In this document: positions 1 through 58,926 of the stretch, piece by piece | How positions within the stretch are numbered: the stretch's first letter is position 1 | How the letters are laid out: every line of letters begins with the position of its first letter | Assembly (NCBI GenBank): GCA_016199245.1 | Contig: JACQHC010000046.1 | Span: forward strand, 1-58,926 | DNA length: 58,926 nucleotides | From: Gemmatimonadota bacterium | Lineage (GTDB): Bacteria; Gemmatimonadota; Gemmatimonadetes; Gemmatimonadales; GWC2-71-9 | Reading direction: 5' to 3' | Notes under the pieces: model-generated | Database searches by the model: none | What the model saw: only the letters and a program-made list of their open reading frames with translations | Told to the model about the DNA's origin: nothing | Made by a program: the position numbers and the translations under genes

Positions 1-2860
1 TCGTTGAGGCCGAGCTTCTCGCCGCGTTGGTCCGCCGCCCGGATGTCCTTGGCCAGCTCGATGAGCTCCTGAATCACCTGCGCGGCCTCGATGGCGCGGT
101 TTTGGTAGCGGTGAATGGCGTGCTCCAGCATCTCGAGGAACGACTTGGCCTGCACCACGTTCTTCCGCCGCCGGGTCTTGATCTCGCCATCCAGCAGCTT
201 CCGCAGCAGCTCTACGGCCAGGTTCCGCTGCGGCATGCCCCGCACCTCGGCCAGGAACTCGTCTGACAGAATCGAGATGTCGGGCTTGGCCAGGCCCGCC
301 GCGGCGAAAATGTCTATCACGCCCTCCGGAGCCACGGCCCGCGATACGATCTGCCGGACCGCGAGGTCCAGCTCTTCCTGAGTCTTGCCGTTGGCCGGCG
401 AGCGTTTCACCAACACTGCCGCCACGGCCTGGAAGAAGGCGACGTCGTCCCGAATTTCCCATGCGTTTTCATGTGGCACGGCGAGGGCAAACGCCTGGGA
501 CAGCTCACGCACGGCGGTCACGAAACGGCTCTTGCCGTCTTCCTGCGCCAGGATGTGCTCCTGCGCACCGGGCAACACGGACACGCGGTCCTGCGCCTTG
601 GGGCTGGTCCAGCGGGACCAGTCGAACCCGTGGAACAGGCCTGAGCACACCTCGTGCTTCTCCAGCAGGAGGGCCACGGCCTCATCCTGATCAATGGCGG
701 TGCGACCGGTCCCGCCGCTCTCGGTGTAGGTCGCCAGAGCTTGCTTCAGCTCATGGGCCAGGCCCAGGTAGTCCACCACCAGGCCGCCCGGCTTGTCGCG
801 GAAGACGCGGTTCACTCGCGCGATGGCCTGCATGAGGCCGTGTCCGCGCATCGGCTTGTCCACGTACATGGTGTGGAGGCTCGGCGCGTCAAAGCCGGTG
901 AGCCACATGTCGTGCACCAGCACGATCTGAAGGGGGTCGCCGGCGTCGCGGGAGCGGTCCGCCAGATCGTCTCGGCGGTCCTTGTTGCGGATGTGCTGTT
1001 GCCAGCCCGGGGAATCGGAGGCCGAGCCGGTCATGACGACCTTGATGATGCTCTTGCTGTCTTCCGTGTCATGCCAGCGGGGCTTTAGGGCAACGATCTC
1101 GTTGTACAGCTCCACACATATCCGCCGGCTCATGCAGACCACCAGGGCCTTGCCTGTCATCGCTTCCAGCCGGCGCTCGAAGTGGTCCACCAAGTCCCGG
1201 GCGATGAGCTTCACCCGCTTCTCGGCCCCGACCACGGCCTCGAGCTGGGCCCACTTGGTCTTGAGTTTCTCGCGGCGCTCGACCTCTTCGCCCTCAGTCA
1301 GGTCCTCAAAGTCGGCGTCCACGCGCGGGCGCTCGGCCTGGTCCAGCGCGAGCTTGGCCAGCCGCCCCTCGTAGTAGATGGGTACGGTCGCCCGGTCCTC
1401 GACCGCGCGCTGGATGTCGTAGATGGAGATGTAGTCGCCAAAAACCGCGCGGGTATTGGCGTCCGCTTTCTCGATGGGAGTGCCGGTGAACCCGATGAAC
1501 GAGGCGTTGGGCAGCGCGTCCCGCATGTGCCGGGCAAAGCCGTCAATGAAGTCGTACTGGCTCCGGTGCGCCTCGTCGGCAATGACCACGATGTTCCGCC
1601 GGTCCGACAGGACGGGGTGGCGGTCGCCCTTCTCCTCTGGGAAGAACTTCTGGATGGTGGTGAACACCACGCCGCCGGCTTCCACGGAGAGCTTGGCCCG
1701 GAGATCCGCCCGGCTTTCGGCCTGAACCGGCGGCTGGCGCAGCAGGTCCCGGCAGCGCGAGAAGGTGCCGAAGAGCTGGCCGTCGAGGTCGTTTCGGTCG
1801 GTGAGCAGGACGAGCGTGGGGTTTTGCATGGCGGGCTCGCGGATGATCCGTCCCGCGTAGAACGCCATGGTCAGGCTCTTGCCCGACCCTTGCGTGTGCC
1901 AGATCACGCCCACGCGGCGGTCGCCGGGGGCACCGCCGGCCGCTCCGCTCTCGTAGCGGCCCGCGGGCTGCTCCTTACCGGCGCCCGCGGTCACGGCTCG
2001 GCCCGTGGCCCGCAGCGTCTCGCCCACCGCGTGGTTCACCGCGTGGAACTGATGGTAGCCCGCCATCTTCTTGGCGGGTTTCCCGCTCTCGTCCTCAAAC
2101 ACGATGAAGTCCCGCAGGAGTTGCAGCAGGCGCCGGTGGTGGAACACGCCTTCCAGCAGCACTTCGAGCTGCGGGAGCCGCGTGTCCGCGACCGTCTCCC
2201 CGGTCTTGGTGCGCCAGGGCTTGAACCATTCCCGGCCGGCGGTCAGGGTGCCGATCCGCGCCTCCACGCCGTCGGAGACCACCAGGAGCTGGTTGAAGGC
2301 AAAGAGGGTGGGTAGCTCAGCTCTGTAGGTCTGGAGCTGCTGGAAGGCGGTCCAGACGGTGGCGTTCTCGTCGGCGGGGTTCTTCAGCTCGATCACCCCA
2401 ACGGGCAGGCCGTTCACGAAGAGCACCACGTCCGGCCGCCGAGTGTGCTTGTTCTCGGTGACGGTGAACTGGTTCACGGCTAGCCAGTCGTTGTTCGCGG
2501 GGTTCTCGAAATCAATCACTTGGGCTTGGGCGCCCCGGATGAACCCGTCAGGCGTACGGTGCTCGACGGTCGCACCATCCACCAGCAAACGGTGGAGCGT
2601 GTGATTACGGATTTCTAAGGAGGGGCCTTCGGGACGAGTGAGCTTGCGGAATGCGTCGTCGAGAGCTTCAACCGGAAGGTCGGGGTTGAGCCGAGCGAGG
2701 GCGTCGCGCAGGCGCTGCTCCAGGAAGACCTGCCTGTAGTTGAGGCGCTCCGCGGCCAGTTCGCCGGGGGCGATCTCGGGGCCGTGCGCGACGCTCCAGC
2801 CCAGACCTGCTAGCCACTGGGCGGCGGCGTCTTCGACAACGGACTCGGTAAATACGCTCA
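1..2860 (-). CDS. hsdR: Type I restriction enzyme R subunit (HsdR); the C-terminal end lies beyond the window start
   Basis: Not in the ORF track because the frame is open at the window edge. The reverse frame starts at ATG 2860 ([24 protein letters not shown]...) and no stop-delimited minus ORF is reported across 1600-2860. My translation shows SF2 motif I ([12 protein letters not shown]), a DEAH box ([12 protein letters not shown]), GFTGTP, and the HsdR-type C-terminal region ([22 protein letters not shown]). Confidence 0.9.
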
Positions 2861-2937
2861 TTGTAGCGTTGAAATGGTTACCTCACATCGGCCGGGTCCG
2901 ATAGAGTTCCCACCCAGGCAAGACCCGGGAGCCGGCC

Positions 2938-3354
2938 GTGGAGACGCAACTCGCCCTGATCGCGGACGGCGCGAACATCTCAGTTGATGGCAAGGTCAAC
3001 ATCCTGGGCGAGTTTGACACGCTATTCGCTGAGGCCGTCCCTGTCCGGCACCCTGGATTCTGGTTCGTTGCCAAGCTGTTGCTCGGCGGCCGAGACGTCG
3101 GCCAGAAACGGCTCATGCTGAAGCTGGTGGACGAGGACGGTAACTCCGTCGTTCCGCCTCTGAGCCTCCGGCTCACCATTCCGTTGCCGGGCGCGGAGTT
3201 TACCGGGGATCGTTGGCCGCTGCCGGTGGTTTTGCAAGTGAGCAGTCTGCTGCTGCCGAGGTTCGGCGCCTATGTGTTCGAGCTGCGGACGGATGATCGT
3301 GTCTTGGCTGAAGTTCCGCTGTACGTACGACCAGCGCGAGGATTTGGTCACTAG
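2938..3354 (+). CDS. Hypothetical 138-aa protein, predicted mostly beta, no recognisable catalytic motif
   Basis: ORF with a GTG start, divergent from hsdR. The sequence looks protein-like rather than a GC shadow (METQLALIADGANISVDGKVNILGEFDTLF...YVFELRTDDRVLAEVPLYV). It resembles small DUF-type proteins, but I cannot name the family with certainty. Confidence 0.55.
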   Translation: METQLALIADGANISVDGKVNILGEFDTLFAEAVPVRHPGFWFVAKLLLGGRDVGQKRLMLKLVDEDGNSVVPPLSLRLTIPLPGAEFTGDRWPLPVVLQVSSLLLPRFGAYVFELRTDDRVLAEVPLYVRPARGFGH

Positions 3355-3442
3355 GAGGCCCGGCTCATGCGATGGCGGATTGCCCAGTCGGGGCCCGGGC
3401 GCTAGCGTGGAGAGTGACGGCGAACGCATGGAGGTCTTGTCA

Positions 3443-3790
3443 ATGCGCGATATGAACCCGGAAGAACTCGCGATGCTTCCCTGGTCCATCGTCGGCCCGC
3501 GGCCGGTGCAGGACCGGGAGGGGAACCGTCACTTCGAGATGCGCGTCAAGGAGTTGCCGGACTTCCTCGTGTCGGGCAAGACCGAGGCGGAAGTGCTGTG
3601 GGGATTCAAACCCGCGCTGGTAGCCTTTCTCAAGTCCTTTCTGCCCGGCCAGCTACCACCGCTGCCCGAGGGCCCGCCGGCCCGTTGGGTGCTCTTGGCG
3701 CCGCCGGGACCGGGCACTGGAGCCCACCTGGCAGGTGACCACGCTACAACGGGTGCGACACCGGTCTTCGCGTCGGTTGTGGTCGAGTAG
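3443..3790 (+). CDS. HicB-like (UPF0150-fold) antitoxin-like protein, with no adjacent HicA
   Basis: GGAGG lies 8 nt upstream of ATG 3443. The core FEMRVKELPDFLVSGKTEAEVLWGFKPALVAFL matches the HicB N-domain pattern (vpelPG..a.G.T.eEa......al). The longer track ORF from 3272 overlaps the previous gene and was trimmed. Confidence 0.5.
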   Translation: MRDMNPEELAMLPWSIVGPRPVQDREGNRHFEMRVKELPDFLVSGKTEAEVLWGFKPALVAFLKSFLPGQLPPLPEGPPARWVLLAPPGPGTGAHLAGDHATTGATPVFASVVVE

Positions 3791-3855
3791 CGCGACCGGC
3801 TGAGCCATCTGCAGTTGTGGTGGCGCCGCCCCGTGCCTCATGGTAGAATCTCAAC

Positions 3856-4563
3856 ATGCCCTCTGCCCGGAGTCGCACGGCCGCTCATTCCGACCCTCGC
3901 AACCGACCAGCCTATCCCCTCGCGGAGGCGGCTCGATACGTCAAGCTGGCCCCCGCCACTCTCCGATCGTGGATCGTGGGAAGATCGTACCCGGCCGGTG
4001 GTGGCGTGCGGCGCTTTTCGCCGCTCATCCGACCGGCCGGCCGACCGCCACCGGTGCTTTCGTTCTGGAACCTGATCGAGGCTCACGTACTGCGCGCCCT
4101 GCGTACGGAACACGGCGTGTCGGTCAGGGACGTCCGAAGGGCACTGCGGTACGCGGAGGGGGAGCTCCGAGTCGAGCGCCTCTTGCTGCGACAGGAACTC
4201 TGCTCCCACGGCGGCGAACTCTTCCTCGAGCGTTACGGGGACCTGATCAGCCTGTCGGCCTCCGGTCAGATCGCCATGAAGCGCCTGCTGCAGGACCACC
4301 TGAAGCGGGTGGACTGGGATGAGTGGCAGTTCCCGGTACGACTGTACCCGTTCCCCACCAGCGAGGCCATCACCCCCGATAGGCCGATCGCTATCGACCC
4401 CACGATCGCGTTTGGGCGGCCGGTTCTGGTAAAGCGAGGTGTTACCACTGAGGTCATCGCGGAGCGCATTGACGTGGGGGAGTCCGTCGAGGAGCTGGCG
4501 GCCGACTACGACGTGGAGCCGGCGGACATCGAGCAGGCGGTGGTGTACGAGCGGGCCGGGTGA
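3856..4563 (+). CDS. DUF433-type antitoxin with an N-terminal HTH (VapB45-like)
   Basis: N-terminal HTH-like segment (YPLAEAARYVKLAPATLRSWI). C-terminal DUF433-like segment (GRPVLVKRGVTTEVIAERIDVGESVEELAADYDVEPADIEQAVVYE). A GTGA start/stop overlap links it to the next gene. Confidence 0.75.
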   Translation: MPSARSRTAAHSDPRNRPAYPLAEAARYVKLAPATLRSWIVGRSYPAGGGVRRFSPLIRPAGRPPPVLSFWNLIEAHVLRALRTEHGVSVRDVRRALRYAEGELRVERLLLRQELCSHGGELFLERYGDLISLSASGQIAMKRLLQDHLKRVDWDEWQFPVRLYPFPTSEAITPDRPIAIDPTIAFGRPVLVKRGVTTEVIAERIDVGESVEELAADYDVEPADIEQAVVYERAG

Positions 4564-4970
4564 GCCGGGTCTTCTTCACCGACAGAGACCTTGGCAAGAA
4601 GTTCCCGCAGATCCTGCGTGAGGCTGGGCTGACGGTTGAGCGGCACGCGGATCATTTCGCGCATGACTGCCCGGACGAGGAATGGCTACAGGTTGTGGGC
4701 GAGCGGGCTTGGGTCGCGATCACCCACGATTCCCGGATTCGATATAAGCCGAACGAACTCGAGGCCGTAGTCCGTCACCGCGTTGCCCTCCTCGTCGTGG
4801 TTGGACGGGCGAGCTATCCCGCGCTCGCCGCGGCGTTCGTTTCGGCACTCCCTCGGATTGAGTCATTTCTGGAGAGCCACGACGCGCCGTTTATCGCCAA
4901 GGTTTATCGTCCAACTCCGGCCGACATGCGGCGAAACGCCCCCGGCCGGGTTGAGCTCTGGTACCCGTAA
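4560..4970 (+). CDS. PIN-like toxin partner of DUF433 (DUF5615 / VapC45-like)
   Basis: 4-nt overlap (GTGA) with the DUF433 gene. Size and N-terminus (MSRVFFTDRDLGKKFPQILREAGLTVERH...WVAITHDSRI) fit the DUF5615/PIN-like family that pairs with DUF433. Confidence 0.65.
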   Translation: MSRVFFTDRDLGKKFPQILREAGLTVERHADHFAHDCPDEEWLQVVGERAWVAITHDSRIRYKPNELEAVVRHRVALLVVVGRASYPALAAAFVSALPRIESFLESHDAPFIAKVYRPTPADMRRNAPGRVELWYP

Positions 4971-4987
4971 GGAGGCTCAAGGCAACC

Positions 4988-5215
4988 ATGCCCGCAACCA
5001 TCCCGTCCGCGGCGCTGCGGCATGTGTCCGACGAAGAACGCACTCGGCTTCTGGAGGCCGCTTTCGCGGCGGCGCCGGAGGCTCTGGCCAACTACGTCAC
5101 CGTTCTGGACGCCCGGTTGCGGGTTTTCGAGCAGCGCTATGAGCTCCCCTCGTCAGAACTCCCTCGCGCCCTGGGGCGCGGACTGTTGCGCGACACGGCG
5201 GACGTGAGCGAATGA
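4988..5215 (+). CDS. Small hypothetical protein (75 aa), antitoxin-like helical protein
   Basis: AGGAGG lies upstream of ATG 4988. The motif RVFEQRYELPSSELPRALGRGLLRDTADVSE resembles small antitoxin-like proteins. The ORF ends at a TGA where related proteins usually carry W (see findings). Confidence 0.4.
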   Translation: MPATIPSAALRHVSDEERTRLLEAAFAAAPEALANYVTVLDARLRVFEQRYELPSSELPRALGRGLLRDTADVSE

Positions 5216-5275
5216 CTGTTCTGTGTGGAGGTCCGGAGCCACCTGGTCCGGGAAGCACGGGCCTAACCCCCTCGC

Positions 5276-6688
5276 TCAATTGTGGCGGAGGATCGGTGTG
5301 GACGAACAGATGGTGAGAGCCTTCGACCCACGCGTCATGCCAACGTAGAGATTGTTGGCATCCAGAGAATCGGCGTCGAGAATCACCACAGCCTCCGCTT
5401 CCAATCCCTTGAGCAATAGGGTGCTCCCAACGGCCCGTTTCGGTAACGGTCTGCCCACCAGCCGATTCTGCTCACGCATGCGAATGGCAGCTTCCTCGAA
5501 AGACAGCCCGTCCGTGTTCTCGCACAGCCGGAGTGCCTTGATGCACGCCCTCAGAACGGCAGGCCTGTGGGTTCGTACCCCGGTTTCCTTTCCGATTTCG
5601 ACCAGCAGATCCACGGCATTCCGATAGGAAGGTGCCTTAACGAATGCGAGTGCAGCCCCCTCCACAGCCGATGGCACCTTGCGTGCCGAGCCGCGCGCCA
5701 ACAACTCCACACGCTGGATCAGGTCGGCGCTCCCCACGTTGGTCATGACACTTTGGGCGAACCTGACTAGCCGGCCGAACGCGTGTTCCGCATCGAGGTT
5801 GAAGTTGCGCGCAAACGACACCAAGTCTCTTAGGTCCACTGCTTCAACCGTGACGGCCCCAGGCGTCTGGCTGGCAAACTGGCGCTGCTTCTCCGGGCTG
5901 GTACTGTCGGCAATGATCAATACGCACGCATCGCCCGTCGGCGCCCGTACACGCGCTGCCCGCAAGCGTCTGCGATGGTCATCCGTTCCGTCGAGCTCGA
6001 CCCAGCGCACAGCTGGAGGTGCTGTCCGGAGATCGAGGGGCTCGCCCCGCAACAGCTTGCCGCGTGCATCAAGCAGCCAGCGCCCCAGCTCTTCGGCGTT
6101 CGCATTGATCCATCGCCACTGCGTTTCCAATTCCCCCGCCAGGGGGAAGCGCCCACATACTTGGCGGTCCCAGTCTGGGAGAGGGTCCCCGAATCCGAAG
6201 ATCGCCTGCATGGGATCGCCGAGCACACACGTTGGCAACGTCTCTGCGGCATATGTCACAAGGGCGTGCTGACGGATTGAGCAGTCTTGATACTCATCCA
6301 CTATGAGCCGTGCATAGGTCGCGGCAAGCACGTCGTTTATGTGTCCTGCCTTCAATAGCTTGGCCGCAGCTGCGCGGATCCTCGGGTAGTCGGTACGGGG
6401 CGATGCCAGGTCCAAGATCTTGGGATCGTGGCCGCTGCGCCCCGGAAACGTTGAAATAAGGCGCCTCGCCCACCCGTCGATCGTTGACAGTCGGTGTGCA
6501 CTTGAGGGAACGCCTGCCCGGCCAAGTCGCCCCCGAAGAGCCACGACACCAGCATTCGTGTGCGTAAGCACAAGAACCAGCTTCTTGTTCGCGTACCGAG
6601 TGAGGGCCTCAGCAATGAGTTGTGTCTTCCCGCAGCCCGCAGGTGCGGTTACGGTGCCTCGGTCGATCTCCAGGAGATCAACTGTCAT
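5276..6688 (-). CDS. gajB: UvrD/PcrA-like SF1 helicase, Gabija GajB-like
   Basis: Walker A APAGCGKTQLIAEAL, DEYQDCS, LGDPMQAIF, and C-terminal VGMTRGSKALTICS. The start was chosen at ATG 6688 (MTVDLLEIDRG) because it forms an ATGA overlap with the stop of the frameshifted OLD gene. Confidence 0.8.
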   Translation of the reverse strand: MTVDLLEIDRGTVTAPAGCGKTQLIAEALTRYANKKLVLVLTHTNAGVVALRGRLGRAGVPSSAHRLSTIDGWARRLISTFPGRSGHDPKILDLASPRTDYPRIRAAAAKLLKAGHINDVLAATYARLIVDEYQDCSIRQHALVTYAAETLPTCVLGDPMQAIFGFGDPLPDWDRQVCGRFPLAGELETQWRWINANAEELGRWLLDARGKLLRGEPLDLRTAPPAVRWVELDGTDDHRRRLRAARVRAPTGDACVLIIADSTSPEKQRQFASQTPGAVTVEAVDLRDLVSFARNFNLDAEHAFGRLVRFAQSVMTNVGSADLIQRVELLARGSARKVPSAVEGAALAFVKAPSYRNAVDLLVEIGKETGVRTHRPAVLRACIKALRLCENTDGLSFEEAAIRMREQNRLVGRPLPKRAVGSTLLLKGLEAEAVVILDADSLDANNLYVGMTRGSKALTICSSTPILRHN

Positions 6689-8419
6689 TCGGCTGCATAG
6701 ACGGCCCAAGTGAAGACGGCGTCAACCAAATTCCTGAAACCTGCGTCGGCCTTCTCCACGTCGGGACCGATAATGTCGCGCGCCACATCTTCCATCCATG
6801 TTACGGACTTGAACCACCCCGCCTTCCTGGTCCGGGACGCTCGGCCTAGCACACGGCGACTATGAGCTGTCACACCATCCATCAGTGCCTCGGTTCGTAT
6901 TGCGGTCAAGTTCTTGGCGTTCTGTGACGCCGACTTGATGTGGTCGTTGATGAGTTCCTCTCCATGTAATTGGACTGCACGCTCCACGAGTCTGCCCACG
7001 GCCTCATCGCTCAGGCTCAGGAACAGTTCGTCCCTCGAGTGTGCGCCCCTGGCGCCATGCAATGACCTTGCCACCGCTGGCAGCAAAGTCGGCCTCGACA
7101 ACTGCGGTTGGGCTCGTGTCGTCATCGCGAAGGATTGCGACACGATACCCAAGAGAGTGGAAGGCAGCCGCACGGGCGAACGGCCGGTCGGGCTCACCAC
7201 CGCCGGCATCGACGAGAGCCGAACCGACCGCACTGAGAGCGCTTTCGCCCCGGGCCGCCCGGAACTGATCAAGGCCGCGCAACAGGCCGATCTCAGTGGC
7301 GCCTTCGCAGACAATGACTGCGGGAGCCAGAAAGGCTTCGGGATAGAGTCGGACGGTGCTCTGCATTTCGTCTGTCGTGGCGACAGGCAGCAGTTGATGC
7401 CTATTGGGTCCCGCTCGGGTAACGAACAACTGGCTGGCGGACAGTTCCCGCACCGCAACGGGGGAGTGCGTCGTCATGAACACCTGCAGCGGTGGAGCGT
7501 CCTCTTTGGCGCCCAGAAACCCTAACAAGCGCAGAATCCGGTGTGGTTCAAGTCCGTGCTCCAACTCATCAATCAATAGGATCGTGGACTTTCTGGCAGC
7601 CTTCCGCTGAAGGCCAGCGACCAGTAGTCGCGTTGAACCAAGGCCCAGTCCACGGAGAGGTATGCCCGCCTCATCGTGCAGGGAGATCGTCCCTCGACTG
7701 AACGACACCGAATGCGCGTCCAGCATTGCCTTCACAATCGCTCCCACCGGGATACCAAGTTCCTTGGCGGTGGTCGCCACAATCTCAAGTGTCTCGCCGA
7801 GTTGACCCTGCGCCTCATCCCCAAAGGCAGCCCGCGCCTCTCGAGCTGCCCTTGCCAGCGCTGCTGACGCATCGGCCTTCTCGTCGGCGATGCGGTTCAG
7901 TACTGAGCCCTGGCGCCACCCGAGGTGGTAGTCAGCCATCACACCAATCCGGGTCGGTGCGAGCCTAACGCGATCGGCCCAACTCAAGAACCGAACCTGT
8001 CCGGCGCCGGCTGCCCGGTCCGATACCAAGGACCAGGCCGGTTCGAGATCGCTGCCAACCGTCAGCCTGATGGTCAGCACCGTCTCAGCACCGCTCTCGG
8101 GTTCATCCTCAATCTTGCCGGACTCAGACTCGAACCCCCGCACATACATACCATATGCATCGAGGTTCTTGAGTCCCTCATCGAGTTCGCCGATGGTCAA
8201 CGAGATGCTAATAGGTGATTCGACAGCCAGTTGGTGAAAATCCACGTCTGTGAACTGGACGTTGCCTCGTGCTCCAAGGCAGAGGTCAATGGCGTCGAGG
8301 ATAGACGATTTTCCGCTGTCGCAGGGGCCGATCAGGCAGTTGAGGCCAGGCGTCGGGTACCACTCCAGGTCGTTGATCCCTCGGAAGCGCCGGATTTCGA
8401 CCTTTCGGATCCTGGCCAT
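6685..8419 (-). pseudogene. gajA: OLD-family ATPase/Toprim nuclease, Gabija GajA-like, interrupted by a +1 frameshift near 7032-7036
   Basis: Track ORFs 7004..8449 and 6685..7458 are two frames of one gene. It has Walker A (GPCDSGKSSILDAI), a Toprim E (VIVCEGATEIGLL) and DxD (ILRDDD). Frame A reads ...WRQGRTLEGRTVPEPER*. Removing one G from the minus-strand gag-g-gac gives ...RTLEDELFLSLSDEAVGRLVERAV... through to stop 6685. The repaired length is about 578 aa. Confidence 0.8.
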
Positions 8420-9642
8420 CAGACGTTGTCCGACATCGGGCCTCGCCAACCACCGACCCTAAGCTCCCCACTGAGGAGGCGGGGCAATAGTGCGTCGCGC
8501 AGGGCGGCGAGGGTGCGGGATTCGCGCTCGTTCTGCGCAACCTTCGCCAGAAGAGGACCCGACGCCCGAGAAAACCGGCCGAACACTTCATCACTGGGAC
8601 GGACGATCGGCGTCGCCGCAACGACCTCTGGCCGAACTGCGGGGTAGGCAGCGCCATCGGCCAGATGAGCGAGTGTGTCGATGTTGTCCGCCGCCGTGCC
8701 TGCGAGGTAAACGAACTCCGCGTACTGGGCTGCCTGTGGTCGAAGCACTGCAAAGCCCGTGCTGCCCGTCAGTCCGCTTTCCGAGATGAAGGCGTACGAG
8801 CCGTTCCCAGGGCGCACGGTTCCGACGATCGTGTCGGCCGGCCGCAGCACCCTCTGTGCTCGGCTTGGCGCATCAGCAGCCTCATACGAAGTGACCGCCT
8901 CGATTCGCCCCCACTTCGTGTTCGAGAGATCGACGTAGTTGAGTTCGGCAGGGCGCGTCTCCTTCGTCCACACCTCCGGATTCAGAATCCCCAGGTCCGC
9001 AAGCGTTCCCACCCCCCACCCCGCCAGAATCTCCCCCAACTCCGATTCCTCAAACCGATCCGGGAACAGGTCGGCAATCTCCTTGGGCAACCCCGAATCC
9101 GGCCCCTCGACCTTCGCCCGAACCGGATCGAAATCCACAAACCACGACTTGAAAATCGCCCGCGCCATCGCCTCCAGCGTCTCACTTATCCGCCGGTTCA
9201 GCTCGATCTTATCGTCCAGCGTGCTGAGGACCTGGGCGATGGCACGCTGTTCGGGGGGCTCCGGAATCCGCACGGGCAACCCGTAGATGTAGTTCCGATT
9301 CAATGAAGGCTGAGCACTTCCGGAATTGTAGGCCGCAAGGTCCAGGGTGCCGAGCCAGTAGTAGCAGAACCTCGGGTCGTTACCCATGAAATCCGTTACA
9401 TACATGCAGGTGTTCAGCGGCCAGTAGTCGTCGGTTATGAAGGAGACCACGCCGATCGACGCACCGCTCCGTCCCACCGTCACGCCGGGCCCTGTCGCAC
9501 GGGCTTGGTTGTGCCAACCCGTAACGCCGAATGACCCCAGTATCGGAACCGGGCCTGCCTGCCGCTCCTTGTCTGGGAGGTCGTGCCCTCGCTGAAGGCG
9601 GACGACTTCACCCAACGTCGTTTCCCGCCACTCACCCGCCAT
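8419..9642 (-). CDS. hsdS: Type I R-M specificity subunit (HsdS), two target-recognition domains
   Basis: Typical TRD opening (EWRETTLGEVVRLQRGHDLP), central conserved helix (PPEQRAIAQVLSTLDDKIELNRRISETLEAMARAIFKSWFVDFDP) and C-terminal helix (ESRTLAALRDALLPRLLSGEL). ATG 9642 is preferred over the track's TTG 9648. Its stop overlaps the gajA start (TGATG). Confidence 0.85.
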   Translation of the reverse strand: MAGEWRETTLGEVVRLQRGHDLPDKERQAGPVPILGSFGVTGWHNQARATGPGVTVGRSGASIGVVSFITDDYWPLNTCMYVTDFMGNDPRFCYYWLGTLDLAAYNSGSAQPSLNRNYIYGLPVRIPEPPEQRAIAQVLSTLDDKIELNRRISETLEAMARAIFKSWFVDFDPVRAKVEGPDSGLPKEIADLFPDRFEESELGEILAGWGVGTLADLGILNPEVWTKETRPAELNYVDLSNTKWGRIEAVTSYEAADAPSRAQRVLRPADTIVGTVRPGNGSYAFISESGLTGSTGFAVLRPQAAQYAEFVYLAGTAADNIDTLAHLADGAAYPAVRPEVVAATPIVRPSDEVFGRFSRASGPLLAKVAQNERESRTLAALRDALLPRLLSGELRVGGWRGPMSDNV

Positions 9643-9745
9643 ATCCAAGCCCCTTTAAGTTGGCCCCGATGGCGGCATCGAGTTTGCGCTCCTCGACCAT
9701 TGGCTCGCGCAGCGTCCCAGTGACAGCTGAATCCTCACCTCGCAC
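9632..9745 (-). pseudogene. Fossil 3' end of a second hsdM (last ~25-35 codons only)
   Basis: The apparent spacer between ORF6N and hsdS translates on the minus strand as ...GEDSAVTGTLREPMVEERKLDAAIGANLKGLGYGG*. The stop TGA (9634-9632) overlaps the hsdS ATG in the usual hsdM/hsdS manner. It parallels the C-terminus ...[21 protein letters not shown] of the ORF at 10325..11284. Confidence 0.6.
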
Positions 9746-9780
9746 GGCCGTCCCTGTCCTCAGCCTCTTCGGGCGCCACG

Positions 9781-10335
9781 TCAATTGCGCTCCTCGGCTC
9801 CTCTGAACCCGATCCTCCGCTGCGGGGCCTCGTCGGGAGGCGGGGCCAGCTGCCGGATGGCCTGAATGATCGCTTTGAGATGCTTATCGTGCGCTCCGAC
9901 GCGCCGCTCCAGCTCCGCGAGCCGCGCGGCCAGCTCGGCGTGCGTCACCGCAAGCCGCCGCAGCCGTACAAAGGCCCGCACGACGAACACGCTCATCTCG
10001 ACCGCCCTCGGGCTGCTCAGCACCGATGCGGCCATGACCGCCCCATGCTCGGTAAACGCCCACGGAAGAACCGGCGAGAACCTGAGCCGGCGGAGGTGGT
10101 CACAATCTGTGACCACCTTGTCCCGCTCGGTCTTCGTGAGCCGGAACCGGAAGTCCGGCGGAAAGCGGTCGACATTGCGTCTGACCGCTTGATTGAACGC
10201 CTTCGTCGAGACGCCGTAGATCGACGCCAGATCAGCATCCAGCAATACGTTCTCGCCTCGGACCGTCAGAACCCGCGACTCGACCGCCGTGGGCGAGAGC
10301 GGCGTAGGTAGCCGGCCTTGCCGGTCAGTCGGCAT
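9781..10335 (-). CDS. ORF6N-domain (KilA-N-like) DNA-binding protein
   Basis: The core [47 protein letters not shown]...[33 protein letters not shown] is the ORF6N signature. This family commonly sits between hsdM and hsdS. Start ATG 10335 overlaps the upstream stop by 11 nt. Confidence 0.75.
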
Positions 10336-11284
10336 ATCCGAGCGCCCTGAGATTCTCCGCGATCGCCGCATCCAGCCTGGTGGCTTCCTCTCGTTGCGCC
10401 TTCAGCGTCGCGGTCAGCCGCTTCATCTTCTCCTCGAACGGCTCGCCATCATCCTCCTGGGCCTCGGCGCCGACGTACCGACCCGGCGTGAGCACGTGGC
10501 CGTGCTTCCGAATCTCTTCGAGCGTCGCAGACTTGCAGAAGCCGGCCACGTCGGCGTACACCCCGGCCTCCTTCTCGCCACGCCAGGCGTGGTACGTCGC
10601 CGCGACACGAGCGATATCCCCGTCCGTCAGCTCCCGGTGCGTGCGGTCCACCAGCACCCCGAGCTTGCGGGCGTCAATGAACAGCACCTGGCCCCGGCGG
10701 TCCCCTTCGACCTCGGTGCACAGGCGCGCGATGTCGCCGCTGACGCTCGTACCGGAGGCGAGATCGAACACTCCGCTCGCGATCACACGCTCCTCTCCGA
10801 CCGCGCCAGACGTGATCGCCACGCGGGCGATCAGACGCCCGAACTTGTTCACCGCCAAGTAGGGACGCGTGGACCGCACGGCCAGGCCGGTGGTGGACAC
10901 CGCCAATTCGGGAGCAACGTCGGATGGGGCGATGTCGGGGGGCAGAAGCCCGAAGTCACGTCGGAATCCGCGGGTCCGGACGGCCTGGAGCAGCTCCTGA
11001 ACCACGGCGCTCCCCACGACGGCCATCTCCGCTTCGGCGTGACGCTCCAGCGCCCCCAGGGAGAACGCCACAGTAACCGTCCGTCGCCCGCGGAAGTGCC
11101 GGGCCTCGTCCCGTGGGAGAGTGAGCACTAACAGGTGCGGCTCCGGTCGCTGAACCCCGGCACCTACCAGCCGGGCGTACCGTTCGATGATCCGCGGGAG
11201 CCTCGGGTCCACCAACGACTCGGCGTCCGGCGGGTCGAACGCATGCTCCTCGACGGGCATGGCCTGCACTTCGCGTCTCGTCAT
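10325..11284 (-). CDS. HsdM-tail protein: an ~195-aa region without methyltransferase motifs joined to a bona fide HsdM C-terminal region
   Basis: The C-terminal ~120 aa ([15 protein letters not shown]...[42 protein letters not shown]...[17 protein letters not shown]) match the HsdM C-terminus. No DPxCGSGG or NPP[FY] motif and no HsdM_N-like N-terminus are present. An ATGA overlap links it to the SNF2 gene stop. Confidence 0.7.
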
Positions 11285-13443
11285 GAAGCGGCACCGACCA
11301 GCGGAGCCTCCGCGTCGGCTTCGATGTCCACGAGGGTCATCGGCAGGCGATCCGCTTGCACGCGCAGCACGATTGCACGGCCCCGGCCCGTGACGCCAGT
11401 GATGCGGTACAGGGGACCGTAGCCGGGATCTGATCCCGCACGTTCCACGGCGCCGACCTCCATTGCCTCGAGGATCTCCGACACATGCAGCTCGAGCTGG
11501 TGCCGTTTACCCTCAACGCCTCTTGCGAGGGCGAGGTGGGAGGTGCCGTATGCCAGCCGTACGCGGCCGGGAACAGAGAGGTGACGAAACTCCCGCTCGA
11601 GTCTGCCCGCGTTATCCTCTGCGGCGACTTCTGAGGCGAGTTGCTCCTGCGCCAGACCCGCTTCGCGGCTGGCCAGTATCTCATTGCCGATGTTCTCGAC
11701 CTGCCGCTCGAACGCCTCGTCTGATTCCGCACTGACCCAGGCATCGGTGAGGCGCTTCTCGAGCGTGTCGGCGCCGCCGAACTCCCCCAGGATCGTATCC
11801 AGCTCTCCGACCACAAGCTGAAACAGCTGGATCTTCTGATCCAAGAGTCGCAAAATCTGCATCTCGATGGTGTCCCGCGCTGCGAGGTTGATGATGGACA
11901 CCTCACGCTGCTGGCCGATCCGGTGCACGCGCCCGATGCGCTGCTCGATGATCATCGGATTCCAGGGAAGCTCGTAGTTGACCAACTGGTGACAGAATTG
12001 GAGGTTGAGGCCCTCACTCCCGATCCGAGTGGCCAGCAGGACACCCGAAGACTCCTGGCGAAATCGAGCGAGGCTCCTGCTCCGCTCCGCCCGTGACAGA
12101 GAACCAGCGAACGAGATCGCTGGTCTTCCGACGTCTTCAGCTGCCTTCTCGAGCAACGCGAGTGTTGGGAGGTGTTCAGTGAACACGATGACTCGATCGC
12201 CGTTGCCGGACAAGAACCGGCAGAACACCTCGAGCTTCGCCTGTGTCGTGACCGACCGGGCCCTGTCGGCGAGCTGGCGTCCTCGGATCCGATACTCCGG
12301 CAACAGAAGTTCCCCTTGTGAAAGGGCTTCTAGCGACCCTCCCAGCGCCTGTGCCGACGAGGTGAGACGCTGCAGGAGGCGCATCAACTCCAAGGTGAAC
12401 ATGCCCCGCCCCCTGCGGCGTCTTCGGCGAGCGCGGTCCTCCGTCTCTTCCCTCTCAGACGGCTGATAAAGGCCATGCCGGTACAGGTCACGAAGGAACG
12501 CAACGGTTTCTCGATACAGCACCGCCTCGTCGCGCGTGAGCGATATGTCGGGATGGGTCGGTTTCCGAGGCGGCAGGTTGATCACCGGGGCCACGCTGGC
12601 CCGGCGAGTCCGAACCATCACCTGGCTCGTCAGCTCCCGGAGGGCCTCGGGACTCCTGGCACGGCGAGGGTCTCCCCGAACGACGTGTTCGCGCTGGAAC
12701 TGGGCCCATGTTCCGAGCTGCCCCGGCCGCAGGAGGGTGATGAGGTTGTACAGCTCCCGCAGGTTGTTTTGCAGCGGTGTGGCCGTGAGCAGCAGGATGA
12801 AGTTCCGATCCACCTGCTTCAGGAACTTGTATCGCTCGGACACGTGATTCTTGACCTTGTGAGCCTCATCGACGATCACCAGGTCCCAGCGGTGTTGCAG
12901 GATGGCCGCGGCGTGTCGATCACCGCATGCCCGGTCGTACGAAACGATGGCCCGCTCGACATGATGCCAGTCAGCGGGTTCGGTCGGGGTCGCGAACTCT
13001 TCGAAGAACTTGCTGTCGAGCTCGGCCTGCCATTGTTCGACCAGTGAAGCAGGGGTGAGGATCAACACTCGTCGAGCGAGCCCGCGGACACCGAGTTCCT
13101 TGAGGATGATCCCGGCCTCGATCGTCTTCCCGAGACCAACCTCGTCCGCGAGAATCGCTCTGCCCTTGAAATTCCGCAGTACGTGCAGCGCAACATCAAT
13201 CTGATGCGGAAGCTCTTTGATGGTGTTGCAGTCGAGGGTGACGAGGCGGTCGACGCCAGGGTTCAGCGCGATCTCTTCGAGCTCTCGGCGGAGACGAAAC
13301 CACTCCCACGAGGAACTTCCCTGTGCCAGTCCCTGGCTGAAAAGCTCCAGCGACGCGTTGTCTACATCCCACGCTGGTGCGCTCACGTCAGTGCGGCTTC
13401 CCTTTCTCTCGCAGGCCCGGGGCGTCCCACGCACTTCCGGCAA
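11281..13443 (-). CDS. SNF2-family (RapA/HepA-like) DEAD/DEAH helicase with an uncharacterised ~150-aa C-terminal extension
   Basis: Motif [15 protein letters not shown], motif [40 protein letters not shown], and C-lobe [30 protein letters not shown]. The exact start is uncertain, and an internal GTG is possible. Confidence 0.85.
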
Positions 13444-13550
13444 ATCTGGACCGGGTTCCGCACGGCCGGTAGTCGACTCCAGGCGCCCGCTCGCCGACGC
13501 CTGGACCGGCTTGGGGCTTGCAGCCTCTTCGAGCCGCCCGCGCTGGCCTT

Positions 13551-15008
13551 TCAGGACGGACCGGGTGCGGAGCTGCTGCCTCCCTCGTCAGGGAAGAACA
13601 CCCGCACGTTCTTCTCCGGCACCGGCCGCGTCCGTCGCGAGACGACGAAGAACAACAGGAAACTCGTGAGGATGCCTACCTCCACCGCGTCTACGCCGTG
13701 TCGCGGGAACGTTCGCTGCCCCGTGAACTCCCACATCAGGCACGCGAGGAACCCGCCCAACATCGCCGCGATGGCGCTCGCCGCCGTGCCTTTGCGCCAG
13801 TTCAGGCCGACGACCACCGGGACGAAGAAAAAGCTCGCCACGAACTTGGCCTGTTCCACGACGACCGCCTGCACGTCGCCGTACTTCTGAAGCGCGAACC
13901 AGATCGGCACCACGGCGAGCGCCAGCATGGCCAAGCGGTTGACGAAGACCAGGTGGCCCTGCGTGGCCGCCGGACGGAACAGTTTGCCGTAGAGATCGTG
14001 GGCCACCCCGGCTCCCACCACGAGCAAGATCGAGTTCACCGTGGACATGATGGCGCTGAGCATGGCGATGAGCAGCAGCGCGCCCAGGATCGGCGGCAGG
14101 ACCTCGAACGCCATCACCGAGCTGGCCAGGTCCTGGGACGGGAGATTGGGGAACAACACGCGCATCAACATGCCGATCGCAAGCACGCAGAGTCCGATCA
14201 CGACCTGAAACCCGATGGCGACGTAGATGGCCCGGCGCGCCGTGCGCTCGTCCCGCATGGAGAAGAACCGCGTCATCTCGTACGGCGCAGCGCAGATCGA
14301 GAACCCGAAGCTCACGCCCACGGCGATCAGCTCGCGGACGCCGTAGAAGCCGCCAAGAACCCGCGCATCAATCGCCTCGAGCGCGACGCGCGCGGGCGTG
14401 AAGCCGCCGACGTAATGGAGCAACACCGGGACCGACACGAGGAGCGCGGCCACCATGATGAGCGTCTGCAGGAAATCGATATAGGAGCTGCTGCGTACGC
14501 CGCCCAGCAGCGTGTAGAACGCCGTGCTCGCCACCAGAATCAGCATGGCGGTTAGGGGGCGCATGCCGAAGACCGTAAGTGCCACTTCGCCCGCGGCCTG
14601 ATACTGCGCCACCAGGTAGATCGTGTACGAGATCACGATCAACGCGCCTGCCAGCGCGCCCGCCGCCTTGCTGCCGAATCGGGTGCTGACGTAATCCGGC
14701 ACCGTCAAGGCGCCGAAGCGTCGCAGCTTGGGCGCCACGAAGAACGCCGAGACGAGCCAGCCCGCCCACACGCCGAACCAGATGTACCACCAGGAAACGC
14801 CAGCGAGATAATGGCGGCCCACCGTGCCGACGAACGTGCCGGCGCTAATCTGCGTCGCCGTGAGCACGGCGCCGCCCACGATCGGGCCGATGGAGCGGCC
14901 CGCCGCGATGAAGTCCACCTCCGTCCTGGTGCGGAAATACCCCCAGGCCGAGATCCCGGCGATCGCTGCGAAGTAGATCGCGGCGACGACGAGGAACGTG
15001 GGGCCCAT
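13551..15008 (-). CDS. Sodium:solute symporter (SSF) family transporter
   Basis: Multi-TM protein beginning MGPTFLVVAAIYFAAIAGISAWGYFRTRTEVDFIAAGRSIGP, typical of the SSF family. The start was trimmed from 15077 to ATG 15008, which directly abuts the upstream stop. Confidence 0.85.
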   Translation of the reverse strand: MGPTFLVVAAIYFAAIAGISAWGYFRTRTEVDFIAAGRSIGPIVGGAVLTATQISAGTFVGTVGRHYLAGVSWWYIWFGVWAGWLVSAFFVAPKLRRFGALTVPDYVSTRFGSKAAGALAGALIVISYTIYLVAQYQAAGEVALTVFGMRPLTAMLILVASTAFYTLLGGVRSSSYIDFLQTLIMVAALLVSVPVLLHYVGGFTPARVALEAIDARVLGGFYGVRELIAVGVSFGFSICAAPYEMTRFFSMRDERTARRAIYVAIGFQVVIGLCVLAIGMLMRVLFPNLPSQDLASSVMAFEVLPPILGALLLIAMLSAIMSTVNSILLVVGAGVAHDLYGKLFRPAATQGHLVFVNRLAMLALAVVPIWFALQKYGDVQAVVVEQAKFVASFFFVPVVVGLNWRKGTAASAIAAMLGGFLACLMWEFTGQRTFPRHGVDAVEVGILTSFLLFFVVSRRTRPVPEKNVRVFFPDEGGSSSAPGPS

Positions 15009-15009
15009 G

Positions 15010-15645
15010 CTACGCTCGAGCCTGCGACGCCGGACGCCTGCCGCGCGCGAGACGCAGCACCCATGCCCCGGTGCCACCGATCGTCACCGCGACGATGAGC
15101 CATTCGGACAGCAGCGGGATTGGAAGGCCATCGCCATCCGCGACGAGCGCGATCACGCTGGGGAGATGCTCGGGCCGGGCCGCCAACGTGCCGTCCGCCT
15201 CCCGTTCAAAGCGCGGCAGCGTTGTCGCGGTCGCGCGGTCGCCGGGGAGCCCGGTCACAACGATGCGGATCCCGCGGGACGGTGGACGCGTGGGTGCAGA
15301 GGGGACGAACAACGGGATACGGGCGAGCCGGCCGGTCACGTTATACCGAACGCGCACGGTGGCGCTGTCGAACGGCCGATAGGCGCGGAGCACGACCGCG
15401 GTCCGTCGATCTTCCAGCGCGATCGGCCGGAGGCCCATGGCAGCCTGGACGACCTCGATGGCCTGGCCCTTGACTCGCAGCGCCAGGAAGTCCAGCGCCA
15501 CCGCTCCGATCACCGTGTACTCCGCGTCCACGGTCGCCTGGGCCCCGTCAACGGCCACACGGATCTCGGCACGCGTGAGCACGCCGCGGTCCTGCTCTTG
15601 CGCCGCGAGCAGCAGCACGCTCGCGACAACGGCGAGGGGACTCAC
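15010..15645 (-). CDS. Hypothetical exported protein with a C-terminal membrane anchor (211 aa)
   Basis: N-terminal signal-like segment (MSPLAVVASVLLLAAQ) and C-terminal TM (WLIVAVTIGGTGAWVL). A GTGA overlap links it to the M28 peptidase stop, and it lies immediately upstream of the symporter. Confidence 0.55.
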   Translation of the reverse strand: MSPLAVVASVLLLAAQEQDRGVLTRAEIRVAVDGAQATVDAEYTVIGAVALDFLALRVKGQAIEVVQAAMGLRPIALEDRRTAVVLRAYRPFDSATVRVRYNVTGRLARIPLFVPSAPTRPPSRGIRIVVTGLPGDRATATTLPRFEREADGTLAARPEHLPSVIALVADGDGLPIPLLSEWLIVAVTIGGTGAWVLRLARGRRPASQARA

Positions 15646-17423
15646 GCGCGCGCCGCTGCCAGCCGGGCCGCCTCGTGCAACGTATTCGCGACCGTGTTGA
15701 TTTCGCGCTTGATCCCGGCCAGCAGGAACGGCCGGAGGTCCGGCGCGCAGTCCTTGAGCCGGCTGATCCCGGCGAGCCGAGGGATCGTGCCGAGCGACAG
15801 GGCGGGGTCGTGCGCGAAGCGCTCTCCGGCCGAGTAGTTGAGCGGGACGAGCAGCCGTGCGAGCTCCTTCAGCGTGTCGTTGATGTCGCCCGCACGCCCG
15901 GCAGCTCGCTTCCCCTGCGTGCCTTCATAGAACTGCTTCAGCGCCGTCTCGAGGCCCGCTAGCTCCTGCGCGACGGGCGACAGATCCACGGCCCCGACCG
16001 CCTCCGTGCCGTATGCGTCGACCGCCTCGGTGAGCTCCCGTACGGTCGCGCGGTAGTCGAGCGGCAACACTCCCGCGTTGAGCACGCGGGCGAGTGCCGT
16101 GAGATAAACCTTGAGGTCGCGGAGCAGGTTGTCCCGATCCGCTACGGGCAGTAGGTCGTCTTCCGTGTGCCAGGCGATGTTCCCGCCGCAACCGCCCACG
16201 GGATAGAAGCCCAGCCGGTCACGCTCTTCCTTCGGGATGTTCGATAGCAGCATGAAGAACGACGTCAGCCCGATCTGGTTGAACGAATAGTCGCCCGCGC
16301 GGATGGGGCGGAGCCGATGCGGCTCCACGCCCGTAGCATCCCGGATCGCGGACCGGCACAGCTGGTCCGCCTCCGCCATCCACATCACCTCCTCGTATGC
16401 CGTAGCATGCCAACATCCGGGCGAGTCGATATTCACCGCCGCCACGCAGTGTTTGCGAAGCTCCATGGCGAACTGGTCCGCGTACCAGGTGGAGCCCGCG
16501 TAGCGGCCCATGGAGTGGCCCGGCCACCAGGCGACGCGGATCGAACGGCGCAGCTTGGAGCGGTGCAGATTGAGAGTGCGGGCGATCTCCAGCAGCGTGG
16601 CGTCTCCGACGGCGTTGTCGCCGATCCCCACGTCCCAGCTGTCGTAGTGACCGTGTACGAGCAGGAAGTCTTCGGACTCGCCTGCGATCGTGGCCACCGG
16701 CAGCTTGCAGCGATACCACCCTTCCTCGAGCGCGGTGCGCACAGTGATCGGCCCGCCGTCCCTCACGTGCTGGAGCAGCCGGTCCCCGTCCGGCCGGCTG
16801 ATCGCGGCGACCGGTGTGCCCGGTTTCCTCGCGAGATCGCCGTCCGTGGGCGTGCCCCAGATGGGCGTGCAGATGCCCCAGTGCACGCGCTTGCCGGGAT
16901 TGATGTAGACCTGCGCCACGGCGCCGGCCCGCTCGAACCGCTGCACGGCGGCCGGCATCGCGTAGCCCTCCGACACGGTGATCTTGCCGCGCACGTCGGC
17001 CGCGGCACGCCGGTCGGCGAAGATGTCCGTCACGTCCTTCATCCTCGCGGCCGGAACGTGGACCGCGGGGGCCGTGATGCCGCCATCGGGGCTGGATGCG
17101 GCGAAGGCGGGTGGCTTGCCCTGGAGCACGGCGCCGTCGTTTCCTAGCACCACGGACGCGGAGCGGGGCAGCGACAGGTACAGATCCGGCTCGTACATCT
17201 CAAACGGGACGTGGAAACGCTCGAGCTCCGCGGCGATGTAATCCGCCGCGGCGTGCTCGTCCGCGCTGCCGGATTCGCGGTTGAGCGTGGCGAACCGCTG
17301 GATGAGTCGCCAGCCGTCCGCCACGGCCGCGTCCGCGAGCAACGCTCGCTCGAGCGCCTCGACCGTGCGTAATTCCCGGTCCTTCCGTGCCCCGGCGGCT
17401 TTCTTCCTGGCCGTGCGAGCCAT
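15642..17423 (-). CDS. M28-family metallopeptidase with PA and TfR-like dimerisation domains (glutamate carboxypeptidase II-like)
   Basis: Zinc-ligand region LLVHGHYDSWDVGIGDNAVGDATLLEIARTL. The size (593 aa) and C-terminal helical domain fit this family. Confidence 0.85.
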   Translation of the reverse strand: MARTARKKAAGARKDRELRTVEALERALLADAAVADGWRLIQRFATLNRESGSADEHAAADYIAAELERFHVPFEMYEPDLYLSLPRSASVVLGNDGAVLQGKPPAFAASSPDGGITAPAVHVPAARMKDVTDIFADRRAAADVRGKITVSEGYAMPAAVQRFERAGAVAQVYINPGKRVHWGICTPIWGTPTDGDLARKPGTPVAAISRPDGDRLLQHVRDGGPITVRTALEEGWYRCKLPVATIAGESEDFLLVHGHYDSWDVGIGDNAVGDATLLEIARTLNLHRSKLRRSIRVAWWPGHSMGRYAGSTWYADQFAMELRKHCVAAVNIDSPGCWHATAYEEVMWMAEADQLCRSAIRDATGVEPHRLRPIRAGDYSFNQIGLTSFFMLLSNIPKEERDRLGFYPVGGCGGNIAWHTEDDLLPVADRDNLLRDLKVYLTALARVLNAGVLPLDYRATVRELTEAVDAYGTEAVGAVDLSPVAQELAGLETALKQFYEGTQGKRAAGRAGDINDTLKELARLLVPLNYSAGERFAHDPALSLGTIPRLAGISRLKDCAPDLRPFLLAGIKREINTVANTLHEAARLAAARA

Positions 17424-17556
17424 GCCGGTCTCCTCCTGGTCCGCGGCAGGCCCTACCTTACGGGCTGAATCCCAGTCGCGCTACCGCGTGCCGGCCGCTG
17501 GCGCTCCAGGTGTATCCCCGTCAAACTTCCGCTCAGTCCTCCGCCAAAGGCTCTTC

Positions 17557-18984
17557 ATGCGTTCGCCGATACTCACGAGGTGTGTCATGACCGCCTTGAC
17601 CGCCCTGTCCGCCCCGAGCGCCTTGCCGGCGCAATCCCCCGCGCGTCACCGCAGTCCCGAACGGGTCGAGTCGCTCGCGCGCGAGATCTTCAGGGAGCTG
17701 ATCGAGATCAACACGGCCCCGTCGGGCGGTAGCACGCGCGCCGCGGACGCGATGGCGGCCCGGCTCCGGGCGGCGGGATTCCCGGAAGCGGACATCCACC
17801 TCGCCGGTCCCGTGCCGGAGAAGATGAACCTCGTGGTCCGGTATCGCGGCCGCAACACGGGAAAGAAACCACTGCTGCTGCTCGCCCACCTCGACGTGGT
17901 GGACGCGGATCCCGCGGACTGGACGCTCGATCCGTTCACGTTCACCGATCGCGACGGGTGGTTCTACGGGCGCGGGACGAGCGACGACAAAGATGAAGCC
18001 GCCATCTGGGCGGCCACGCTGATCCGCCTGCGGCAGGAGGGATACGCGCCCGATCGTGACGTCATCATCGCACTCACGGCGGACGAGGAGGGCGGCGATC
18101 ATAACGGCGTCGACTGGCTGCTCGCGCACCGGCGGGACCTGATTGACGCCGCCTTCGCGCTGAACGAGGGAGGCGGCGGCGTGATCAAGGACGGTCGCCG
18201 GCTGTCCAACAACGTGCAGGCGAGCGAGAAGGTGTACCAGAGCTTCCGTTTGGAGGCGACCAACAAGGGCGGGCACAGCTCGCTCCCGCGGTCCGACAAC
18301 GCCATCTACCAGCTCACGGCCGCGCTCGGCCGCATCGCGGAGTATCGCTTCCCGGTGAAACTGAACGAGGTGAGCCGGTCATTCTTCGAGCGGACTGCGG
18401 CGATCGAAACGCCGGACGTGGCCAGCGCGATGCGCGGCCTGCTGCGGAACCCGCCCGACCCCGCCGCTGCGGAACGGCTGGCGGCGAATCCAGCATACAA
18501 CTCACGGATGCGGACCACCTGTGTCGCCACGATGCTCGAGGGTGGCCACGCGGAGAACGCGTTGCCGCAGCGAGCGCGGGCGGTGGTGAACTGCCGCATG
18601 CTGCCGGGTGAGCCGCCCGAAGAGGTGCTCGCCACGTTGCGCCGTGTGGTGGGCGATCCGGGCGTGACGGTGACGCCGATCGCGGACGCGAAGCCCAGCC
18701 CGCCCTCACCGCTCACGCCGGAGATCCTGCGCGCGATCGAGGAGATGACCGAGGAGATGTGGCCAGGCGTCCCGGTGATCCCGACGATGAGCACCGGCGC
18801 CACCGACGGGCTGTTCCTGCGGCAGTCCGGCATTCCGGTGTATGGCGTGTCGGGCGTGTTCGGTGACGAGGCGGACGTGCGCGCGCACGGGCAAGACGAG
18901 CGCATCCGGCACGATTGGTTTTTCGAGGGGCTCGAGTTCTGCTATCGGCTGGTCAAGCGGTTGACGGCCGGGGAGGTCATGTAG
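17557..18984 (+). CDS. M20/M25/M40-family metallohydrolase (secreted)
   Basis: LLLLAHLDVVDADPADWTLDPFTFTDRDGWFYGRGTSDDKDEAAIW. Signal peptide MRSPILTRCVMTALTALSAPSALPAQ. The track ORF from 17281 is an N-terminal over-extension into the divergent promoter region. Confidence 0.85.
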   Translation: MRSPILTRCVMTALTALSAPSALPAQSPARHRSPERVESLAREIFRELIEINTAPSGGSTRAADAMAARLRAAGFPEADIHLAGPVPEKMNLVVRYRGRNTGKKPLLLLAHLDVVDADPADWTLDPFTFTDRDGWFYGRGTSDDKDEAAIWAATLIRLRQEGYAPDRDVIIALTADEEGGDHNGVDWLLAHRRDLIDAAFALNEGGGGVIKDGRRLSNNVQASEKVYQSFRLEATNKGGHSSLPRSDNAIYQLTAALGRIAEYRFPVKLNEVSRSFFERTAAIETPDVASAMRGLLRNPPDPAAAERLAANPAYNSRMRTTCVATMLEGGHAENALPQRARAVVNCRMLPGEPPEEVLATLRRVVGDPGVTVTPIADAKPSPPSPLTPEILRAIEEMTEEMWPGVPVIPTMSTGATDGLFLRQSGIPVYGVSGVFGDEADVRAHGQDERIRHDWFFEGLEFCYRLVKRLTAGEVM

Positions 18985-19000
18985 AGCAGTCGGGAATCAG

Positions 19001-19072
19001 CGATACTCGATGCTCGATATCCGATGTTCGAGGCCTGGGCCCGAGCATCTGACATCGAACGTCGTTGATATG
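19001..19072. repeat. 7-nt-periodic CGAT-rich palindromic intergenic element, copy A
   Basis: Consecutive heptads cgatact cgatgct cgatatc cgatgtt cgaggcc | tgggccc gagcatc tgacatc gaacgtc. The two halves are imperfect reverse complements. It lies between convergent gene ends. Confidence 0.7.
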
Positions 19073-19079
19073 CCGACTG

Positions 19080-19466
19080 CTATTCCTGGAATTCCCGCCG
19101 GTCAAACCATCCCGACGACCGCGGATCCACGCGCAGAATGCGCAGCCTGGAGCGGGGATTGAGGATCGTCGCGGGCACGACCCAGAGGCGCGCCTCGCCC
19201 AGCACGCCGGCCAGCTCGAAGGGCTGGAGCGAAGCCTCGTTGGCGTCGAGCAGGACTTCCAGCGTGGCGTCTCCCGGCGGCCCGTCGTCCGATTCCAACA
19301 ACCGGTCGGTAAGCCAGACACCCATCGCTTTCACCCGGCGCTCGGTGACGGCGTCGTCCACGGAGAACCCCCACTTCTGGTCCCGAAAGCCCTCCTTAAC
19401 GATCTGGCGGGCCTCGCCGATGGACGTGCGGTGGTACAGCGTGAGAGCGGCCACGGCGATCAACAT
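19080..19466 (-). CDS. Hypothetical 128-aa protein, possibly a minimal ADP-ribosyltransferase-like fold
   Basis: Protein-like composition. The N-terminus LTLYHRTSIGEARQIVKEGFRD resembles the H-motif of H-Y-E ART-fold proteins, and GVWLTD could be a Y-motif-like strand. The family call is tentative. Confidence 0.45.
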   Translation of the reverse strand: MLIAVAALTLYHRTSIGEARQIVKEGFRDQKWGFSVDDAVTERRVKAMGVWLTDRLLESDDGPPGDATLEVLLDANEASLQPFELAGVLGEARLWVVPATILNPRSRLRILRVDPRSSGWFDRREFQE

Positions 19467-19548
19467 ACTTCACGGTGGACGACGCTGGCCAGACCGGCGG
19501 CGACGGCGTAGCGTTCCGGAACAGTTGCCCATCAGCCTGGAGAGCAAG

Positions 19549-20277
19549 ATGTACTCAACGAGCGTCGGACCGTGGTGGGGCGCGCTGGTGGTGGTCGCGC
19601 TCGCGGCCTCGGCCTGCGGCGCGCCGGCACCGGCGTCATCCCAGGTGCGGCACAATGCTCTGACCGACGCGGAACGCGCGGCGGGCTGGCGACTGCTCTT
19701 CGACGGCACGACGACGGCGGGATGGCGGGGCTATCACATGAGCGCGGCGCCGGCTGGTTGGGCGGCCGCCGACGGCGCGCTCACGCGGGTCGGTGGCGGC
19801 GGGGACATCATCACGATGGACCAATTCGCCGACTTCGAGCTCGCGCTCGAATGGAAACTCACGCCTGGCGGCAATAGCGGGATCATGTACCGGGTGACCG
19901 AGGAATACGACGAGAGCTACAAGAGCGGCCCCGAGATGCAGGTGCTCGATGACGCCGCGCATCGCGACGGGCAATCCCGCCTCACGTCTGCCGGCGCGGA
20001 TTATGGACTCTACCCGTCGCCTGCGGGCGTCGTGCGACCGGCCGGCGAGTGGAACCAGGTGCGCATCCTGGTGAACGGGAGCCACGTGGAGTACTGGCTG
20101 AACGGGACGCGGACCGTGGAGTACGAGCTATGGAGTCCCGACTGGGAAGCGCGCGTGAAGGGGAGCAAGTTCGCCGAGTGGCCGACCTTCGCCCGGGCAC
20201 GACGGGGCCATATCGCGCTCCAGGATCACGGGGATTGGGTGGCGTATCGTAACATCAAGATCCGCGAGCTACCCTGA
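19549..20277 (+). CDS. DUF1080 (3-keto-disaccharide hydrolase-like) lipoprotein
   Basis: Lipoprotein-like signal (ALVVVALAASACG). Also WRLLFDGTTTAGWRGY...GGNSGIMYRV...EMQVLDD...NGSHVEYWLNG...GHIALQDHGDWVAYRNIKIREL. The start was trimmed from 19138. Confidence 0.8.
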   Translation: MYSTSVGPWWGALVVVALAASACGAPAPASSQVRHNALTDAERAAGWRLLFDGTTTAGWRGYHMSAAPAGWAAADGALTRVGGGGDIITMDQFADFELALEWKLTPGGNSGIMYRVTEEYDESYKSGPEMQVLDDAAHRDGQSRLTSAGADYGLYPSPAGVVRPAGEWNQVRILVNGSHVEYWLNGTRTVEYELWSPDWEARVKGSKFAEWPTFARARRGHIALQDHGDWVAYRNIKIRELP

Positions 20278-20298
20278 GCCACGACACCGATTTCGGTT

Positions 20299-21423
20299 CT
20301 AGCGCTCCGCCACCATCTGAATCTCGACGAGGAAGTTGCTTCCCATGAGCGGCGTGCCGATGACCGTGGGTTCGGGTCGGCCAGCTGGTAGCGTCTCATC
20401 GAGCACCTTCTTGATGGCCTCCCACTGCCGGATGTCCGTGACGTAAACCCACGTATCCACCACGTTCGTGAAGTCCATGCTCGCCGCCTTGAGCGTGCCG
20501 AGCAGGTTGTCGAGCGTGCTCTTCGTCTGCGCGGCGACGTCCGGGCCCGCGCTCAACATCCCCGACAGGTACAATCGGTCTCCTGTGCTGATGGCGGGCG
20601 AGAGCGGCGCGCGCGAGCGCTGCTGGCCCTCCCCGATCACCACCTTCCGATTCGGTGACGCCTCCGCCACGCACTGGATCTCGACGTCGAACGCGGCGTT
20701 CATGAGACCCGCCCGCACCGTGGCCCGCGCCGGCGGATCCTCGGCCGGAACGAACTCCGCGTAGGCCTGGTTCATTGCGGCGAACCGCCTGGGGTCGTCG
20801 AGATACACGTGGCAGCTCGTGAGGTCCTTGTGGTCCATGCCGGCGGCCTTGAGCACGAGACCGACGTTGCCCAACACACGCCGTGTCTGCGCGGGGACGT
20901 CGCCAAGTACGGGTTCGTAGTTGTCCGGGCTGCGGCTCGTGGCGCCCGAGATGAACAGCGTATTGCCGACCTTGATGCCCCACGAGTAGGGCAGGGCGGG
21001 CGCCGCCAGGTTGGGTGGGGTGATCACCTGCTTTGCCCCGCGCGCGGCGACTGCCGAAACCTGGATCAGCGCGTCGGGATCGGGAAGGTCGACCTCCGCG
21101 GTGGCGCGGGTGGGCAGGTCCGTCTGGAAGTAACGGCGATACACCGTATTCATGTCCGGGAAATGGCGCGCGTCCTTGAGGAACACGTTGACGGTCACAA
21201 CATGCCGGTACTCGAGACCGCGCTGGCGCAGCGCCGCGCCCAATCGGTCCAGCGCCTCGGCGGTCTGATCGCCGATGGTGGTCAGCGCGCGCCCGCCGGC
21301 CGTGGTACCGGTGAGGTTGGAGACGTAGACGAACGGGCGCTCCTGCGCGCGGAGCGGTGGAGCGGTCACCATCAGAGCGAGCAGGGCATGCGTGGTCCAG
21401 CGGACGGCATGGCGGCGTTGCAT
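20299..21423 (-). CDS. Secreted protein with three tandem RidA/YjgF/TdcF-like domains
   Basis: A signal peptide followed by three ~110-aa units, each ending in a RidA-type strand (ALIQVSAVAA / FDVEIQCVAE / FLVEIQMVAER) and containing GNTLFISG / GDRLYLSG-type motifs. Confidence 0.75.
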   Translation of the reverse strand: MQRRHAVRWTTHALLALMVTAPPLRAQERPFVYVSNLTGTTAGGRALTTIGDQTAEALDRLGAALRQRGLEYRHVVTVNVFLKDARHFPDMNTVYRRYFQTDLPTRATAEVDLPDPDALIQVSAVAARGAKQVITPPNLAAPALPYSWGIKVGNTLFISGATSRSPDNYEPVLGDVPAQTRRVLGNVGLVLKAAGMDHKDLTSCHVYLDDPRRFAAMNQAYAEFVPAEDPPARATVRAGLMNAAFDVEIQCVAEASPNRKVVIGEGQQRSRAPLSPAISTGDRLYLSGMLSAGPDVAAQTKSTLDNLLGTLKAASMDFTNVVDTWVYVTDIRQWEAIKKVLDETLPAGRPEPTVIGTPLMGSNFLVEIQMVAER

Positions 21424-21624
21424 ATCACGGTCTCCGCGAGTAACTGCCTGGGGTTGGCCATCGGGCCGCTAAGATAGACCAGCCCGTCAGCCTCGGCGAG
21501 CGTACGTGCACGTCCCTACTCCGGCCATGGAAGTTCTGCGCAAGTCGCGCGGGGCCACGTGGCGCCCGTCCGGTTCCCGGCGTAGTTTCGCGGCTCACCG
21601 CCATCCCGCTCGAGGGCTCCGCTG

Positions 21625-22863
21625 ATGACCCAGTCCGGCGCCGTCCGCACTCGTCTCTCCGTCATGATGTTTTTCCAATACTTCATCTGGGGAGCCTGGT
21701 CGGTCACGATGAGCACGTACCTCGGCCAGACGCTGCGGTTCGAGGGGAGCCAGATCGGGCTGGCCTACGGCACCACGGCCATTGCGGCGATGATCTCCCC
21801 GTTCTTCGTGGGGATGGTCGCGGACCGCTTCTTCGCCACGGAGAGGATCCTGTTCCTGCTGCACGTCGCAGGAGCGGGGATCATGTACACCGTGTCCATG
21901 GTCCGAACATTCGATGCGTTCTACCCGTTGTTGATTGTCTACGCGCTGCTCTACATGCCGACGCTGGCGCTCACCAACTCCATCTCGTTTCACAACGTGC
22001 CGGATCCCGCCAAAGATTTTCCCCGTATTCGGGTGCTCGGCACGATCGGATGGATCGTGGCGGGGCTGTTCATTGGCTGGCTGCGGGTCGAGCCCACGCC
22101 CATGCCGATGCGCCTCGCGAGCGCGGCCTCGCTGATCCTCGGCGTGTATTGCTTGTCGCTGCCGCACACGCCGCCGCGGGCGAAAGGCGGGCCCGTGCGC
22201 GCCCGCGACGTGCTGGGGCTGGATGCGCTCGCCCTGATGAAGGACCGGTCGTTCGCGATCTTCGTGGTCGGCTCGTTCCTGCTCGTGATCCCGCTCCAGT
22301 TCTACTACGCGTTCACCAATCTTTTTCTGAACGAGCTGGGCATGTCGCGCGCCGCGGGCAAGATGACGCTGGGCCAGATGTCCGAGATCGCGTTCATGAT
22401 CCTGTTGCCGTGGTTCCTCGTGCGGCTCGGCGTGAAACGGATCCTGATGATCGGGATGCTTGCGTGGACGGCGCGCTACGTGTTGTTCGCCTGGGGCGAC
22501 CTCGGACCTGGCGTGTGGATGCTGTACGCGGGCATTCTGCTTCATGGTGTGTGTTATGACTTCTTCTTTGTCACCGGGCAGATCTACGTGGACCAGCGGG
22601 CGGGCGTAGCGATCCGCGCCGCGGCTCAAGGGTTCATCGCGTTCGTCACGCTGGGAGTGGGATGGTTCATCGGGTCATGGGCCGCGGGCCAGGTGGTGGA
22701 AGCGTTCCAGATCACGGGCGCGGTCACGGGTGTGATGCACGATTGGCGGTCCATCTGGCTGGTGCCGGCGGTGGGGGCGGGAGCGGTGCTGGTGTTGTTC
22801 GCTGCGGCGTTCCGGCCGGCGGTCGAGGCCGTTCGGCCGGAAGGTGCGGGGGCCGCGGCGTGA
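21625..22863 (+). CDS. MFS nucleoside:H+ symporter family transporter (NupG/XapB-like)
   Basis: [24 protein letters not shown]...[28 protein letters not shown]. About 12 TM segments. Confidence 0.8.
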
Positions 22864-22961
22864 TGGCGTTGGATAGTGTCGGAAGGCTGCGATAGGATAG
22901 GATCTTGAGACAAGAACCAGTGCTGCCGTTTCCGCGGCAGCCCCTCTCTGGAGATCAGCAT

Positions 22962-24305
22962 ATGTCCCGCAAGCGCATCAATCGCCGATCGTTCGTGACC
23001 GAGTCGGCCAGGGCCGGCCTCGCTGCATTCACCATCGTCCCCCGGCACGTGCTGGGCCGAGGGTACCGGGCGCCGTCCGACACGCTCAACGTCGCGTGCG
23101 TCGGTATAGGCGGAATGGGCTGGAGCGATGTGCGCGGCATGGCCGTCGAGAACATCTACGCGCTGTGCGATGTGGACGAGAAGCAGGGCGAAGACGCGTT
23201 CACCGCCTACCCGAAGGCGAAACGCTACAAGGACTTCCGCCAGATGTTCGAGCGGGACGGCGGCAACATCGACGCCGTCACGGTGACCACGCCGGATCAC
23301 ACGCACACGGTGATCGCGCTGGCGGCGCTCAAGCTGAAAAAGCCGGTTTACGTCCAGAAGCCGCTCACGCGAACGCTGCACGAGGTGCGGGTGCTCGTGG
23401 AGGCCGCGAAGCGGGCCGGCGTGGCGACGCAGATGGGTAATCAGGGGCACGCGCGCGAGGGGACGCGACAGGTGCGGGAGTGGGTCGAGGCGGGCGCCAT
23501 CGGAACGGTGCGCGAGGTGCATTTCTGGACCAACCGCCCCATCTGGCCGCAGGCCATCGACCGGCCGCTTCAGGACTATCACGTCCCTCCGTGGCTTGAC
23601 TGGAACCTGTGGCTCGGCCCGGCCACCGAACGGCCCTATCACCCGTCGTATGCGCCGTTCAACTGGCGCGGCTGGTGGGATTTCGGCACGGGGGCGCTGG
23701 GCGACATGGCGTGTCACATCATGGACGCGGCGTTCTGGGCGCTCGATCTCACGTACCCTAGCCGGATCGACGTCGAGCACACGCCGCTGTTCAAGGAAAC
23801 GGCGCCCAAAGGATCGCGCATTACGTATCATTTCCCGGCGCGCGGCAACCGGGGTCCGGTGACGGTCGTGTGGCGCGACGGAGCCCTGTTCCCGCCTCGG
23901 CCGCCCGAGGTGAGTGACGACGCGGCGTGGCCGCCGGACGACGGGGGCGGACAGCTTTGGATTGGGACGGACGGCAAACTGGTGGCGGGCACGTACGGTG
24001 ACAACCCAACGCTGCTGGACGAGAAACGACACCAGGACATCACCGCGAGCCCACCCGCCGTGAAATACCCCAGGGTCGAAAACGTCTACGCCGAGTTCAT
24101 CGCCGCGGCGAAGGGCGGGCCAAAGACCGGGTCCAACTTCGTGGACCACGCGGGACCGCTCACGGAGATGGTGCTGCTGGGCAACCTGGCGGTGCGGACG
24201 GGACGGAACCTGGAGCTGAATCCGGACACGGGGCAGGTGACGAATGTCCGGATTCCGGAGGAGCTGATCAAGCCGGTGTATCGGGCCGGGTGGAGCCTGG
24301 AATAA
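22962..24305 (+). CDS. Gfo/Idh/MocA-family oxidoreductase with a Tat signal
   Basis: Tat-like N-terminus MSRKRINRRSFVTESARAGLAAF and Rossmann motif VACVGIGGMGWSD. The start was trimmed from 22905 to ATG 22962, which has an upstream GGAG. Confidence 0.85.
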   Translation: MSRKRINRRSFVTESARAGLAAFTIVPRHVLGRGYRAPSDTLNVACVGIGGMGWSDVRGMAVENIYALCDVDEKQGEDAFTAYPKAKRYKDFRQMFERDGGNIDAVTVTTPDHTHTVIALAALKLKKPVYVQKPLTRTLHEVRVLVEAAKRAGVATQMGNQGHAREGTRQVREWVEAGAIGTVREVHFWTNRPIWPQAIDRPLQDYHVPPWLDWNLWLGPATERPYHPSYAPFNWRGWWDFGTGALGDMACHIMDAAFWALDLTYPSRIDVEHTPLFKETAPKGSRITYHFPARGNRGPVTVVWRDGALFPPRPPEVSDDAAWPPDDGGGQLWIGTDGKLVAGTYGDNPTLLDEKRHQDITASPPAVKYPRVENVYAEFIAAAKGGPKTGSNFVDHAGPLTEMVLLGNLAVRTGRNLELNPDTGQVTNVRIPEELIKPVYRAGWSLE

Positions 24306-24332
24306 GAGTGAGTAAGTGGGCGATCGTCGCTT

Positions 24333-24965
24333 CTAACTCACCGTCGCCAGCGCCCCCGCCTCGTGCCATTCCGCGATCACCTGGTCGGTGGTGCGGAATT
24401 GATCCTCGGGCTTGTTGGCGTACCACGCCTTGAAGTACTCGAGCCCGGCCTGGTGGGCCTCCTCCGTGAACGCCTGTAGCGCGTCGGTTACCCAGATCAG
24501 GTCGTAGCCCTTCTGGAACGCGTCGCCGGAGGTGTGGCGCGCGCAGCAGTCGGTATGCAGCCCCGTGATGTACAGCCGCTCGACGCCGAGCTTGTGGAGC
24601 CGGTCGTGGATGTCGCTGCTCTGGAACGGGCTATAGGTCCGCTTTTCGATCACGAGGTCGCCGGGCTCGGGCGTGAGGGCCGGCACGATCTCGGCCCAGC
24701 GCGTGCCCTTCATGGCGTGCGGCGGCCACTTGTGCAGCTCGCAGTCCTGCAGCGTGTGGGCGTCGGTGGCGTAGACGACGGTCACGCCGGCATCGCGCGC
24801 CGCCGTATGCAGGCGTTTGAGCCGCGGGATGATGGATTGCGCGCGCTCCTGGTACGCCGGGCCGCCGGCATCGGCGATCACGCCGCCCGGGTATACGAAG
24901 TCGTTGGCCAGGTCGATGACCACCAGCGCACAGCGTTTGGGCTCGGTGAATGGACGAGTCAGCAT
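24333..24965 (-). CDS. Isochorismatase-family cysteine hydrolase
   Basis: CALVVIDLANDF, VVYATDAH, and the catalytic-Cys region LYITGLHTDCCARHT. The start was trimmed from 25160. Confidence 0.8.
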   Translation of the reverse strand: MLTRPFTEPKRCALVVIDLANDFVYPGGVIADAGGPAYQERAQSIIPRLKRLHTAARDAGVTVVYATDAHTLQDCELHKWPPHAMKGTRWAEIVPALTPEPGDLVIEKRTYSPFQSSDIHDRLHKLGVERLYITGLHTDCCARHTSGDAFQKGYDLIWVTDALQAFTEEAHQAGLEYFKAWYANKPEDQFRTTDQVIAEWHEAGALATVS

Positions 24966-25237
24966 GCTGCCTCCCATTGTTGGAGATCTCCCGGACGGGG
25001 GGCCGATTGGGCAACGCCTTGGCTCACCGGGATGGCGAGCCGCTCCCGCCGGGTGCGCGATCGTCCGCGCCTCTGCGGAGGAGAAGATAGCGCCGGTCCC
25101 GGCGGTGTCGATAGAGCACGGAGACAACCCTGAGTGTCGGCGCGTGCAGCGCGCTGACATACCGCTCGCTGTCGGTGGGGCATTCCTTGCGGACTGCTAC
25201 TCAGCGTCCGACTTTACCACGGGAAAAGGAGGATCCC

Positions 25238-26695
25238 GTGCGCACACAACTGCTCGCCACTCTGCTGCTCAGTGTCGTGACCGCGCCGGTCAGCGCCGCA
25301 CAGGTCACGTCCGCTGGGAACCCGCCGGCCACGCTGGGCGACAGTCTCGCAACCTGGTACGCGCTCGGCATCAACGCGCACCACCTCTGTGCGGGACTGT
25401 GGGTAGTGGGGCGCGACTACCGGCGGACGGCGGACGCCGTCGTTGCCGACGACATCAAGCGGTTTCCCGCGTTTCGCTGGGAGGACGACTTCCGTTTCGC
25501 GGTGGACGAGGCAACGCGCACCGCTACGGTGACCGATCCCCGGGTTGGGAGCCGCAGCGCGAAATACACGGGAGATCAGGGGTGCTCGATCCTCCCCGTC
25601 GGTGCGGCGGATGTGTTCTTCGAGCCTGTCGTGGTGAAGCCCGCGTTACCCGATCCTGCGACGGTAGACTGGCCCATGGGCGATCGCAACGCGAAGGCCG
25701 ACGTCCCGGGCGTGAACCGAGCGGCACTCGAGTCAGCGCTCGATTGGGCGTTCAACGATGCGGGGCTTGCTCGGCCGCAGTACACGCGCGGCGTGGTGGC
25801 GGTCTACGAGGGCAAGATCATCGCGGAGCGCTACGCGCCGGGGTTCGGTTACAACACGCCGCAGATCTCGTGGTCCATGGGGAAGAGCATTGCGGCCACC
25901 CTGACCGGTGTGCTGATTCAGGACGGGGTGTTCACGCTCGATCAGCCCGCGCCGGTGCCGGAGTGGCAGGGTGCCAGGGATCCGCGGCGGGCCGTTCGCA
26001 TCCGGGACCTGCTCAACATGTCGAGCGGCCTCGACTTCGACAATTTCGGGCTGGATCCCAGAAACTCCTACAACGCGGCCAACGAGCACTTCCGGATTTA
26101 CTTCGACGCCATCCACGTCACGTCGCATGCGGTGAACCAGCCGCTGCGTTTCGCGCCCGGCACCCTTCAGCGCTATCGGAATTCGGACCCGCTGACCCTG
26201 GTGTACCTGGCCCGCCGGGCAGTCGAGGCGAAGGGAGAGAACTTCCTCACCTTCCCGCAGCGCCGCCTGTTCGATCGCGTTGGCGCCCGCAGCTTCGTGC
26301 TGGAGACGGACGCGTGGGGCAACTTCATCATCACGGGTTACGACTACGGCAGCTCGCGGGATTGGGCGCGCCTGGGGCTGTTGTATCTCCAGGACGGGGT
26401 GTGGCAGGGCCAGCGGATCCTGCCCGAGCGCTGGGCCGAGTTCGTGTCGACGCCCGCGCCAGGCGACGCTTCGAAGGGCTATGGCGGGCTGTTCTGGCTC
26501 AACAAAGGTGGGGCGATGCGGCGCCTGCCGGCGGACGCCTACTGGGCGGCGGGGTACATGGGCCAGCGCACGATGATCATTCCCTCGCGCGATCTTGTGG
26601 TGGTGCGGCATGGGCCGAGTCCAGGTGGCGACGGGGCGTACATGGAGGAGTTAGTGGTGCGGATTCTGGAGGCGATCGGGCCGGCGAGGCCATAG
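25238..26695 (+). CDS. Serine hydrolase (beta-lactamase/PBP-like family), exported
   Basis: AAGGAGG lies upstream of GTG 25238. Signal peptide VRTQLLATLLLSVVTAPVSAAQ. The SxxK motif is in WSMGKSIAATL. Confidence 0.8.
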   Translation: MRTQLLATLLLSVVTAPVSAAQVTSAGNPPATLGDSLATWYALGINAHHLCAGLWVVGRDYRRTADAVVADDIKRFPAFRWEDDFRFAVDEATRTATVTDPRVGSRSAKYTGDQGCSILPVGAADVFFEPVVVKPALPDPATVDWPMGDRNAKADVPGVNRAALESALDWAFNDAGLARPQYTRGVVAVYEGKIIAERYAPGFGYNTPQISWSMGKSIAATLTGVLIQDGVFTLDQPAPVPEWQGARDPRRAVRIRDLLNMSSGLDFDNFGLDPRNSYNAANEHFRIYFDAIHVTSHAVNQPLRFAPGTLQRYRNSDPLTLVYLARRAVEAKGENFLTFPQRRLFDRVGARSFVLETDAWGNFIITGYDYGSSRDWARLGLLYLQDGVWQGQRILPERWAEFVSTPAPGDASKGYGGLFWLNKGGAMRRLPADAYWAAGYMGQRTMIIPSRDLVVVRHGPSPGGDGAYMEELVVRILEAIGPARP

Positions 26696-26758
26696 GCCGA
26701 TCCTTGAAGTACAGCCCGATTACGCCGAGGGAGCAGGTTCTGCTGATTCTGCGTTGCG

Positions 26759-27103
26759 CTAGCTTTCGAACAGCTCGTGGAGCTCCAACACGAATGGCTC
26801 CCGGGCCGACCGAGGAGTCCAGATCAGTCGCGTCCGCTCGATCACAGGGACGGTGGCGTCCGGCGTCCAAATCTCCACGGGGGCCCACGAGATGTCCGCG
26901 GGAGAGCTCAACACCTCTCCTACTGGATGTCGCCGGAGGTACAGCTCCAGCGCTACCAGGAACCGCTTCATAAGGGTCTGATGCGGGAGCCCCGGGGCGG
27001 GTGTCACCAGCAGCTCCCCGTGGACGACCTCGTAGCGATTGCCGTCGTCGGGAAGGGCCCGCACCATCTCCGCCGTGTAGTAAGTCGGCGCTGCCATGCC
27101 CAT
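26759..27103 (-). CDS. Uma2-family (DUF820) endonuclease-like protein, unusually short and possibly internally deleted
   Basis: The N-terminal signature YTAEMVRALPDDGNRYEVVHGELLVTPAPGLPHQ is typical of Uma2. The protein is only ~115 aa versus ~190 usual, and I do not see the central acidic/lysine catalytic segment. Confidence 0.5.
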   Translation of the reverse strand: MGMAAPTYYTAEMVRALPDDGNRYEVVHGELLVTPAPGLPHQTLMKRFLVALELYLRRHPVGEVLSSPADISWAPVEIWTPDATVPVIERTRLIWTPRSAREPFVLELHELFES

Positions 27104-27322
27104 AAGGTCCGCCCGGCCGTGAGGGATTTGCAAGGGTGCACGGCCGAGGATAGGCAGGGGTCGTCGGCGCGACGGCATCAAGTCAGCGCTTTACGTACCG
27201 AATTGTCGCGGCCGGTGGAGGCCGTAGCCCGGTCACCGCCTCTGTTCACCTGTGAGCCGCGCTAGCTCGGCCCGGACGCGTTGCACTTCCGGCAGCAACT
27301 TGGGTTCAGGGTCGGTCTGCGA

Positions 27323-27703
27323 CTAGGCCGGGCGCTCGACAACCAAACCGGGCACGCCCTTGAAATCATCGAGATTGAGGGTCCAGAGCCGCGCGTCCCA
27401 CACGAGGGCGGTCGCCGCGATGGCGAGATCCACCTCCCGCCCTCGGGTGCGAGGTAGTTCCCGGTAGAGCTCGGCTGCGCGCGCCGCCTCCGCGGGACCG
27501 AAGGCGAGGGCTGACTCCCGGGGGAAAAGTATCTCCTGGTAGGCCAACTCTTCGGGCAGGCGCGGACCGCGGAGCCACTCGTAGAGCACGAGCGCAGGGA
27601 GCTGAACCCGCTCGCCGCGATCGTTCGCCCGCCGCAGCGCGGGGCCTGAGCGTCTGGCGCCTGCGAGGCAGTCGACTAGCGCCGAGGTGTCGAGGAGGAT
27701 CAC
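27323..27703 (-). CDS. vapC: PIN-domain toxin VapC
   Basis: MILLDTSALVD..., LPALVLYEWLRG, DLAIAATALVWDARLWTLNLDDF. A 4-nt overlap links it to the upstream antitoxin. Confidence 0.85.
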   Translation of the reverse strand: MILLDTSALVDCLAGARRSGPALRRANDRGERVQLPALVLYEWLRGPRLPEELAYQEILFPRESALAFGPAEAARAAELYRELPRTRGREVDLAIAATALVWDARLWTLNLDDFKGVPGLVVERPA

Positions 27704-27993
27704 CGATCTTCGGCCGGGGTCCGTCGACCGCCTCCGCGCCGTGCCTGGCGAATTTCTTCGATCTCCCGGTCAACCTCCTCGACCGGTCGCGTCGGGACAC
27801 GAGCGAGCATCTCATCGAGGATCGCCAGCATCCGCAGCCGCTCAGCCTCGCTCAAGCGGCCCGTGCGCGCCGCGTACTCGCGGACCGCTTCGCGGACTAC
27901 ACCGCTCTTGGACATGCCCAGCCGCGCGGCAGTCTGATCAATCCGGGCGGCGGTCTGCTGGTCGAGGGTAAACGTCATCTTGGTGGTAGCCAT
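27700..27993 (-). CDS. vapB: Ribbon-helix-helix (CopG-like) antitoxin VapB
   Basis: MATTKMTFTLDQQTAARIDQTAARLGMSKSGVVREAV. Start ATG 27993, trimmed from the track's 28059. Confidence 0.8.
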   Translation of the reverse strand: MATTKMTFTLDQQTAARIDQTAARLGMSKSGVVREAVREYAARTGRLSEAERLRMLAILDEMLARVPTRPVEEVDREIEEIRQARRGGGRRTPAEDR

Positions 27994-28030
27994 ATATATA
28001 CCATACTGCCATATGTATGGTGCAGCAATG
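27994..28030 (-). promoter_or_regulatory. AT-rich patch with a perfect 7-bp inverted repeat abutting the vapB start (candidate operator/promoter)
   Basis: ACCATAC (28000-28006), an 8-nt spacer, then GTATGGT (28015-28021), plus a TATATAT run directly before the ATG. This is a striking AT island in high-GC DNA. Confidence 0.45.
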
Positions 28031-28105
28031 GCTTCACCACAGCTCCTGTCCCCGCACACCGGCCGACTATCCCATCAAACCGACCCACGCACCAGAAGGT
28101 GCGGA

Positions 28106-28783
28106 TCAGCTCGGCGGCCATCCGGCCGGGTAGCACCCGTACATGCGCTGGTAGGATTGAACCACGGCCGGTGGGGGATTCCTGCGCGCCTCGCCGACCG
28201 ATTCCCGGTACGCACGATCAAGCTGCGCCCTCAGCTCGGCTGTTTCCGAGGCGCGCAGCTGCCGTTCCAACTGCCAGGCCACGCTCTGGCTCGGATCGTA
28301 CTCCTCGAACCCCTCGCGCTGGTCGCTCCAATTGCCCATGTCAATGAGGTAGATCCGCGGGTGAACGTAGCGCCACGCGAGGCCCGCGCTCCGCATGCGC
28401 GCGAAGATCACATCGTAGACCGGCGATAGATCCTCGTCGCGCATGCCCAACGTACCCATGTAGAAGTCGAGGTAGTCGCACCTATCGTGAACCCCATCGT
28501 CATGGGCTGCGCGCTGCGACCGAAACGCCGCGACGAATCCAGCGGCGGCCCGAAACGAGCCCAGGTCCACAGCTTTGCCGTCCGCCGTCGTCACGTCGTG
28601 ATTGTTGGAGAACACGTCCCACAGGCACCGGCCGAGCAAGTCGGCCGCCTCGTCTGGCGACAGCGTCCGGTACCCGCGGCGCGTCAGCTCGGCGACGATC
28701 GCCCCGTCATCCAGCCCGTGCGGGAACATCCGCATGAAGAGGTCCCAACAGGCCGGCTGGCTCAACCGCTCGCGCTCGGTCAT
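28106..28783 (-). CDS. Hypothetical cytoplasmic protein (225 aa)
   Basis: Protein-like composition (W/Y/F/D-rich, unlike GC shadows). I recognise no motif. It is flanked by a 258-nt non-coding stretch. Confidence 0.55.
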   Translation of the reverse strand: MTERERLSQPACWDLFMRMFPHGLDDGAIVAELTRRGYRTLSPDEAADLLGRCLWDVFSNNHDVTTADGKAVDLGSFRAAAGFVAAFRSQRAAHDDGVHDRCDYLDFYMGTLGMRDEDLSPVYDVIFARMRSAGLAWRYVHPRIYLIDMGNWSDQREGFEEYDPSQSVAWQLERQLRASETAELRAQLDRAYRESVGEARRNPPPAVVQSYQRMYGCYPAGWPPS

Positions 28784-29040
28784 CTGTCGAGAATCTACCG
28801 CGGATGTATTCCATGACCGTTACCAATTCTTTGCAGATCGGGCAGGGGGGGGTGTGCGGATCGATCCGTCCGTGATTGCGACGTTGCGGTCGTGCCTCCG
28901 GTCCTGGCGATATAGACGGTGCCATCCCGCCGCTGCCGAACTCACGCTCGGTGCTCAAGAGCGGGCTGCCTTGCTGCATGTGGCCTGATCCGGTGAAGCT
29001 GGTCTCTCGGGGGCGGCCGGACCAAGTGTGCAGGACGCGA

Positions 29041-30312
29041 CTACGGTTTCCACTTCCCCCGCGCCACCGCCGGCACGAAACCGTCTAGACCGTCGGGAGG
29101 AAATTCCAGCGACTTCCCCAGCTCGGCACTCATGTACGCGGCCATGAGGATCTTCACGACCTCCAGTCCATCCTCCCACGTGAGCATGGGCTTTTCGTCG
29201 TTCAGGAACGCCTGCACGAAGTGCCGATCTTCCGCCACGTAGCCGTACGCCGCCGCCTCGTCCGTCACGAGCGGCATCAGGCCCATCTCGGCGTTCTGCT
29301 TCTCCACCAGATCCTCGCCCGATTCACCCTTCACCTCGCGGCTGAAGAACAGCTTGAGCCCGCTGTCCAGCGAGTTCCACGACATGGAGTACTCGGGGCC
29401 CAGCAGCTCGGCCGAAAGCCTGAGGCCCGCGCCCACATAGCTCCACGAGGTCGTGGCCTCACCCAGCACACGATGTCCCTCGGCCGTCTCGAACTCGATC
29501 ATCACGCTCGCGAAGTCCTCGGCGGGCCGAGCGGCGTAGTCCACGTCGGCGCCCATGCGACCCTTGAGGCGCTCGACGTACTCGGGGCGCGTCCACTTGA
29601 GGCTCGCGATGTGGCCGGTGATCCGCACGGGCTTCAGCGTCGACCGGCGGGCGCCGGGCTTGGTGAGCAGGAACCGCACCAGCTCCGCCGAGTGACACAT
29701 CATGTCGTTCAGCACGCCGCCGCCCTGGAGAGTGCCCTGCCAGAACCACGGCATGTGCGGCCCGCTGTGCTCTTCCGCGGCGCGCGCGAGATACGGACGT
29801 CCGGTGAGCGAAGCGCCGCGCGCCCAGATGATCGAGCGGCCCTGCGTCACCGCCGGTGCGAAGACCTGGTTCTCGAGGTAGCCGTGATTGAGCCCCACGC
29901 TCCGCGCCAGTCTGAGGATCTGCCTTGCCTCCCGGACGTTTCGGGCGAGTGGCTTTTCGCAGGCGATCCCCTTGAGCTTCCCCGTGCGGCGGCGGATGGC
30001 GTCCACGATCTCCTCGACGTTCGCCAGCCGCGTGTGGTTCGGCCCGCACAGCCAGAGCGCGTCGATCGCGGGATCGGCAACCAGGTCGGTGATGGACGCA
30101 TACGGCTTTGCCTCACCTACGCCGAGTCGCCGGGCGAGCGCCGCAGCATCGGCGGCATGGGAAGCATTGGGACTCCACACGCCCAGGATGTCCGCGTCGC
30201 GCACGCCTGCCCATCCCTGCATGTGGAACTTGGTGTTGAACCCCGAGCCAATGAATCCAACGCCGAGGCGCTCAGTCGCCACGGAGGCTCGGCCAGCGAC
30301 CGGCTGCCTCAT
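29041..30312 (-). CDS. Gfo/Idh/MocA-family oxidoreductase
   Basis: Rossmann motif LGVGFIGSGFNTKFHMQGW. The start is ambiguous. ATG 30312 (MRQPVAG...) is preferred because the track start 30417 reads through a purine-rich repeat, giving a K/R/G low-complexity N-terminus. Confidence 0.8.
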   Translation of the reverse strand: MRQPVAGRASVATERLGVGFIGSGFNTKFHMQGWAGVRDADILGVWSPNASHAADAAALARRLGVGEAKPYASITDLVADPAIDALWLCGPNHTRLANVEEIVDAIRRRTGKLKGIACEKPLARNVREARQILRLARSVGLNHGYLENQVFAPAVTQGRSIIWARGASLTGRPYLARAAEEHSGPHMPWFWQGTLQGGGVLNDMMCHSAELVRFLLTKPGARRSTLKPVRITGHIASLKWTRPEYVERLKGRMGADVDYAARPAEDFASVMIEFETAEGHRVLGEATTSWSYVGAGLRLSAELLGPEYSMSWNSLDSGLKLFFSREVKGESGEDLVEKQNAEMGLMPLVTDEAAAYGYVAEDRHFVQAFLNDEKPMLTWEDGLEVVKILMAAYMSAELGKSLEFPPDGLDGFVPAVARGKWKP

Positions 30313-30314
30313 CG

Positions 30315-30405
30315 CCTTTCTTCGCCCGTCATCGCCCTTCGTCGCCCGCGTTCTTGCCGCCTTCCCTCGCCTCTCTTCGCCTCTCCTCGTCCCCCCTCGT
30401 CTCTT
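30315..30405. repeat. Purine/G-tract-rich intergenic element (minus orientation)
   Basis: The reverse complement reads aataagagacgaggggggacgaggagaggcgaagagaggcgagggaagg...gaagaaaggcgatgagg. It is similar to the elements at 34.7, 45.6 and 50.6 kb. Confidence 0.5.
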
Positions 30406-31085
30406 ATTCGTCGCCATAGCTCACGCCCAACTTCCTCAGTTGTTCCTCGCTGCACCCGTTCCAGTCCGGCGCGAACGTGTTGCCGATGTATTGCAGGTCC
30501 TCCACCCCCATCTTGCTCGACCAGAAGCCGGTCGCCGTCAGGTCGCGGAAGCGGTTGAAGAACTCGACCCCGTGGCTCAGCTCCGGTTTCGCTCGAGCGG
30601 GCCAGGCTATGTCGTCCAGCACCGCCCGCCGTTCTGGTTCGGCGCACTCCGCGAAGGTCTTGGCGAACCGCTCGCGACACTCGGTGTCCAGCCACGCGAG
30701 CCCCCCGCGCATCGGCGTCTGCTGGGTCTCTTGATCGGTCATGATGAAGTCCATGAACTCCGGTACTCCGGCGTCCGTGGCGCTGCCTGATCGCTCATCG
30801 CGCGGGATGATCAGGTCCACGAGAATCCGGACTGTCTCCCACTCGTGCGGCGTGAAGAAACGGGGCTGATACTGCTGCCCGCGGCGGCGCAAATCGGCCA
30901 GGGTGCGTGCCGCCCGCTCGAGGTCGAGGGCGGAAACGTCGAAGCCAGCCGCGAGCGGAACTGCGGCGAGAATGCCTACTGCGCGGCGCCGGTCGATTCC
31001 GACGTCCGATGACCGATGTCCGATGTCCGAATCCGTTTCTCGAGCATCGGATTGCGGATATCGGTCATCGCCCTCAGATCGCACC
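30404..31085 (-). CDS. Gluconate 2-dehydrogenase subunit 3-family protein (Tat-exported small subunit of the GMC dehydrogenase)
   Basis: Tat motif GIDRRRAVGILAAVPLAAG, with size and position downstream of a GMC flavoprotein. The only in-frame starts (GTG 31085, ATG 31114) lie upstream of a heptad repeat, which is therefore translated. Confidence 0.7.
30994..31070. repeat. 7-nt-periodic CGAT-rich palindromic element, copy B (inside the annotated N-terminus of the subunit-3 gene)
   Basis: cgattcc gacgtc cgatgac cgatgtc cgatgtc cgaatcc ... catcgga ttgcgga tatcggt catcg. Arms gatgaccgat.tccg / cgga.atcggtcatc are complementary. Confidence 0.65.
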
Positions 31086-32756
31086 CGCTCTCCTCTGCTC
31101 CGTGATGTAGTCACTCGCCCTCCACGCCAGCGCGAGAATGGTCCACGTCGGGTTCTTGTCCGGCTGCGACACGAACGGTCCGCCGTCGACGACGATCAAA
31201 TTCTTCACGTCGTGCGCCTGGCCGTACGGATTGACCACGGAGCGACTCGCGTCGGTGCCCATTCGGGTGACGCCCAGCTCGTGGATGATCTCGCCCCCTG
31301 CCGTGATGCCGTAGTCGCGATCCGGGCCGGGCAGGGGCGCGAACACCTGGCCCCCCATCTCCGCGACGATCGCCCGGAAGGTCTCCTGCATGTGCTTCAC
31401 CTGCTTCAGCTCGTGATCGCTCCACTTGAAGTGGAACCGGAGTACCGGGATGCCCCACTGGTCCACGACCGCCGGGTCCGGCTCGCAGTACGAGTCGTCG
31501 TTGGGGATCATCTCCCCCCGACCGGCGAACCCGACGTAGGCCCCGTAGTAGCGGCGGTAGGCATCCTTCAATTCCTTGCCGTATCCGCCGCCGACGGGAT
31601 AGCGGTGAATTCCGCCCAGGAATCCGTAGCCCGGCATCGTGCGCCCACCGCCAACCTCGATATGGTAGCCGCGCGGGAAATCCAGCCTCCGGTTGTCGAG
31701 CCACCAAGGCATGAAGAGGTGGCCGGTGCCGGACCCGTCGTGGTTGTGGGGTACCTGATCCATCAGCCTGGGGATGAACCCCGTGACGCCGGCACCCGTG
31801 GTATCCGTGAGATACTTCCCCAATACACCGCTCGAGTTGGCGAGGCCCTGTGGGAAGCGGGACGAGGTGGAGTTGAACAGCAGCCGCGCCGACTCACACG
31901 CGCTCGCCGCGAGCACCACAATCCGGGCGCGCACACGTTCCTCGCGCCCCGTGTTCTTGTCGATGTAGTTGACGCCCGTAGCGAGCCCCGCCTGGTCCGT
32001 CGTCACCTCTCGCGCCATGGCGTGGAGGACCAGCGTCAGCTTGCCCGTTGCACGGGCGGGCGGCAACAGGACGTTGGTCGTCGAGAAGTTCGAGTTCGTG
32101 GCGCAGCCGCGACCGCACTGGCCACAGTAGTGGCAGGCTGGGCGCCCGTTCAGCGGCCGCGTCAGAATCGACAGGCGACTCGGCACGCACGTGATGCTCA
32201 GCCGATCGCAGGCCTGCTTGACGAGGAGCTCGTGGCACCGGGGCCGAGGCGGCGGCTGAAAGACGCCGTCGGGATCGTTGGGGAGATTCTCCCGGCTCCC
32301 GAAGATCCCGATCAACCGATCGACGCGATCGTAGTACGGCTTGACGACGTCGTAGGTGATCGGCCAATCGTCACCGAGGCCGTCGAGCGTCCTGCGCCGG
32401 AAATCGTCCGGGCCGAATCGCAGGGAGATGCGCCCCCAGTGGTTCGTGCGCCCGCCCAGCATGCGGACGCGAAACCACATGAAGCGTTGACCCGGCGCCG
32501 TCGTATACGGTTCGCCGGGCAGCGACCAGCCGCCGAGCCCGGCGTCGAACTCGCCGAAATGGCGCTCGGCTGTGGCCGCGCCGCGGCGCTGCGTCTCGTA
32601 GTACCACTTGAACATCGCCGAATCCGTGGCGTTGTCCCAGGTGGGGCCCGCCTCGAGCATCACGACGTCCGCGCCCGCCCGCGTGAGGACGTGCGCGGCC
32701 ATGCCGCCGCCGGCGCCGGACCCGACAATGCACACGTCGTACAGCCTGCCTTGCAT
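31074..32756 (-). CDS. GMC-family FAD oxidoreductase
   Basis: FAD fingerprint VCIVGSGAGGGMAAHVLTRAGADVVMLEAG. The C-terminal region GTDASRSVVNPYGQAHDVKNLIVVDGGPF is typical of GMC enzymes. Confidence 0.85.
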   Translation of the reverse strand: MQGRLYDVCIVGSGAGGGMAAHVLTRAGADVVMLEAGPTWDNATDSAMFKWYYETQRRGAATAERHFGEFDAGLGGWSLPGEPYTTAPGQRFMWFRVRMLGGRTNHWGRISLRFGPDDFRRRTLDGLGDDWPITYDVVKPYYDRVDRLIGIFGSRENLPNDPDGVFQPPPRPRCHELLVKQACDRLSITCVPSRLSILTRPLNGRPACHYCGQCGRGCATNSNFSTTNVLLPPARATGKLTLVLHAMAREVTTDQAGLATGVNYIDKNTGREERVRARIVVLAASACESARLLFNSTSSRFPQGLANSSGVLGKYLTDTTGAGVTGFIPRLMDQVPHNHDGSGTGHLFMPWWLDNRRLDFPRGYHIEVGGGRTMPGYGFLGGIHRYPVGGGYGKELKDAYRRYYGAYVGFAGRGEMIPNDDSYCEPDPAVVDQWGIPVLRFHFKWSDHELKQVKHMQETFRAIVAEMGGQVFAPLPGPDRDYGITAGGEIIHELGVTRMGTDASRSVVNPYGQAHDVKNLIVVDGGPFVSQPDKNPTWTILALAWRASDYITEQRRAGAI

Positions 32757-32832
32757 GGAGGACCTCGCCGGAGTCTTGCGGTGACGGACGAATCGTAAGA
32801 TGTGGCGCCTGACGTAACGTCGCGAGTCGGTT

Positions 32833-34137
32833 CTACGTCGCGTGACGATCCAGCACGGAGCGAACCGTGCTCAGCAGTTCGTGCATTTCGGCCGGCTTTT
32901 CCAGAAAAGCGACGACCTTCCCGGGGAACCCGGCCCACGACACGGGCCGTTGGACGTAGCCCGACATGTACACCACGCGAATGTCGGGGTCGAGGCCCGT
33001 GAGATGATCCACCAGTGTGAGCCCGCTCATCTGCGGCATCACCACGTCGGAGACCAGCAGGTGGGGCCGCCAGCCTCCCTCGTAGCGGCGGATCACCTCA
33101 ATGGGGTCATCTTCCTGCTGGACGCGATACCCCATCCGCTCGAGGATGCGCGCGACCGCACGGCCCGCGTCGGGATCGTCGTCCACGACGAGGACGGACT
33201 CACCGCCGGGCACTGGCGAGGGCGTGGCGGGCGCGGCCTCCGCGGGTGCCGCCCGGGTCGGCGCGGACAATCGGGCGCCCGCGTGGTCAGCGGCCATCAC
33301 GCGATTACGGCCCGCGCCTTTCGCGGCGTAGAGCGCACGGTCGGCCGCCGCGATGAGCAGTTCCCACGATCCCATGCCATCCTGGTACGACGCGACCCCC
33401 GCGCTGGCGGTGAGTGAGCCCCAGGAAAACTGGTGCTGCGCGAGCTCGTGCCGCACCCGTTCGGCGAACACGATCCCCTCTTCCACGGTCGAGTCGGCGA
33501 GCATCGAGACGAACTCCTCTCCGCCGAACCGCGCCGACAGGTCCATCCGCCTCGTGTTGCGCGCCAGCACTCGCGCGAACGCGCGCAGCGCCTCGTCCCC
33601 GGCTTCATGGCCGTGCCGGTCGTTCACTTTCTTGAAGTAGTCCAGGTCGAACAGCACGACCGCGAGTGACCGGCCCCGCACGGCGCCGCCGAACTGCGTG
33701 TCCAGCACGGTCTCGGCGTGCCGGCGGTTTGGAATGCCGGTGAGCGCGTCGGTCAGGGCCATCGCCTCCGCGACCTGGCGCTCGCGGTGCAGGATCTGCG
33801 CGAACACGGCCACGCCGATGCACACGCCCACGTACACCGCGATCACCGCGAGGAGCAGCGCCCAGTTCGGCCCCGGGATGCCGAGCGCCAGCACAACGAC
33901 CTGCGTGAGGGAAAGCACAGCCATCCCCGCCGCCAGGGCCACGGCAACACCTCGGAGACCGCGGTAGTAGGCGAGCAGGAATGCCGGTACCAGGGAGGTC
34001 ATCCAGATCATCATTCCCTGGTCCTCCTGCACCTCCTGGGGGAATGCGAACACGGCCGCGACGGGAACGGCCAGCGCGGCCAGCGAGAGGACCAGAGCGC
34101 GGAGCGGGACGGGCCGAGGAACGTAGGGACGGGTCAT
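32833..34137 (-). CDS. Membrane-bound diguanylate cyclase (GGDEF) with a C-terminal receiver domain
   Basis: An N-terminal multi-TM region, a GGDEF domain (RFGGEEFVSML), then a REC domain (VLVVDDDPDAGRAV...LLVSDVVMPQMSG). The start was trimmed to ATG 34137. Confidence 0.8.
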   Translation of the reverse strand: MTRPYVPRPVPLRALVLSLAALAVPVAAVFAFPQEVQEDQGMMIWMTSLVPAFLLAYYRGLRGVAVALAAGMAVLSLTQVVVLALGIPGPNWALLLAVIAVYVGVCIGVAVFAQILHRERQVAEAMALTDALTGIPNRRHAETVLDTQFGGAVRGRSLAVVLFDLDYFKKVNDRHGHEAGDEALRAFARVLARNTRRMDLSARFGGEEFVSMLADSTVEEGIVFAERVRHELAQHQFSWGSLTASAGVASYQDGMGSWELLIAAADRALYAAKGAGRNRVMAADHAGARLSAPTRAAPAEAAPATPSPVPGGESVLVVDDDPDAGRAVARILERMGYRVQQEDDPIEVIRRYEGGWRPHLLVSDVVMPQMSGLTLVDHLTGLDPDIRVVYMSGYVQRPVSWAGFPGKVVAFLEKPAEMHELLSTVRSVLDRHAT

Positions 34138-34320
34138 CGTGAGTCGCTGGGGCGAGGCGGTGTAGAACATACGCGGGGGACGTGCTTCGGGAATCCCGCC
34201 CGGGTGAGACGTGGAGGGAGGAATGGGCTTGAGAAGTCCGACAGCACGCGGCGACTGGCGATGGGGACGCGGGCCGGGTATCAATCACGAGGCAATGGTG
34301 AACCACCAGAGGAGGAACAC

Positions 34321-34698
34321 GTGAAACACGACTCCGGAGCCGTCGTTCGCCCGGCCGACGCCGCGCCGTCCAACACGGTCGCGGCAGGAAAGGCCACGCG
34401 CATGCAGGTACTTGTGGGGCCGGAGCAGGGGGCGCCCAACTTCGTCCTGCGGCGTTTCACGATGGGTGAGGGCGGCGGCATGCCGCTCCACACCAATCAG
34501 GTGGAGCACGAGCAGTATGTGCTGCGCGGCCGGGCCCGCATTAGGATCGGCGAGCGGATCCATGAGGTGGGCCCGGACCATACGTTGTACATCCCGGCCG
34601 GTGCGCCTCACTCCTACGAGGTCGTCGAGGCGCCGTTCGAGTTCCTCTGCGTCGTACCCAACAAGCCGGATCAAGTCCGGATTGCCGATGCGTGCTGA
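34321..34698 (+). CDS. Cupin-domain protein
   Basis: GGAGG lies 5 nt upstream of GTG 34321. Cupin motifs GGGMPLHTNQVEHEQYVLRG and YIPAGAPHSYEVV are present. The track ORF from 33718 is an over-extension antisense to the GGDEF gene. Confidence 0.75.
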   Translation: MKHDSGAVVRPADAAPSNTVAAGKATRMQVLVGPEQGAPNFVLRRFTMGEGGGMPLHTNQVEHEQYVLRGRARIRIGERIHEVGPDHTLYIPAGAPHSYEVVEAPFEFLCVVPNKPDQVRIADAC

Positions 34699-34700
34699 TA

Positions 34701-34750
34701 GAAAGGCGTGAGCGGTAAGGGGTGACGAGAAAGGGGCACCCCCACGCTTC
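34701..34750. repeat. Purine/G-tract-rich intergenic element
   Basis: gaaaggcgtgagcggtaaggggtgacgagaaaggggcacccccacgc. It shares gaaaggcgtg and the aggggt[ag]a...gggg...cccc..cacg layout with 50645-50695. Confidence 0.5.
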
Positions 34751-34824
34751 AGGGCTTTCTGTTCCCGACGCGTCAACCTTCCACCGCGCTCGGGTGTCCA
34801 ACCCATAGTCCCGATCCGTTTTCC

Positions 34825-37266
34825 ATGTTCATGCCCGGCCTTGCTGATGACGTACGCTACGTCGTGCGGGCGCTGACTCGGCGTCCGGGGTACGCCACCG
34901 TGGCGATCGTCACGATCGCGCTCGCCCTGGCCGGCAACGCCGCGATCTTCAGCATCCTCAAAGCCGTGCTGCTCGAGCCGCTGCCGTACCGGGAGCCGGA
35001 ACGACTGGTCACGATCGACGTGATGTCCACGCGCGGCTTCTACATCTCGACGTCCATTCCGAACTATCGCGATTGGCGTGATCGAACGACCGCGTTCGAG
35101 GCCTTCGCGGGCGCCTCCGGCTGGGGGTTCATTCTCACGGGCCGCGGACAGGCGGAGGCGGTGAGCGCTCAGGCGGTCATTGGGGACCTGTTCACGGTTC
35201 TGGGTCTTGAGCCGGAGCGGGGGCGCCTGTTCGGCGCGGCCGAAACGGAACCTGGCGCCGCTCCCGTGGTGGTCCTGGGAGAACGATTCTGGCGCGCGCG
35301 CCTTGGCGCGGATCCAGCCATCGTGGGGCAGACGCTGGCGCTCGACGGTCGGCCGCACGTCGTCACCGGTGTGCTGCGGCGCGAGGCAGGCTACCCGACA
35401 CCAGACGTGAACGTCTACGTCCCCATGGGATCCATCCCGGGGCTTCCGTTCGACGATCGGCGGAGCGGGTTCGGCACGCGCGCGGTGGCGCGCCTGGCGC
35501 CGGGGATCACGCTCGTCCGAGCCCAGGAAGAGCTCAATCGGGCGACGCGGGCCGTCGAGGAAGAGGAAGGACGGACGATTGAGCATCCGGAGGTGCGCAC
35601 GTTGCGCGAGTTCTTCGTGGGCGATGTGGACGGCATGATCTGGATACTCGGCGGGGCGGTCGGTTTCGTCTTGCTCATTGCCACGGCGAACGTCGGCAAC
35701 CTGACTCTGGCCCGCGGAGAGGGACGCCGCCGTGAGATCGCCGTTCGCTCATCGCTGGGCGCCTCCCGCGGAGCCGTCCTCCGAACGTTGCTGATGGAAA
35801 GCCTGGTGCTGGCGCTCACCGGTGGTGTCGCGGGCCTCGCGCTCGCGTTCGCCAGCGTGCGGTTTGCCGTGCCGCTGCTGCCCGAATCCGTGCCACTCGT
35901 ACTGCGCGAGCGGATCGGTGTGGACCTGGGCGTCGCGGGGTTCACGCTGTTGCTCGCGGGGCTCACGGGATTGCTTGCCGGACTGATACCGGCGTTGCGG
36001 GCGTCGCGTACCGAGCTCGCCCGTGAGCTGCGAGACGGGGGGCGCGGGACTGGCGGGACGGGCCGGCAGCGGCTCCGCTCGGGGCTCGTGGTGGCAGAGG
36101 TGGCGCTGGCTCTCATGCTGCTGATCGGCGCCGGCCTCATGCTCCACAGTCTGCGGAACCTGGGAACGGCGGACAAGGGATTCTCCGAGGCCGGCGTCCT
36201 GACCGCGGGCGTCCCTCTGGCGGATGATCGGTACGACAGCAAGGAGCGCTGGAGGGGGTTCTATGAGGAGCTGGTGACGCGCGCGACCGCAATGCCGGGC
36301 GTCCGCACGGCGGCGCTGGCCCTGTTGGTGCCGCTGACCCAGCGGTCCTGGGAGCTTGGCGTTCTGCCGGACAACGTGCCGTACGATCAGGAACAACAGC
36401 AGTCGGTGCTCTACAACGTGGTCTCCCCGGGCTACTTCGAAGCCATGGGGATCACCATGCTCGACGGCGAGCTGTTCACCGGTGCGGAGCGAGACGGCAC
36501 CGACCCGGTAGCGGTGATCGACGAGACCATGGCCGCGCGCTTCTGGCCGGGGGAGCGGGCCGTGGGCAGGCGCATCACGTTCGAGCAGACCGAGGGTCCG
36601 AGCCCGGCACCGGTCTATCGCACGGTCATCGGGGTCGTGCGAAACGTCCGGCACTACGAGCTGCGCAGCCCTTCCCGCATTCAGGTCTACGTGCCTCTGA
36701 GTCAGACGCTCCGGAGATGGGGGATGAGCCTGACCATGATCCTCAAGGCTGACGTGGCCCCGTCATCACTCGTGGCTGCACTTGCGCGTGAGGTCGATAC
36801 GATGGACCCCACCATTCCGCTCATTCGCGTCCGGGAGCTCGAGGACTACGTGACGAGCGATCTATCTGATAGCCGAGCGCTGGGCGCCGTGCTCAGCCTC
36901 TTCGGAGGCGTGGCGCTGGCCATCGCGGGCGTGGGGATCTTCGGCGTCGTGTCGTTCGTGGTGTTGCAGCGCGCGCGGGAAATCGGGATACGCATGGCGC
37001 TGGGCGCCGCACCTCGTCAGGTGGCAGCCTGGGTCGCGCGATTCGCCGGGGCGCTCGCCGGTGCGGGGGTGGCGGCCGGGTTGCTTGGCTCGGCCATCCT
37101 CAGCCGGGTGCTCAGAGGGTTCTTGTATGAAGTGAATCCGATCGATCCCGGCCTGTACCTGGCCGTCACGGCGCTCCTGCTGTCCGTGGCCGCCCTTGCG
37201 GTATACGTTCCGGCCCGGCGCGCGATGCGGGTGGATCCCGTGACGGTGTTGAGTAGCGAACAGTGA
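34825..37266 (+). CDS. ADOP-family ABC transporter permease (MacB-like periplasmic domains plus two FtsX modules)
   Basis: The N-terminus DVRYVVRALTRRPGYATVAIVTIALALAGNAAIFS is typical of this family. There are two FtsX-type 4-TM modules. 813 aa. Confidence 0.85.
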   Translation: MFMPGLADDVRYVVRALTRRPGYATVAIVTIALALAGNAAIFSILKAVLLEPLPYREPERLVTIDVMSTRGFYISTSIPNYRDWRDRTTAFEAFAGASGWGFILTGRGQAEAVSAQAVIGDLFTVLGLEPERGRLFGAAETEPGAAPVVVLGERFWRARLGADPAIVGQTLALDGRPHVVTGVLRREAGYPTPDVNVYVPMGSIPGLPFDDRRSGFGTRAVARLAPGITLVRAQEELNRATRAVEEEEGRTIEHPEVRTLREFFVGDVDGMIWILGGAVGFVLLIATANVGNLTLARGEGRRREIAVRSSLGASRGAVLRTLLMESLVLALTGGVAGLALAFASVRFAVPLLPESVPLVLRERIGVDLGVAGFTLLLAGLTGLLAGLIPALRASRTELARELRDGGRGTGGTGRQRLRSGLVVAEVALALMLLIGAGLMLHSLRNLGTADKGFSEAGVLTAGVPLADDRYDSKERWRGFYEELVTRATAMPGVRTAALALLVPLTQRSWELGVLPDNVPYDQEQQQSVLYNVVSPGYFEAMGITMLDGELFTGAERDGTDPVAVIDETMAARFWPGERAVGRRITFEQTEGPSPAPVYRTVIGVVRNVRHYELRSPSRIQVYVPLSQTLRRWGMSLTMILKADVAPSSLVAALAREVDTMDPTIPLIRVRELEDYVTSDLSDSRALGAVLSLFGGVALAIAGVGIFGVVSFVVLQRAREIGIRMALGAAPRQVAAWVARFAGALAGAGVAAGLLGSAILSRVLRGFLYEVNPIDPGLYLAVTALLLSVAALAVYVPARRAMRVDPVTVLSSEQ

Positions 37267-37310
37267 ATCATCTCCCCTCCTAGCGCCCTGTCGACCAGCC
37301 GCGCACCTTT

Positions 37311-37341
37311 GCCTCCGAAATCGCACGTCTTTTTCGGAGGC
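37311..37341 (+). promoter_or_regulatory. 10-bp hairpin whose 3' arm contains the Shine-Dalgarno of the downstream gene
   Basis: GCCTCCGAAA (37311-37320), an 11-nt loop, then TTTCGGAGGC (37332-37341). GGAGG (37336-37340) lies 8 nt before ATG 37349. Confidence 0.45.
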
Positions 37342-37348
37342 TGTTCGC

Positions 37349-40300
37349 ATGTTCCGCATTCCCGCTTCTCTCGCATTTCTGAGTCTGGCCATTGCCATGG
37401 CTCCCGCGGCCGCGCAGCAGCGCGGGCGTGCGCAGCCTCAGGCACAGGCCCAACCGCAGCTCAGCCCAGACCTGTACCGCACGCTGCGGTATCGACACAT
37501 CGGGCCGGTGGGCAACCGCATCACGTCGGCGCACGGCATCCCCGGCGATCCCAACACCTATTACGTCGGAGCCGCGTCGGGCGGTGTCTGGAAGACGACC
37601 GACGCCGGTCTCAACTGGGAGCCGGTGTTCGATGGCCAGCCGGCGCAGTCGATCGGGCATCTCACCCTGGCCCCGTCCAATCCCAACGTCGTCTGGGTGG
37701 GCACCGGCGAGGCGCACGTCCGCAGCCACATCTCCATCGGCAACGGGATCTATCGGTCACTCGATGGTGGCAAGACGTGGTCCCACATGGGGCTCGACAA
37801 CACGGGCCGGATCGCGCGCGTCGTCGTCCACCCTCAGAACCCCGACATCGTATTCGCCTGCTCGCAGGGGCACAGCTACGGACCTCAGCCAGAGCGTGGG
37901 GTTTACAAGACCATCGACGCGGGGCGCACGTGGAGTTTGGTGCTCCACGTGGATCAGAACACCGGCTGCTCGGACCTGGCGATGGATCCCACGAACCCCA
38001 ACATCCTCATCGCAGGATTCTGGCAGATCGAGATTCACACGTGGGGACGCGAGTCGGGCGGGCCAGGATCGGGCATCTTCAAGTCTACCGACGGCGGGAT
38101 GACGTGGGCGCGGCTGCGCGGCAACGGCCTGCCGACGCGGGATCACGGCAAGGTCGCGGTCGCGATCGCGCGGAGCAATCCCAATCACGTCTACGCGCTG
38201 ATCGAGACGGGCGATGGCGTGCCGACGCACGGTCGGCCCACGGACTCGGGTGAGCTGTGGGCCTCGATGAACGGTGGTGATTCGTGGACGCTCATCACTC
38301 ACGATCGCCAGCTTGCCGGCCGCACGCAGTACTACTCGCGGGTCGTGGTCCAGCCCGATGATGAGAACGAAGTCCATTTCCTTGCCGGCTCGTATACGCG
38401 GAGCCTGGACGGCGGCCGCACGAGCGTGGATCTGGGCTTTGGTAGCTCACCCGGTGGCGACAATCACGACATCTGGATCGATCCGCTGAACCCCGCGCGA
38501 CAAATCGTGGGCAACGACGGCGGCGTGTCGATCTCGACGACGCGCGGCCGGTCGTGGTATCGCCTGCAGCTTCCGGTCGCGCAGATGTACCACGCGACCG
38601 CGGACACGCGGATTCCCTACTTCGTGTATGGCAACCGGCAGGACGGCCCGTCGTTCCGCGTGCCGAGCAACAGTCGCACCGGCGGCTTTGGCGGCGGCGG
38701 AGGGGGCGGCACCATCCCCCGCTCCGAATGGTTCTCGGTGGCGGGTGGCGAAAGCGGTTGGGCGACGCCCGATCCCGAGGATCCCGACATCATCTGGTCC
38801 AGCGCTTCTGGCTCGGGGTCAGTGGGCGGTATCGTGACCCGCATGGATCTCAAGACTCGGCAGGCGCACCACGTCGAGGTGTGGCCGCTGTCCACGGTGG
38901 GCTGGCCCGCGGCGGAGCTCAAGTATCGGTTCGTGTGGACGGCCCCGCTCACCATCTCACCCCACGATCGCAACAGGTTGTACTTCGGAAGCCAGCACGT
39001 GCACGTCACGACCGACGGCGGGAAGAGCTGGCGCGAGATTAGCCCGGACCTCACGCTCAACGACAAGAGCAAACAACAGATCTCGGGTGGCCTCACCCCG
39101 GACAACATCGGCGTGGAGTACGCCGGCGTCGTCTTCGCCGTTGCCGAATCGCGGCTCAAGCCGGGCCTGTTGTGGGCCGGGACCAACGACGGCCTGGTGC
39201 ATGTGAGCCAGAACGGTGGCAGCAACTGGACCAACGTGACGGCGAACATCCCCGGGCTCCCTGCCTGGGGGACCATCAGCAACATCGAGCCGTCACGCTA
39301 CGACACCGGCACGACGTACATCGCTGTGGACTTCCATCAGGTGAACGGGCGCGATCCGCATCTGTACAAGACTACGGACTACGGCCGTACGTGGCGCATG
39401 ATCACGAACGGGATCCCCAAGAGCCCCATGAGCTACACGCACGTGATTCGCGAGGACCCCGTGCGCCGTGGGCTGCTGTATGCGGGGACGGAGAACGCAC
39501 TGTATGTCTCGTTCAACGACGGTGAGCTGTGGCAGCCGCTCCAGACCAACCTGCCCCACGCTCCGGTGTACTGGCTCACGATTCAAGAGCATTTCAACGA
39601 TTTGGTGGTATCGACCTACGGTCGCGGGTTCTGGATTCTGGACGATCTGGCCCCGCTCCAACAGTTGACGCCGGAGGTGATGGCGTCGAACGCGCATCTG
39701 TTCGCGCCGCGCGCGGCGTATCGGTTCCGCAACATTCCGGGGCAGGCGTCCACCTCGAACGACCCTACGGTCGGCGAGAATCCCGAATACGGGGCATCGA
39801 TCAACTACTGGCTGAAGGACGCGCCGGCCGGTGACGTCACCGTCAGCATCCAGCAGCCGGAGGGTCAGACCATCCGCACGCTGCGCGGTTCGAAGAACGC
39901 CGGCGTGAACCGGGTGTACTGGGACCTGCGAAACGAAACGACCACCGAGGCGCGAATGCGGGTCAGGCCGCTCTACGCCGACTGGGTCGACGTGCCCGCG
40001 GACGGTCGCCCGGCTCCGGGCGCTGGTCGCCTCTCGGTGCTCATGCCGCCGGGGAGGTACACCGTCAGGCTCGCGGTCGGCGGTCAGGAGTTCACGCAAC
40101 CGCTGGAAGTGCGCAAGGACCCCAACTCCAGCGGGAGCGAGGTGGAGATCCGGACCCAGGTCGCCCGGCTGCAGGATCTCCAGACCGACATGAACGCGGC
40201 GGTGGACATGTACAATCAGGCCGAGCTGATCCGTGCACAGCTTCAGAGCCTGAGCCGGACGCTGGGGGCCGACGGTGGCGCCAGAGACGTGCGTGCAGCG

Positions 40301-40624
40301 GCGGATTCCCTGGAGCGGAAGGCGATCGCGTTCGAGGAGAACCTGCACCAGCTGCGCGCGACGGGCCGAGGGCAGGACAACATCCGCTGGCCGACCATGC
40401 TGCTGGGACGGATTGGATACCTGACCAATGGCATCGCGTCGTCCGACTTCGCGCCGACGACTCAGCAGGTTCAGGTACACGACCTGCTCAAGGAGCAGAT
40501 CCGGACCTCCCGGGCGCAGCTCGATCAGCTGCTGAACCGGGACGTCGCCGCGTTCAACCAGATGTTGCGACAGCGGAACATCGCGGGTGTGATTGCGCCG
40601 GTGCGGGAGGCGGGAGTGCCGTAG
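37349..40624 (+). CDS. Exported Asp-box/BNR-repeat (sortilin/VPS10-like) protein
   Basis: A signal peptide plus many Asp boxes: SLDGGKTWSH, TIDAGRTWSL, STDGGMTWAR, SMNGGDSWTL, TTDGGKSWRE, SQNGGSNWTN, TTDYGRTWRM. Confidence 0.8.
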   Translation: MFRIPASLAFLSLAIAMAPAAAQQRGRAQPQAQAQPQLSPDLYRTLRYRHIGPVGNRITSAHGIPGDPNTYYVGAASGGVWKTTDAGLNWEPVFDGQPAQSIGHLTLAPSNPNVVWVGTGEAHVRSHISIGNGIYRSLDGGKTWSHMGLDNTGRIARVVVHPQNPDIVFACSQGHSYGPQPERGVYKTIDAGRTWSLVLHVDQNTGCSDLAMDPTNPNILIAGFWQIEIHTWGRESGGPGSGIFKSTDGGMTWARLRGNGLPTRDHGKVAVAIARSNPNHVYALIETGDGVPTHGRPTDSGELWASMNGGDSWTLITHDRQLAGRTQYYSRVVVQPDDENEVHFLAGSYTRSLDGGRTSVDLGFGSSPGGDNHDIWIDPLNPARQIVGNDGGVSISTTRGRSWYRLQLPVAQMYHATADTRIPYFVYGNRQDGPSFRVPSNSRTGGFGGGGGGGTIPRSEWFSVAGGESGWATPDPEDPDIIWSSASGSGSVGGIVTRMDLKTRQAHHVEVWPLSTVGWPAAELKYRFVWTAPLTISPHDRNRLYFGSQHVHVTTDGGKSWREISPDLTLNDKSKQQISGGLTPDNIGVEYAGVVFAVAESRLKPGLLWAGTNDGLVHVSQNGGSNWTNVTANIPGLPAWGTISNIEPSRYDTGTTYIAVDFHQVNGRDPHLYKTTDYGRTWRMITNGIPKSPMSYTHVIREDPVRRGLLYAGTENALYVSFNDGELWQPLQTNLPHAPVYWLTIQEHFNDLVVSTYGRGFWILDDLAPLQQLTPEVMASNAHLFAPRAAYRFRNIPGQASTSNDPTVGENPEYGASINYWLKDAPAGDVTVSIQQPEGQTIRTLRGSKNAGVNRVYWDLRNETTTEARMRVRPLYADWVDVPADGRPAPGAGRLSVLMPPGRYTVRLAVGGQEFTQPLEVRKDPNSSGSEVEIRTQVARLQDLQTDMNAAVDMYNQAELIRAQLQSLSRTLGADGGARDVRAAADSLERKAIAFEENLHQLRATGRGQDNIRWPTMLLGRIGYLTNGIASSDFAPTTQQVQVHDLLKEQIRTSRAQLDQLLNRDVAAFNQMLRQRNIAGVIAPVREAGVP

Positions 40625-40667
40625 GCATCGAACATCGATTGTCACCTTTCCACTCCACGGAGGCTGT

Positions 40668-41168
40668 ATGGCAGGCGGTGTCAGGACGTGGCTCAGTTCG
40701 GCGGGTTTGGCTCTGGCGGTCATGGCATGTCAGGCGCCTGCTCCGGCGGGGCTCACCCAAGCGGACATGGACGCCATCCGGGCGGTGAGCGATAGCTTCC
40801 TCGTGCATTTCAAGGCCAAGAATTGGGACGCGCTCAGCGGGCTGTACACAGAGGACGCCGCCATTCTGCCGCCCAATGAGCCTGCGGTGCGGGGCCGTGC
40901 GGCGATCCGCGAGTGGATGGCGGCCTTCCCGGCGGCCGAGACCCTCGCGTTCAGCAACATGAGAATCGACGGCCGCGGCGATCTTGCGTATGTGCAAGCC
41001 GACTACGCGATGAAGCTGGAGGGAATGCCGGCGGACACCGGGAAATTCATCGAGATTCGCCAGCGGGATCCGGATGGCGTGTGGCGCTTGAAGTACGACA
41101 TGTTCAGCTCGAACGTGCCGGTGACCGTGCCGGAGCTGGTGGTGCAACAGCAGCCGGGGAGGCGATAA
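40668..41168 (+). CDS. SnoaL-like/DUF4440-domain lipoprotein
   Basis: GGAGG lies upstream of ATG 40668. Signal segment AGLALAVMACQ. Also NWDALSGLYTEDAAILPPNEPAVRGRAAIREW...FIEIRQRDPDGVWRLKYDMF. Confidence 0.7.
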   Translation: MAGGVRTWLSSAGLALAVMACQAPAPAGLTQADMDAIRAVSDSFLVHFKAKNWDALSGLYTEDAAILPPNEPAVRGRAAIREWMAAFPAAETLAFSNMRIDGRGDLAYVQADYAMKLEGMPADTGKFIEIRQRDPDGVWRLKYDMFSSNVPVTVPELVVQQQPGRR

Positions 41169-41171
41169 AGA

Positions 41172-41218
41172 CGATGCCAGATGTTCGATGCCCGATGTTC
41201 GAACATCGAGCATCGGAC
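41172..41218. repeat. 7-nt-periodic CGAT-rich palindromic element, copy C
   Basis: cgatgcc agatgtt cgatgcc cgatgtt cgaacat cgagcat cggaccc. It contains the perfect 14-bp palindrome GATGTTCGAACATC and lies between convergent gene ends. Confidence 0.7.
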
Positions 41219-41233
41219 CCCTAGCAGCGCCAC

Positions 41234-43510
41234 CTACCGCCCGTTGGCTGCTTTCGGCTCCGCTGGCGGCTTGAGATAGCGGTCGTACCACGCAAGGATC
41301 CGGGTGTGGAAGTCGCGCACCTCGGCCTCGGTCGTGGTGGGCATGCCGTGCCCGCCGTTGATGTAACTCACCCACTCCACTCGCTTGCCGAGCCTGCGAA
41401 GCGCGTAGAACATCTCGCTGGTAGTGCGCTCGGGCACGTTGTGGTCCTCGCGGCCCGTGAGCAGTAGGAGCGGCGTCTTGATCCGATCCGCAAACATCAC
41501 CGCCGAGTGCGTGACGTATTTCTGCGGCTGCTCCCACAGCGTGGCGCCGATCCGGTCCTGACTCTTCTCCGGCGCGTGGATGTTGCGCGTGCCCAGGCGC
41601 GGGGAGTCCGTGTAGAAACTGATCATGTCCGTCTTGCCCGAAATGTTGATCGCCGCGGCGAACCGGTCGGTCTGCGTCACGAGCAGGTTGGTGGCGTAGC
41701 CGCCGTAGCTCGTGCCGTGGACGCCGAGTCGCTTGGGGTCGGCGATGCCCATGTCGATGAGCTTGTTGGCGGCCGCGGTCACTCCCTTCACCCAGGCCTC
41801 GCCCGGGAAGCCGCGCTCGAGATCCACCGAAGGCTGGACCACGGCGTAGCCGTTCGACGTGAGAAAGCTGATGGTCGCGTTGAACCGGTCATCGAAGAAG
41901 TCCTCGTACACGATGAAGATCGTCGGGACTCTCGTGCCGGGCTGATAGCCGAGTGGGTAATACACCACACCGTACATCTCATCTCCGTCGGCGTCGAGGT
42001 ACTTGAGCAGTTCGGTGCGGCCGGTTCTTGCGGCGACCCCCGGGTTCGCGTCGGTGAGCCGGCGAACGTCGCGCAGGTCGCGGTCGGCCACGTACACGTC
42101 GCCGGGTCGGTTTCCCTCGGCGATGGTGAGGACGAGGCTGGAGCCGTCGGCCGCCAGCCGGAGACTTGAGTACAGGCGCCCATCCTTCACCACGTCGCGC
42201 AGCTCGTTGGTGCGGCGGTCGTAGCGGACAATCCCGCGCTGCCACTGGGTGCGGGAGGCGTACGTCAGGTAGATGTCGTTGCCGTCGCGGCTCCAGGCGG
42301 CTACCTCGTAGCGGGGCAGCGTGCGATCGCTGTCGTTCTGCGGCGCGGCGAGAAACAGGCGTCGCTGGGCGGAGGCGGTCTCGATCAACCAGAAACCTTC
42401 CTTGTTCGTGGCCACCAGCCACTCGCCGGTTTCGTTCAGCCGCACGGGCGTGAACCGTTCCTTCTCGCGCGCGTCGCGTGCGGCGTTCCGAGCCGCGCTG
42501 TCGGCCGGCTCTTCGCCGGGCTTCGGGGTGTCCTCGCCGGTGAGCTTCTGTGGCTCGCCGCCGTCCACGGTGCCGAAGTAGGTCTTGCCCTCCTTGGCGT
42601 ACACGTACGCCCGCCCGTTTCCCGACCACCGGAGGGTCAGGCCCTTTGAGCTCGCAATCAGGGTCCTGGCTTCTCCGCCGGCGACCGGGCGCGCGAGCAC
42701 GCGGTGCTCCCGGCCGAAGATCTCGGCGTAGTCCGTCTTCTTGGTGATGTCTTCCTCGTAGCGGAGCAGCGCGCCATCGGCGGTGAGCGCCACGTCGCCT
42801 AACGCCGTCTCGGCCAGCAGTTCGTCGATCCGGCCCGTGGCGGGGTCATACACCGCCGGTATGGCTCGCGCCGCGCGCCGGCGGATGTCCTCCCACGAGA
42901 GGAACGGATCCTCGCTCGATTGCACCACGATCGGTCCTTCGATCTCGCGCAGGAATCGCGTGCGAGCCTCCACCGCCCACTCGCTGGTGCGCATCCCGAA
43001 CAACAACCTGGAACCATCCGCGGACCACTGAAGCGAGCTGTTATCCGCCAGCATCCTGCCCTGGGGCAGCGCGACGGTCCGGAGCCGTGCGCGGTCCAGC
43101 TCCCAGATCGTCAGCCGGAACGCCTCTCCTTCCCGGAGCTGGAAGGCGAGGCGTGTCCCATCCGGCGACCAGGCGAAAGCACGCGCCTGCCGCTTGTCGG
43201 GGAACAGGGGCCGTCGCTCGCCCGTGCGCGTATCGATCACGACGAGCTCAGCGGAGGATGGAGCGACATACGTGGGATCGCCGAACCTGCTGTTGTCCGT
43301 GCCGAGCCGATCCCGCAGGGCGGCGGTGGCGACAACGATCCAGCGACCGTCCGCACTGACGTCCCCGACCGTCACGTTCCTCACGCTGAGGACGTCATCG
43401 AGCGTGAATCCCGCCGCGGTGGTGGACTGTGCCGGGAGCCGGGCACCGGCAAAGACGCAGAGGCAGGCGAGCGTGAGGCCGGCGGATCGAACCGTGGTGA
43501 CCATGCGCAT
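41234..43510 (-). CDS. S9-family serine peptidase (beta-propeller plus alpha/beta hydrolase)
   Basis: Nucleophile elbow LGVHGTSYGGYATN, with C-terminal REDHNVP and GHGM segments. A signal peptide is present. Confidence 0.85.
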   Translation of the reverse strand: MRMVTTVRSAGLTLACLCVFAGARLPAQSTTAAGFTLDDVLSVRNVTVGDVSADGRWIVVATAALRDRLGTDNSRFGDPTYVAPSSAELVVIDTRTGERRPLFPDKRQARAFAWSPDGTRLAFQLREGEAFRLTIWELDRARLRTVALPQGRMLADNSSLQWSADGSRLLFGMRTSEWAVEARTRFLREIEGPIVVQSSEDPFLSWEDIRRRAARAIPAVYDPATGRIDELLAETALGDVALTADGALLRYEEDITKKTDYAEIFGREHRVLARPVAGGEARTLIASSKGLTLRWSGNGRAYVYAKEGKTYFGTVDGGEPQKLTGEDTPKPGEEPADSAARNAARDAREKERFTPVRLNETGEWLVATNKEGFWLIETASAQRRLFLAAPQNDSDRTLPRYEVAAWSRDGNDIYLTYASRTQWQRGIVRYDRRTNELRDVVKDGRLYSSLRLAADGSSLVLTIAEGNRPGDVYVADRDLRDVRRLTDANPGVAARTGRTELLKYLDADGDEMYGVVYYPLGYQPGTRVPTIFIVYEDFFDDRFNATISFLTSNGYAVVQPSVDLERGFPGEAWVKGVTAAANKLIDMGIADPKRLGVHGTSYGGYATNLLVTQTDRFAAAINISGKTDMISFYTDSPRLGTRNIHAPEKSQDRIGATLWEQPQKYVTHSAVMFADRIKTPLLLLTGREDHNVPERTTSEMFYALRRLGKRVEWVSYINGGHGMPTTTEAEVRDFHTRILAWYDRYLKPPAEPKAANGR

Positions 43511-43511
43511 G

Positions 43512-45575
43512 TCAGCGTCCCTCCGAGGCGGCCGGTCCCGGCCGTTTCACGTGCTTGTCGTACCACGCGAGATACCGTTCCAGCCGGTCCTTCTGATAGG
43601 ACGGCGTGCGGATGCTGTGTGACTGACCGGGATAGACCACGAGTTGGGTTTCCCGTCCCAGGCGTTTCATCGCCTGGTAGAGCTGCTCCGAGTTGAGAAT
43701 CGGGACGTTCCAATCTTTCTCTCCGCCCATGATGAGCGTGGGCGTCACGATCTTCGTCACGGCGTTGAACGGTGAAAGCCGTTCCCAGGTTTGGCGCTGC
43801 TCCCAGGGAAGACCCAGCTCTTTCTCCCACTGGAGCTGATAGTGGTCGTGCCCATAGTTGGCGGCGTAGAGCACCTCGCTTGCACCGGTCACCGCGCCTT
43901 TGAACCGGTCCGTCTTGGTGAGGACGTAGTTCGTGAGAATGCCGCCGTAGGACCACCCGCCCACGCCAAGTCGCTCGGGGTCGGCGTAGCCTTGCGCGAT
44001 GGCGTAGTCCACCGCAGCCATCACATCGTCGAAGTCCTTGTTGCCCCAGTCCGCCCATATGGCGTGGGAGAACGCCTGCCCGTATCCCGACGAGCCTCGG
44101 GGGTTTGCGGTGACGACGACGTATCCGTTCGCCGCGAACAGCTGTGCCTCGAAGTTGAACGCGTGGGAGAACTGGGATACCGGGCCGCCGTGAATCCGGA
44201 GTAACGTCGGATACCGTAGCCCTGCCTGGTACCCGGGCGGCAGGTACAGGAACGCCTCGACCTCGGTGACGTCCTTGCTCTTGAACTGGACGTTCTTGAC
44301 GTCCGCGAGTCGGAGGGCGGACAGCGCGTCCGTGTTCACGGTCGTGAGTTGTCGTAAGCCTCCCGGTTCGACCACGAAGACCTCCCCTGGGAGATCCAGC
44401 CGCGCCGTCAGGGCCACGATCTGGCCGCCGGTACCTTGCGCGAAAGCGCGCACGGCGACGAATCCCGCGACGGGGCGTGTGATTCGGCCGCTCGCGACGT
44501 CGATCCGGGCCAGGTGATCCTCCGCGCTGTCCTCGAGGCGAAACATGAGCGCTCGGCCGTCCGGCGTGAACGCGGGGCTGCTCACGTTGCGGTCGAGCGC
44601 GCGCGTGAGAAGCCGCGGATCTCCACCGCTCGCCGGGATGACGGCGAGATGCGCGGTGGCGTACCAGATCAGGTCCGGCTGCACGTCGGTCACGTAGGCG
44701 ATCTGTTTTCCGTCCGGGCTGAAGGCCGGTGCGTCGTCGGTTCCGGGGTTGGTTGTCACCTGCCTGAGCGTTTGTCCCCTGTCCGTGTTGTCGGCGGCCA
44801 CGATCCAGATGTCGCTGTTGGCGTTCGCGTCCGGATCGGCGGTGCGGTTGCTCACGAACGCGACGAGCTTGCCGTCCGGGCTCCACACGGCGGCCGATTC
44901 GTCGTACTCGCCCGACGTGATCTGGGTCAGCGCTTTGGCCTTTACGTCCAGCACGTAGAGATGGGTGTGCCGGTTCCCGGTGAGGTATCCCGTGCCGTCT
45001 CGCTTGAACTGGAGGCGATCGATGACCCACGGCTTCTCGGTCTTGGGCTTCGGTTTGGTCGAATCCTCTTTCTCCTCGGGGTCGCGGATCGTGAGCAGGA
45101 GTCGGGAGCCGTCGGGTGACCAATCGTAGGTCGAGACCCCTTGGTCGAGTTCGGTCAGCGGCTGGGCCTCTCCGCCCTGCCGGTTGAGCGCCCACACCTG
45201 CGTCTTGGCGTTGTCCCCCTTCGCCGCCAGGAACGTGAGATACTTCCCGTCAGGACTGAAGCGCGGCCTGCTCGCGGAGTAGCCGGTCGCGGTCATCGGC
45301 ATCGCTTCGCCGCCCGCGGTTGGGATCATCCAAATTCTGGTCTCGGTCTTCTCGTCCTTGAGGCTCGTCGTGGTCACGGTGTACGCGACCCACTGGGCAT
45401 CCGGGCTCAGACGAGGGTCTCCCACCGAGCGGATCGCGAACAGGTCGTCGATCCCGATCGTGCGGGGGTTCTGCGCGGCCACGATTGCAGGCGTCAGCAA
45501 GGCAACGAATACCAGGAGCGAGCGAGCCGTTCTCATATGCGCGGGCGATGGGACGGTCATGTGCTTCACTCTCAC
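43512..45575 (-). CDS. S9-family serine peptidase (second, tandem paralogue)
   Basis: GVGGWSYGGILTN, GGEKDWNVP, YPGQSHS. The likely true start is ATG 45536 (MRTARSLLVFVALLTPAIVAAQ signal peptide). The 604-aa same-strand ORF 43381..45195 is an off-frame shadow. Confidence 0.85.
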   Translation of the reverse strand: MRVKHMTVPSPAHMRTARSLLVFVALLTPAIVAAQNPRTIGIDDLFAIRSVGDPRLSPDAQWVAYTVTTTSLKDEKTETRIWMIPTAGGEAMPMTATGYSASRPRFSPDGKYLTFLAAKGDNAKTQVWALNRQGGEAQPLTELDQGVSTYDWSPDGSRLLLTIRDPEEKEDSTKPKPKTEKPWVIDRLQFKRDGTGYLTGNRHTHLYVLDVKAKALTQITSGEYDESAAVWSPDGKLVAFVSNRTADPDANANSDIWIVAADNTDRGQTLRQVTTNPGTDDAPAFSPDGKQIAYVTDVQPDLIWYATAHLAVIPASGGDPRLLTRALDRNVSSPAFTPDGRALMFRLEDSAEDHLARIDVASGRITRPVAGFVAVRAFAQGTGGQIVALTARLDLPGEVFVVEPGGLRQLTTVNTDALSALRLADVKNVQFKSKDVTEVEAFLYLPPGYQAGLRYPTLLRIHGGPVSQFSHAFNFEAQLFAANGYVVVTANPRGSSGYGQAFSHAIWADWGNKDFDDVMAAVDYAIAQGYADPERLGVGGWSYGGILTNYVLTKTDRFKGAVTGASEVLYAANYGHDHYQLQWEKELGLPWEQRQTWERLSPFNAVTKIVTPTLIMGGEKDWNVPILNSEQLYQAMKRLGRETQLVVYPGQSHSIRTPSYQKDRLERYLAWYDKHVKRPGPAASEGR

Positions 45576-45611
45576 AGCGGGATGACCCGGGGAATCTACG
45601 ACACGTCAAGG

Positions 45612-45645
45612 CACAGGGGTAAGAAGGCGGACGGGGCGCCCTTTC
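45612..45645. repeat. Purine/G-tract-rich intergenic element
   Basis: gcacaggggtaagaaggcggacggggcgccc. Compare cgtaaggggtaagaggtgaggggccc at 50616-50640. Confidence 0.45.
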
Positions 45646-45762
45646 GGTTTGCGCCGCGCGAAGGCTCTGCGTTTTGAAACCGCGCCCGGCGGTTCGCCCG
45701 GTTCTGGCGTTTTCCTGCTTCGGTTCTATCCTTGCGGGCTGCGAGGGGAGCTGGAGCGGATG

Positions 45763-46386
45763 TCAGGGATCGTGCTGCTGGGGCGGGCGTAGTCGATCGG
45801 TTGCGCCCGGCTGCACCGGCGCGTCGCTGTGCGGCGTGGGTCGTCCGTAACGCAATGTGAGCATCGTCGGCTCGCCGGACGGCGGCACGGTGACGACATA
45901 GATGTGGTCGTACTGTTCCTCGATGATTTCCTCGGCGGGGGAAACGCCGAGCGCCTCGATCAATGCAGGCACGGTGTTCCGGTGGCTCACCACCAGCACG
46001 GTCTCTCCCGTGTGGTCGGTGCGAATGAGGTCGAGCATGTCGCTGACGTAGGTCTCCGTGGCCGTGATGTGGTGCACGGTGACCTTCAGCTCGTTCGCCA
46101 GCGGCTGCGCCGTCTGCTGTGTGCGTTTGAACTGGGTCGTATAGATCGCGGCGATCTTCGTGTGCTGCAACACGCGCGCCAATTCGCGGGCCCGCGCTTT
46201 GCCGGTGCCGCTCAGGGGATGGTCACCCAGGGGGACGGACTTCTCGGCGTGGCGCACGAGAATCACGGTTGTGGGGCGCAGCGGCTCCTGGCCGCCAAGC
46301 GAGCCCGAACCGAGTGTCAGACCGGACAGCATGCCAGCCGCAACCGTGATGCAGGGTCTTAGACGCATGACTACTCCCGACTTCAT
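45763..46386 (-). CDS. Histidine phosphatase family protein (SixA/PhoE-like), exported
   Basis: Catalytic RH motif VILVRHAEK, a later VLVVSHRNTVP segment, and a signal-like N-terminus. Confidence 0.7.
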   Translation of the reverse strand: MKSGVVMRLRPCITVAAGMLSGLTLGSGSLGGQEPLRPTTVILVRHAEKSVPLGDHPLSGTGKARARELARVLQHTKIAAIYTTQFKRTQQTAQPLANELKVTVHHITATETYVSDMLDLIRTDHTGETVLVVSHRNTVPALIEALGVSPAEEIIEEQYDHIYVVTVPPSGEPTMLTLRYGRPTPHSDAPVQPGATDRLRPPQQHDP

Positions 46387-46420
46387 CGCACTTGCTGAGA
46401 TTCGACGTTGGATTCACGAA

Positions 46421-46449
46421 GCCCCCTCTCCGCCGGGCGGAGAGGGGGC
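46421..46449 (-). terminator. GC-rich hairpin downstream of the TonB-dependent receptor gene
   Basis: GCCCCCTCTCCGCC / GGCGGAGAGGGGGC are near-perfect 14-nt arms, 14 nt past the stop at 46463. Only a weak T-tract (TTCGTGAAT) follows on the minus strand. Confidence 0.5.
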
Positions 46450-46462
46450 CCCGAAATGAAAC

Positions 46463-49400
46463 TCAGTTGAGCAGATACCGCAACCCGATCTGCGCGCGCC
46501 AGCGGGACAACAGCCCGGGGTCGTCAATGTACGTCTGTGCCGGGCCCGTGAAATTGAACACCGGAGCGCCGTTCACGTCGAACCGCGTGAGCGCGAGCGG
46601 CGACGTGGCCCGAGCGCTCGCCACTTTGCGGACGCCCCAGCTCGAGCTGATGAGGTTCCCCACGTTCAGGAGATCGACCGACAGCTGGAAGGCCTGGCGC
46701 GTGGCCCCCGCGCTAAACGCGAAGTCCTGCAGGATTCGGAGATCCACGTTGTTGTACCACGGATTCAGCGCCCCGAAACGCTCGGCGATCTGGCCGCGGT
46801 GCGAGCGAAGGTACTTGTCCTGCTCGATGAACGCGTTGAGCGCGGTCCACTGCTGCGCCGGTGTGATGTTGGTGCCGCAGATCGTGGCGCACACGTCGAA
46901 TTGGATCTCGCTCTGGCTCTGCGGGATGTATATCAGATCGTTCCCGCCCTGGCCGTCACCGTTCACGTCGCCGGCATAGATGAACGAGTACCGGTTGCCC
47001 CCGGCGCCCGCGAAGCGGTTGCCCTCGGCCACTTCCACGAATAGCGCGACGCGCGTTCGCAGATTCTCCGACCAGGCATGCTCATAGCTGCCGGAGCCCA
47101 CGATGCGATGCCGCTGGCCGAACTCGGAAAAGCTGAGGCCGGGGTTGTTGGGGTCGCCCTGAACGGGCTGGTTCTGCCACAGTACACTCGCGATCTCCGT
47201 GGACTTGAGCGAGTTCTTCGCTTGCGTGTAGCCGTAGGACAGGCTTGTCGCGAGGCCCGATGGGAATGTCTTCCGGAGCTGCGCCGTGACGCTGACGTTG
47301 TGCCCGTCGCTCGTGTTGTCGATGACGTAGATCCCGGCGCCGCCGTCAGGGTTCAGTTCGTTGGCGCCAAAGCCGCCATAGTAGGGACGGCCGTCCGGCA
47401 GCGTGCGAATGGGGGCCACAAGATCCCCGTTCCGCATGAACACCGCGTTGACGTCCTTGCCGTACATCACCTCGAGCGTGCCGAGCCAGCCGCCGGGGAG
47501 CTGTTGATCCAGGGCCAAGTCCGACGTCCATACCTGCGGCCACTTGAAGTCAGGGTCCATGGCGTTCAGGTCGAACGACTGCTGCAGAATGGCGTCGTCG
47601 GACGTGGCGATCTGCTGCCCGGTGGGGTTGAACGCGCCGTAGAGGTTGGGGTTGCCACCGGGGTTCGAGATCACATTGCCCACCCACACGAACGGCACCC
47701 GGCCCGTGAAGATGCCTGTACCACCCCGGAGCTGCGTGCGGCGCTCGCCTGCCACGTTGAGGTTGAAGCCTAATCTCGGGGACAAGAGCGGCGTGGCACC
47801 AGGCAAGCTGCTCTGGTCTACCACCTCGGATTGCCGATTCTCGTCCAGCGCCGTGAGGCCGCGCGAGAACGGGTTGTCCACGGGTTCCGTGAAATACAGC
47901 GGAAAGTCCACCCGGACCCCGAACGTGAGTCTCAAGCGCTCGGTCGCCACGAGTTCATCCTGGGCGTAGAACGCGAGCTGACCCACGTCGATGGTCTCGC
48001 CTTTGTACGATGCCGTCGCCGGCGTGATCATTGCCCGGAAGTCCTTCTGTCCCGGGCCCGGGCTCGTGGCTGTGAAGAAGTCGTTCAACGAGGAGAACGT
48101 GCTCCCGATCGGAATGAAGTATGGCAGGAAGAACACGCCGTGGCGGAAGATGTTGAACGAGTTGAAGAATGAGAACAACTCGAAATTCGCCCCCAGCGTG
48201 AAGACGTGACGTCCGCGGAACAGGCTCAGGTTATCCGTGAACTGGAGCACGTCCTGATCGAGAATATTGTGGATCGAGAAAGGCTCGTGGCCCACGGTCG
48301 TGTAAGTGACCCCCGCCTCCCCGATTTCGACCGTCGGGAAGTCCCCGCTGAACGGCTGGCGGAAGTCGCGGAAGCGGTTGTAACTCGCGAAGAACCGGTT
48401 CGCCAAGGTCGTGCCACGGCTGTTCACCTCCAGCGCGAATGAGTTCAGGTTGTTGTTGATGGCGTAGCCGGAGTTATAGAACGGCAGGCTGCTCTCGTTC
48501 GGCCCCCGCCCCGTGTTGTTCACCGACAGGACGAACGGATGCGGCGGCAGGTCCCGCTTGGCGTCCAGGAAGTTGTAGCGCAGCGAGACGTTGTGGTCCA
48601 CGCTGGCGTTCCAGTCCAGCCGGAGCAGTAGCTTGTTGTTATCGGTCTCGTGGATGTAGCCCTCGTACTCCCCCGGATCGTAGTTGTACTGCGCGATCAT
48701 CCGCTGGCGAATGGAGTCCATGGTGGACGCCCGCACCCGCGACACGCCGAATCCGGGGGCGCCCGTGCTCCGATTCGCCACGAAGTTGGTGCCGGGATCG
48801 TCGGTGCGCTCGATCTCGCCGTTCAGGAAAAAGAACAGCTTGTCCCGCACCAGCGGCCCGCTGAACGCTATTCCGGACTGGAGGAACGTGAGGTCGGGGT
48901 TGGCGATGACCGGGGAGCCCTTCACGGTGTTGCCCAGAAGGTCCTCATTTCGGAAGAACGTGTAGGCGGAGCCGCGGAACTCGTTGGTGCCGCTTTTGGT
49001 GACCGTATTGACGTTCGCGCCAGTAAACCCACCCTCGCGTACGTCGAACGGGGCGAGCGAGACCTGCACCTGCTCCACCGCATCGTAGGGCACCGGCTCG
49101 GCGTTGGTCTGGCCGCCCGGAGCGGGGTCGTCAAGCCCGAACGGGTTATTGAAGTAGGACCCGTCGAGGGAAATGTTGTTGTACAGCCAGTTCCGCCCTG
49201 CAAATGCGAAGTTGCCGTCGTTTCTCGGGTCCAGGCGGATCAGGTCGCGCGTGCTGCGCTTGATGGACGGGATCGAGAGCACGGCCGGCGCGTTCACGAA
49301 AGTCGCGGCGCCAGTCCGGCCGGAGTTCATCACCTCGTCCGCCGGGGCGGATACCTCGACGGCGGCAAGCTGCACGGCCTGAGGCCACAGCCGGAAGTCC

Positions 49401-49732
49401 AGCCGCTGGTTCACGCCGAGATCGAGCGAAAGTTCGGTGAGGGTGTCGGGACGGTATCCGATGAGCGTCACCCTGATCCGATACGGTCCGCCCACCCGCA
49501 TGTTCGGTATGTTATACGCCCCGCCGGACCGGGAAACGGCGCGGTACTGGGTGGCGCTGGGCAGGTGCACCGCCAGGATCGATGCCTGGAGGAGCGGGGC
49601 GCCTTCGCGATCGGTGATCAGGCCGTGAATCCCTGACGTGGTGACACCCTGGGCGAACAGCACTGCCGGCAGCAGCGGTACGCCGCACGCGAGCGCCAGG
49701 AGCCAGGTCGGCAGCCGCATCCTGTACACCAT
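46463..49732 (-). CDS. TonB-dependent receptor with an N-terminal carboxypeptidase-regulatory-like domain
   Basis: GGGAGG lies 7 nt upstream of ATG 49732, followed by a signal peptide. The segment GIHGLITDREGAPLLQASILAV...YRIRVTLIGYRP is the CarbopepD_reg fold. A long beta-barrel rich in Y/F/N/G follows. Confidence 0.85.
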   Translation of the reverse strand: MVYRMRLPTWLLALACGVPLLPAVLFAQGVTTSGIHGLITDREGAPLLQASILAVHLPSATQYRAVSRSGGAYNIPNMRVGGPYRIRVTLIGYRPDTLTELSLDLGVNQRLDFRLWPQAVQLAAVEVSAPADEVMNSGRTGAATFVNAPAVLSIPSIKRSTRDLIRLDPRNDGNFAFAGRNWLYNNISLDGSYFNNPFGLDDPAPGGQTNAEPVPYDAVEQVQVSLAPFDVREGGFTGANVNTVTKSGTNEFRGSAYTFFRNEDLLGNTVKGSPVIANPDLTFLQSGIAFSGPLVRDKLFFFLNGEIERTDDPGTNFVANRSTGAPGFGVSRVRASTMDSIRQRMIAQYNYDPGEYEGYIHETDNNKLLLRLDWNASVDHNVSLRYNFLDAKRDLPPHPFVLSVNNTGRGPNESSLPFYNSGYAINNNLNSFALEVNSRGTTLANRFFASYNRFRDFRQPFSGDFPTVEIGEAGVTYTTVGHEPFSIHNILDQDVLQFTDNLSLFRGRHVFTLGANFELFSFFNSFNIFRHGVFFLPYFIPIGSTFSSLNDFFTATSPGPGQKDFRAMITPATASYKGETIDVGQLAFYAQDELVATERLRLTFGVRVDFPLYFTEPVDNPFSRGLTALDENRQSEVVDQSSLPGATPLLSPRLGFNLNVAGERRTQLRGGTGIFTGRVPFVWVGNVISNPGGNPNLYGAFNPTGQQIATSDDAILQQSFDLNAMDPDFKWPQVWTSDLALDQQLPGGWLGTLEVMYGKDVNAVFMRNGDLVAPIRTLPDGRPYYGGFGANELNPDGGAGIYVIDNTSDGHNVSVTAQLRKTFPSGLATSLSYGYTQAKNSLKSTEIASVLWQNQPVQGDPNNPGLSFSEFGQRHRIVGSGSYEHAWSENLRTRVALFVEVAEGNRFAGAGGNRYSFIYAGDVNGDGQGGNDLIYIPQSQSEIQFDVCATICGTNITPAQQWTALNAFIEQDKYLRSHRGQIAERFGALNPWYNNVDLRILQDFAFSAGATRQAFQLSVDLLNVGNLISSSWGVRKVASARATSPLALTRFDVNGAPVFNFTGPAQTYIDDPGLLSRWRAQIGLRYLLN

Positions 49733-49863
49733 CACGTATCCTCCCTTGGAAAGCTCGCCGCGCGGGGTGACCGGCCTCATCCGGAGGGCGCCGGGGCCGG
49801 GTCGGGCGGCGAGTCGCCATGAGAGGTAGTTGGCGGCCCGGTTGTGTCAAGTCGGCCACGTCG

Positions 49864-50595
49864 TCACGCGGCCTCGTGCAGCCTCCGGGCGACCTCGATG
49901 ACATCGTGCGGGTGTCGGGCCGCGTAATCCGGACGATGGGGCCAGTTATCGAACTCCATAGAGCCGGTGAAACTCACGGCCACCGTGACGATCTCCACGG
50001 GCGTGTCGGTCTCGGCCAGCGCGGCGCGGGCGTTGTGCGCGCAGCGAATGTCAGTCTGGTGGTCGCCCAGATACAACATCATGCCGGGTGCGCAAGCCGT
50101 GAGCGCCCTCAGGCAATCGAGCAGGCCGTCGGGCGCAGGCTTCTGGCGCCGAATGTCCACGTCCTCCCAGCCCACGATGTGACGGAACCGATCCTGCAGG
50201 TTCGCCTCGCGGAGGGACCGCGCGATCTGATGTCGCCCGTTCATGGACACGATGCCGTGCGGCACGAACGCCAGCGCCGCGAGCACCGTGGCGACGCCAT
50301 CGAAGACCGGCGCGACGGTGTCGTCTTCCATTTGATAGCGGGTCCACATGCGTCCCACCCGGTCGGTCTCCTCTTCGGAGAAACCGAACTCACGCGCGTA
50401 TAGGTCCCGCCAGTTGGCGTAGCTTCGATTCACCTGGTCATAGACGGACCAGTCGCGCAGAGCGGGAAACGAGTCGAGCGGCCGCTGGGCGACCTCGGCC
50501 ATGATGCGCCGGACCACGTTGTAATTGCGGCGGCGAGAGTCCACAAGCGTGCCGTCGAAGTCCCAGACAACAGCGGTCAGAGTTCGGGCAGACAT
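49864..50595 (-). CDS. HAD-superfamily hydrolase
   Basis: Motif I VVWDFDGTLVDS sits directly after ATG 50595, and a later YLGDHQTDIRCAHNA segment matches motif IV. The track start 50688 reads through an intergenic repeat. Confidence 0.75.
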   Translation of the reverse strand: MSARTLTAVVWDFDGTLVDSRRRNYNVVRRIMAEVAQRPLDSFPALRDWSVYDQVNRSYANWRDLYAREFGFSEEETDRVGRMWTRYQMEDDTVAPVFDGVATVLAALAFVPHGIVSMNGRHQIARSLREANLQDRFRHIVGWEDVDIRRQKPAPDGLLDCLRALTACAPGMMLYLGDHQTDIRCAHNARAALAETDTPVEIVTVAVSFTGSMEFDNWPHRPDYAARHPHDVIEVARRLHEAA

Positions 50596-50600
50596 GACAA

Positions 50601-50700
50601 GCCAAGATAAGAGGCGTAAGGGGTAAGAGGTGAGGGGCCCATGACGAAAGGCGTGGGGGTGAGAGGTGAGGGGAGGCGCCCCCCTCACGTCTCACGCCCT
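50601..50700. repeat. Purine/G-tract-rich element: two direct ~18-nt repeats plus a 15-bp interrupted hairpin
   Basis: Direct repeats ggggtaagaggtgagggg (50620-50637) and ggggtgagaggtgagggg (50656-50673). The hairpin is GTGAGA-g-GTGAGGGG (50659-50673), a 7-nt loop, then CCCCTCAC-g-TCTCAC (50681-50695). Confidence 0.6.
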
Positions 50701-50766
50701 GGTCCATGGCTGCGGGGCCACCATTGCCGTTTGCCGAAAGGCGGTCCAGAATTGCAATCCGTCGCT

Positions 50767-52977
50767 ATGTACCGTATTGAGGGTCTCGCCAAGCTCGCCG
50801 GGCGCGAGCGCTACGTAGACGATCTGCCCCTGCAGGACTTCCTCTGGGGCATGACCGTCCGGAGTCCGGTCCCGCGGGGCCGCATCCGCGCGATCCGGTT
50901 CGCGAAAGACGTCGACTGGCGCGAGTTCGTTGTGGTGGACCATCATGACATCCCCGGCCCGAACGAAGTGTTGCTGATCGAGCGTGACCAGCCAGTCCTG
51001 GCGGCTCAATACGTCCGACACATGCACGAGCCCGTGCTGCTGGTCGCGCATCCGTCACGGGATGCGGTGCGCCGCGCCGTCCGAGCCATCGAGGTCGTGG
51101 TGGATCCCGAGGAGCCGGTGCTCGACTATCGCAAGCCTCCGCGGCCCGATCAGGTGCAGTACGGATCGGACAACGTGTTCAAACGGATCACGATCGCCAA
51201 GGGCGACGTGGAGCGAGCATTCGCCGGGGCGGCCGTGGTGGTCGGGGGCGTGTACGAGACCGGCGCGCAGGAGCACGTGTATCTGGAGACCCAGGGCATG
51301 ATCGCCCGGCTGGAGGGTGATACGGTCGTGGTCGTGGGGTCCATGCAGTGCCCCTACTACGTGCTCACCGCCCTCATGCACGCCCTGAAGCGCGACGAGC
51401 ACCGCGTACGCGTGGTGCAGGCGCCTACGGGCGGCGGGTTCGGCGGCAAGGAGGAGTATCCGTCGCACGTGGCGCTGCACGCATCGCTGCTCGCATTGAA
51501 AGCGCGGCGAACGGTGAAGATCGTGTACGACCGTGGCGAGGACCTCGCGGCCACCACCAAACGCCATCCCGCGTGCATTCGGCACCGCACCGGCCTGGCC
51601 CAGGACGGGCGCCTGCTCGCGCAGGACATCGAGATCGTGCTGGACGGCGGTGCGTACGTGACGCTGTCGCCGGTGGTGTTGAGCCGGGCCGCGATTCACG
51701 GTGCGGGGCCGTACCGCTGCGACCACGTTCGGATTCAGGGGCGGGTGATGCTCACCAACGCGGTTCCGTATGGCGCGTTTCGCGGATTCGGCGCCCCGCA
51801 AGTCCAGTTCGCGGTCGAGCGGCACATGGATGTGATCGCTCGGCGGCTGAACATGGACCCCGTCGAGGTGCGCCGCATCAACCTGTTGCGCGACGGAGAC
51901 ACGACGGCAACCGGCCAGGTGATCCGCGACGGCGTGGACCGGATCCGCCTGATGGAGCGCGCGGTGGAACTCTGTGGCTACCACGCAAAACGGCTGGATC
52001 ACGCCAGGCACAACGCCAGCGACGCCACGACACGCCGCGGCATGGGGATCGCCACGTCCTACCACGGCTCGGGCTTCACGGGGGCGGGCGAAGTGAGGCT
52101 CAAGTCGCGCGTCCACGTCGCGGGCCTCGCGGGCGGCCGCGTAGAAGTCCGCACGGCCAGCGTGGAAATGGGACAGGGGACCCTCACCGTGTTTACCCGC
52201 CTCGCGGCCGATCGCCTGGGCCTGGCGCGGGAGGATGTCCTCATCGCGGAGCCGGACACCGGCCGGGTGCCGGACAGTGGCCCTACGGTTGCCTCGCGCA
52301 CGGTCATGGTGGTGGGGAAGCTCGTGGAGCGCGCGTGCGACGATCTGCGTCGCCAGCTCGAGCTGGGGCGGGAGACGCGCGGCGACACGCTCCGGGATGC
52401 GATCAGGGCGTGGCATCGGGAGCATCGCGGCGCGGAGCTGATCGGGGAGGCCGTGTATAAGAAGCCTCCTGGCATCGAGTGGGACGACACGAACTACCGT
52501 GGCGACGCGTATGCCGCGTTCGGGTGGGGCGCGCATGCGGCCGAGGTGGAAGTGGACCTGCGCACAGGAAACATGAAGGTGCTCGACTTCGTGGCCGTGC
52601 TGGACGTCGGGACGGTGCTGGCGGAAACGCTGGCCCGCGGGCAAGTGCAGGGAGGCGTGGTTCAGGGGATCGGCTGGGCGCTCATGGAAGAATGCAAGTT
52701 CCTGGGCGGCGCGATGGCCAACAACCAGCTCACCAACTACGCCATCCCGACTAGCGCGGACGTTCCGCCGATCCGGGTGGTGTTCGTGGAGACGCCGTTC
52801 GAGCACGGGCCGCAAGGAGCCAAGGGACTTGGGGAGCTGCCGGTCAACGGGACTGCGCCCGCGGTTCTCAATGCGATTGCCGCGGCTACGGGGACCTCCC
52901 CCGGTAACATCCCGCTGACGCCGGAAGTGATGCTGGACCTCCTGGAACGCGGCGCCGGAACCGCCGTGGTGGGCTGA
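50767..52977 (+). CDS. Xanthine dehydrogenase-family molybdopterin-binding large subunit
   Basis: The start MYRIEGLAKLAGRERYVDDL is the typical N-terminus. Also GGGFGGKEEY, GAFRGFGAPQ, and the C-terminal GAKGLGELPVNGTAPAVLNAI. The track start 50641 reads through the repeat. Confidence 0.85.
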   Translation: MYRIEGLAKLAGRERYVDDLPLQDFLWGMTVRSPVPRGRIRAIRFAKDVDWREFVVVDHHDIPGPNEVLLIERDQPVLAAQYVRHMHEPVLLVAHPSRDAVRRAVRAIEVVVDPEEPVLDYRKPPRPDQVQYGSDNVFKRITIAKGDVERAFAGAAVVVGGVYETGAQEHVYLETQGMIARLEGDTVVVVGSMQCPYYVLTALMHALKRDEHRVRVVQAPTGGGFGGKEEYPSHVALHASLLALKARRTVKIVYDRGEDLAATTKRHPACIRHRTGLAQDGRLLAQDIEIVLDGGAYVTLSPVVLSRAAIHGAGPYRCDHVRIQGRVMLTNAVPYGAFRGFGAPQVQFAVERHMDVIARRLNMDPVEVRRINLLRDGDTTATGQVIRDGVDRIRLMERAVELCGYHAKRLDHARHNASDATTRRGMGIATSYHGSGFTGAGEVRLKSRVHVAGLAGGRVEVRTASVEMGQGTLTVFTRLAADRLGLAREDVLIAEPDTGRVPDSGPTVASRTVMVVGKLVERACDDLRRQLELGRETRGDTLRDAIRAWHREHRGAELIGEAVYKKPPGIEWDDTNYRGDAYAAFGWGAHAAEVEVDLRTGNMKVLDFVAVLDVGTVLAETLARGQVQGGVVQGIGWALMEECKFLGGAMANNQLTNYAIPTSADVPPIRVVFVETPFEHGPQGAKGLGELPVNGTAPAVLNAIAAATGTSPGNIPLTPEVMLDLLERGAGTAVVG

Positions 52978-53532
52978 GTGGCGGGTCACAAGAAGCGCGG
53001 TTCCGGCACCAAGCGAGGCTCGCCGGCGGGAAAGCGCCGCGCAGGCGCGCGGCCGGCACTGGCCGCGCAGGAAACGGTCAGCGTCGCGGTTGACGTCAAC
53101 GGAGTCTCGGTCGCGCTCGACGTACCGGCGGACGAGCGGTTGCTCGACACGCTGCGCTATCGCCTGGGCCTGACAGGGACGAAGGAAGGGTGCGGAGAGG
53201 GGGAATGCGGCGCCTGCACCGTGTATGTCGACGGCGTGCCGGTGAACGCCTGCCTCGTGCCGACCTATCAGGTCCGCGGTGCCGCGGTCCGAACCATCGA
53301 GTCGGTAGATTCCGGCGAGCTGCAGCCGTTCCTCGCGCATGGCGCCACACAGTGTGGCGCGTGCACGCCGGGCGTGATCATGACGGCCTGTTGGGTCCGC
53401 GATCATCCGGAGCTGCTCGAGCGGCATTCCATTCGCGAGTTGATGGCTGGCAACCTGTGCCGCTGCACGGGCTATGACGGAATCGCCGAGGGCCTCGCCA
53501 CGGCGCTCTCGCCCGGGACGCCGTCCCCGTGA
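52978..53532 (+). CDS. (2Fe-2S)-binding small subunit of the molybdenum hydroxylase
   Basis: GCGEGECGACTV and QCGACTPG / CRCTGY cluster motifs. An unusual ~33-aa K/R/G-rich N-terminal extension is present, and no alternative in-frame start lies nearer the domain. Confidence 0.85.
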   Translation: MAGHKKRGSGTKRGSPAGKRRAGARPALAAQETVSVAVDVNGVSVALDVPADERLLDTLRYRLGLTGTKEGCGEGECGACTVYVDGVPVNACLVPTYQVRGAAVRTIESVDSGELQPFLAHGATQCGACTPGVIMTACWVRDHPELLERHSIRELMAGNLCRCTGYDGIAEGLATALSPGTPSP

Positions 53533-54362
53533 GCGTTCTCCTCCCCGACTCCACTCGCGCGGCCCTCGACATGCTGGCCGAGACCCGCGGCGCCGCCGTG
53601 CCGCTGGCGGGCGGGACCGACCTATTGGTCCACTGGCCGGTTCGATTGGACGACCACGAGAGGACGTACCTGGACCTCTCGGGCGCGCGCGAGTTGAGAG
53701 CGTATCAGTGGACTGACGAGGAGCTGGTCCTGGGCGGGCTCACGACCTATTGGGACGTGTTGACCGACACAAGAGTGTGGACGCACTTCCCGCTGCTCAC
53801 GCACGCCGCGCGGCAGGTGGGCGCGATCCAGATTCAGACGCGGGGCACGTGGGCGGGCAACATTGTGAACGCGTCTCCGGCTGCGGACGGCGTGCCGGTC
53901 CTGATGGCCTACGACGCCATTGTCGTGCTCGCATCCGTGGCGGGCCAGGAAGAAGTTTCGCTGGCGGACTTCTACACCGGCTACAAGGAGATGCGCCGTC
54001 GCCCCGACCAGCTCATCGTGGCGATCCGTGTCCCGCGGCGCGCGCACGCCGTGCAGATCTTCGAGAAGGTCGGCCAGCGCCGCGCGCAGGCTATTGCCAA
54101 GGTGGGCCTTGCCGTCACGCGCTCCGATGCGGGGTGGCGCGTCGTGGCCGCCAGCATGGCCCCAACCGTGCGCCGGTGCCCGGCCGTGGAGCGGTTGCTC
54201 GAGGAACAAGCACCCGTGCACGGGCCAGAGGACTTCCTCGCGGCGATCGAGCGCGACGTCACGCCGATTGACGACATCCGCTCGACGGCGAGGTATCGCG
54301 CGCGGGTCATGGCCAACCTGCTGTACCACGATCTCCGCGGGGTCTGCAACTTCATCCAGTGA
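53529..54362 (+). CDS. FAD-binding medium subunit (CoxM/XdhB-like)
   Basis: VPLAGGTDLLVHW, GAIQIQTRGTWAGNIVNASPAADG, and C-terminal DDIRSTARYRARV. Confidence 0.85.
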   Translation: MSVLLPDSTRAALDMLAETRGAAVPLAGGTDLLVHWPVRLDDHERTYLDLSGARELRAYQWTDEELVLGGLTTYWDVLTDTRVWTHFPLLTHAARQVGAIQIQTRGTWAGNIVNASPAADGVPVLMAYDAIVVLASVAGQEEVSLADFYTGYKEMRRRPDQLIVAIRVPRRAHAVQIFEKVGQRRAQAIAKVGLAVTRSDAGWRVVAASMAPTVRRCPAVERLLEEQAPVHGPEDFLAAIERDVTPIDDIRSTARYRARVMANLLYHDLRGVCNFIQ

Positions 54363-55797
54363 GCGCGCGCCGGGACTCTGGAGTTGAACGGAGCACTGGC
54401 GCCTTGCCGATCGGGCGCAGCCCCTGGACCGCGGCCGCCAGCCCCAGCACCGATTCTTCTCCCATCGGGCGACCCACGATCTGGAGACCTACAGGCAGGC
54501 CGTGCGAGTCGAGGCCGCACGGAACGGATGCGACCGGGAGGCCGGTGAGACTGAGCACGAACGTCGGAGCGAGCCAGTCCACGTACGTTTCCATCTGCTT
54601 GCCGCCGACCGTGCGCGGATAGTTCTCCTCCACCGGGAACGGCGGCACCGCCATCGTGGGCGTGAGGAGATGGTCGAAGCGCGCGAACACGTCGCGCAAC
54701 CGGTGCCAGATCGCGCCACGCGCCTGCTCGGCAGAGCCGAGATCGCTCACGCCAGTGGCGAGTCCCGCCCTGGTATTTCCCGCCACGTTGGGGCCGAATC
54801 GGTCCAGCTTGTCGAGCCGCGGGTACATCTGTGTCACGAACCACAGGCCGCGGAGCGCCAGGAAGGCCTTCCGGCCGAACGCCAGATCGAGACTGATGAC
54901 CTCGACATGGGCTCCCGCGGACTCGAGCGCCAGGACCGCCTGGCGACACCCGTGCTCGATGTCCGTGTCGATGCCGATACCCACGACATCGGGGCAATAG
55001 GCCAGGCGGAGCCCAGCCCGCGTCTGTGCGCGGGCCGCGGCGGCGAAGTCGCGCCCTGCCGTTGGCTGTGCGAGCGGCGCCCAGGCGCTCGGGCCCGCGA
55101 TCGCCTGAAGCATGAGGGCCACGTCTTCAGCCGTGCGCGCCACAGGCCCCGTCACCTGGAGCGTGTCCCACACGTAGTCCGATGGGTGCGTCGGCACCAG
55201 CCCCACCGAAGGCCGCAGCCCCACCACGCCGCAGAACGACGCCGGGATGCGCAGCGAGCCGCCGAGGTCGGTGCCCTGCGCCAGGGCGATCATGCCGGTC
55301 GCGAGAGCCGCCGCGCCGCCGCCGGTGGAGCCGCCCGCGCTTCGCGACAGGTCCCACGGATTCCGCGTGCGGCCGAAGACCTCGTTGAATGTGTTGCCAC
55401 CCGCCGCGAATTCGGGCGTGTTGGTCTTGCCGAGGATGATGGCACCGGCCTCCCGCAGCCGGCGCACGACGAGGGCGTCCTCTGCCGGGACGAAATCCGT
55501 ATACAGCGGCGAGCCGTAGGTCGTGCGGAGTCCCGCCACCTCGGTGACGTCCTTGATGCCAACCGGCACGCCGCACAGCGCGCCTATCTCGTCGCCGCGC
55601 GCGATGCCACGCTCCAACACGCGGGCGTCATCCAGGGCGCGGGGATTCAAGGTCACGACGGCGTTGATCGCCGGATTGTACCGCTCGACCCGCTCGAGAC
55701 AGGCCTGTACGACCTCAACCGGGGAAAGCTCACGGGTGGCGACGAGCCGGCGCAGCTCGGAGGCGGGGAGGTCGGGCATGTCGTGGGGAGTGGGCAT
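54352..55797 (-). CDS. Amidase-signature (AS) family amidase
   Basis: GVPVGIKD and the AS signature SAGGSTGGGAAALATGM...GTDLGGSLRIPA. Its 3' end overlaps the convergent CoxM-like gene by 11 nt. Confidence 0.85.
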   Translation of the reverse strand: MPTPHDMPDLPASELRRLVATRELSPVEVVQACLERVERYNPAINAVVTLNPRALDDARVLERGIARGDEIGALCGVPVGIKDVTEVAGLRTTYGSPLYTDFVPAEDALVVRRLREAGAIILGKTNTPEFAAGGNTFNEVFGRTRNPWDLSRSAGGSTGGGAAALATGMIALAQGTDLGGSLRIPASFCGVVGLRPSVGLVPTHPSDYVWDTLQVTGPVARTAEDVALMLQAIAGPSAWAPLAQPTAGRDFAAAARAQTRAGLRLAYCPDVVGIGIDTDIEHGCRQAVLALESAGAHVEVISLDLAFGRKAFLALRGLWFVTQMYPRLDKLDRFGPNVAGNTRAGLATGVSDLGSAEQARGAIWHRLRDVFARFDHLLTPTMAVPPFPVEENYPRTVGGKQMETYVDWLAPTFVLSLTGLPVASVPCGLDSHGLPVGLQIVGRPMGEESVLGLAAAVQGLRPIGKAPVLRSTPESRRALTG

Positions 55798-55812
55798 GGC
55801 AGGCTAGAACAG

Positions 55813-55886
55813 CGATGTTCGATATTCGATATCCGGTGTTCGAGCATCGGATATCGGACATCGGATATCGAACATCTGGCATCTCA
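55813..55886. repeat. 7-nt-periodic CGAT-rich palindromic element, copy D (best example)
   Basis: Ten consecutive heptads: cgatgtt cgatatt cgatatc cggtgtt cgagcat cggatat cggacat cggatat cgaacat ctggcat. The outer 12 nt GATGTTCGATAT / ATATCGAACATC are perfect complements. It lies between the cyclase stop and the amidase start. Confidence 0.75.
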
Positions 55887-55892
55887 CTCGTG

Positions 55893-56684
55893 TCACTTCC
55901 ACTCCCCCCCAAACGCCACCACCCGTGCAAACGCCGCCTCGCCTCCCTTGAACTTCCACGGGAAGCAGCCAAGCGTCAGCCGTGTGTTCTGCAGCTCGGG
56001 GGCGTCGATCTGGCCGCCCAGGTTCTCGATGTGGATACATTCCTTCGGGAACAGCGCGTTGTGCGTCAGCTGATAGGCGTCGTCCGGAAACAGCCGCTTC
56101 ATCCCCTCGGCCCCGAACTTTTTCTCGGCCTTGGTCCGAACGCGGTCGCAGTGGCCGTGCGCTCCTTTGCCGAGGAACCGGCCGATCGGGAGATTCATGG
56201 GGTGATCCGTGGAAACGCAGTCCACGCCCCACACGTGGATCCGCTTCTCCAACAGCCACGGCACCATGTCGGGATGGGCGCCGGGGTGATAGTGGTAGTA
56301 GCGCTCTTCGTCCGGTGAAGCGCCGAAGTCGGCATACTGGTGCCAGCCCGTGTGCAACAGCAGCAGGTCGCCCGGTCGCACCTCGACCCGCTGCTCGATC
56401 ATCTGGGGCGTGTACACGGCGAGATCGTCCATCTCGTCCCGGAGGTCGACGATCACCCCGGTGCCGCACAACCACTCGAGCGGGATCTCGTCGATCGTCT
56501 TGCCGGCCGTGACGAAATGGCGCGGCGCGTCGAGATGCGTCCCCATGTGGTTCGATGTCATGATGTACTGCGCGTTGACGCCGTGTTCCGCTTTGCGCTT
56601 GATGTACTTCACCTCGAACGGCGGGTAGTACGGCCAGAAGGAGCTGCGCTCGTTCAGGGGCTGGGAGAGATCATAGAGTTTCAT
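55893..56684 (-). CDS. Cyclase-family protein (kynurenine formamidase-like metal hydrolase)
   Basis: The motif HMGTHLDAPRHF (HxGTHxDxPxH) and a later DHPMN segment. Confidence 0.8.
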   Translation of the reverse strand: MKLYDLSQPLNERSSFWPYYPPFEVKYIKRKAEHGVNAQYIMTSNHMGTHLDAPRHFVTAGKTIDEIPLEWLCGTGVIVDLRDEMDDLAVYTPQMIEQRVEVRPGDLLLLHTGWHQYADFGASPDEERYYHYHPGAHPDMVPWLLEKRIHVWGVDCVSTDHPMNLPIGRFLGKGAHGHCDRVRTKAEKKFGAEGMKRLFPDDAYQLTHNALFPKECIHIENLGGQIDAPELQNTRLTLGCFPWKFKGGEAAFARVVAFGGEWK

Positions 56685-56685
56685 A

Positions 56686-58158
56686 TCACCTCTTCATGAG
56701 CAGCCAATAGAGTCCAAACGACACGATCGCGGCGGAAAACCACGCGCCATCGAACAGAAACCGGAGAGGCGCTGCCAGCGTGCCGGCGAGGGCCACGAGC
56801 ACGCCCGCGGTCAGGGCGACCAGCGCGTGGCGGTTGATCCCGCGCCGGTAGGCGTACGCGCCGTCCACCGTGTACAGGTCCTTGAGGACCAGCGCGCCGC
56901 GGCGAATCAGGACGTAATCGCACACGATCACGCCGCCTACGGCGCCCAGCAGTCCCGAGTAGGTGATCAGCCATCCCTGGTACATGTCGAGCAGCTTCCA
57001 CGGGAAGATCAGCACGCCCAGGGCGCCGGCAATCAACCCGCCCAGCCGGAACCCGATCCGCCGCGGGTTGAGGTTGGCAATGCTGTTCGCCGGCGCCACG
57101 ATATTCGCGGCGATGTTGGTGGTCAGCGTGGCAACAACGATCGCGGCGAGCGCGAGCAAACCGAGCAGCGGACTGCCGGACTCATTGGCAAGGCGAGCCA
57201 GCAGATCCACGGGGTTCCAGATCGCCTGGCCGTACAGAACCACGGTGGCGCTCGTGACCGCCACGCCAATGAAGGCGAACAGCGGCATCGTGGTGAGCAG
57301 GCCCAACGCCTGGCCGATCGCCTGGTCCCGCTGGCTCTTGGCGTAGCGCGTGAAGTCCGGGATGTTGAGCGAGAGGGTCGCCCAGTATCCCACCATCGCG
57401 GTGACCCAGGGAACGAGCACGGCCAGGGCGCTGGTTCGCGCGCCGCCCTCGGCGGGTCTCAGCGCGTCGGCGCCATCGAGCATCACGCCGAGCCCGCCAA
57501 CCCGGAAGGTGGCCCACGCCAGCAACGCCAGGCCCAACCCGATCAGCACCGGGGCCGACAGCGTCTCCAACCACTTGATGCTCTCCGTGCCCGCCCACAC
57601 GAAGTACATGTTGACGAGCCAGAACGCGAGAAAGCTCACGTAGTGGGAGACTCCGTAGCCCATGAACCGCCACTCGCCACCCAGCGAGAGCCACGCCGGC
57701 CACAGAATGCCGAGCAGGGCGTTGATGGCGAGCCCCCCGATCCACGTCTGGATGCCGAACCAGCCGCACGCGACCACCGCCCGCATCAGGGCCGGGACGT
57801 GGGCGCCCGAATGGCCGAACGCCGCGCGGGCGTACACGGGGAACGGGATGCCGTACTTCGCTCCTGCGTGGGCGTTGATCACGAGGGGAACCAGCACGAT
57901 GGCGTTGCCGAGCAGAATGGCGAAGAGGCTCAGCTGCCAGGACAGGCCGGCATCGATCATGCTCGCGGCGAGCATGTACGTTGGGATGCACACGCTCATG
58001 CCCACCCACAGCGAGGCAACATGCCACAGGTTCCAGGTGCGCTGCTCGAGACGCGTGGGGGCGATGTCCGGGTTGATCAGGGCGCTTGGCGGCAACGCGT
58101 CGGCTAGCTCGACCAGCTCGCCGCTCGACGAAGACGCGAGGGGGGCCGCCGGATTCAT
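56686..58158 (-). CDS. NCS1-family nucleobase/hydantoin/allantoin:cation symporter
   Basis: INPDIAPTRLEQRTWNLWHVASLWVGMSVCIPTYMLA is the typical NCS1 N-terminus. 12 TM segments, 490 aa. Confidence 0.85.
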   Translation of the reverse strand: MNPAAPLASSSSGELVELADALPPSALINPDIAPTRLEQRTWNLWHVASLWVGMSVCIPTYMLAASMIDAGLSWQLSLFAILLGNAIVLVPLVINAHAGAKYGIPFPVYARAAFGHSGAHVPALMRAVVACGWFGIQTWIGGLAINALLGILWPAWLSLGGEWRFMGYGVSHYVSFLAFWLVNMYFVWAGTESIKWLETLSAPVLIGLGLALLAWATFRVGGLGVMLDGADALRPAEGGARTSALAVLVPWVTAMVGYWATLSLNIPDFTRYAKSQRDQAIGQALGLLTTMPLFAFIGVAVTSATVVLYGQAIWNPVDLLARLANESGSPLLGLLALAAIVVATLTTNIAANIVAPANSIANLNPRRIGFRLGGLIAGALGVLIFPWKLLDMYQGWLITYSGLLGAVGGVIVCDYVLIRRGALVLKDLYTVDGAYAYRRGINRHALVALTAGVLVALAGTLAAPLRFLFDGAWFSAAIVSFGLYWLLMKR

Positions 58159-58926
58159 GCTATCTGCACCCGCTCGAACGCCCTGGACAACGCCCGTCGT
58201 ACTAGCACGCCCACGAGGTGCCGGCGATAGTCGCTCGACGCATGGATGTCGCTGGGCGGATCCACGTCCCCATTTGCCGCTCGATCCGCGGCCGCCCGCA
58301 TCACCTCAGCCGTGGGCGCTTCGCGCACCAGCACCTCCACGGCACCACTCGCGGACACCGGTCCGTCGCCCACGCTCAGCAACACGACGCGGGCGCCGGC
58401 GCACCGGCCTCCGGCGTTCAGCCACACCGTCGCCGCCACGCCGACCAGCGCGTAGTCGCCGTGCCGGCGCGACACTTCCAGGAACGCGTGGCCGCATCGC
58501 TCCGGCGGCGGCGGCAGATGGACCGCGAGCAACAGCTCGGTGGGACGCAAGGCCGTGGTGAACAGGCCGGTGAAGAACTCACCCGCGTCGATCCAGCGCG
58601 TACCGTGCCGGCTCCCGACCTGAAACCGCGCGCCGCTGGCCACCATCGCTGCCGGCAATTCAGCCGCCGGGTCGGCGTGGGCCAGGCTTCCGCCGATCGT
58701 GCCGCGGTTGCGGATCTGCGGGTGAGCGACGAACGGCATGGCCTCATGGAGGAGTGGTGCCATGGTCTTCACCAGATCGCTCCGCTCTACTTCCCCCTGG
58801 CGGGTCATCGCGCCGATGTGAAGCCCCTCGGCGGGCGTGGGGCGCAGATAGGCCAGGTCCGCGGCCGGATTGAGGTCGATCAGCCGCCGGGGTTGTGCGA
58901 GGCGGAAGTTCATGGCCGGAATCAGA
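58155..58926 (-). CDS. FAD-binding medium subunit of a second molybdenum hydroxylase (N-terminus beyond the window end)
   Basis: NFRLAQPRRLIDLN, IGAMTRQ, HPQIRNRGTIGGSLAHADPAAELP, SDIHASSDYRRHL. Family members have ~30 more N-terminal residues, so the frame probably continues past 58926. Confidence 0.75.
   Translation of the reverse strand, partial: LIPAMNFRLAQPRRLIDLNPAADLAYLRPTPAEGLHIGAMTRQGEVERSDLVKTMAPLLHEAMPFVAHPQIRNRGTIGGSLAHADPAAELPAAMVASGARFQVGSRHGTRWIDAGEFFTGLFTTALRPTELLLAVHLPPPPERCGHAFLEVSRRHGDYALVGVAATVWLNAGGRCAGARVVLLSVGDGPVSASGAVEVLVREAPTAEVMRAAADRAANGDVDPPSDIHASSDYRRHLVGVLVRRALSRAFERVQIA

Follow-up and report, generated by a model that had tools for sequence, protein, structure and literature searches.

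Here, we address what is represented by a 319-aa open reading frame (ORF) (10325-11284, minus strand) that starts in an overlap with an SNF2-family ATPase gene and ends like the HsdM subunit of a type I restriction-modification (R-M) system. The ORF lies in contig JACQHC010000046.1, which was analyzed over its full length of 58,926 nt (the window). A sequence-only reading had offered two options: a deletion or recombination scar, or an HsdM-derived adaptor that docks the SNF2 translocase onto the specificity subunit HsdS. Our analyses support the former. The ORF is very probably a one-off chimera that arose by deletion or illegitimate recombination in a decaying defence island, and it is not a new SNF2/HsdS system.

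The SNF2 motor and its partner family

The gene upstream of the ORF (11281..13443, minus strand) is an intact SNF2-family ATPase gene of 720 aa with a RapA-like core, based on Pfam (SNF2-rel_dom, 9.3e-34; Helicase_C, 5.2e-22), motifs at residues 98, 187, 217, and 501, locus comparison, and a match to a solved structure. Its stop codon TGA (11283-11281) overlaps the ATG (11284-11282) of the 319-aa ORF as ATGA; the clear SNF2 helicase and the overlap at 11281-11284 had both been read correctly from the sequence. Across eight related Gemmatimonadota loci, the SNF2 protein is 56-68% identical, and in the six full-length orthologues (L001, L007, L008, L010, L011, and L013) identity is 60-65% over residues ~20-720. 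A partner gene lies directly downstream of the SNF2 gene in 8/8 of these loci; in L007, the two genes overlap by 4 nt as in the window (SNF2 end at 3696, partner start at 3693). By locus comparison, the window SNF2 gene leads a conserved module of two genes, SNF2 and partner. The SNF2/partner pairs of other genomes are in non-defence contexts, and the neighbours of the SNF2 gene in the window are a sodium:solute symporter gene, the hsdM remnant, an ORF6N gene, and hsdS.

The window SNF2 protein has an ATPase core in common with DISARM DrmD, BREX BrxHI, Zorya ZorD, and DpdE (E-values of 1e-21 to 1e-73 in PADLOC/NCBIfam). We rejected an identity as a DISARM, BREX, Zorya, or Dpd component because the scores are far below the cutoffs (244.5 versus 950 for DrmD_b, 197.7 versus 500 for DpdE, and 75 versus 1500 for ZorD) and no drm, brx, zor, or dpd genes are adjacent. 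Among solved structures, the top match of the SNF2 core is Escherichia coli RapA (5.6e-41; SNF2 residues 78-541 versus RapA residues 155-632), and against the RapA model of NCBIfam (NF003426), the protein scores 211.4 bits versus a cutoff of 576 bits, with the best stretch covering residues 44-253 only.

The partner family has 214 representatives at E <= 1e-3. Partners encoded as separate proteins span about 390-733 aa (386-398 aa for P0004, P0005, and P0007-P0009, 564 aa in L007, and 733 aa in L010), and many representatives are ~680-730 aa long. They begin with an alpha/beta domain at the N-terminus, continue with a coiled coil, and end in a zinc-ribbon-like CxxC...CxxC module, and the half with the coiled coil and zinc ribbon is conserved in all full-length relatives. 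Full-length partners gave nothing significant against Pfam, NCBIfam, and PADLOC, and a profile of the family had no match among PDB sequences even at E = 10. In at least 11 distant relatives, a single chain carries the SNF2 core and, behind it, the partner N-domain, and some representatives are fused with SNF2 into chains of 1,000-3,200 aa; these fusions argue for a functional, and probably physical, link between the two proteins. By analogy, the partner domain would sit roughly at the place of the RapA C-terminal region. RapA also provided the top three Foldseek matches of the partner model (E-values of 3.7e-3 to 5.7e-2), with low TM-scores (0.20-0.23) and a model pLDDT of 69. Compared with RapA, the window-type protein is split into two genes, and the partner adds the coiled coil and the zinc ribbon.

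The two parts of the 319-aa ORF and their junction

Based on BLASTP, tblastn, and the partner alignment (A2), residues 1-194 of the ORF (10703..11284, minus strand) are the N-terminal alpha/beta domain of the partner. In BLASTP, residues 15-193 share 43% identity with residues 23-199 of P0009; over the same residues, identity is 40-55% both to the partner genes in the eight loci and to P0004-P0009 in their N-half, with tblastn E-values between 3e-14 (for L013, truncated by the end of its contig) and 8e-47. All 14 of the 14 invariant columns of the partner alignment are kept, and the AEMAVVGS and GRLLARV blocks of the domain are present. Three strings that had been suggested to be ghosts of methyltransferase motifs also belong to this family: AFDPPDAES aligns with the conserved partner block AFTPPEHDPL, a 16-letter string near residue 147 aligns with the conserved block GRLLARVVIRAGAA, and GLLPPDI aligns with a variable stretch. 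The lack of the AdoMet motif, NPP[FY], and HsdM_N in the first ~195 aa was borne out, as a regex scan of all 319 aa found no NPP[FYW], no [DNS]PP[FYWH], and no AdoMet-type G-x-G, and Pfam found no match to HsdM_N (PF12161). A degenerate HsdM N-terminus was rejected because neither HsdM_N nor N6_Mtase matches before residue 178 and the region is clearly homologous to the partner family.

The HsdM C-terminus that had been recognized at the end of the ORF comprises the last 125 residues (195-319; 10325..10702, minus strand) and corresponds to the last ~23% of hsdM, i.e., the final stretch of the catalytic-domain model and the C-terminal helical tail. PADLOC MTase_I matches residues 195-313 (1.8e-37), and in BLASTP, residues 195-318 are 81% identical to the HsdM fragment P0029. 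The tail matches thousands of HsdM sequences at 77-85% identity, residues 454-539 of the 544 residues of the solved HsdM 3KHK align with ORF residues 194-281, and only 1 of 59 highly conserved HsdM columns is changed. Pfam N6_Mtase matches only at residues 178-279, corresponding to profile positions 220-311 of 311 (8.5e-15). Against TIGR00497 (hsdM), the chimera scores 16.3 bits versus a cutoff of 242.75 bits. The 319-aa protein is not an HsdM; its residues 195-319 share 81-84% identity with HsdM C-termini, but it lacks HsdM_N, AdoMet motif I, and the catalytic NPPF.

The junction between the two parts is sharp and lies at codons G194/D195 (10700..10705, minus strand). Partner homology extends to residue 193 and HsdM homology begins at residue 195, placing the switch at nt ~10702/10703; partner alignments stop at nt 10700-10706, while the DNA homology to hsdM (79-81% to L002-L006) begins at nt 10702. 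On the partner side, the break coincides with the end of a helix (residues 189-199 in the P0009 model) before a low-confidence linker. Because this is a predicted domain boundary, the retained N-domain is probably complete. On the HsdM side, the break falls within the catalytic-domain model of Pfam, at about position 220 of 311, and not at a domain border, leaving a strand of the methyltransferase fold orphaned. The HsdM tail thereby replaces the coiled coil and C-terminal CxxC...CxxC half of the partner.

We found neither of the missing parts in the window. The partner C-half had no tblastn match better than E = 0.14 in the 59-kb contig. An insertion of the island into the partner gene, with the 3' half of this gene at the far end, thus left no trace in these 59 kb, but the contig ends inside hsdR, and the far side of the island, where the lost 3' half may lie, would be beyond this end. 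A displacement of the hsdM 5' part to elsewhere in the contig was rejected, as the N-terminal part of HsdM had no match better than E = 0.39. The fusion itself was found once: the protein cluster of the chimera has one member in one contig, an HsdM tail is present in 0/146 of the partner-family representatives retrieved and matched in 0/8 of the orthologous SNF2/partner loci, and among JGI metagenome contigs, the junction peptide had 0 matches and no close relatives were found.

The fused ORF might also exist in no cell, if the contig misjoins two regions at nt ~10702, one with an SNF2/partner locus and the other with a type I R-M island. The window represents an entire contig from a metagenome-assembled genome of Gemmatimonadetes, and the hsdM lineage is very widespread and highly conserved (7849 matches at E <= 1e-10, with ~80% identity across phyla), a type of sequence prone to assembly breaks and misjoins; moreover, many relatives are on ~1 kb contigs, and the GC content at 5-10 kb (0.60-0.64) is below that of the flanks. 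However, the junction sequence is not repeated elsewhere in the contig, GC3 is alike on the two sides (0.825 in the N-part versus 0.849 in the tail), and the join is in frame, while the low GC content of gajA, gajB, and hsdS is equally expected from a horizontally acquired island. We consider such a misassembly unlikely.

The surrounding defence island

As the sequence-only reading had stated, the ORF is located upstream of an ORF6N gene and hsdS. The ORF6N-domain gene (9781..10335, minus strand; Pfam ORF6N, 8.8e-25), which matches the PADLOC candidate PDC-S05 (2.7e-47), sits between the hsdM remnant and hsdS, and its likely start codon, an ATG at 10335, overlaps the stop codon of the chimera (ATGCCGACTGA). 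The 3' end of an hsdM gene also survives as a second relic, in diverged form (...KLDAAIGANLKGLGYGG*), which was identified by tblastn and translation at 9632..9724 (minus strand); the HsdM C-termini of L004 and L006 match 9724-9635 (1.5e-4 and 7.6e-6, respectively), and the stop codon of the relic overlaps the ATG of hsdS at 9642. The ORF6N cassette has an hsdM 3' end on either side, and this arrangement suggests that recombination at these ends may bring genes into the hsdM-hsdS junction. A literature search found no paper combining ORF6N with type I restriction, and a broader one on truncated hsdM gave generic genome papers only.

hsdS (8419..9642, minus strand; Methylase_S, 3.5e-15; PADLOC Specificity_I, 9.2e-86) encodes two target-recognition domains and is apparently intact, with residues 3-399 covering positions 1-393 of the 405 positions of the Specificity_I profile. 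It is followed by the Gabija genes gajA (6685..8449, minus strand; GajA PDLC04168, 1.7e-204) and gajB (5276..6709, minus strand; PADLOC GajB, 1.2e-187), the latter encoding a UvrD-like helicase (Pfam UvrD-helicase). gajA has a frameshift near 7035: the main frame reaches profile position 461 of 570 only, and the next 115 aa match positions 460-567 in another frame (5.8e-23). This frameshift may be genuine or may stem from a sequencing error. A toxin-antitoxin-like pair of DUF433/HTH_66 and PIN_10 genes (3856..4970, plus strand; DUF433, 3.7e-13; PIN_10, 3.9e-19) is placed on the opposite strand between Gabija and hsdR. hsdR itself (1..2861, minus strand) is a 960-codon open frame that is open to, and cut by, the contig end; it matches HSDR_N (5.5e-49), SWI2_SNF2 (3.1e-79), and T1RH-like_C (1.4e-90) in Pfam and REase_I in PADLOC (7e-296; profile positions 4-935 of 1029). 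The order in the island is hsdM remnant, ORF6N, hsdS, Gabija, toxin-antitoxin pair, and hsdR. The description of the locus as a type I R-M operon is loose, as Gabija and the opposite-strand pair stand between hsdS and hsdR. Besides the chimera, the gajA frameshift, if real, and the second hsdM relic upstream of hsdS are other damage in the island.

In degraded type I R-M loci, truncated or split remnants of hsdM are likewise reduced to the hsdM 3' end upstream of hsdS. In L002 and L003, a short HsdM-tail ORF of 162 aa is located downstream of hsdR, and the HsdM-tail ORFs in L004-L006 are from frameshift-split hsdM genes. We considered a stand-alone family of short HsdM-tail proteins, as the best 120 matches are all 119-235 aa long, but rejected it because the three cases inspected on long contigs are frameshift-split hsdM genes or remnants. 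Unlike these other remnants, the one in the window has the 5' half of an unrelated gene joined to it in frame and, therefore, inherits the start codon of the partner and the translational coupling to SNF2.

This inheritance returns us to the adaptor, i.e., an expressed chimera that would dock on the conserved helices of HsdS, against which the C-terminal helical tail of HsdM packs, by its HsdM C-terminal helix and would tether the SNF2 translocase via the partner N-domain. The ATGA coupling to SNF2 is kept, the C-terminal helical segment is retained undecayed, the partner N-domain appears complete and is of a kind fused to SNF2 in distant relatives, and hsdS looks intact. However, this architecture was found in a single contig only and its N-part derives from a much longer partner, the two observations that the sequence-only reading had named as refuting the adaptor. 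The coiled-coil and zinc-ribbon half of the partner, which all full-length relatives conserve, is missing; the HsdM part starts within the catalytic-domain model with an orphaned strand, and the adjacent gajA appears broken as well. We regard such an adaptor as very improbable. The chimera could bind HsdS by accident, and such an accidental product might then be kept for its function, as a new SNF2 translocase that is targeted by sequence, does not methylate, and is seen in the midst of domain shuffling; we give this variant equally little credence.

Origin and consequences of the fusion

We favor the scar and suggest that one in-frame deletion or illegitimate-recombination event would have fused the partner gene's 5' end with the hsdM 3' end. 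The 5' ~580 nt would stem from the gene that normally follows the SNF2 motor, and the 3' ~380 nt from hsdM in a type I R-M/Gabija defence island that had been acquired horizontally; the C-terminal half of the partner and the ~77% of hsdM that contain HsdM_N, the AdoMet site, and the catalytic NPPF loop would have been lost. Because neither half shows decay, the event appears to be recent. Retention of the ancestral ATGA coupling makes it probable that the chimera is still translated, in which case it would be a by-product rather than a designed adaptor. Some observations count against a scar: the fusion is in frame, both halves look undecayed (one changed tail column and all invariant N-part columns kept), and the partner-side break is at a predicted domain boundary. 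The first two mean that, from sequence alone, continued selection is possible.

If the ORF is a scar, the type I system in this island would no longer methylate DNA, unless the genome encodes a compatible HsdM at another site. Since HsdR recruitment proceeds through the M2S1 core, the system, under the same proviso, probably cannot restrict either. Likewise, the SNF2 module would have lost half of its partner.

The finding itself is of little importance. It illustrates how one deletion within a defence island may leave an open frame that plausibly looks like a new architecture but is a scar only, and that such cases are quickly resolved by testing whether each half belongs to a longer protein that is conserved. 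As a by-product, our analyses identify SNF2 together with an unannotated partner of ~390-730 aa as a conserved module that could merit a family description and that may represent a split, RapA-like motor.

Two origins of the chimeric ORF

The C-terminal part of the 319-aa chimeric ORF (11284-10325, minus strand) had been recognized from the sequence alone as an HsdM tail, and this match is real and strong. The Pfam N6_Mtase match in the ORF is restricted to profile positions 220-311 of 311, the PADLOC model MTase_I covers residues 195-313 (1.8e-37), residues 195-318 are 81% identical to the HsdM fragment P0029, and residues 454-539 of 544 of the solved HsdM 3KHK align to the tail. The tail differs at one of 59 highly conserved HsdM columns, the normal family range being 0-2. 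Against the curated hsdM model, the ORF scores 16 bits (cutoff 243 bits); the AdoMet motif, an NPPF-type motif and an HsdM_N domain are all missing, as first described.

Using residues 1-195 as a query, we found only the chimeric ORF itself and two fragments. A search with one of these fragments (P0003) led to a family without a Pfam domain, the complete members of which have 386-398 aa. We refer to these proteins as the partner. Residues 15-193 of the chimeric ORF align to partner residues ~23-199 with about 40-43% identity, and all invariant family columns are kept. The N-terminal part is ~54% identical to its closest genomic relatives, in which the partner is longer (564 aa in locus L007 and 733 aa in locus L010). 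Past the N-domain, full-length partners have a long coiled coil, followed by a beta-rich C-terminus with CxxC...CxxC. The "ghost-like" strings noticed by eye at roughly HsdM-like spacing are not degenerate methyltransferase motifs: AFDPPDAES and a 16-letter string are conserved partner-family blocks, and GLLPPDI aligns to a variable stretch of the family.

The fusion junction

Partner homology stops at residue 193 and HsdM homology begins at residue 195; DNA identity of 79-81% to the hsdM genes of L002-L006, which are loci with hsdM homologous to the tail, starts at nt 10702. In HsdM, the breakpoint is internal to the Pfam catalytic-domain model and not at a domain border; in the partner, it matches the point where the predicted N-domain ends (in the family member P0009, a helix at 189-199, then a low-confidence linker). 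Both missing halves are absent from the whole contig, i.e., the partner C-terminal half (tblastn, best E = 0.14) and the HsdM N-terminal part (best E = 0.39), where intact relatives have DPCCGSSG and NPPF. No repeat was found at the junction, and GC3 is the same on either side (0.825 in the N-terminal part and 0.849 in the tail).

The protein cluster of the chimeric ORF has one member, from one contig. An HsdM tail was found in none of the 146 retrieved partner-family representatives and in none of the eight orthologous SNF2/partner loci, and JGI metagenome contigs contained neither a match to a degenerate pattern of the 13-residue junction peptide nor close relatives of the N-terminal part. 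That the fused ORF is an assembly chimera, and hence an artefact of contig assembly, we regard as improbable. The sequence-only reading had also considered a catalytically dead HsdM-derived adaptor that docks SNF2 onto HsdS; this proposal is not supported: the N-terminal part comes from a longer partner, and in the searched collections the fused form was found in this contig only, which is the outcome that the sequence-only reading itself had named as a refutation. Rather, the partner N-half, the sharp switch to HsdM and the absence of the missing halves support its other proposal, a deletion or recombination scar. Most likely, a single deletion or illegitimate-recombination event joined the partner gene in frame to hsdM; the prior chance of in-frame joining is about one in three. 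Judged from the sequence, the near-intact conserved columns in both halves and the equal GC3 fit a recent event, and ongoing constraint on the chimeric ORF is possibly also compatible with them.

A conserved SNF2/partner module

The SNF2 ATPase gene (13443-11281, minus strand; 720 aa) encodes the four SNF2 motifs first noticed by eye, at residues 98, 187, 217 and 501, and its stop overlaps the ATG of the chimeric ORF in an ATGA at 11284-11281. In L001 and in the seven Gemmatimonadota loci L007-L013, an SNF2 gene is directly followed by the partner gene; two of these eight loci are cut by contig ends, and the SNF2 proteins of the six complete loci are 60-65% identical to that of the window over essentially the whole length. 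The 4-nt start/stop overlap recurs in L007. An exhaustive profile search of the partner family gave 214 representatives at E <= 1e-3. Among those retrieved, 14 also match the SNF2 protein, and 11 of the 14 are single chains of 1,065-3,219 aa in which the SNF2 core is immediately followed by the partner domain, from about residue 620-760 onwards. Because of this adjacency, the overlap in L007 and the SNF2-partner fusions, we conclude that the ATGA coupling is ancestral to the module and unrelated to hsdM. SNF2 and partner are a conserved two-gene module in Gemmatimonadota, and fusions occur in distant relatives. The Gemmatimonadota MAG M3-44_Bin_147 has three copies on three contigs (L009, L010 and L012). 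Neighbors elsewhere include genes for GGDEF, Uma2, a beta-lactamase-like protein and an outer-membrane barrel as well as metabolic genes; these contexts outside the window are not defence islands.

No Pfam, NCBIfam or PADLOC model matches the partner (~390-730 aa). Among solved structures, RapA of E. coli matches the SNF2 core best (5.6e-41); the protein is below the RapA NCBIfam cutoff (211 versus 576 bits). All three best Foldseek PDB matches of a partner AlphaFold model of moderate quality (mean pLDDT 69) are also RapA, and are weak (E 3.7e-3 to 5.7e-2; TM-scores ~0.2). Together with the fused relatives, these matches suggest, as a lead, a split RapA-like motor with extra C-terminal modules. 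By comparison, likeness to the defence SNF2 families DrmD, BrxHI, ZorD and DpdE is limited to the shared ATPase core and far below cutoffs.

The defence island and probable consequences of the fusion

The window is an entire contig (58,926 bp) of a Gemmatimonadetes MAG. The sequence-only reading had put the chimeric ORF at the start of a type I R-M operon; type I genes are present, but a more fitting description of the locus is the edge of a composite defence island. On the minus strand follow an ORF6N gene (likely start 10335, end 9781), hsdS (9642-8419), the Gabija genes gajA (8449 to ~6685) and gajB (6709-5276), and hsdR (from 2861 past the contig end, window 1-2861; 960 codons open). Between Gabija and hsdR, a DUF433/HTH_66 gene and then a PIN_10 gene (3856-4970, plus strand) form a toxin-antitoxin-like pair. 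Because hsdR is cut by the contig end, the far boundary of the island is out of view. gajA is interrupted by a frameshift near nt 7035. Its first ORF extends to position 461 of the 570 in the GajA profile; positions 460-567 are matched by the 115 aa that follow in a different frame. The gene may be a true pseudogene, or the frameshift may come from an assembly indel.

Directly upstream of hsdS lies a second hsdM 3' end (9724-9632, minus strand; ending in KLDAAIGANLKGLGYGG before the stop). It is diverged in sequence, and its stop overlaps the hsdS ATG (ATGGCGGGTGA). Likewise, the ORF6N ATG overlaps the stop of the chimeric ORF (10325-10335, minus strand; ATGCCGACTGA). Two hsdM 3' ends thus flank the ORF6N cassette, which looks as if inserted by recombination at hsdM 3'-end sequence; the second relic and the two matching overlaps argue that the hsdM/hsdS junction was rearranged before. 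Such hsdM relics are commonplace. On long contigs elsewhere, short HsdM-tail ORFs are frameshift-split hsdM (L004-L006; 7033-8663 in L004 and 6943-8567 in L006) or remnants (L002/L003; 8001-8489 in L002), and the best 120 database matches to the tail are all short (119-235 aa). In this lineage, which is very widespread and ~80% conserved, hsdM is often present as two frameshift-split ORFs or as a tail only, 3' of hsdR.

The chimeric ORF is probably still translated because it inherited the partner's start and coupling; there is no sign of a function for the protein, and the ORF is an ordinary, one-off gene-fusion scar. The SNF2 module would have been left with a partner lacking its coiled-coil and zinc-ribbon half. 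Type I enzymes have an M2S1 methyltransferase core, through which HsdR is recruited. The type I locus would accordingly no longer be able to methylate. Most likely it would also be unable to restrict, unless another part of the genome encodes a compatible HsdM.
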